A DNA stretch of 32,000 nt from Xanthomonas campestris pv. campestris str. ATCC 33913. Lineage in GTDB: Bacteria > Pseudomonadota > Gammaproteobacteria > Xanthomonadales > Xanthomonadaceae. Below are positions 1 to 32,000 of this stretch, one piece after another. The number at the start of each line of letters is the position of its first letter. Position 1 is the stretch's first letter. The notes beneath the pieces are model-generated. The model did not search any database. It saw only the letters and a list, made by a program, of their open reading frames with translations, and was not told the DNA's origin. The stretch covers positions 550,325 through 582,324 of the forward strand of contig NC_003902.1 in assembly GCF_000007145.1 (NCBI RefSeq), in the 5' to 3' direction. A program made the translations under genes and the position numbers.

Positions 1-458
1 GCGAAGTGGTAGACCTGCTGATCGCCGGTGTCCGGTGTGCGGACCAGTACCTGGCGGCCATCGGCTTCTTCGGAAATCGTGACCTCGCGGCCGCCGTTGC
101 GGGCTGCCTCCAGGTTCGGGATGACAGGCCATTCGACCTTGGCAAGCGGAACCGTGCGGGTGACCGGGGTGGGCTCGGGCTGTGCGTCCGGGTCGAGTTG
201 GATCATCGTCAGCGGATCGGCCGTGGCTTTTTCCTGTACCGCAATGTCTGCACTGAAGCTTTTCAGAAACGCAGAGAAGTCGGCGCTGGGACAGGTTGTC
301 GCCTGCGCGGGCGTTGCCGGAACGGTGGCGGATGCCGACGCTGCAGGTGCTGCATTCGCAGCAGGTGTCGCAGCGCCGGCTGGCTCAGCCTGCGGCTTGC
401 AGGCAACCAGTGCCAGGCTCAGTGCGAGAGCGTGCAGGGACGTTCGGAAAAGGGCCAA
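1..458 (-). CDS. Putative lipoprotein, partial (runs off left window edge); TTG start, not in supplied ORF track
   Basis: The reverse-strand frame is open from 458 to the window edge. AGGAGG lies 5 nt upstream of the TTG (plus-strand 456-458). The N-terminus LALFRTSLHALALSLALVAC is a signal peptide with a lipobox, followed by an Ala/Pro/Thr-rich linker. Third codon positions are GC-rich. Confidence 0.45.
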   Translation of the reverse strand, partial: MALFRTSLHALALSLALVACKPQAEPAGAATPAANAAPAASASATVPATPAQATTCPSADFSAFLKSFSADIAVQEKATADPLTMIQLDPDAQPEPTPVTRTVPLAKVEWPVIPNLEAARNGGREVTISEEADGRQVLVRTPDTGDQQVYHF

Positions 459-748
459 TGGATCCTCCTGATCATAGCGGGCAAGCTGGAGCGCGGGCGG
501 GATGTTATACGCGCGCTGCTTGCCGATGTGTGAAGGCTTGCGGAGCGTGGGTTGCACAAACTGGCCGGCATGCGGCAGGCCAATGTCCTCACAGAACAAG
601 CAGCCTGACGGTGGCCCCGGGGCTCGGGTGAGTCCGCGGCCGTTGATTGCTGTCAGCAAAGCCAGGTTATCTCGATCGAGCCTGTGCAAAGATCATCATG
701 CTTTGATCATGGTTTTGGCCGGAAATTTATCCGGTATGGCGCGGCTGA

Positions 749-1435
749 CTATATCCCGTTTGAAAATACATCGAGTGCATCCGCACCCACCCATCCCTGT
801 GCGCAGTCGCCGACATACTGGCCTGGGGCAGCGGCATGGCAGCTCCCGCCAGTGGCGCTCTTCGAACGTTGGATCGGCCTGTCACCATATGTTCGGCATG
901 CCGGGTTGTTTTTGCATCCGGCAACACTGTCTGCAGGAATCGCAATGACGTAGTAATACAGTGGATTCTGTCCGGCGCGGCCGATCGCTTGAATGCAGAC
1001 GAGCTGGCCCTGCGCCAGCCTGGCTCTGGCGACCACGCTACTGCCAGTGGTCGGCACCGCATCAAGTACATCCACCCCGCTTGCCTGCGCCACGCCGGCA
1101 AACAAGCCCGCATCGTCACACGCAGGCGAGAGCTCCACGTCGTAGAAATCGCCGGCATCGACATTTCCGGCCGTGCAGCCTTTTGCCATGTTCGCATCGG
1201 CACACTGCACGCCGCTTGCCTGTAGCAACGTCGCAAGCCGGTCATTGAGGGAAGCGCCAGAAGAAGCCGGTGCGCGCGTTGCTGCAGGCGCCGATGCCGA
1301 TGCCGTCGATGTGACTGGCGGCGTGGCAGCGGGGGCTGATTCGCCGGCGCTGCACGCGCTCACTGCAAGCAGCCCGGGCAGCAGTGCGTTGCGTAACGCC
1401 GGCAATCTGCGGAATGAAAAATGTGAGAGTGCCAT
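749..1435 (-). CDS. Putative lipoprotein (228 aa), Cys-rich mature part
   Basis: ATG with GGAAG upstream. The N-terminus MALSHFSFRRLPALRNALLPGLLAVSAC is a signal peptide with lipobox VSAC, followed by an Ala/Pro/Ser/Thr linker. I recognise no family. Confidence 0.6.
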   Translation of the reverse strand: MALSHFSFRRLPALRNALLPGLLAVSACSAGESAPAATPPVTSTASASAPAATRAPASSGASLNDRLATLLQASGVQCADANMAKGCTAGNVDAGDFYDVELSPACDDAGLFAGVAQASGVDVLDAVPTTGSSVVARARLAQGQLVCIQAIGRAGQNPLYYYVIAIPADSVAGCKNNPACRTYGDRPIQRSKSATGGSCHAAAPGQYVGDCAQGWVGADALDVFSNGI

Positions 1436-1551
1436 CGCGACTTCCTTGGCTAACAGATCTCGTCAGGTGCGTCCTTCAGCGCTCAAGAAAGAGCGCTGCC
1501 CGCCATTGCTGCTTTAGTACAGCCTCAAAGCCTCGGGAGTGGGGCCTTGAA

Positions 1552-2478
1552 TCAATCGACCGAAATACCCGCCAGCCTCTGCAACGCCTCGGCATATTTC
1601 GCACGCGTGCGTTCGATTACATCCGCCGGCAGGCGCGGGCCCGGTGCGGTCTTGCCCCAGTCCAGCGTCTCCAGATAATCGCGCACGAACTGCTTGTCGT
1701 AGCTCGGCGGGCTGGTGCCCAGCTCGTACTGGTCGGCGGGCCAATAGCGCGACGAATCCGGGGTCAGCATCTCGTCCATGATGTACAGGCGGCCATCGGC
1801 GTCGGTGCCGAATTCGAACTTGGTGTCGGCCAGCAAAATGCCGCGTTCGGCGGCAAAATCGGCGGCGAAACGATAGATGCGCAAGGTGGCATCGCGCACG
1901 CGCTCGGCCAGCTCGGCGCCGACGGTCTTGACCATCGCATCGAAGTCGATGTTCTCGTCATGGTCGCCGACCGCAGCCTTGGTCGAAGGGGTAAAGATCG
2001 GCTCGGGTAGTTTCTCGGCCTGGCGCAGGCCATCGGGCAATTCGATGCCGCTGATCTTGCCGGTGCGCTGATAGTCCTTCCAGCCGCTGCCGATCAGATA
2101 GCCGCGTGCGATCGCTTCCACCGGCACCGGCTTGAGCTTGCGCGTGACCACCGCGCGCTTGGCGTACAGCGCCGGATCCACGCCCTCAGGCAGCACCTGC
2201 TCGACGCGGATGTCCACCAGATGGTTGGGCATCAGGTGTTCGGTCTTGTGGAACCAGAAGTTGGACACCTGGCAGAGCATTTCGCCCTTGCCGGGAATCG
2301 GGTCGGGCAGCACCACGTCGAACGCAGACAGGCGGTCGGTGGCCACCATCAACAGATAGTCGCCGGGGGGCGCATCGGCGGGCAGGCGGTCGCGGGGAAT
2401 GTCGAAGACATCGCGGACCTTGCCACGGTGGCGCAACGGCAGGCCGGGGAGATCGGATTGCAACAGCGTGGTCGACAC
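1552..2478 (-). CDS. purC: Phosphoribosylaminoimidazole-succinocarboxamide (SAICAR) synthase
   Basis: Strong family resemblance ([31 protein letters not shown]). The track ORF (374 aa) is N-terminally over-extended. A GTG at 2478-2476 is preceded by AGGAG and gives 308 aa starting [15 protein letters not shown]. Confidence 0.9.
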
Positions 2479-2813
2479 AGGCACTCCTAAGGACGTCGCA
2501 ATGACGCTGTCCCCAGGACCCGGCGGGCCCGCGGGTAGGCAGCGGGCCGCGTAGTGTACGGTGCTTCGCGGCGCCCCGCTGCACGCAGTGGCTGGCAGGC
2601 GTTGCACTGCCAGCTGGCGGCCATGGCCGCTATGCCCAACCGGCAGGGCCGACGGCCGCACCCGGGTGTCAGGCACGCTGCCGCTGGCATGCGGCGCGTC
2701 GCAAACCTACCCGGTACTTCGCCCATGAGCGCCTCGCACGCCGATCGACAGCCAAGCCACACAGGGCTTCGGGTAAAATCGCCGGCCCGCCTCTTTGGCT
2801 GCCGATCGCCCCC

Positions 2814-3143
2814 ATGTCCTGGTACGGAAAATTGCTCGGCGCACTTGCCGGCGCCTTGCTGTTCCGCGGGGCGCCGCTGATCGGGGTGATGATCGGCCTG
2901 GCGATCGGGCATGCGGTGGATGCGGGCTGGTTCAAGCGCCGCGAAGAGAACCCGTACGAGGCACTGGGCCTGGAAGCAGACGCCACCAAAGCCGAGATCG
3001 ACCTGGCCTATCGCCGCCTGATGTCGCGCTACCACCCCGACAAGGTGGCCAACGCCAGCCCGGAAGACCGCCGGCAGGCCGAAAAGAAGGCCAGCCAGAT
3101 CAACGCCGCCTACGACCGCATCCAGCGGCAGCGCAAGCGCTGA
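2814..3143 (+). CDS. Small membrane-anchored J-domain (DnaJ-like/DjlA-like) protein
   Basis: The N-terminus has hydrophobic segments. The C-terminus has a J-domain signature (YEALGL ... YRRLMSRYHPDK with the HPD motif). Confidence 0.75.
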   Translation: MSWYGKLLGALAGALLFRGAPLIGVMIGLAIGHAVDAGWFKRREENPYEALGLEADATKAEIDLAYRRLMSRYHPDKVANASPEDRRQAEKKASQINAAYDRIQRQRKR

Positions 3144-3557
3144 GCTCTGACGGAGAGCGGGGCAACGGACCGTAGCAGGATCATCAGATCAATGCGGGGC
3201 TGCCTGATCCCATTTGCCCAACATCGGGTGTGCGTTGCTGAGCCATCCTCAGCATCTGACGCCGCGCATTGCGGGCACAGCCTCGCCCATAGGCCTGGCT
3301 CTCTCGGGCCAGAACTGCAGGAATGGAGGAACAGGCCTTGGAACAGTCCCTGAAAGAGACCGCGACTAGGCCTTGAATGCGCCGAATCAAACGAAAACCC
3401 GATGCGCGCATCGCTTGGCGAAGGCGCGTTCCAGAACCGACCCCGCAACAGTCGGCGAGGTCTTGCATAAACGCCCAGGAACCTAGAGATTCCCGGGCGC
3501 ATATGAGGCGAATATGTCACCCAGGGCCGAGCCCTCAGGCCAGGCCCTTTCGCCGGA

Positions 3558-4397
3558 TCAGAAGCGGTAGCTGGCGGTCAGGCGGATCGCATTGGACGAA
3601 AAATCCGTGTCCGTACGGCGCAGGTCGGTGCCGGCCGGGTTCACGCGCAGGAACGGGTTGGTCGCCGGGGCGGTGCCCGGGCCGACACGCACGCGGGTGT
3701 CTTCGTCCTGCAGGCGGGTGAACAGATATTCCACGCCCACCGAGACATGGTCGCTCAAGCGACGCTGCAGCCCGATGCCGGCCTGGTAACCGTTGGCACT
3801 GTCGCCACCGCTGCCGGTGAAGCTGTTGGCGGTGTTGCTGCTGGCAAAGCTGTGGTCGAACTCGCCGCGTGCCACGCCGGCGGTGACATACGCCAGGTAG
3901 TCGCCCTGTGCGCCGAACGCATAGCCCACGCGCCCGCGCAGCGCGGCGGTGCGATTGAGCTGGCGGGTAAAGGTGTACAGCGCCGGTGTGGTGCTGAAGG
4001 CGCTGACGCTGTCGCGCAGGTCGTTACGGGTGTATTCGGCCACCACGCCGTAGACCCAGTCGCCCACCTGCCAGTCGTAGCCGGCGCGCACGCCGTACTC
4101 GGCGCCGCCCTTGTCCTTGCTGCACCCGCTCGCCGGTGTGCGCCCGGCCGCAGCGCCACCGCAGAAGCCCGGCGAAAACGCATCCGCCCCGGTGGCGGTG
4201 CTGACCTGGTCGCCGTCGCGGCCGTCCAGGTTGGTATCGAAGCCGAAACGGCCGCCGGACACGCCGGCCGGGTCGGCGCCGCCCACATTGGCCCCCAGCG
4301 AGAAGCCGGACCAGTCAGCGGGGCCGGATTGCGCCCAGGCCGAGGGGGCCAGGGCAAATAGAACGAGGGCAGCGGAAGCGAGCGGGGTGGTTTTCAT
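3558..4397 (-). CDS. Outer-membrane beta-barrel protein (OmpA-like/opacity-porin type barrel)
   Basis: The internal start MKTTPLASAALVLFALAPSAWAQ is a signal peptide with AAGGA upstream. The sequence has alternating beta-strand patterns and the C-terminus ends in YRF (terminal aromatic). The 491-aa track ORF is over-extended. Confidence 0.8.
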   Translation of the reverse strand: MKTTPLASAALVLFALAPSAWAQSGPADWSGFSLGANVGGADPAGVSGGRFGFDTNLDGRDGDQVSTATGADAFSPGFCGGAAAGRTPASGCSKDKGGAEYGVRAGYDWQVGDWVYGVVAEYTRNDLRDSVSAFSTTPALYTFTRQLNRTAALRGRVGYAFGAQGDYLAYVTAGVARGEFDHSFASSNTANSFTGSGGDSANGYQAGIGLQRRLSDHVSVGVEYLFTRLQDEDTRVRVGPGTAPATNPFLRVNPAGTDLRRTDTDFSSNAIRLTASYRF

Positions 4398-4706
4398 GCG
4401 GTTTCCTTCATCTGGCGCGGCGCGCCGGTCCTTCACCCTACGCGCTGGCGTCCGCTGCGGATGCACTGACAATCGCTTTTTGGGAAGCGGTTGCGGATTT
4501 GGAAGACCTGCCAGGCAGCGGCTCTGGCCGATCGAGTGCAATACCGCCGGTGTTGGCTGCGCCAGGCGCCCATCGCCGGCAGCCAACGCCAAGCCGGCCC
4601 GAAGCTCCACCGCACGCCCGCTTGCAGAGCAGCTGCCGCCGCGCTCGGCTTTCCTCGCCGCGCCACGGTTGCGACAATGGGGCTCCTGCATTTTCCCGAG
4701 CTGCCC

Positions 4707-5378
4707 ATGCAACCGACGGCGATCGCCCCGTCCATCCTGTCTGCCGATTTCGCCCGCCTGGGCGAGGAAGTGGACAACGTCCTGAAGGCCGGTGCCGACT
4801 GGGTGCACTTCGACGTGATGGACAACCACTACGTGCCCAACCTGACCATCGGCCCGATGGTCTGCCAGGCGCTGCGCAAGCACGGCATCACTGCACCGAT
4901 CGACGTGCACCTGATGGTCGAACCGGTGGACCGCCTCGTGCCGGACTTCGCCGATGCCGGCGCCACCACCATCAGCTTCCATCCCGAAGCCAGCCGCCAC
5001 GTGCACCGCACGATCCAGCTGATCAGGTCGCACGGCTGCCAGGCCGGCCTGGTGCTCAATCCGGCCACGCCGGTGGACATTCTGGACTGGGTGCTGCCCG
5101 AGCTGGATCTGGTGCTGGTGATGTCGGTCAATCCCGGCTTTGGCGGGCAGGCGTTCATTCCCTCGGCGCTGGACAAGCTGCGCGCCATCCGCAGCAAGAT
5201 CGATGCGCTGGGCAAGCCGATCCGCCTGGAGATCGATGGCGGCGTCAAGGCCGACAACATCGGCGCGATCGCTGCCGCCGGTGCGGATACCTTCGTGGCC
5301 GGCTCGGCCATCTTCAATGCGCCCGATTACTCGCAGATCATTGCGCAGATGCGCGCGGCGGTGGATGCGGCGCGATGA
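4707..5378 (+). CDS. rpe: Ribulose-phosphate 3-epimerase
   Basis: [22 protein letters not shown] ... [12 protein letters not shown] ... VNPGFGGQ aligns with E. coli Rpe from residue 1. The track ORF start at 4491 is an upstream extension. Confidence 0.92.
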
Positions 5379-5866
5379 GTCAGGCGCCGCTGCAGATCCG
5401 CCCCGCCACGCCCGCCGATGCGGCGCTGCTGCACGAACTGGTCACCGCGCTGGCGGTGTACGAGCGCGAGCCCGACGCGGTGAAGGCCACGCCGGAGGAT
5501 CTGCGCGCCAGCCTGTTCGGCGACGGTGCCACCGCGCACGCGTTGCTCTGCGAGCAGGGCGGCCAGGTGCTTGGGTTCGCGGTGTATTTCTTCAATTACT
5601 CCACCTGGCTGGGCCGCAACGGCCTGTATCTGGAAGACCTGTTCGTGCGGCCGCAAGCGCGCGGGCAGGGCGCCGGCCTGGCGCTGCTGCGGCACCTGGC
5701 GCAACTGGCGGTGGACAAGGGCTGCGGACGCTTCGAGTGGTCGGTGCTGGACTGGAACCAGCCGGCGATCGAGTTCTACCAGGCCGTGGGTGCCCGCCCC
5801 ATGGAGGGCTGGACCGTATACCGGCTCGATGGCGAGCGTCTGGCTGCGTTTGCTGCAGGTACCTGA
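5375..5866 (+). CDS. GNAT-family N-acetyltransferase
   Basis: The ATG overlaps the rpe stop (ATGA at 5375-5378). An acetyl-CoA binding motif is present ([17 protein letters not shown]), and the 163-aa length is typical of GNAT proteins. Confidence 0.8.
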
Positions 5867-6035
5867 GGCGCGCGGCGAGGGGTGAGCCGCGCGTCAGCCA
5901 GGCTCTAGGCTTGCCTGGCAGTTGACGCCCGCTTGGGGGCGCGAAGTGCAGGCCTGCCCCAGGGCATCCTGCTTCAACCATGCAGTTTGTGGCCAAGCAA
6001 CCGCGCGTCACCTCGCCACCCCTGCGAAACACGCA

Positions 6036-6065
6036 TAAAAAAGGCCGCCCCAATGGAGCGGCCTT
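6036..6065 (-). terminator. Rho-independent terminator oriented for the minus strand, with no annotated minus-strand gene upstream
   Basis: Stem AAGGCCGC/GCGGCCTT (6041-6048 / 6058-6065). An A6 run at 6037-6042 reads as a U-tract on the minus strand. A second hairpin, GGAGGC-N7-GCCTCC at 6077-6095, lies just upstream on the minus strand. Confidence 0.6.
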
Positions 6066-6238
6066 CAAGAAAATTTGGAGGCTGATCCTGCCTCCGCCCG
6101 TCGTCCCTGCTATGGCCTTCTATCCTCCGGGTCATCGATGACATGCCGATGACAGGTGCGGGCACTGCGTATTCACGATCCACGCATTCCGCCGCTGCTA
6201 GCCTGCGCGCACCACACCCTCCTCCATCGGCAGCGCGC

Positions 6239-7168
6239 ATGGCCCCGTCCCACTGGCGACTGATCCTCAACGGCAAGTCCACCGACAACGAGGATCTGCG
6301 CGAGGCGGTGGGCGTGCTGCGCAAGCGCGGCATCCAGCTCGATGTGCGCGTGACCTGGGAAGAGGGCGACGCCGAGCGCTACGTGGCCGAAGCCATCGCC
6401 GATGGCGTGCAGACCGTGGTCGCCGCCGGCGGCGATGGCACGCTGAGCGAAGTGGCCGCCGCACTGGCCCACCACCAGGACGACGCCGCCACGCTGCCAT
6501 CGTTGGGCCTGGTGCCGCTGGGCACCGCCAACGATTTCGCAACTGCCGCCATGATCCCGCTCGAACCGCTCGGCGCCCTGGGCCTGATTGCCGAACGTGC
6601 GGCCGAGCCCATCGACCTGCTGCGTATCGACGCCGACCACGGCCCGCACTGGTGCGCCAATGTGGCCAGCGGCGGCTTCGGCACTCAGGTCACCGTGGAA
6701 ACCGATGCGGGCCTGAAGAAGATGCTCGGCGGGCTGGCCTACCTGATCACCGGCATGTCGCGGCTGGGGCGGATCGACCCGATCAGTGCCCATTTCACCG
6801 GCCCGGATTTCAGCTGGGAAGGCGAATTCATCGCACTGGGCCTGGGCAACGGGCGCCAGGCCGGCGGTGGCCAGGCGCTGTGCCCGGAGGCACTGATCGA
6901 CGACGGCCTGCTCGATGTCACCATCGTGCCCGCGCTCAATGGCGAGGTCGCCGCCACGCTGGGCACCCTGGTCACCGGCGGCAAGCAGGCCGCGCTCGAA
7001 CGGGTCGCGGTGCGCACCCGGCTGCCCTGGCTGGAGATCGCTTCCGTGCAACCGCTCACCTTGAATCTGGATGGCGAACCGGAGACCTCGCGGCATTTCC
7101 GCGTCGAATGCGTGGCGGCCCGCCTGCGCATGCATTTGCCGATCGATTGCCCGTTGCGGAGCGCTTGA
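6239..7168 (+). CDS. yegS: YegS-like lipid kinase (diacylglycerol kinase catalytic-domain family)
   Basis: [49 protein letters not shown] parallels the E. coli YegS N-terminus. A GGDGT motif is present. The start at 6239 was chosen by homology; the track ORF begins at 6143. Confidence 0.85.
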
Positions 7169-7171
7169 AGC

Positions 7172-7214
7172 GGGGAATGGGGAATGGAGAATCGGGAATC
7201 GGGAATCGGGATTC
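7172..7214. repeat. Heptanucleotide microsatellite, 6 units (GGGGAAT x2, GGAGAAT, CGGGAAT x2, CGGGATT)
   Basis: Read directly from the sequence. It begins 3 nt after the yegS stop codon. Confidence 0.95.
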
Positions 7215-7251
7215 AAGCGAAGCAACTGCGGCTCAAGCGAAGCAACCGCCA
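7212..7251. repeat. Tandem 20-nt direct repeat (TTCAAGCGAAGCAACTGCGG / CTCAAGCGAAGCAACCGCCA)
   Basis: Read directly from the sequence: two adjacent near-identical copies. Confidence 0.9.
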
Positions 7252-7266
7252 ACGCACCGCTGTAAG

Positions 7267-7289
7267 CCCCTCTCCCTTTGGGAGAGGGG
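7267..7289. repeat. Perfect 10-bp palindromic hairpin CCCCTCTCCC-TTT-GGGAGAGGGG (REP-like intergenic element)
   Basis: Read directly from the sequence. It is followed by GGGG/GGG-rich sequence with no U-tract. It resembles intergenic palindromes that recur in Xanthomonadaceae genomes (from memory). Confidence 0.7.
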
Positions 7290-7650
7290 TTGGGGTGAGG
7301 GTGCCTGTGTCGACACACATGCCGCTACCAGGTAGCTCGCTCTGCACCGGCGCACGGCAATGTCTCACCGTGTGCAAAAAACGCGCTCCACAACAAGGAC
7401 GCGCTATCCGGAGCCGATGTCGGTCAGCCTGAGACGCCATAACCAACACCGCCCAACCTGGCACAACCCACCCTCGCAATTCCCGCAGTTTTCGCCTTGG
7501 CACCTGCTGCCCTAAACCGGCAGTTGCGCTACAGTACCCACGTGTCCCGCCTGACGACCCCACGCTCCTTCTCTTCCGCTCGCCGCTGGTGGCGATGGTG
7601 GCCCGTTGCCGTCGTCCGCCCCGCCACAGAGTCCCGGAAGGAAAGTCGTC

Positions 7651-9125
<1,475 letters not shown>

Positions 9126-9126
<1 letters not shown>

Positions 9127-10196
9127 TGGACGGGCAGGGCAGCGCTGCACGCATCAGCTTTCGCAACGATTACAGCGAGGGCGCACATCCGCGCGTCTTG
9201 CAGGCATTGGCGCAGGCCAGTGACGAGCAAAATGGCGGCTACGGCACCGATCGGCATAGCGAACGTGCTGCGGCATTGATCCGCAATGCCATCGCGCAAC
9301 CGCAGGCCGCCGTGCATCTGCTGGTCGGTGGCACGCAGACCAACCTGATTGCGATCAGCGCGTTTTTGCGCCCGCATCAGGCGGTGATTGCGGTGGAAGC
9401 GGGCCACATCGCCACGCACGAAACCGGCGCGATCGAGGCCACCGGGCACAAGGTGCTCACCGTCCCCGCGCTGCACGACAAGCTGACGCCTGCATTGATC
9501 GCGCCACTGCTTGCGGTGCACAGCAACGAGCACATGGTGCAGCCGCGCCTGGTTTATCTTTCCAACAGCACCGAGAGCGGCACCATCTACACGCGTGCCG
9601 AACTTGAGGCGCTCGCGCAGTTCTGCCGCGCGCACGACTTGCTGCTGTATCTGGATGGCGCGCGCCTGGGCGCGGCATTGACTGCCCATGGCAACGATCT
9701 GGATCTACCGACGATTGCCGCGCTCACCGATGCGTTCTACATCGGCGGCACCAAGAATGGCGCCTTGCTCGGCGAAGCGCTGATCATCGTGACGCCGGCG
9801 TTGCAGGCCGATTTCCGCTACCTGATCAAGCAACGCGGCGCGCTGCTGGCCAAGGGCATGGTGCTGGGTGCGCAGTTCGCTGCGCTTTTCGAAGAGGGGC
9901 TGTTCTTTGAGTTAGCCGCGCATGCCAATGCAATGGCGCAGCGGCTGCGTGCCGGCTTGCTGGCCGCCGGCGCCGAATTCACCAGCAACTCGCCGACCAA
10001 CCAGCAATTCATTGCCGTGAGCGCGCAGCAGGCCGAGCAGATCGCGCAGCGCTACGACTTCGAACGCTGGGAAACGCGCAGCGACGGCCGCCTGGTGATT
10101 CGCTTCGTGACCTCGTGGGCCACCACGCCTGCCGCAGTTGATCGTCTGTGCGCGTATGTTGCGGCCCTTTTGCAGCATCCTGCGGTGCAGTCATGA
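9126..10196 (+). CDS. Threonine aldolase / beta-eliminating lyase family PLP enzyme
   Basis: The ATG at 9126 overlaps the trpE stop (TGATG). The sequence has NDYSEGAHPRV, GGTQTNL, YLDGARL and a GGTKNG putative PLP-lysine loop. The track ORF start at 9057 lies inside trpE. Confidence 0.8.
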
Positions 10197-10209
10197 CTAG
10201 ATATCAAGG

Positions 10210-10575
10210 ATGACAGCGATTAACAGAATCGCTGGTTGGGTGCTCTCCGCTGCCCTGATGTTGCCGACTGTGGTCGCAGCGCAGATCAATAACTTGCCAT
10301 CGCGACCGCATTTGCTGATGAAAGGTCAGGCGTTCCTCACCGTCGATCCGGACTGGTTCATGATCGACCTCAGGGTCAGCAAGACCGAACTGCAGCCTGA
10401 TCTTGCGTGCAAGTTCATCAAGGAGCTTGCGCGCGTTGTCTTGGACGGATTGCAACGTAACCATGTGCTGAAGGATTCGCTGTACGCCTCCGCGTTGTCG
10501 ATCGCGCCGCAATCGCGTTATCAAGATTGCGCAGCCTTTTCGGCACAACGTTGGCGAGTCACCGGCGAAATTTGA
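10210..10575 (+). pseudogene. SIMPL/DUF541-like periplasmic protein, N-terminal half only (probable truncated remnant)
   Basis: A signal peptide (MTAINRIAGWVLSAALMLPTVVAAQ) is followed by a pattern like SIMPL N-termini (LLMKGQAFLTVDPDWFMIDLRV ... LYASALSIAPQSRY). It is 121 aa, about half the length I recall for the family. Confidence 0.4.
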
Positions 10576-10699
10576 GCCATAGCGATTGCTCGGCTCGTTG
10601 GCATCTGCGGCAGTCTGTCGGGTACTGCATCCGGTAAAATGGTCCGTCACCTGCCGAGCGTTTTGATGGCGCGGCAACCATCTGCGATTGAGGTTTCAT

Positions 10700-13684
10700 A
10701 TGCGCGTCAGGGAAAGCACCATCGAGCAGGAGCTTGTCGAAAAGCTCGGGGGGCTCAAGTACACCCTGCGAGCTGACATTCGCAGCCGTGCTGCGCTCGA
10801 AGCCAATTTCCGCAAGCATTTCGAAGAGCTGAACCGGGTCGCCTTGACCAACGCCGAATTTCAGCGCTTGCTCGAAGAGGTCGTTACCGCCGATGTATTC
10901 AAAGCCGCGCACACCTTGCGCCACCGCAACGCTTTTACGCGCGACGACGGCACGCCGCTCAACTACACCTTGGTCAACATCAACGACTGGTGCAAGAACA
11001 CCTTCGAGGTTGCCAGCCAGCTCCGCATCAATACCGACGACAGCCACCATCGTTATGACGTCATCTTGCTCATCAATGGCGTGCCGGCGGTGCAAATCGA
11101 GCTGAAAACGCTAGGTATCAACCCGCGGAGGGCCATCGAGCAGATCGTCGAGTACAAACACGATGTCGGCAACGGTTACACACGCACACTGCTGTGTTTC
11201 ATCCAGCTGTTCATCGTGAGCAATCGTGACGCGACCTACTATTTTGCCAACAACAACGCGCGCCATTTCGCTTTCAATGCGGATGAGCGTTTTCTGCCCA
11301 TCTACCAGTACGCGGCGCCGGACAATAGCAAGATCAGCGGCTTGGATGCCTTTGCCGACGCCTTCCTGCCCAAGTGCACGCTGGGGCAGATAATCAGTCG
11401 CTACATGGTGTTGGTGGCCAGTGAGCAGAAGCTCTTGATGATGCGGCCTTACCAGATCTACGCGGTGAAGAACATTGTCGAGTGCATCGACAAGAACCTC
11501 GGCAACGGCTACATCTGGCACACCACCGGTAGTGGCAAGACGCTCACCAGCTTCAAGGCATCGACGCTGCTCAAGGCCAACCCCGCCATCGAGAAATGCC
11601 TGTTCGTGGTGGACCGCAAGGACTTGGATCGCCAGACCCGCGAGGAGTTCAATCGCTTCCAGGAGGGCTGCGTCGAGGAAAATACCAATACCGAATCAAT
11701 GGTGCGCCGCCTTGTCTCCGACGATGCCGCAGACAAGGTCATCGTCACCACCATCCAGAAGCTGGGCCGTGCATTGGATCCGGCCCGTGCCGACTACCGT
11801 CAGCACCTGGAGCCCTTGCGCGACCAGCGCATGGTGTTCATTTTCGATGAATGCCACCGTTCTCAGTTCGGCGAGAACCACCAGGCCATCAAGGAGTTCT
11901 TTCCCAAGGCCCAGCTATTCGGCTTCACCGGTACGCCGATCTTCGAGGACAACGCCAGCTACAGGCGCATCGAAGGCGACGAACAGACGCTGAAGACCAC
12001 CGAAGACCTGTTCCAACAGTCCCTGCACGAATACACCATCACCCACGCCATTGAGGACAGGAACGTCCTGCGTTTCCATGTGGACTACTACAAGCCTGAT
12101 GGCAAGAATGCGCCAAAGCCAGGCGAAACGCTGGCCAAACGCGCCGTGGTCGATGCCATCCTCAGCAAGCACGACGCCGCCACCGGCGGGCGACGCTTCA
12201 ACGCCCTCTTCGCTACTGCGTCGATCAACGACGCCATCGAGTATGTCGGGTTGTTCAAAGCCGCGCAGTTGGAAAAGCAGCAGGCTGACTCCGGCTACGT
12301 GCCGCTCAACATCGCTGCCGTGTTCTCGCCTCCCGGTGATATCAGCGCCGACGTGCGCCAGTTGCAGGAAGACCTGCCACAGGAGCAGGCAGACAACAGG
12401 ACAGACCCAGATGCCAAGAAGGCCGCATTGAAAGCCATCGTCGCCGACTATAACGTGCGCTTTGGCACCAACCACCGCATCGAGGAATTCGACGCGTACT
12501 ACCAGGACGTGCAGCAGCGCATCAAGGACCAGCAATTCCCCAACGCCGACCTGCCGATGAAAGGCCGCGAAAAGTTGGACATCGTAATCGTGGTGGACAT
12601 GCTGCTCACAGGCTTCGACAGCAAATATCTGAACACCCTGTACGTGGACAAGAACCTCAAGTACCACGGCCTGATTCAGGCGTTCAGCCGCACCAATCGC
12701 GTACTCAACGACACCAAGCCCTACGGCAACATCCTTGACTTCCGTAGCCAGCAATCGGCCGTGGATGCCGCCATCGCACTGTTCTCTGGCGCCAAGGCAG
12801 AAAAGGCGCGTGAAATCTGGCTGGTGGACACCGCCCCGGTAGTCATCGACAAACTCCAAAAGGCGCGCGCCAGCCTCGACAGCTTCCTTGCATCGCAAGG
12901 GCTGGGCGGCAAACCCGAAGACATCGCCAACCTCAAGGGCACGGCAGCCAAGGTCGCCTTCGTCAAGCACTTCAAGGACGTTCAGAAGCTGCAGACCCAG
13001 CTCGACCAGTACACCGATCTGACCGCCGAGCAACAGGCGCAGGTCGAGGCCATCCTGCCCAAGGACGAACTGCGTAGCTTTCGCGGTCAATACCTGCAAA
13101 AAGCCGAGGAACTGCGCGCCGACCAGAAGAAGGCCGGCGGGCTGGATGACGCTACACGCAACGACGTCGAGCAGCTCGATTTTGAGTTCGTGCTGTTCGC
13201 TTCCAGCACCATCGATTACGACTACATCATGAAGTTGATCGCCGATTATTCGGGTAAGGCGCCGGGCAAAGCCAGCATGAGCCGCGAGCAGTTGATCGGC
13301 CTGATTGCCAGTGATGCCAAGTTTGTCGACGAGCGTGAGGACATCAGCGCGTACGTGCGCGGGCTCAAAGCTGGCGAGGGACTGAGCGAGGAGGCCATCC
13401 GCGCCGGCTATGAGGCGTTCAAGGCAGAAAAAGCCGCCCAGGAAATGACCGCGCTCTCCGGCAGGCACGGCTTGCCGGTTGCCGACCTGCAGGCATTCGT
13501 CGATGCGGTTCTTGCCCGTCGCATCTTCGACGGCGAACGCCTCACCGAACTGCTGGCCCCGCTGGACCTTGGCTGGAAGGCGCGCACCCAGGCAGAACTG
13601 GCATTGATGCGCGATCTGCTGCCGCTGCTGCACAAACGTGCCGGTGGGCGTGAAATCGCTGGTCTGAAGGCGTACGAGAAATGA
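10700..13684 (+). CDS. hsdR: Type I restriction enzyme R subunit (EcoR124-like, type IC family)
   Basis: YIWHTTGSGKTLTSFKA, FVVDRKDLDRQT, VTTIQKL, VFIFDECHRSQFG, FGFTGTPIF, LLTGFDSKYLNTLYVDKNLKYHGLIQAFSRTNR are near-colinear with EcoR124I HsdR as I recall it. The ATG at 10700 has TGAGG upstream. Confidence 0.92.
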   Translation: MRVRESTIEQELVEKLGGLKYTLRADIRSRAALEANFRKHFEELNRVALTNAEFQRLLEEVVTADVFKAAHTLRHRNAFTRDDGTPLNYTLVNINDWCKNTFEVASQLRINTDDSHHRYDVILLINGVPAVQIELKTLGINPRRAIEQIVEYKHDVGNGYTRTLLCFIQLFIVSNRDATYYFANNNARHFAFNADERFLPIYQYAAPDNSKISGLDAFADAFLPKCTLGQIISRYMVLVASEQKLLMMRPYQIYAVKNIVECIDKNLGNGYIWHTTGSGKTLTSFKASTLLKANPAIEKCLFVVDRKDLDRQTREEFNRFQEGCVEENTNTESMVRRLVSDDAADKVIVTTIQKLGRALDPARADYRQHLEPLRDQRMVFIFDECHRSQFGENHQAIKEFFPKAQLFGFTGTPIFEDNASYRRIEGDEQTLKTTEDLFQQSLHEYTITHAIEDRNVLRFHVDYYKPDGKNAPKPGETLAKRAVVDAILSKHDAATGGRRFNALFATASINDAIEYVGLFKAAQLEKQQADSGYVPLNIAAVFSPPGDISADVRQLQEDLPQEQADNRTDPDAKKAALKAIVADYNVRFGTNHRIEEFDAYYQDVQQRIKDQQFPNADLPMKGREKLDIVIVVDMLLTGFDSKYLNTLYVDKNLKYHGLIQAFSRTNRVLNDTKPYGNILDFRSQQSAVDAAIALFSGAKAEKAREIWLVDTAPVVIDKLQKARASLDSFLASQGLGGKPEDIANLKGTAAKVAFVKHFKDVQKLQTQLDQYTDLTAEQQAQVEAILPKDELRSFRGQYLQKAEELRADQKKAGGLDDATRNDVEQLDFEFVLFASSTIDYDYIMKLIADYSGKAPGKASMSREQLIGLIASDAKFVDEREDISAYVRGLKAGEGLSEEAIRAGYEAFKAEKAAQEMTALSGRHGLPVADLQAFVDAVLARRIFDGERLTELLAPLDLGWKARTQAELALMRDLLPLLHKRAGGREIAGLKAYEK

Positions 13685-14973
13685 GCATGGGAAAGCAAGG
13701 GGTGAAGACGGCAGTGCCGAAGTTGCGGTTTCCGGAGTTTAGGCATTCCGAGGCCTGGGAGCTCAAGAAGTTGAGCTGCTTCCTCGTCGAACAGAAGAAG
13801 CGGAACAAAAACCTGAGTTTTGGCCCACAAGAGGTGCTGTCCGTCTCGGGTGAGCATGGGTGTGTCAATCAGATCGAGCTTCTTGGCCGATCATACGCGG
13901 GTGTCTCTCTTGCAAACTACCACGTCGTAGAAACGGGTGACATCGTTTATACAAAAAGCCCGCTTAAGAGAAATCCGTTTGGCATCATCAAAGAAAACAA
14001 AGGGAAGCCAGGCGTCGTATCCACACTCTATGCTGTCTATCGCACGACAGTTTTTGGGAATCCCGCGTTTTTGGATCACTATTTCTCTGGTGACTACAAC
14101 CTCAATAGTTACTTGCAGCCTATTGTCAGGAAGGGTGCAAAAAATGACATGAAGGTAAGTAATGCTGCAGTGCTCGCTGGAGAAGTGTTCGCCCCAGAAG
14201 TTGAAGAGCAGAAAAAAATTGCTGACTTCCTAACGTCGCTGGACGACTTGATTTCCGTGCAGGTGCTGAAAGTGGAGGCGCTGAAGGTTCACAAGCGCGG
14301 CTTGATGCAGGAACTCTTCCCCCGCGAAGGCGAAGCCAGCCCCCGCTTACGTTTTCCCGAGTTTAGTAATGCCTCAGGGTGGACTCTCGGCAAGGCAAGC
14401 GACATTATTGACGTGTTGCAAGGTTACGGTTTCCCCGAGAGGCTGCAGGGAGGCCGAGAGGGTAATTTTCCGTTCTACAAGGTTAGCGACATCTCGGCAT
14501 GCGTGGATGCCGGGGGCATCCTTCTAGACAAGGCTAATAACCACATTGATGCTGATGTTCTTGAGGAACTTCGTGCCAAGTTGATGCCAATTGGATCAAC
14601 AGTGTTCGCGAAGATCGGTGAGGCGATTCGTTCGAACAAGCGTGCGATCACGTCGCGACCTTGCCTTGTTGACAACAACGTGGCTGGGGTCAAGGCGATC
14701 ACAGGCTTGGCACATGATCGCTTTGTCTACTACATGTGGTGTCAGATTCCACTCATCGAGTACGCGGGCGGTGTGGTCCCAGCCGTGAAAAAGTCATTGA
14801 TGGAGCAGATTCCCGTGTGCTATCCAAAATTTGATGAGCAGCAACGTATCGCCGACTTCCTTTCTTCCCTGGATGCCAAGATCGCCGCCGAATTCGACCA
14901 GCTCGCCGCCCTCAGGACCCACAAGAAGGGCCTAATGCAGCAGCTGTTCCCTCTGAGTGAGGTCGGCTTGTGA
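13681..14973 (+). CDS. hsdS: Type I restriction-modification specificity subunit
   Basis: Two variable target-recognition halves are each preceded by (P)RLRFPEF. The conserved spacer helices are EEQKKIADFLTSLDDLI ... HKRGLMQELFP and DEQQRIADFLSSLDAKI ... HKKGLMQQLFP. The start overlaps the hsdR stop (ATGA). Confidence 0.9.
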   Translation: MSMGKQGVKTAVPKLRFPEFRHSEAWELKKLSCFLVEQKKRNKNLSFGPQEVLSVSGEHGCVNQIELLGRSYAGVSLANYHVVETGDIVYTKSPLKRNPFGIIKENKGKPGVVSTLYAVYRTTVFGNPAFLDHYFSGDYNLNSYLQPIVRKGAKNDMKVSNAAVLAGEVFAPEVEEQKKIADFLTSLDDLISVQVLKVEALKVHKRGLMQELFPREGEASPRLRFPEFSNASGWTLGKASDIIDVLQGYGFPERLQGGREGNFPFYKVSDISACVDAGGILLDKANNHIDADVLEELRAKLMPIGSTVFAKIGEAIRSNKRAITSRPCLVDNNVAGVKAITGLAHDRFVYYMWCQIPLIEYAGGVVPAVKKSLMEQIPVCYPKFDEQQRIADFLSSLDAKIAAEFDQLAALRTHKKGLMQQLFPLSEVGL

Positions 14974-16070
14974 CGCTGAATGAAATTGCCGGCACTTTGC
15001 GCGATAGCGATGCGCGAATCATTCTTGTCTATGCCTTCAATGCCACAGGCAAGACCCAGCTTTCCGTCGCCTACAAGAACGCGACGAAACAGGAGGATGG
15101 GGGGCATTCCGGAGTTTATTACAACGCGTACAGCGAAGACCTTTTCGTCTGGGATAACGATGAACAGAACGAAGGGGGGGGCATTCGGCTGAGGGTGCTG
15201 CCCAGTAGTTTAAGCCGATTTCATGCGTTGCTGACGGAAGATAATATTCGAGTAAAACTTAGGGCGTATAAACCGAAGTTCGGCTTTACTATAAATTTGC
15301 ACGAAGATGATCCGGAAAAGGGGGTTGAGTCAATCATATTCTTCATCCCGAGCCAGAATCCGGATGTGACTCAACTGCCTATTAAGATTTCTCGCGGTGA
15401 AGAACGTATATTTGTGTGGTGTTTCTTTCTTGCCTTGTTTGAAGTCGAAGGGTGGGCTGACCAACAGGCAAGCCATTTTTTCATCGACGATCCTGTTTCA
15501 AGCCTGGATGACCATAATATATTTATTACGGCGGCTACGCTTTTTGATCTCATCGAAAGCCATTTCAATAAGCGAAAAATATTTGTCACTACTCACCACC
15601 TTGGCCTTTTTTCGATCCTGAGCGACTGGCTCACAAAGGGGGAGCGGAAAGATAAATTCAAGAAGAATGGAAAGCCTCTTTACAATATTAATATTCTAAG
15701 CTCGAAGTCAGGTCAGCTCAAGTTAGAAAATTGTCGGAAAGACGTGTTCCTGTACCACCTTCGCATGCTTCAAGTGCTGTCTGGCGCCCGCAGTACCAAT
15801 GATGTTCGTGCCTACCACTTCGCTTTACTCCGTCAGGTTCTGGAAAACGTAGCGTCGTTTCTTGGTGTTGGGCAATTCGGATACGTGCTAGATCAGATCG
15901 GAATCAATGAACCTAATAGGGTCGCTGATATCGTCAATGCTCTATTGCACAAGAAAGTTTACTACTTCGAGTCGGATATCGTTGTTTCTGACAATTTAGA
16001 AATTTTCAATGAAGTGATGGATGGACTTCTTACGAAATACAACTTCGTGTTGCATGAGGCTGAGGCATGA
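14970..16070 (+). CDS. PrrC-like ABC-type ATPase (AAA_13-like), putative anticodon nuclease / abortive-infection effector
   Basis: GTG start in a GTGA overlap with the hsdS stop. Motifs: P-loop AFNATGKT (aa 22-29), ABC signature-like ISRGEERIF (140-148), Walker B/D-loop HFFIDDPVSSLD (169-180), H-loop TTHH (207-210). A C-terminal R288-x3-E292 ... H327 resembles the Arg-x3-Glu ... His triad described for EcoPrrC. The position after hsdS in a type IC locus matches the prr paradigm. This is the AT-richest gene in the window. Confidence 0.6.
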   Translation: MTLNEIAGTLRDSDARIILVYAFNATGKTQLSVAYKNATKQEDGGHSGVYYNAYSEDLFVWDNDEQNEGGGIRLRVLPSSLSRFHALLTEDNIRVKLRAYKPKFGFTINLHEDDPEKGVESIIFFIPSQNPDVTQLPIKISRGEERIFVWCFFLALFEVEGWADQQASHFFIDDPVSSLDDHNIFITAATLFDLIESHFNKRKIFVTTHHLGLFSILSDWLTKGERKDKFKKNGKPLYNINILSSKSGQLKLENCRKDVFLYHLRMLQVLSGARSTNDVRAYHFALLRQVLENVASFLGVGQFGYVLDQIGINEPNRVADIVNALLHKKVYYFESDIVVSDNLEIFNEVMDGLLTKYNFVLHEAEA

Positions 16071-17077
16071 GCGCGCTAATCCTCTACACCAGCGAAGATG
16101 GCAAGAGCCGCATCCAGTTGCGCGCCGAAGGCCAGACCGTTTGGCTGACGCAGGCGCAGATGGCGGAGCTGTTCGACGTCACTACCGACACCATCAGTCT
16201 GCACCTGAAAAACATCTTTTCAGACAATGAGTTGGAGCCTGAACGAACTACCGAGGAATCCTCGGTGGTTCAGCGGGAGGGTGCGCGCGAGGTGCGCCGG
16301 CCGGTCACGCTCTACAACCTCGACGCCATTCTGGCGGTCGGTTACCGCGTGCGATCAAAGCGCGGGGTACAGTTCCGCCGTTGGGCCAGCACCGCGCTCA
16401 AGGAATATCTGCTCAAGGGCTTCGTCATGGACGATGAGCGCCTGAAGAACCCGGATGGCCGTCCCGATCACTTCGACGAGATGCTGTCCCGCATCCGCGA
16501 CATCCGTGCCTCGGAAAAGCGCTTCTATCAAAAAGTACGCGAACTGTTTGCTCTGAGCGTTGACTACGACAAGACCGACCGCGCAACGCAGGTCTTCTTC
16601 GCCACCGTGCAAAACCAATTGCTCTATGCAGTGACTGGGCAGACCGCCGCCGAACTCATCATGGCCCGCGCCAACCCCGACGATCCACATTTCGGCCTGC
16701 GCGCATGGAGCGGTGGGCGCGTGCGCAAGCAGGACATTCTGATCGCCAAGAACTACCTGAGTGAGGATGAGATCGACACCCTCAACCGTCTGGTGACCAT
16801 CTTCCTGGAGACTGCAGAGCTGCGCGCCAAGAATCGCCAGGAGATCCCCATGCGCTTCTGGAGGGAAAACGTCAGCCAGATCATTAGTTCCAATGACTTC
16901 CCCTTGCTGGCCAATGCCGGTTCTGTCAGTCACGCACGGATGGAGACGGAAGCCAACGCGCGCTATTTCGCCTTCGACGAGCAGCGCAAGCAGCAGGAGG
17001 CGCTGGCCGCCGATGCTGCTGACACTACCGAACTTGCCGCCATCGAAAATAAGATTAAACGACGCTTGAAACCATGA
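16067..17077 (+). CDS. RhuM-family protein (function unknown; N-terminal HTH-like region)
   Basis: ILYTSEDGKSRIQLRAEGQTVWLTQAQMAELF, LDAILAVGYRVRSKRGVQFRRWAS, IRASEKRFYQKV and FFATVQNQLLYAVTGQTAAELI are typical of the Virulence_RhuM family as I recall it. ATGA overlaps occur at both ends. Confidence 0.8.
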   Translation: MSALILYTSEDGKSRIQLRAEGQTVWLTQAQMAELFDVTTDTISLHLKNIFSDNELEPERTTEESSVVQREGAREVRRPVTLYNLDAILAVGYRVRSKRGVQFRRWASTALKEYLLKGFVMDDERLKNPDGRPDHFDEMLSRIRDIRASEKRFYQKVRELFALSVDYDKTDRATQVFFATVQNQLLYAVTGQTAAELIMARANPDDPHFGLRAWSGGRVRKQDILIAKNYLSEDEIDTLNRLVTIFLETAELRAKNRQEIPMRFWRENVSQIISSNDFPLLANAGSVSHARMETEANARYFAFDEQRKQQEALAADAADTTELAAIENKIKRRLKP

Positions 17078-18690
17078 CCAAAGACGACCAAAAAGAACTT
17101 GGTAAAACTCTGTGGGCGATTGCCGACCAGTTGCGCGGAAGCATGAATGCCGACGACTTCCGCGACTACATGTTGTCCTTCTTGTTTTTGCGCTACCTGT
17201 CGGATAACTACGAGGCTGCGGCAAAGAAGGAGCTTGGCTCGGACTATCCCGACGCGAAGACCATCGGTAATAGCGACAAGACTCCGCTGTCGGTGTGGTA
17301 CGCGTCCAATCCGGGCGATGTAGCCGCATTCGAGCAACAGATGCGGCGCAAGGCGCATTACGTCATCAAACCTAAGTACTTGTGGGGCAATATCGTCAAT
17401 CTGGCGAAGAAACAAAACCACGATCTGCTCGACACCTTACAGCAAGGCTTCAAACACATTGAGGAAGATTCGTTCGAGAGCGAGTTTCAGGGCTTATTCT
17501 CGGAGATCAACCTTGCTTCGGACAAGCTTGGCAGAAAGTACGACGACCGCAACGCCAAGCTGTGTTCGATCATCAGCGAAATTGCGCGCGGCATGGCGCT
17601 GTCTGCCAAGACGGATTCGCTGGGCGATGCTTACGAGTACCTGATCGGCCAGTTCGCGGCCGGCTCCGGCAAGAAGGCTGGCGAGTTCTATACGCCGCAA
17701 GAGATCTCCAACATCCTGTCCGCCATCGTCACCCTCGACAGCCAGGAGCCGAAAACCGGCCCGCGCGGCAAGTTGGATAGCGTGTTCGATTTCGCTTGCG
17801 GCTCAGGCTCGCTACTGCTCAATATCCGTAATCGTATGACGAACAGTGGCGGCAGCATCGGTAAGATCTACGGGCAGGAATACAACGTCACCACCTACAA
17901 CCTTGCGCGCATGAACATGCTGTTGCACGGGGTAAAGGACACCGAGTTCGAGATCTATCACGGCGACACGCTGAAGAACGACTGGGACTGGCTGCGCGAA
18001 ACCAATCCGGCAAAAAAGCCCCGTTTCGACGCCGTGGTCGCGAATCCGCCTTTCAGCTATCGCTGGGAGCCGGGCGAAGCGATGGCGCAAGACGCGCGCT
18101 TCAAGAACCACGGCGTGGCGCCCAAGAGCGCAGCCGATTTCGCCTTCCTTCTGCACGGTCTGCAGTACCTGAAAGACGATGGCGTGATGGCGATCATCCT
18201 ACCGCACGGCGTGTTGTTTCGCGGTGGCAAGGAGGCCGACATCCGCCGCAAGCTACTGGACGACGGCCATATCGACACGGTGATCGGCCTGCCGGCTAAC
18301 CTGTTCTACTCCACCGGCATTCCGGTATGCATTCTGGTGCTGAAGAAATGCAAGAAACCGGATGACGTGCTGTTCATCAACGCAGCCGGTCACTTCGCTA
18401 AGGGCAAGCGCCAGAATCAACTGACAGACGAACACATTCAGCGGATCGTCAACACGTACCAGAACCGGAACAAGCAGGATCGCTATTCCCGGTGCGTGTC
18501 GATGAAAGAGATCGCCGACAAGGACTACAACCTCAATATTTCGCGTTATGTCAGCACCGCAGAAGCCGACAAGGAGATCGTTCTTGAGGCCGTGCATGCC
18601 GATTTGACGGCGATCGAATCGAGGCTCGAAGAGTCGAAGAAGCGCCACAATGCCTTTCTTGTCGAGCTTGGGCTCAAGCCCCTGCCGTGA
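17074..18690 (+). CDS. hsdM: Type I restriction-modification DNA methyltransferase subunit
   Basis: HsdM N-terminal domain (LWAIADQLRGSMNADDFRDYMLSFLFLRYLS), an AdoMet motif (DFACGSGSLLL) and the catalytic NPPF (VVANPPFSYRW). Confidence 0.92.
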   Translation: MTKDDQKELGKTLWAIADQLRGSMNADDFRDYMLSFLFLRYLSDNYEAAAKKELGSDYPDAKTIGNSDKTPLSVWYASNPGDVAAFEQQMRRKAHYVIKPKYLWGNIVNLAKKQNHDLLDTLQQGFKHIEEDSFESEFQGLFSEINLASDKLGRKYDDRNAKLCSIISEIARGMALSAKTDSLGDAYEYLIGQFAAGSGKKAGEFYTPQEISNILSAIVTLDSQEPKTGPRGKLDSVFDFACGSGSLLLNIRNRMTNSGGSIGKIYGQEYNVTTYNLARMNMLLHGVKDTEFEIYHGDTLKNDWDWLRETNPAKKPRFDAVVANPPFSYRWEPGEAMAQDARFKNHGVAPKSAADFAFLLHGLQYLKDDGVMAIILPHGVLFRGGKEADIRRKLLDDGHIDTVIGLPANLFYSTGIPVCILVLKKCKKPDDVLFINAAGHFAKGKRQNQLTDEHIQRIVNTYQNRNKQDRYSRCVSMKEIADKDYNLNISRYVSTAEADKEIVLEAVHADLTAIESRLEESKKRHNAFLVELGLKPLP

Positions 18691-18835
18691 AATTTTAGCC
18701 AGACTGCCGAAGTGTCCGAGTTCATCGGATAATGTCGGTTTAAGGTCGTTCGACGGTTGCCCAGGCGTGAAGTCAAGTCTGTATCCGCCGTTGAAATCCT
18801 GAAATATCTTTTGAAAATCAGCGTGGTGAAGAGAC

Positions 18836-19414
18836 GTGCTCTTGATGCTAGATAACTACGACAGCTTCACCTACAACCTCGTGCAGTACCTGCAGGCCCT
18901 GGGCGCGGAGGTCACGGTGGTGCGCAACGATGCGATGAGCGTCGATCAGATCGCTGCGCTCAAGCCGGAGCGCATCGTGATCTCGCCCGGTCCGCGTACG
19001 CCGAACGAGGCTGGCATCTCGTTGCAGCTGATCGAGCAACTGGGCCAGACCACGCCGATCCTCGGTGTCTGCCTGGGGCACCAGAGCATCGGTCAGGTCT
19101 ATGGCGGCGATGTGATCCGCGCCAGCAACATCATGCATGGCAAGACCTCGCCGATCCGCCACCACGGCAAGGGCGTGTTCGCCGGTCTGCCGGACAGCTA
19201 CGAGGCCACGCGCTACCACTCGCTGGTGGTGGACAAGGCCACCTTGCCCGACGCGCTGGAAGTCACCGCGTGGACCGAAAATCCGGACGGCTCGATGGAA
19301 GAGATCATGGGCCTGCGCCATCGCCAGTTCCCGGTCGAAGGCGTGCAGTTTCATCCGGAGTCGATCCTCACCCAGCACGGCCATGCGTTGCTGAAGAATT
19401 TCCTGGAGCGCTGA
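18836..19414 (+). CDS. trpG: Anthranilate synthase component II (glutamine amidotransferase)
   Basis: [19 protein letters not shown] ..., a GVCLGHQ catalytic Cys, and HPES. The GTG start was chosen by N-terminal homology; an ATG at 18845 is the alternative. Confidence 0.9.
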
Positions 19415-19537
19415 GCGCTGCTGCCTGCGCCAACGCGCATGCAGCGCAGCACACATGCGCGCCGCAACGCACAGCTCTTCCCATCGCGGCGCCAACGCAT
19501 CCACTTCCCGCACTAGCACCGCAATGCCTGGACCACG

Positions 19538-20170
19538 ATGAACCAGCCCGCCGACACCTTCCATTTCTACGAGCCAGCCAACGGGCACGGGCTGCCGCAC
19601 GATCCGTTCAATGCCATCGTCGGCCCGCGACCGATCGGCTGGATCGGCTCGCGCAGCGTCGAGGGCATCGTCAACCTGGCGCCGTACAGTTTCTTCAACG
19701 CCTTCAACTACACCCCACCAATCGTCGGCTTCGCAAGCATTGGCTGGAAGGACAGCGTGCGCAACATCGAGTCCACCGGGGTGTTCACCTGGAATCTGGC
19801 CACCCGTCCGCTGGCCGAGGCGATGAATGCCAGCGCTGCGTTGGTGCCACAGGAGGTCGACGAGTTCGAGTTGGCCGGCCTGCAGGCCGCGCCGTCGCGG
19901 CTGATCGACGTGCCGCGTGTGGCGGCCAGCCCGGTGAGCTTCGAGTGCCGGCTCAGCCAGTTGATTCCGTTGCAGGCTGCCGATGGGCAGCCCATCCAGA
20001 CCTGGCTGGTGCTGGGCGAAGTGGTCGGCGTGCATCTGGCGCACGCGGCGCTGAGCGATGGCATTTACGATCCGGCCGCGGTGCACACCATCCTGCGCGC
20101 CGGTGGCCCGGCCGATTATTTCGAAGTGCAGGCGCAGGCGCGGTTTCGCATGCGGCGCCCGGGGCAGTGA
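19538..20170 (+). CDS. Flavin reductase-like (FMN-binding split-barrel) protein
   Basis: NLAPYSFFNAF ... PPIVGF and the overall length and pattern fit flavin reductase domain proteins. It is inserted between trpG and trpD. Confidence 0.75.
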   Translation: MNQPADTFHFYEPANGHGLPHDPFNAIVGPRPIGWIGSRSVEGIVNLAPYSFFNAFNYTPPIVGFASIGWKDSVRNIESTGVFTWNLATRPLAEAMNASAALVPQEVDEFELAGLQAAPSRLIDVPRVAASPVSFECRLSQLIPLQAADGQPIQTWLVLGEVVGVHLAHAALSDGIYDPAAVHTILRAGGPADYFEVQAQARFRMRRPGQ

Positions 20171-20294
20171 CCAGCGGGTGGCACTGATTCGGTCCTGTGC
20201 ATGCAGGCGTACGCACGCGGCTTGCTCGGTCACGCTGGCCCCGCACACTGCGCGCATCGCCTGATGTCTTTCTTCTTACTCCACGGTTGATTCC

Positions 20295-21332
20295 ATGCCC
20301 ATCACCCCACAACAAGCCCTGCAACGCACCATCGAGCACCGCGAGATCTTCCATGACGAAATGGTCGATCTGATGCGGCAGATCATGCGCGGCGAGGTGT
20401 CCGATGCCATGGTCTCTGCCATCCTGACCGGCTTGCGGGTCAAGAAGGAAACCATTGGCGAGATCGCCGGTGCGGCCACGGTGATGCGCGAGTTCTCGCG
20501 CCGCGTGGAGGTCACCGATCGCCGCCACATGGTCGATATCGTCGGCACCGGCGGCGACGGTTCGCACACCTTCAACATTTCAACCTGCGCCATGTTCGTG
20601 GCCGCTGCCGGCGGCGCAAAAGTCGCAAAACACGGTAACCGCAGCGTGTCGTCCAAGTCGGGCAGTGCCGACGCATTGGAGGCGTTGGGCGCGGTGATCG
20701 AATTGCAGCCCGAGCAGGTGGCTGCATCGCTGGCGCAGACCGGCATCGGTTTCATGTACGCACCCGTGCATCACCCGGCGATGAAAGTGGTGGCACCGGT
20801 GCGCCGCGAGATGGGCGTGCGCACCATCTTCAATATTCTCGGCCCGCTGACCAATCCCGCCGGTTCGCCAAACATCTTGATGGGCGTGTTCCATCCGGAT
20901 CTGGTGGGCATCCAGGCGCGCGTGCTGCAGGAACTGGGTGCCGAGCGCGCGCTGGTGGTGTGGGGCCGCGATGGCATGGACGAACTCTCGCTGGGTGCCG
21001 GCACCCTGGTTGGCGAGTTGCGCGACGGGCAGGTACACGAATACGAGGTGCATCCGGAGGATTTCGGCATTGCCATGTCGGCCAGCCGCAACCTCAAGGT
21101 GGCCGATGCCGCCGAGTCGCGCGCCATGCTGTTGCAGGTGCTCGACAACGTGCCCGGCCCGGCGCTGGACATCGTGGCGCTCAACGCCGGCGCGGCGCTG
21201 TACGTGGCCGGCGTGGCCGACAGCATCGCCGATGGCATCGTGCGCGCCCGCCAGGTGCTCGCCGATGGCTCGGCACGTGCCTGTCTGGACGCCTATGTCG
21301 CCTTCACGCAGCAGGCCACCGCACAAGGCTGA
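20295..21332 (+). CDS. trpD: Anthranilate phosphoribosyltransferase
   Basis: [38 protein letters not shown] and [10 protein letters not shown] are classic TrpD motifs. Confidence 0.93.
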
Positions 21333-21455
21333 TTCCCGTGTCCGGCCACGCTGGCCGGCACCCTCACGGCGGCGCTGGCATGCTGCGCTGCGCGCGCAGG
21401 TCAGGTCGCCGCCATGATCTTGACCGATAATGCCCGCCCGCCAGGACCCGACACG

Positions 21456-22253
21456 ATGAGCGATATTCTCAACACCATCCTTGCCCGCAAGGCCGACGAA
21501 ATCGCCGAGCGCAGCGCACGCGTGCCGCTGGCCGAGCTGGTCGCGCGTAGCGCAGACCTGCCGCTCACCCGCGGATTTGCCGCCGCCATGAAGGCCAGCA
21601 TTGCCGCCGGCGAGCCAGCCGTGATTGCCGAAGTAAAGAAGGCCAGCCCGTCCAAGGGCGTGATCCGGCCCGACTTCCATCCGGCTGACATCGCGGTCAG
21701 CTACGAGTTCGGTGGTGCCAGCTGCCTGTCGGTGCTGACCGACATGTATTTCTTCCAGGGCTCCGATGCGTATCTGCAGCAGGCACGCGAGGCCTGCACC
21801 TTGCCGGTGCTGCGCAAGGATTTCACCGTCGATCCGTACCAGGTCTACGAGGCGCGCGTGCTGGGCGCCGACTGCATCCTGCTGATCGTCTCGGCGCTGG
21901 AGGACCAGCAACTGGCCGACCTGTCCGGTCTGGCGATGCAGTTGGGCCTGGATGTGCTGGTGGAAGTGCACGACATCGACGAGCTCGAGCGTGCGGTGCA
22001 GGTGCCGGTGCCGCTGGTGGGCATCAACAACCGCAACCTGCGCACCTTCGAGGTGTCGTTGCAGACCACCCTGGACATGCGCGCAGCTGTGCCGCGTGAT
22101 CGCGTCCTGGTCACCGAAAGCGGCATCGTCACCGCATCCGACGTGCAGTTGATGCGCAGCAACGGCGTGAACGCGTTTCTGGTCGGCGAGACCTTCATGC
22201 GCGCGCCCGAACCCGGCGAAGCACTGCGTCAGCTATTCTTTGCGCATGACTGA
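21456..22253 (+). CDS. trpC: Indole-3-glycerol-phosphate synthase
   Basis: [16 protein letters not shown] ..., [34 protein letters not shown]. The internal ATG at 21456 was preferred over the track start at 21414. Confidence 0.9.
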
Positions 22254-22962
22254 GTCGTATCCCGCCCCGCGCGAGGACGCACCGCTGGTGGTCTTCGACT
22301 TCGATCACACCCTGTACGACGGCGATTCCGGCAGCCATCTGTTTGCCTGGCTGATCCGCCGCAACCCGTTGCGCCTGCTGGTGGCGCTGTTGGCCTCGCC
22401 GATCCTGGGGCCCATGGTGGCGATGCTGCCCATGCGTCGGCGCGGCGTGTCCGGCTATGTCTGGATCGCCACCTTCGGCCTGCACCGTGCACGCGAGTTC
22501 AATCGCTTCATCGACGCCTACGTGCTCAAGCATGAAGCGCAGATCCGGCAGCGGCTGCTGCCGCATGCATTGAAGGTCTTCACCGAACACCGCGCCGCAG
22601 GCGACCGGGTAGTGGTGGCGACCGGTGCGCCGCCGGAGTTGGCACGCGCAATCCTGGGATTCGTTGCGCATCAGGACGTGCCGGTGATCGGCACCTTGGT
22701 GGGCCCGCGCCTGGGTGCAGTGACCGCACGCCGCCACTGCCACAACGAAGAAAAGATGCGCATGCTGCGCGAACGCGGCTATGCCGATATCGCTATTGCC
22801 TATTCGGACAGCACCGCGGATCTGCCGTTGCTCAAGGCCGCGCGCGCACCGGTCGTGGTCAACCCCAAGGCCAATCGCGAGAGCCTGTTCCGCCAGGTAC
22901 TGCCCGCCGGCACCCCGATTCTCAACTGGGGCTGTCGCGATCGCGGTGGCAAGGCGCTCTAA
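22246..22962 (+). CDS. HAD-IB family hydrolase (phosphoserine-phosphatase-like)
   Basis: DxDxT motif ([12 protein letters not shown]) and a C-terminal [10 protein letters not shown] motif. The start overlaps the trpC 3' end by 8 nt (TTG at 22240 is the alternative). Confidence 0.75.
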
Positions 22963-23260
22963 CCGCGCCGATCGCCAGCAGCCGGTACGCGCTTGGTGAT
23001 CACTATGGAAAGATTCGCTGCGGTCATTCGGTGATCTCGCCCGCGAGAACATGGATCACGCTCGAACCCCTGCAAGCGGATAACGCAACAACCGTGACGC
23101 AGTCGATGCGCAGTAGCTGCCGTACATCACCCACAGCTCCTGCAAAGCAATGTTGCGATCTGTGGACTGGGTCGCGCTACGGATGGGTTCGCTAAGGCGA
23201 TATGCAGCGCTCTGGCGCAGCGTTTGGCCGGTTTTGCGCCGGCGCCACCGGTATCGCGAA

Positions 23261-23289
23261 GCGATCGGTGCGCCAGCGCACCGATCGCC
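23261..23289 (-). terminator. Perfect 13-bp GC-rich hairpin 10 nt downstream of the clp stop (probable terminator or mRNA 3' stabiliser)
   Basis: GCGATCGGTGCGC-CAG-GCGCACCGATCGC read directly from the sequence. There is no clear U-tract on the minus strand. Confidence 0.45.
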
Positions 23290-23298
23290 ACCCCACGC

Positions 23299-23991
23299 TT
23301 AGCGCGTGCCGTACAACACGACGGTCTTGCCGCGTGCATGCAACAGGCCATCGGCCTGCAATTTCTTCAGGACGCGTCCGGCCATTTCGCGCGAGCAGCC
23401 GACCAGGCGCGCGAGTTCCTGCCGCGAGACGCGCAACTGCGTACCCTGCGGATGGCTCATCGCCTCCGGCTCCTTCGACAGATCGTGCAGCGTGCGCACG
23501 ATGCGATCGGTCACATCCAGGAACGCCAGGCGGCTGGCTTTCCTTGTGGTATCGAGCAGGCGTTTTGAAAGCTGAACGCCAATGGCGTACAGGATTCGCG
23601 GCGCATCCGGCGACAAACTCGTCTGAAACAGCTGCTGCAGGCGCTCGTAGCTGATTTCAGCCAACTCGCATTGCGTGCGGGTGCGCAGGATCACTTCGCG
23701 CGTATCGGATTCGATGAACAACCCCATCTCACCAACGAACTCGCCGCTACCGAAGTAGCCCAGCACCAACTCACGATCGTCATCTTCCTCGGCAATGATG
23801 CTCACCGAGCCGCTGATCACGTAGTAGAGGGTGCCAGCGGGGTCTCCCGGCCGGAACACATCGGTCCGGGTCGGATAGCGCCTGCGGTGGCTGTGCGCCA
23901 GGAATCGCTCAATGGTGCCCGCGTCCAGCGTCAGTGAGGGGGTAGCGTTACGTACCGTCGTAGTCACAACCGTCGTGTTCCCTAGGCTCAT
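23299..23991 (-). CDS. clp: CRP-like global regulator Clp (cyclic-nucleotide-binding domain plus HTH; c-di-GMP-responsive in Xanthomonas)
   Basis: 230 aa. MSLGNTTVVTTTVRNATPSLTLDAGTIERFLAHSHRRRYP ... matches Xanthomonas Clp as I remember it. It has a CRP/FNR fold and a C-terminal HTH (RQELARLVGCSREMAGRVLKKL). Confidence 0.95.
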   Translation of the reverse strand: MSLGNTTVVTTTVRNATPSLTLDAGTIERFLAHSHRRRYPTRTDVFRPGDPAGTLYYVISGSVSIIAEEDDDRELVLGYFGSGEFVGEMGLFIESDTREVILRTRTQCELAEISYERLQQLFQTSLSPDAPRILYAIGVQLSKRLLDTTRKASRLAFLDVTDRIVRTLHDLSKEPEAMSHPQGTQLRVSRQELARLVGCSREMAGRVLKKLQADGLLHARGKTVVLYGTR

Positions 23992-24128
23992 GGTAGTTCC
24001 GCGTGTAATTCCCGAAGCTTAACGGCATGAGTCATGCAAGGTAAACCATTCTCAACGCCGGCATTTCGTTGATGAGAGCTTTGGCCCATAATTGCCCCCT
24101 TTCCCGTCTTCCCAAAGGACCGACCGCC

Positions 24129-24923
24129 GTGGTCAAGCCGTTGCCTCGTCTGAGGCTGCAGGGGTTCAATAACCTCACCAAGGCGTTGAGCTTCAACATC
24201 TACGACGTCTGCTATGCACGTACCGAAGAGGAGCGTCAGCGCTACATCGAGTACATCGACGAGCAGTACGATGCGGACCGTCTGACCCAGATCCTGACGG
24301 ATGTGGCCGAAATCATCGGCGCCAACATCCTCAATATCGCGCGTCAGGATTACGATCCACAAGGTGCGTCGGTGACGATCCTGATCTCGGAAGAGCCGGT
24401 GATCGACAAGAAGCAGGCCGGCAAGGAGCTCATCTCCGACGCCGTGGTTGCGCATATGGACAAGAGCCATATCACTGTCCATACATACCCAGAGACGCAT
24501 CCCCAGGAAGGCATCGCCACCTTCCGTGCCGATATCGATGTCGCCACGTGCGGCGTGATTTCGCCGCTGAAGGCGTTGAACTACCTGATCGAGAGTCTTG
24601 AGTCCGACATCGTGATCATGGACTACCGCGTCCGTGGCTTTACCCGCGATGTGAAGGGCAAGAAGCACTACATCGATCACAAGATCAACTCGATCCAGCA
24701 CTTCCTCGCCAAGAACGTGAAGTCGCGCTACGAGATGTTCGACGTCAACGTCTACCAGGAAAATATCTTCCACACGAAGATGCATCTGAAAGATTTCGAC
24801 CTGGATCAGTACCTGTTCGAAGAGCGTGCGAAGAACCTTTCGTTCAAGGAGCGCATGAAGATCGAAACGCTGCTCAAGCGCGAGATCGAAGAACTGTTCC
24901 ACGGCCGCAATCTGAGCGAATAA
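24129..24923 (+). CDS. speD: S-adenosylmethionine decarboxylase proenzyme (E. coli-type)
   Basis: [55 protein letters not shown] and [15 protein letters not shown] are colinear with E. coli SpeD. The GTG at 24129 gives 264 aa, the E. coli length. The track start at 24069 is the alternative. Confidence 0.9.
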
Positions 24924-24975
24924 GCGTAGTTTCGACCGTTGCGTACCTGCTTGCAGTTGCGCAACCACATGACAC

Positions 24976-25026
24976 GGCGGGACGGCCCGCCACGCGATGA
25001 CCTCGCGTTCCATAGCCGACGGCGGC
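24976..25026 (+). ncRNA. Candidate guanidine-II (mini-ykkC) riboswitch aptamer: two ACGG-loop hairpins
   Basis: Hairpin 1 is GGCGGG-ACGG-CCCGCC (24976-24991). Hairpin 2 is GCCG-ACGG-CGGC (25015-25026). They are separated by a 23-nt linker and lie directly upstream of an SMR/SugE (Gdx) gene, which is the canonical genomic context of this class. Confidence 0.6.
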
Positions 25027-25057
25027 CCGGTGTGCAGACACCGGGTCGCTTTTTTTT
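25022..25057 (+). terminator. Rho-independent terminator (likely riboswitch expression platform; could also terminate speD)
   Basis: Core stem CCCGGTGT-GCAG-ACACCGGG is extendable to 12 bp (25022-25049) and is followed by T8 (25050-25057). The 5' base of the stem overlaps the 3' half of ACGG hairpin 2. Confidence 0.75.
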
Positions 25058-25085
25058 GTCCGTTTTTTCTGTGAGGAGTGATGTG

Positions 25086-25400
25086 ATGCCCTGGATCTAT
25101 CTGGTGTTGGCCGGCCTGTTCGAAATCGGCTTTGCCCTGGGACTCAAATACAGCGACGGCTTCAGCCGCCTGTGGCCGAGCGTGCTGACGATCGGCCTGG
25201 CCGGCGTGAGTCTGTGGTTCCTGACCCAGGCGCTGAAGACCATCCCGGTGGGCACCGGCTACGCCATCTGGACCGGCATCGGCGCGCTGGGCGTGACCAT
25301 CGCCGGGATCGCGCTGTTTGGCGACAGCGCCTCGTGGTCGCGGCTGGCCTGCATTGGCTTGATCGTGGCCGGCGTGATCGGTCTGAAGCTGGTGTCGTAG
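25086..25400 (+). CDS. sugE: SMR-family small multidrug resistance protein SugE/Gdx (guanidinium exporter type)
   Basis: 104 aa with four hydrophobic segments. [23 protein letters not shown] carries the conserved membrane Glu. GGAG lies 9 nt upstream of the ATG. The track ORF is over-extended upstream. Confidence 0.88.
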
Positions 25401-25670
25401 TTGTAGTCAGTCTGCTTCGCAGGCCTGCCTCCCGAGGTTTGCTGCGCAAACCTTGGGCCCACTCCGTCGCAGCCTATCCCCGCGCCTTTGGTGTGCCTCC
25501 CCAACAAAAGGGGGCTCTGCTTCAGTGGCGTGCGCCGAGGCATGCAGCGCGATTGGGTCAGGCGGCAGAGTCGTCGTCAGACACTCATACCGAAGTCGCC
25601 GTTGGCGTACGCGGCATGGCACGCGTCTCACTGTGCGATCTGCGTGGGGATGCACGCAAGATTCTGATCG

Positions 25671-25719
25671 CCAGCCGCCAGCCGCCAGCCGCCAGCCGCC
25701 AGCCGCCAATCCCCAATCC
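25671..25719. repeat. Heptanucleotide microsatellite: (CCAGCCG)x5 then (CCAATCC)x2
   Basis: Read directly from the sequence. It directly abuts the coq7 stop codon (25721-25723, minus strand). On the coq7 sense strand it reads G-rich: (GGATTGG)2(CGGCTGG)5. Confidence 0.95.
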
Positions 25720-25720
25720 C

Positions 25721-26374
25721 CTAGAAACGGTAGGCGATGGTCTTCATCAGCTTGGAGGCCAGGGCCATCGCGCTGGGGATCGGTGGCGGCAGGATGCGTG
25801 CGCCGGCCTGCTCGGCGTGATCGGCGTGGCGTGCTTCGTCGATCTTCATCACGCGCAGGATCGCGCGGCTGCGCTGGTCGGTCTCGGGCAGGGTCTCCAG
25901 GTGTTCGTCCAGATGGGCTTCCACCTGCCGTTCGGTTTCCACTACAAAGCCCAGGCTCCAGTCGTCGCCACGCAGCCCGGCGACAGCGCCGAGCGCATAG
26001 CTGCCGGCGTACCAGAGCGGGTTGAACAGGCTGGGGCGGCTCTCCAGCTCGCGCAGCCGGTCCGCGCACCAGGCCAGGTGGTCGGTCTCTTCCTGCGCGG
26101 CGGTGAGCAGATGCTGGCGGGTGTGGTCATCGCGCGCCACCGCGGCCTGGCCAAAATACAGGCCTTGCGCGCAGACCTCTCCGACGTGGTTGATCCGCAT
26201 CAGCCCGGCGGCGTGCTGGCGTTGCGCAGGCGCCAGGGCGGCATCGGGAGTGTCGCCGGCGGGATTGGGGCGCTCGGCCGGCGGATTGCCGAACACCGTG
26301 TCCAGCGCGCGCTGGGCTTCGACCAGCAGGCGGTCGAGCGGGCTGTGCAGTCGGGAAGGGGGGATCTGGGTCAT
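25721..26374 (-). CDS. coq7: Demethoxyubiquinone hydroxylase (Coq7 family di-iron carboxylate protein)
   Basis: [23 protein letters not shown] and [11 protein letters not shown] show the di-iron ExxH motifs. The internal ATG at 26374 gives 217 aa. The 416-aa track ORF is over-extended. Confidence 0.88.
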
Positions 26375-26436
26375 GTGGGGATTCTCGCCCCCGGCCGACG
26401 TGCTGCCAACCACTGCCGGCCATGTGAGGCCTCGAC

Positions 26437-26465
26437 TTGCGCCGCGGAGGGGCGTCCCGTACAAT
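26437..26465 (+). promoter_or_regulatory. Candidate sigma70 promoter for rplM-rpsI (TTGCGC-N17-TACAAT)
   Basis: Hexamers read from the sequence, about 90 nt upstream of the rplM ATG. There is no experimental support. Confidence 0.35.
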
Positions 26466-26557
26466 CCCGCCTCTTCTGTTTCGCCTTCACAACGCGTGGC
26501 AAAGTTCCAGCGGTCATTGCCGCTGCAATCCGCCCGACCACACTCAAGAGTTTTCTC

Positions 26558-26986
26558 ATGACTACGTTCACCGCCAAGTCCGAGACCGTCCAGCGCGACT
26601 GGTATCTCGTTGACGCCGCCGGCAAGACGCTCGGCCGTCTGTCCACCGAATTGGCTCGCCGCCTGCGCGGCAAGCACAAGCCTGTTTACACCCCCCACGT
26701 CGATACCGGCGATTACCTCGTGGTAATCAACGCAGAGAAGATCGTGGTCACGGGTAACAAGCTGAAAGACAAGAAGTATCACCGCTTCACCGGCTACATC
26801 GGTAACTTGAAGACCGAGAGCCTGGAGCAGGCGCTGCAGCGCCACCCGGAGCGCGTGATCGAAATCGCCGTCAAGGGCATGCTGCCGAAGGGCCCGCTGG
26901 GCCGCACCATGTACCGCAAGCTCAAGGTCTATTCGGGTGCCGAGCATCCGCACGCCGCTCAGCAGCCGCAAGTTCTGGATATCTAA
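26558..26986 (+). CDS. rplM: 50S ribosomal protein L13
   Basis: [42 protein letters not shown] ... is a canonical L13 sequence of 142 aa. Confidence 0.96.
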
Positions 26987-26988
26987 TC

Positions 26989-27381
26989 ATGGCTATCACG
27001 CAAAACTACGGCACTGGCCGCCGCAAGTCCTCCACCGCTCGCGTGTTCCTGCGCAAGGGTACCGGCAACATCACCGTCAACAACCGTCCGCTGGACGAGT
27101 TCTTTGGCCGTGAGACTGCGCGCATGATCGTGCGTCAGCCGCTGGAACTCACCAAGAACACCGAGAGCTTCGACATCCTGGTCACCGCCTCCGGCGGCGG
27201 CACCACCGGCCAGGCCGGTGCGATCCGTCTGGGCATCGCTCGTGCACTGGTCGAGTACGACGAAACCCTGAAGTCCGAGCTGCGCAAGGCTGGCTTCATG
27301 ACCCGTGACGCCCGTGAAGTCGAGCGTAAGAAGGTCGGTCTGCACAAGGCGCGTCGCGCGACCCAGTTCTCCAAGCGCTGA
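26989..27381 (+). CDS. rpsI: 30S ribosomal protein S9
   Basis: [15 protein letters not shown] ... [19 protein letters not shown] ... [17 protein letters not shown] is a canonical S9 sequence of 130 aa. Confidence 0.96.
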
Positions 27382-27421
27382 TCCATCGCGTTTGCTGCGT
27401 CCCGGTTCGCCGGGATGCTTC

Positions 27422-27456
27422 AAAAGCCCCGGCAATGCTGGGGCTTTTGTCGTTTT
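27422..27456 (+). terminator. Rho-independent terminator of rplM-rpsI
   Basis: AGCCCC-N9-GGGGCT stem followed by TTTTGTCGTTTT. It is preceded by a second small hairpin, CCCGG-TTCG-CCGGG, at about 27400-27414. Confidence 0.7.
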
Positions 27457-27689
27457 GGGCACGTCATTTCTTGTTCTGATGGCTCGTGGCGGTTGTATCG
27501 TGCGGTGTGGTGCTGGTTTGGCCTAACGATGGAGCGTTGGTTGCCTCCGTCATGCCCATTTGGACCTGTCTGCGGCTTGCCTTCTGTTCGACTGGGGGGT
27601 AGCGGCACCGGCGCCGTTTTGAGACTGATGCAGGCAAGTCACAAATCGCATGTGGCGAAGCGTGCCGCTCTGGGATAACGGTTCTTTCT

Positions 27690-27804
27690 GGTTGCCGGTG
27701 TTGCGGAAATCTTGACGAGGTCGCCGCTGTGGAGCGCGCGTGGGTGCGATGTTTGCGATGGGCGTTACCTGGAAAGCTTCGTCGCGCGCTAGCGCGCTCC
27801 TACA
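27690..27804. repeat. REP-like composite repeat, copy A (degenerate inverted arms ending ...AGCGCGCTCCTACA)
   Basis: Shares GGTTGCCGGTGTTG at its 5' end and GCGATGGG-N-TAC(C)TGGGAAAGCTTC-N-TCGCGCGC-N-AGCGCGCTCCTACA with copy B. It has a 10-nt internal duplication relative to B. Confidence 0.75.
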
Positions 27805-27917
27805 GATGCTTGCTTGGCCCGCACTTCCGCGCGTAGCAGCTGTAACGTGGTGGAGCACGTTGCAGCGCGGTCGTCGCGCACGAGCCGGGTGCTCTAGCCG
27901 CGTGCTGCGGGTTTTAT

Positions 27918-28023
27918 GGTTGCCGGTGTTGTGGCAGCCGTGCCCGCTTGCTTCGGTAGGAGCGCGCTTGAGCGCGATGGGGTTTACTGGGAAAGCTTCA
28001 TCGCGCGCGAGCGCGCTCCTACA
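27918..28023. repeat. REP-like composite repeat, copy B, with a 24-nt inverted repeat
   Basis: GTAGGAGCGCGCTTGAGCGCGATG (27957-27980) and CATCGCGCGCGAGCGCGCTCCTAC (27999-28022) form a long imperfect hairpin. Confidence 0.75.
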
Positions 28024-28161
28024 AAGTGCTTCCTCCGAAGTGCTTTCGCGCGTGTAAACACTTGCAACGCAGGCCTGCCGCGCGAGGCGATCTCGGTGAG
28101 GGCAGGTGTCGCTCCAGGCCAGCACGCTATCGTTTACGTGCAACGACGAGATGGCGCGCAA

Positions 28162-28191
28162 CAAAAAAGGCCCGATCGTTAGATCGGACCT
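28162..28191 (-). terminator. Rho-independent terminator of the tRNA-Met/tRNA-Gln transcription unit
   Basis: On the minus strand: AGGTCCGATC-TAAC-GATCGGGCCT (10 bp with one G-U pair) followed by TTTTTTG. Confidence 0.7.
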
Positions 28192-28199
28192 CTCGTGTT

Positions 28200-28274
28200 T
28201 GGCTGCCCCGGATGGATTCGAACCACCGAATGCCTGAGTCAGAGTCAGGTGCCTTACCGCTTGGCGACGGGGCA
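28200..28274 (-). tRNA. tRNA-Gln (anticodon CUG)
   Basis: Hand-folded cloverleaf. Acceptor TGCCCCG/CGGGGCA plus G-CCA, anticodon arm CCTGA-CTCTGAC-TCAGG, T-loop GGTTCGAATCC. It closely parallels E. coli tRNA-Gln. Confidence 0.9.
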
Positions 28275-28328
28275 ATATAAAACGTGTTGGTCCAAGAGTA
28301 TCGCACGCCTGTGAGGGCCTGAACACCT

Positions 28329-28405
28329 TGGTGGCTATGGGTGGACTCGAACCACCGACCCCAGCATTATGAGTGCTGTGCTCTAACCGGCTGAGCTACA
28401 TAGCC
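28329..28405 (-). tRNA. tRNA-Met, elongator type (anticodon CAU)
   Basis: GGCTATGTAGCTCAGCCGGTTAGAGCACAGCACTCATAATGCTGGGGTCGGTGGTTCGAGTCCACCCATAGCCACCA. It has a G1-C72 pair and resembles E. coli metT. A lysidine-modified tRNA-Ile2 identity cannot be fully excluded by eye. Confidence 0.88.
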
Positions 28406-28418
28406 TAGGGAACCGCCA

Positions 28419-28446
28419 ATTTTACGATGGGCGGAGATGTTGTCAA
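28419..28446 (-). promoter_or_regulatory. Near-consensus sigma70 promoter for the tRNA genes (TTGACA-N16-TAAAAT)
   Basis: On the minus strand the -10 hexamer ends 13 nt before the mature tRNA-Met 5' end, followed by a GC-rich discriminator (TGGCGG). Confidence 0.55.
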
Positions 28447-28522
28447 GCATTTCGTTTTCAGCTTGTGAGCCGGGCGTCGCCGTGGCAGAGTCGGTGACAG
28501 TAGATTTTCAGGAGTCCGCATC

Positions 28523-29140
28523 GTGATCGATCCGGACGGTTTCCGGCCAAACGTCGGCATTGTGCTGATGCGTGAGGATGGTCAGGTGTTCTGGGCACGA
28601 CGTGTGCGCAGGGATGGCTGGCAGTTCCCGCAAGGCGGCATGAATACCGATGAGACTCCGGTGGAAGCCATGTACCGCGAGTTGCGCGAAGAAACCGGGT
28701 TGTTGCCCGAGCATGTGGAATTGCTCGGCGCCACCCCTGGTTGGCTACGCTATCGCCTACCCAGCCGGGCGGTGCGTCGCAACGAACGCCAGGTGTGCAT
28801 CGGCCAGAAGCAGGTCTGGTTCCTGCTGCAGTTCACCGGGCAGGAATCGCACCTCAAGCTCGACCATACCGACAGCCCGGAGTTCGATCACTGGCGCTGG
28901 GTGGATTTCTGGTATCCGGTGGAGCATGTGGTGATGTTCAAGCGCGGCGTGTATGCACGCGCATTGCGTCATCTCGCGCCGCTCGCCCAGACCGTGGCCG
29001 GGCCAGCAGCGGTGGGCGTGATGCCGCAGCGTGCGCTGGAAGCCTGGTTGCCGGGCAGCAGCGCAGCCGGCCACGACCGGCCGCGTAAGCGCCCACGTAA
29101 GCGCGGCGGGGTTTTGCCCGTGCGGATTAATAATGATTAA
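28523..29140 (+). CDS. rppH: RNA pyrophosphohydrolase (Nudix)
   Basis: [15 protein letters not shown] ... [28 protein letters not shown] carries the Nudix box and parallels E. coli RppH/NudH, with a basic C-terminal tail. GTG start. Confidence 0.9.
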
Positions 29141-29147
29141 CGTTGGA
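29129..29147. promoter_or_regulatory. Weak candidate Fur box upstream of bfd
   Basis: AATAATGATTAACGTTGGA matches the 19-nt Fur consensus GATAATGATAATCATTATC at 12/19 positions (10 of the first 13). It sits immediately upstream of the candidate -35 and overlaps the rppH stop. Confidence 0.3.
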
Positions 29148-29148
29148 A

Positions 29149-29177
29149 TTGACACCTATTCTCGTTTGCGGTGCAAT
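29149..29177 (+). promoter_or_regulatory. Candidate sigma70 promoter for bfd (TTGACA-N17-TGCAAT)
   Basis: Hexamers read from the sequence, about 45 nt upstream of the bfd GTG start. Confidence 0.45.
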
Positions 29178-29219
29178 CAGTCCCGGTCTCCTCCGGACCG
29201 CCAGCACCTGACCGATACC

Positions 29220-29429
29220 GTGTACGTCTGCATCTGTAATGGGGTCACCGACCACCAGATCCGCGAAGCGGCCGAGAACGGCTGCGCCAGCCTTGCCGAG
29301 CTGACCATGCGCACCGGCTGTGGCTCCAACTGCGGTTCCTGCCTGGAAATGGCGGGCGATTTGCTGAGCCAGGCGCATGCCAGCCGCGCATTGCCCTTGC
29401 CGATGTTGGGATTCGCCAGCGCTGCCTGA
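29220..29429 (+). CDS. bfd: Bacterioferritin-associated ferredoxin ([2Fe-2S] BFD-like)
   Basis: (V->M)YVCICNGVTDHQIREA ... CGSNCGSC carries the four Cys ligands and parallels E. coli Bfd. The GTG start gives 69 aa. The track ORF start at 29031 lies inside rppH. Confidence 0.8.
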   Translation: MYVCICNGVTDHQIREAAENGCASLAELTMRTGCGSNCGSCLEMAGDLLSQAHASRALPLPMLGFASAA

Positions 29430-29652
29430 GTCTGGTTGTTGGCGTAGGTGCTGAGGCGCCACGCTTGGAGGCAAGCAGCGTCTAATCCTCTGCGGCCGTC
29501 GCGCTTGGTAATGCCATTGGTGGCTGCAGCGACAGCAGGCCCAGCGAGTGACGCGCCAGCGGCGCGTTCCGCAACTGATCACGATTCGCGTTCCTTCATG
29601 CGCGGCGGCAACGCGTTAGAGTGCGGCCGGCTCACTGTCTCGGAGACATCGC

Positions 29653-30123
29653 ATGAAGGGCGATACCAAAGTCATCGAGTACCTCAACAAGGTGCTCTAC
29701 AACGAACTCACTGCGATCAACCAGTATTTTCTGCACGCCAAGATGCTGAAGAACTGGGGCCTGAAAGAACTGGCTGAGCATGAGTACAAGGAATCCATCG
29801 ACGAGATGAAGCACGCCGACAAGCTGTCGGACCGCATCTTGTTCCTCGAGGGACTTCCCAATTTCCAGGCGCTGGGCAAGCTGCGCATCGGCGAGAACCC
29901 GACCGAGATGTTCCGCTGCGATCTGGCGCTTGAGCGCGAGGCGGTCGTGGTGCTGCGCGAAGCGGTGGCCTATGCGGAGACCGTCAAGGACTACGTGAGC
30001 CGCCAGCTGTTTGTGGACATCCTGGAGTCCGAAGAAGAGCACATCGATTGGCTGGAGACCCAGCTGGATCTGGTGGCGCGTATCGGCGAACCGAATTATC
30101 TGCTGACCAAGCTGGACGACTAA
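29653..30123 (+). CDS. bfr: Bacterioferritin
   Basis: [37 protein letters not shown] ... [12 protein letters not shown] is a canonical Bfr sequence of 156 aa, with the Met52 heme ligand region (DEMKHAD). Confidence 0.94.
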
Positions 30124-30432
30124 ACGCGCTGAGGGCGGCCGTAGCTCCTACGGCTGCTGCGGTGAGGCGCTTGTGCGCGCGTGGCGTCTGCCCGCGCCCG
30201 CCCGCTGTTGCGGCTTCTCAACGTCGGCACCGTGGGCGCGATGATGGCCGCTGCACGGGCGCATCGTTATCAACCTGTGGCTGACTTGCGCGTTCGATCG
30301 CGCGTGCCAAGGCCTGGCAAAGGCGAAGACGCGGTTGGCGCTCGTTGAGAACCACGACGCTCGATTGAAGAACGACGACGCTGCGATCTTGCGAGAGAGC
30401 CGCGCCACTCAGCCACACGGCTAACCCGCCAA

Positions 30433-32000
30433 TCAGCCCGCAGCGCGACTGGCGGCTTGCAAACGGGTGACCTGGCCTAGCAGCGCCAGGCGGGCGCGGG
30501 CGTATTCGGCAATGACCAGGGCGACCATGACCGAGGGGCGTTCGATGGTGCCGGTGCGTGCGGCCAATTCGATGCGGCGGGCGGCGTTGGCTAGCGCCTG
30601 GGCGCCGACGTTGGCGCTGGAGGACTTCAGGGTGTGGGCCAGATCGCGCAGATGCATGCTGTCGCGATTGCTGGCGGCCGCTTCCAGCCCTTCGATGATG
30701 CCGGGGGCGTCTTCCAGGAACAGCTGCAGGATGCGGATGGTGTCCGCGCCTGCCACCTCGTACAACTCGTCGATGACGCCGCTCTCCAGGATCGGCAGCG
30801 CGCGCGCCTGTGCGGCGCTGGCAGCGCTCTCGGCATCCGCGCTGGGGGCTCCGGTGCTTGGGCCTGGCAACAGGGCCTGGCGCGGCAGCCAGCGCTGCAG
30901 GCAGGCATTGAGCTGTTCGCGGGCGACCGGCTTGGAGAGATAGTCGTCCATGCCCGCGGCCAGACAGCGTTCGCGGTCGCCGGCCATGGCGTTGGCGGTC
31001 ATCGCCACGATCGGGATCGGGCGGCCACCGCTTTCGGTTTCCATGGCGCGCCAGCGGCGGGTGGCGGCATAGCCATCCAGCACCGGCATCTGACAATCCA
31101 TGAAAACCATGTCGTAGCGGGTGGACTCCATGCTGCTCAGCGCGGCTTCGCCATCGGTGGCGGTGTCGGCCTCGAAGCCGAGCACGCCCAGCAGTTTTTG
31201 CGCGACCAGCAGGTTGACCGGGTTGTCTTCGACCAACAGGATGCGCACGTCGCGCGCATGCGCCACTGGCGGCGGCAGTGGCTCGGGGATCATCGCGGAC
31301 GCCAGCGTGGGCGCCACAGATGGCTTGGGCTCGGGTGGCAGTACCAGCGCGCGCAGGGTTTCGTCCGGGCTCTGGCGCGGGACCAGGGTGGCGTTGGCTT
31401 GCAGTTCGTCGGGTACCGGCTCGTCGCCGTAGAGCCAGATCAGCCGTGAGCCGCTGAGGTCTTCCGGCCGTGCCAGGGCGCGATGCACGGCGCGCGCGCT
31501 GTAGCGCAGCGTCTCGTGGTCGGCGATGACGCAGCGGAAGCCTTCGTCGTCGGTGTGGCGGCGCACGCGCTCCAGCGCTTCCTGGGTGGTTTCCATCAGC
31601 ACGTGCGAGATGCCCCAGCTGTCGAGCAGGCGCTTGAGCCGCTGCGACAGGCGCGCGTCGGAACTGATCACCATCACGCGTGCGGCGTCGGCGCCGGTGG
31701 TCTGTTGCAGGTCGCCGATGACCTTGAGCAGCGGGATTTCGAACCAGAACGTGGCGCCGCGACCGGGCTCCGATTCCACGCCGATGCGGCCGCCCATCAG
31801 GTCGATGATGCGTTTGCAGATGGCCAGGCCCAGCCCGGTGCCGCCATACAGGCGGGTAGTGGAGGCATCGGCCTGGGCGAAGGAGCGGAACAGGCGCGCC
31901 TGCTGGTCCGCTGCGATGCCGATGCCGGTGTCGCGGACCTGGAAGCGCAGCAGGTGCTGGGCGCGGGTTTCGCCCAGGCGCCGCAGCTGGATGTCCACGC
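30433..32000 (-). CDS. Hybrid sensor histidine kinase / response regulator with C-terminal Hpt domain; N-terminus lies beyond the window
   Basis: The HATPase_c end is present (DTGIGI ... GGTGLGLAICKRI ... GRGATFWFEIP). It is followed by a receiver-like region, a canonical REC domain (ILLVEDNPVN ... VFMDCQMPVLDG ... KP), and an Hpt domain (LAHTLKSSSANVGA). The reading frame is still open at position 32000. Confidence 0.85.
   Translation of the reverse strand, partial: VDIQLRRLGETRAQHLLRFQVRDTGIGIAADQQARLFRSFAQADASTTRLYGGTGLGLAICKRIIDLMGGRIGVESEPGRGATFWFEIPLLKVIGDLQQTTGADAARVMVISSDARLSQRLKRLLDSWGISHVLMETTQEALERVRRHTDDEGFRCVIADHETLRYSARAVHRALARPEDLSGSRLIWLYGDEPVPDELQANATLVPRQSPDETLRALVLPPEPKPSVAPTLASAMIPEPLPPPVAHARDVRILLVEDNPVNLLVAQKLLGVLGFEADTATDGEAALSSMESTRYDMVFMDCQMPVLDGYAATRRWRAMETESGGRPIPIVAMTANAMAGDRERCLAAGMDDYLSKPVAREQLNACLQRWLPRQALLPGPSTGAPSADAESAASAAQARALPILESGVIDELYEVAGADTIRILQLFLEDAPGIIEGLEAAASNRDSMHLRDLAHTLKSSSANVGAQALANAARRIELAARTGTIERPSVMVALVIAEYARARLALLGQVTRLQAASRAAG

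What the first reader, a model, noticed from the sequence alone, without database searches (positions are those of the whole stretch)
10700..18690. Five-gene translationally coupled Type I R-M operon with two foreign genes nested between hsdS and hsdM
All four internal junctions are 4-nt start/stop overlaps: ATGA at 13681-13684, GTGA at 14970-14973, ATGA at 16067-16070 and ATGA at 17074-17077. The order is hsdR, hsdS, PrrC-like ATPase, RhuM-family protein, hsdM. The restriction subunit gene therefore comes first and the protective methylase gene last. The classical prr locus (type IC EcoprrI) has only PrrC inserted, and RhuM-family genes are seen in Type I loci without an assigned role. Having both in one tightly coupled unit suggests a multi-layer defence module. 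In that model R-M activity, a latent RNase-type suicide effector, and an uncharacterised third component are stoichiometrically co-expressed. RhuM might act as a sensor, regulator or antidote, or as a separate effector. I know of no description of this combined architecture, but I cannot search.
Basis: partly seen in the sequence, partly recalled or inferred. Interest (0 to 1): 0.78.

Follow-up and report, generated by a model that had tools for sequence, protein, structure and literature searches.

The report
Type I restriction operon with PrrC and RhuM
This is an intact Xanthomonas campestris anti-phage restriction operon carrying the already-studied PrrC tRNA-cutting backup nuclease plus an optional RhuM defence gene, a combination described in 2013, so it is real but ordinary.

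Summary
Five + strand genes (hsdR 10700-13684, hsdS 13681-14973, prrC 14970-16070, rhuM 16067-17077, hsdM 17074-18690) are joined by four 4-nt start/stop overlaps, and all five family assignments hold.

The novelty claim does not hold.
- The PrrC protein is 100% identical to AAM39782.1 of X. campestris pv. campestris. This is almost certainly the "XcaPrrC" analysed in 2006 and expressed in yeast in 2010.
- PrrC-like plus RhuM-like genes inside R-M loci, read as multilevel defence, were described by Anantharaman et al. in 2013.
- RhuM is PADLOC candidate PDC-S05. One representative gave about 1000-fold protection against T7 and T5 on its own (2026).

My survey refines the interpretation.
- R-S-PrrC-...-M is the fixed order in all 80 related loci, which span many phyla. 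PrrC is therefore a core gene of this lineage, not a foreign insert.
- Its low GC is a family-wide trait.
- RhuM fills a variable slot before hsdM in only 10 of 78 loci. It occurs in the same lineage without PrrC, and it has decayed in several lineages while the other genes stay intact.
- The two middle genes therefore behave as independent embedded modules rather than an obligate three-part machine.

Verdict: already known, low interest.

The parts
10700..13684 (+). hsdR, Type I restriction subunit (994 aa from the ATG at 10700; the mechanical ORF starts at TTG 10688)
   Evidence: TIGR00348 E 5e-113; Pfam HSDR_N, SWI2_SNF2/ResIII, T1R_D3-like and EcoR124_C; PADLOC REase_I full length. TGSGKT, DECH and D...ELK motifs are visible in the translation. 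Called as 994 aa in public assemblies.
13681..14973 (+). hsdS, specificity subunit (430 aa); ATGA overlap with the hsdR stop
   Evidence: Pfam Methylase_S on the second TRD; PADLOC Specificity_I full length, E 2e-73. The TRDs cannot be aligned with those of sister Xcc strains.
14970..16070 (+). prrC, anticodon-nuclease family gene (366 aa, GTG start; GTGA overlap with the hsdS stop)
   Evidence: PADLOC PrrC E 9e-99. 100% identical to AAM39782.1/AAY47559.1, which UniRef names 'Anticodon nuclease'. Motifs: AFNATGKT-Q30, ISRGE, FFIDDPVSSLDDHN, TTHH, R288/Q289/E292, N323/H327, matching the published EcoPrrC and XcaPrrC features.
16067..17077 (+). rhuM, RhuM-family / PADLOC PDC-S05 gene (336 aa); ATGA overlaps on both sides
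   Evidence: PF13310 E 2.5e-109 covering 2-251 of 252; PDC-S05 E 9e-149. The identical protein is on 126 Xanthomonas contigs.
17074..18690 (+). hsdM, Type I N6-adenine methyltransferase (538 aa)
   Evidence: TIGR00497 E 6e-115; Pfam HsdM_N plus N6_Mtase. FDFACGSGS and NPPF motifs are in the translation.
13747..16700 (.). Variable cassette relative to sister Xcc strains: hsdS, all of prrC and the first ~600 nt of rhuM, flanked by 99-100% identical DNA
   Evidence: blastn and sliding identity of the window against L083/L084: 99% up to 13746, about 80% across prrC, 89-97% in 16100-16700, and 100% from about 16700 onward.

Best explanation
This is the chromosomal Type I (EcoR124/EcoprrI-like, type IC-like) restriction-modification operon of Xanthomonas campestris pv. 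campestris.

It belongs to a widespread lineage whose fixed gene order is hsdR-hsdS-prrC-[variable slot]-hsdM. In this strain the slot holds a RhuM-family gene.

How it most likely works:
1. The five genes are probably read as one transcript, with translation passed on at the 4-nt overlaps (inferred).
2. HsdM2S methylates host DNA, and HsdR2M2S cuts unmodified incoming DNA (by homology).
3. PrrC is an ABC-type NTPase fused to a HEPN-type anticodon nuclease. It is held latent by the Hsd complex. When a phage anti-restriction factor disables that complex, PrrC cuts a tRNA anticodon loop and aborts the infection. This is established for E. coli EcoprrI/PrrC and inferred here. The tRNA target is unknown because the tRNA-Lys recognition (LARP) motif is absent.
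4. RhuM is a separately acquired embedded defence gene (PADLOC PDC-S05) that uses the operon's expression and mobility. It most likely acts on its own by an unknown mechanism rather than as a subunit, sensor or antidote of the PrrC/Hsd machinery.
For: Family assignments.

PrrC:
- Identical to AAM39782.1, named 'Anticodon nuclease'.
- All published essential NTPase and nuclease motifs are present, including the published XcaPrrC peculiarity of Gln in place of EcoPrrC Arg48.
- The PrrC mechanism and the classical locus order hsdM-hsdS-prrC-hsdR are given in PMC3014915.

Lineage architecture:
- R-S-C-...-M in all 80 genome loci.
- HsdR, PrrC and HsdM identities co-vary (r 0.66-0.78).

RhuM is facultative:
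- Full length in 10 of 78 slots.
- Other occupants of the same slot are DUF1016/YhcG nuclease, Bro-N/DinD-like and pYEATS proteins, and VapBC or UPF0149/SEC-C genes can follow RhuM.
- RhuM sits directly upstream of hsdM without PrrC in many metagenome loci.
- It is frameshifted in P. aeruginosa and reduced to terminal stubs in L006-L008.

Published support:
- A RhuM-domain PDC-S05 gene alone lowered plating of T7 and T5 about 1000-fold (PMC12881386).
- Embedded defence genes in Type I R-M are a described phenomenon, with PrrC as the example that is almost always embedded (bioRxiv 10.1101/2024.01.29.577857; PMC9881135).
Against: - Nothing here shows activity.
- XcaPrrC was non-toxic in yeast, unlike EcoPrrC (PMC3025547). 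It may be tightly latent, have another target, or be weak.
- The tested PDC-S05 representative came from a cold-seep metagenome, not from this clade, and its context-independence has not been shown for this protein.
- RhuM, where present, is almost always directly and tightly joined to hsdM, and the intra-species recombination tract carries hsdS, prrC and part of rhuM together. Some functional coupling is therefore not excluded.
- No promoter was identified.
Confidence: 0.78

Rival explanations
1. Integrated three-tier system. R-M attacks DNA, PrrC attacks tRNA, and RhuM is a third toxin or effector. RhuM would be kept silent by the same complex and released when the R-M is neutralised.
For: - All five genes sit in one overlap-coupled operon.
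- RhuM is nearly always immediately upstream of hsdM in this lineage, often with 4-nt overlaps.
- The architecture recurs in Xanthomonas, Thermomonas, Pseudomonas, Cyanobium and others.
- This was proposed in PMC3710099.
Against: - RhuM is absent from about 85% of PrrC loci, and PrrC is absent from many RhuM loci of the same R-M lineage.
- RhuM decays while the rest stays intact.
- The slot is filled by unrelated genes elsewhere.
- A PDC-S05 gene works alone.
- No toxin-like catalytic fold was found for RhuM.
Confidence: 0.15
2. RhuM is a regulator, antidote or sensor for PrrC. For example, it could be a DNA-binding protein that tunes PrrC latency or operon expression.
For: - The N-terminal region models as a beta-rich plus helical, winged-helix-like unit.
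- The only Foldseek hit with high probability is the DNA-binding protein DdrC.
- One source names the protein 'DNA-binding protein'.
Against: - At least 60 of 78 PrrC loci have no gene at all between prrC and hsdM, so PrrC does not need it.
- Classical EcoPrrC is masked by the Hsd proteins themselves.
- The structural hit is weak (E 8e-3, TM 0.27-0.36, model pLDDT 69).
Confidence: 0.04
3. RhuM is a virulence factor, as its name suggests, and is unrelated to phage defence. It would be merely parked in the operon.
For: The family name comes from Salmonella SPI-3 (PMC3710099). The host is a plant pathogen.
Against: - The family is strongly enriched next to Type I R-M genes (odds ratio 14, PMC9881135).
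- It is found in free-living and environmental bacteria of many phyla.
- It has no signal of secretion.
- There is direct anti-phage evidence for a family member.
Confidence: 0.03

Closest known systems
E. coli prr locus: type IC EcoprrI (hsdM-hsdS-prrC-hsdR) with the anticodon nuclease PrrC
   Same: - prrC sits immediately after hsdS inside a Type I operon whose HsdR carries the EcoR124_C domain.
- The same NTPase motifs are present (A-box ...GKT, DDPVSSLDD, switch His).
- The same Arg-Glu-His nuclease triad is present.
- This very protein (XcaPrrC) is counted as a PrrC homologue linked to an EcoprrI homologue in PMC1484252 and PMC3025547.
   Different: - The gene order is R-S-C-(RhuM)-M instead of M-S-C-R.
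- The protein is 366 aa rather than 396 aa.
- Arg48 is replaced by Gln.
- There is no LARP tRNA-Lys recognition motif.
- It was non-toxic in yeast where EcoPrrC is toxic.
- An extra RhuM gene is present.
PrrC-like + RhuM-like + R-M gene neighbourhoods of Anantharaman et al. 2013 (HEPN superfamily survey)
   Same: It has exactly this combination: an ABC-HEPN PrrC-like gene, a RhuM-like gene and R-M subunits in one neighbourhood, interpreted there as a multilevel defence.
   Different: That paper gives no experimental test and, in the text available here, no gene order or Xanthomonas example. My survey shows the association is facultative rather than fixed.
PADLOC PDC-S05 (RhuM-domain phage defence candidate) and the 'embedded defence genes' concept (Payne et al. 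2024 preprint)
   Same: - The window RhuM matches PDC-S05 models at E 9e-149.
- It is embedded between core genes of a Type I R-M, which is how such candidates were defined.
- One PDC-S05 gene protects E. coli B from T7, T5 and T4.
   Different: The tested gene is from another source and was tested alone. Here it is co-embedded with a second embedded system (PrrC).
Type I R-M loci with DUF1016/YhcG, DinD/Bro-N or Fic/DOC genes between core genes
   Same: The same slot in sister loci of this lineage holds DUF1016/YhcG or Bro-N/DinD-like genes. PMC9881135 lists such inserts together with RhuM.
   Different: They are different proteins. hhalign found no detectable similarity between RhuM and the Bro-N/DinD-like occupant.

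Membership tests
PrrC anticodon nuclease family | N-terminal ABC-type NTPase with A-box (AxxGxGKT), B-box plus D-loop (..IDDPVSSLD..) and switch histidine | tested here: met
   AFNATGKT at 22-29, FFIDDPVSSLDDHN at 170-183, TTHH at 207-210, ISRGE at 140-144. These match the EcoPrrC motifs quoted in PMC3025547. The middle Gly of the A-box is Ala.
PrrC anticodon nuclease family | C-terminal nuclease domain with the conserved Arg-Glu-His triad (EcoPrrC R320/E324/H356) and flanking Asn/Gln and Asn | tested here: met
   R288-Q289-x2-E292 and N323-x3-H327 have the same spacing as R320-N321-x2-E324 and N352-x3-H356. These residues are invariant in 19 homologues. The full-length PADLOC PrrC HMM matches at E 9e-99. 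No direct pairwise alignment to EcoPrrC was made, because the sequence was not on hand.
PrrC anticodon nuclease family | Genetic linkage to an EcoprrI-like Type I hsd locus | tested here: met
   Embedded after hsdS in an operon whose HsdR has the EcoR124_C domain. The same holds in all 80 related loci.
PrrC anticodon nuclease family | tRNA anticodon-loop cleavage, latent until the R-M complex is inhibited | not testable with these tools
   Published only for EcoPrrC. XcaPrrC was non-toxic in yeast. The LARP motif, present in only a subset of PrrCs, is absent here.
Type I restriction-modification system (type IC-like) | HsdR with an N-terminal nuclease, an SF2 motor and an EcoR124-type C-terminal domain | tested here: met
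   Pfam HSDR_N, SWI2_SNF2/ResIII, T1R_D3-like and EcoR124_C; TIGR00348 above its cut-off.
Type I restriction-modification system (type IC-like) | HsdM N6-adenine methyltransferase, and HsdS with two target-recognition domains | tested here: met
   TIGR00497 scores 384.8 bits against a cut-off of 242.75; the NPPF and FxGxG-type motifs are present. HsdS matches full-length PADLOC Specificity_I models over residues 7-424. Pfam detects only the second TRD.
RhuM family / PADLOC PDC-S05 | Full-length match to Pfam PF13310 and to the PDC-S05 models | tested here: met
   PF13310 scores 364.9 bits (cut-off 33.7) over 2-251 of 252; PDC-S05 E 9e-149 over 12-341 of 346.
RhuM family / PADLOC PDC-S05 | Confers phage resistance | not testable with these tools
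   Shown for one unrelated representative in E. coli B (PMC12881386).
Obligate three-component PrrC-RhuM-R-M system | The components co-occur consistently across relatives | tested here: not met
   RhuM is full length in 10 of 78 PrrC loci. PrrC is missing from many RhuM loci of the same lineage. RhuM pseudogenes occur with intact partner genes.

The most novel reading that the evidence does not exclude
RhuM is not just a passenger but is functionally wired into the Hsd/PrrC complex, for example as a third effector or as a DNA-state sensor that is unmasked when the restriction complex is disabled. In addition, the hsdS-prrC(-rhuM 5') segment is exchanged as a matched specificity cassette, because PrrC latency depends on the particular HsdS it travels with.
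Probability: 0.12. Interest if true: 0.55.

Novelty: already known. Interest (0 to 1): 0.15.

Why it matters
It matters little as a discovery. The locus is in genomes that have long been public, its PrrC has been cloned and tested, and the PrrC + RhuM + R-M combination and its layered-defence reading were published in 2013.

The residual value is practical. This Xanthomonas operon is a clean natural case of two embedded defence genes in one Type I operon, with natural comparison loci:
- sister loci without RhuM;
- sister loci with decayed RhuM;
- sister loci with RhuM but no PrrC.

These could be used to test whether embedded genes act independently of, or through, their host R-M system. They could also help work out what RhuM does, which is still unknown.

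Tried and rejected
1. Low GC of prrC (0.456) as a sign of recent foreign insertion: rejected. The deficit is present in every related locus and scales with host GC.
2. My first reading that the window's PrrC allele is rare in Xcc: corrected. Its 90% cluster contains the identical AAM39782.1 on 99 contigs. The 83% allele P0005 (42 contigs) is the alternative.
3. RhuM structure: the AlphaFold2 model reached only pLDDT 69 and pTM 0.46. Foldseek against PDB gave no hit at E<=0.001; the best was DdrC at E 7.6e-3 with TM 0.27-0.36. Treated as inconclusive.
4. RhuM sequence and profile against PDB: nothing below E 0.3. PHROGs: no family. NCBIfam: none.
5. Relation between RhuM and the Bro-N/DinD-like occupant of the same slot: hhalign probability 0.5%, no relation detected.
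6. PrrC structure: the model has pLDDT 60, too poor to search with, so no fold search was run.
7. The promoter/terminator scan of 10100-19000 gave fewer sites than shuffled sequence and does not define the transcription unit.
8. PrrC against PDB sequences: no solved relative.
9. I could not obtain the EcoPrrC sequence for a direct alignment. Motif mapping rests on motifs quoted in the papers.
Full report
**What is in the sequence.** The region holds five consecutive + strand ORFs:
- 10688/10700-13684
- 13681-14973
- 14970-16070
- 16067-17077
- 17074-18690

The junctions read ATGA, GTGA, ATGA and ATGA at exactly the stated coordinates. Public assemblies call the first gene from the ATG at 10700, giving 994 aa.

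**Gene identities.** Pfam, NCBIfam and PADLOC agree on all five.
- hsdR: TIGR00348 E 5e-113, with HSDR_N, SWI2_SNF2/ResIII, T1R_D3-like and EcoR124_C domains.
- hsdS: PADLOC Specificity_I, full length, E 2e-73.
- PrrC: PADLOC PrrC model E 9e-99 over positions 20-351 of 372. Pfam sees only AAA_13.
- RhuM: PF13310 E 2.5e-109, and PADLOC PDC-S05 E 9e-149.
- hsdM: TIGR00497 E 6e-115.

The translations carry the expected catalytic motifs. HsdR has TGSGKT, DECH and D...ELK. HsdM has FDFACGSGS and NPPF.

**Where it comes from.** The PrrC protein is 100% identical to a sequence deposited as AAM39782.1 and AAY47559.1 from Xanthomonas campestris pv. campestris. UniRef names it "Anticodon nuclease", and it is seen on 99 contigs. 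The RhuM protein is identical to one seen on 126 Xanthomonas contigs.

The operon lies inside the trp gene cluster, between trpE plus a beta-eliminating lyase on one side and trpG, a flavin reductase, trpD and trpC on the other. The same five genes occupy the same site in X. euvesicatoria. It is therefore an old resident of the genus. Operon GC is 0.46-0.59, against about 0.65 in the flanks.

**PrrC membership.** Blanga-Kanfi et al. 2006 (PMC1484252) list X. campestris (NC_003902) among the PrrC homologues. They state that all homologues have the Arg320-Glu324-His356 triad and the NTPase motifs, and that all are linked to EcoprrI homologues.

Meineke et al. 2010 (PMC3025547) cloned XcaPrrC (NP_635858) from ATCC genomic DNA. 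They found it non-toxic in yeast and noted that EcoPrrC Arg48 is replaced by Gln in XcaPrrC.

The window protein has these motifs:
- AFNATGKT followed by Q30
- ISRGE
- FFIDDPVSSLDDHN (EcoPrrC has DDPVSSLDDNH)
- TTHH
- H263 and H283
- R288-Q289-x2-E292
- N323-x3-H327

These residues are invariant in an alignment of 19 homologues. The LARP motif that EcoPrrC uses for tRNA-Lys is absent, so the target may differ. That NP_635858 is the same protein as AAM39782.1 is my inference from strain and species. I did not see the RefSeq record.

**Is the block conserved?** A scan of one genome per species with a PrrC alignment found 280 relatives. I examined the best 80 loci, which have 54-80% PrrC identity and come from Proteobacteria, Verrucomicrobiota, Cyanobacteria, Bacteroidota, Bacillota, Chloroflexota, Spirochaetota and others.

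tblastn with the window's own five proteins shows the order hsdR, hsdS, prrC..., hsdM on one strand in every locus with enough sequence. HsdR, PrrC and HsdM identities to the window co-vary (r 0.66-0.78). R-first, M-last with PrrC after hsdS is therefore the fixed architecture of a whole Type I lineage. It is not a peculiarity of this window, and PrrC is not a foreign insert in it. The classical E. coli order is hsdM-hsdS-prrC-hsdR (PMC3014915). In both, prrC follows hsdS.

**The low GC of prrC.** In the window prrC has GC 0.456 and GC3 0.515, against 0.59 and 0.79 for hsdR. This looked like a mark of recent acquisition. However, prrC is lower in GC than hsdR in 75 of 75 loci and lower than hsdM in 78 of 78. 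The deficit grows with host GC, from 4.8 points below 45% GC to 9.3 points above 55%, with a regression slope of 0.75. It is a family trait. I did not resolve its cause, which could be selection for poor expression or faster exchange of the hsdS-prrC segment.

**RhuM is the facultative part.** Between prrC and hsdM the picture is as follows:
- About 60 of 78 loci have no room for a gene.
- 10 have a full-length RhuM.
- 2 more have a RhuM that is cut by a contig end.
- L004 and L016 have a DUF1016/YhcG PD-(D/E)XK nuclease.
- L009 and L010 have a Bro-N/DinD-like protein.
- L066 has a pYEATS protein.
- RhuM is followed by a VapBC pair in L027 and by a UPF0149/SEC-C protein in L045.

RhuM has also decayed repeatedly. 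It is frameshifted at about residue 248 in the P. aeruginosa loci L090-L093. In L006, L007 and L008 it is reduced to N- and C-terminal stubs. In all of these, prrC and the hsd genes remain intact.

The reciprocal scan, starting from RhuM in metagenome contigs, looked at the best 80 of at least 584 relatives. RhuM of 68% identity or more is almost always directly upstream of an hsdM of this lineage, but its upstream neighbour varies:
- PrrC of this family or a distant AAA_13 protein of 29-33% identity (8 loci together)
- hsdS directly (10 loci)
- Another gene (11 loci)
- In two loci the order is S-RhuM-AAA_13-M.

PrrC and RhuM are thus gained and lost independently in one R-M frame.

**Variation within the species.** Against Xcc strains carrying the alternative PrrC allele (P0005, 83% identity, 42 contigs), the window behaves as follows:
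- 99% identical up to 13746
- Unalignable across the hsdS target-recognition domains
- About 80% identical across prrC
- 89-97% identical across the first 600 nt of rhuM
- 100% identical from about 16700 onward

One recombination tract of about 3 kb has therefore swapped hsdS, prrC and the start of rhuM together. The donor must also have had rhuM after prrC. The simplest reading is hitch-hiking with selection for new hsdS specificities. A functional match between HsdS and PrrC is possible but has no direct support.

**What is already published.**
- Anantharaman et al. [quoted passage not shown] They also state that RhuM occupies the position taken by DOC toxins in related neighbourhoods.
- Milman et al. 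2023 (PMC9881135) find RhuM-family genes enriched about 14-fold near Type I specificity genes. They list RhuM, dinD, DUF1016 and Fic/DOC genes between Type I core genes.
- The 2024 preprint 10.1101/2024.01.29.577857 formalises "embedded" defence genes in BREX, DISARM and Type I R-M. [quoted passage not shown]
- A 2026 paper (PMC12881386) tested one PDC-S05 (RhuM-domain) gene alone in E. coli B. It found about 1000-fold lower plating of T7 and T5 and about 10-fold lower plating of T4.
- A 2025 Pseudomonas island survey notes PrrC embedded within Type I R-M loci (PMC12629846).

**What RhuM does.** This remains unknown. The AlphaFold2 model is only moderate (pLDDT 69; the N-terminal 1-117 region is better, at about 80-90). 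It shows a beta-rich plus helical N-terminal unit and an all-helical C-terminal half. Other probes gave little:
- Foldseek against PDB found nothing at E<=0.001. The best hit was the DNA-binding protein DdrC at E 7.6e-3 with TM 0.27-0.36.
- Sequence and profile searches of PDB found nothing.
- PHROGs has no family for it.
- hhalign found no relation to the Bro-N/DinD-like slot occupant.

Nucleic-acid binding is a weak lead only.

**Most likely mechanism.**
- Shown by sequence: an intact Type I R-M with all subunits, an intact PrrC with all essential residues, an intact RhuM, and tight overlaps.
- Established for the family: Hsd complexes methylate and restrict DNA, and EcoPrrC is masked by the Hsd complex. 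EcoPrrC is unmasked by the T4 Stp peptide, with GTP hydrolysis and dTTP, and then cuts tRNA-Lys.
- Inferred here: the same latent second-strike logic applies to XcaPrrC, with an unknown tRNA target. RhuM acts as an independent embedded anti-phage gene that shares the operon's expression and mobility.

I give this 0.78, an integrated three-tier system 0.15, and the regulator/antidote and virulence readings a few percent each.

**Verdict.** The thing itself is already known. The protein was studied under the name XcaPrrC, and the combined architecture and its interpretation were published in 2013. The embedded-gene concept and RhuM's anti-phage activity were published in 2024-2026.

- the fixed R-S-PrrC-[slot]-M frame across phyla;
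- the universal GC deficit of prrC;
- the repeated decay of RhuM;
- the 3-kb hsdS-prrC-rhuM' exchange tract within Xcc.

Interest 0.15.

Noticed in passing
window 14970-16070, and loci L003-L082: prrC has lower GC than the flanking hsdR and hsdM in every related locus (75/75 and 78/78; mean 8 points). The deficit grows with host GC (slope 0.75). hsdS shows a smaller deficit. In the window, GC3 is 0.515 against 0.76-0.79 for the neighbours, so amino-acid composition does not explain all of it. The cause is unresolved: it could be low-expression codon choice or faster exchange of hsdS-prrC.
   Followed up: partly
window 7651-22253: The R-M operon interrupts the tryptophan gene cluster: trpE 7651-9126, beta-eliminating lyase 9126-10196, the operon, trpG 18836-19414, flavin reductase 19538-20170, trpD 20295-21332, trpC 21414-22253. 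The insertion site is the same in X. euvesicatoria (L086).
   Followed up: partly
window 10210-10575 (+): An orphan 121-aa ORF lies between the lyase gene and hsdR. It is called as a gene in some assemblies (118-121 aa) and as a 76-aa gene in X. euvesicatoria. It has no Pfam or PHROG family. The region does not align between Xcc and X. euvesicatoria, and a terminator-like hairpin lies inside it at 10404-10435. It may be a remnant of the insertion edge.
   Followed up: partly
window 13747-16700 vs L083/L084: Between Xcc strains, a single tract of about 3 kb (hsdS, prrC and the 5' 600 nt of rhuM) is replaced, and the flanks are 99-100% identical. So hsdS and prrC alleles are exchanged together, and the donor also had rhuM downstream.
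   Followed up: yes
L090-L093 9086-10095; L006 11092-11451; L007 and L008 ~11090-11400: RhuM is frameshifted at about residue 248 in the P. aeruginosa loci. In P. fluorescens, Paraburkholderia rhizosphaerae and Pseudomonas sp. it has collapsed to short ORFs or stubs that keep only its N- and C-termini, including the junctions with prrC and hsdM.
   Followed up: yes
L004 11236-12255; L016 1182-2231; L009 11262-12125; L010 9984-10847; L066 7084-7689; L027 12364-13026; L045 12238-13263: The slot between prrC and hsdM holds other genes in sister loci: DUF1016/YhcG PD-(D/E)XK nuclease, a Bro-N/DinD-like protein and a pYEATS-domain protein. After RhuM there can be a VapBC-type pair or a UPF0149/SEC-C protein. 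The slot behaves like a miniature defence-gene hotspot inside the operon.
   Followed up: partly
L110 4794-6919; L111 166-2288; also L095, L097, L114, L120: Some metagenome loci of the same R-M lineage pair RhuM with a PrrC-like/AAA_13 protein that is only 29-33% identical to the window's. In two of them (L110, L111) the order is reversed: hsdS-RhuM-AAA_13-hsdM.
   Followed up: no
L090-L093 11844-14865: In P. aeruginosa the same operon is followed on the opposite strand by Mrr-type restriction, NERD/zinc-ribbon and DUF4172-Fic genes. There it sits in a defence island, unlike the trp-cluster site in Xanthomonas.
   Followed up: no
L050 2606-4891: A RhuM N-terminal fragment (residues 1-139, 65% identity) lies inside the span matched by hsdM, which is about 700 nt too long there. 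It may be a disrupted or rearranged hsdM. I did not examine it.
   Followed up: no
window 28200-28405 (-): Adjacent tRNA-Gln(CTG) and tRNA-Met(CAT) genes. They are unrelated to the operon.
   Followed up: no
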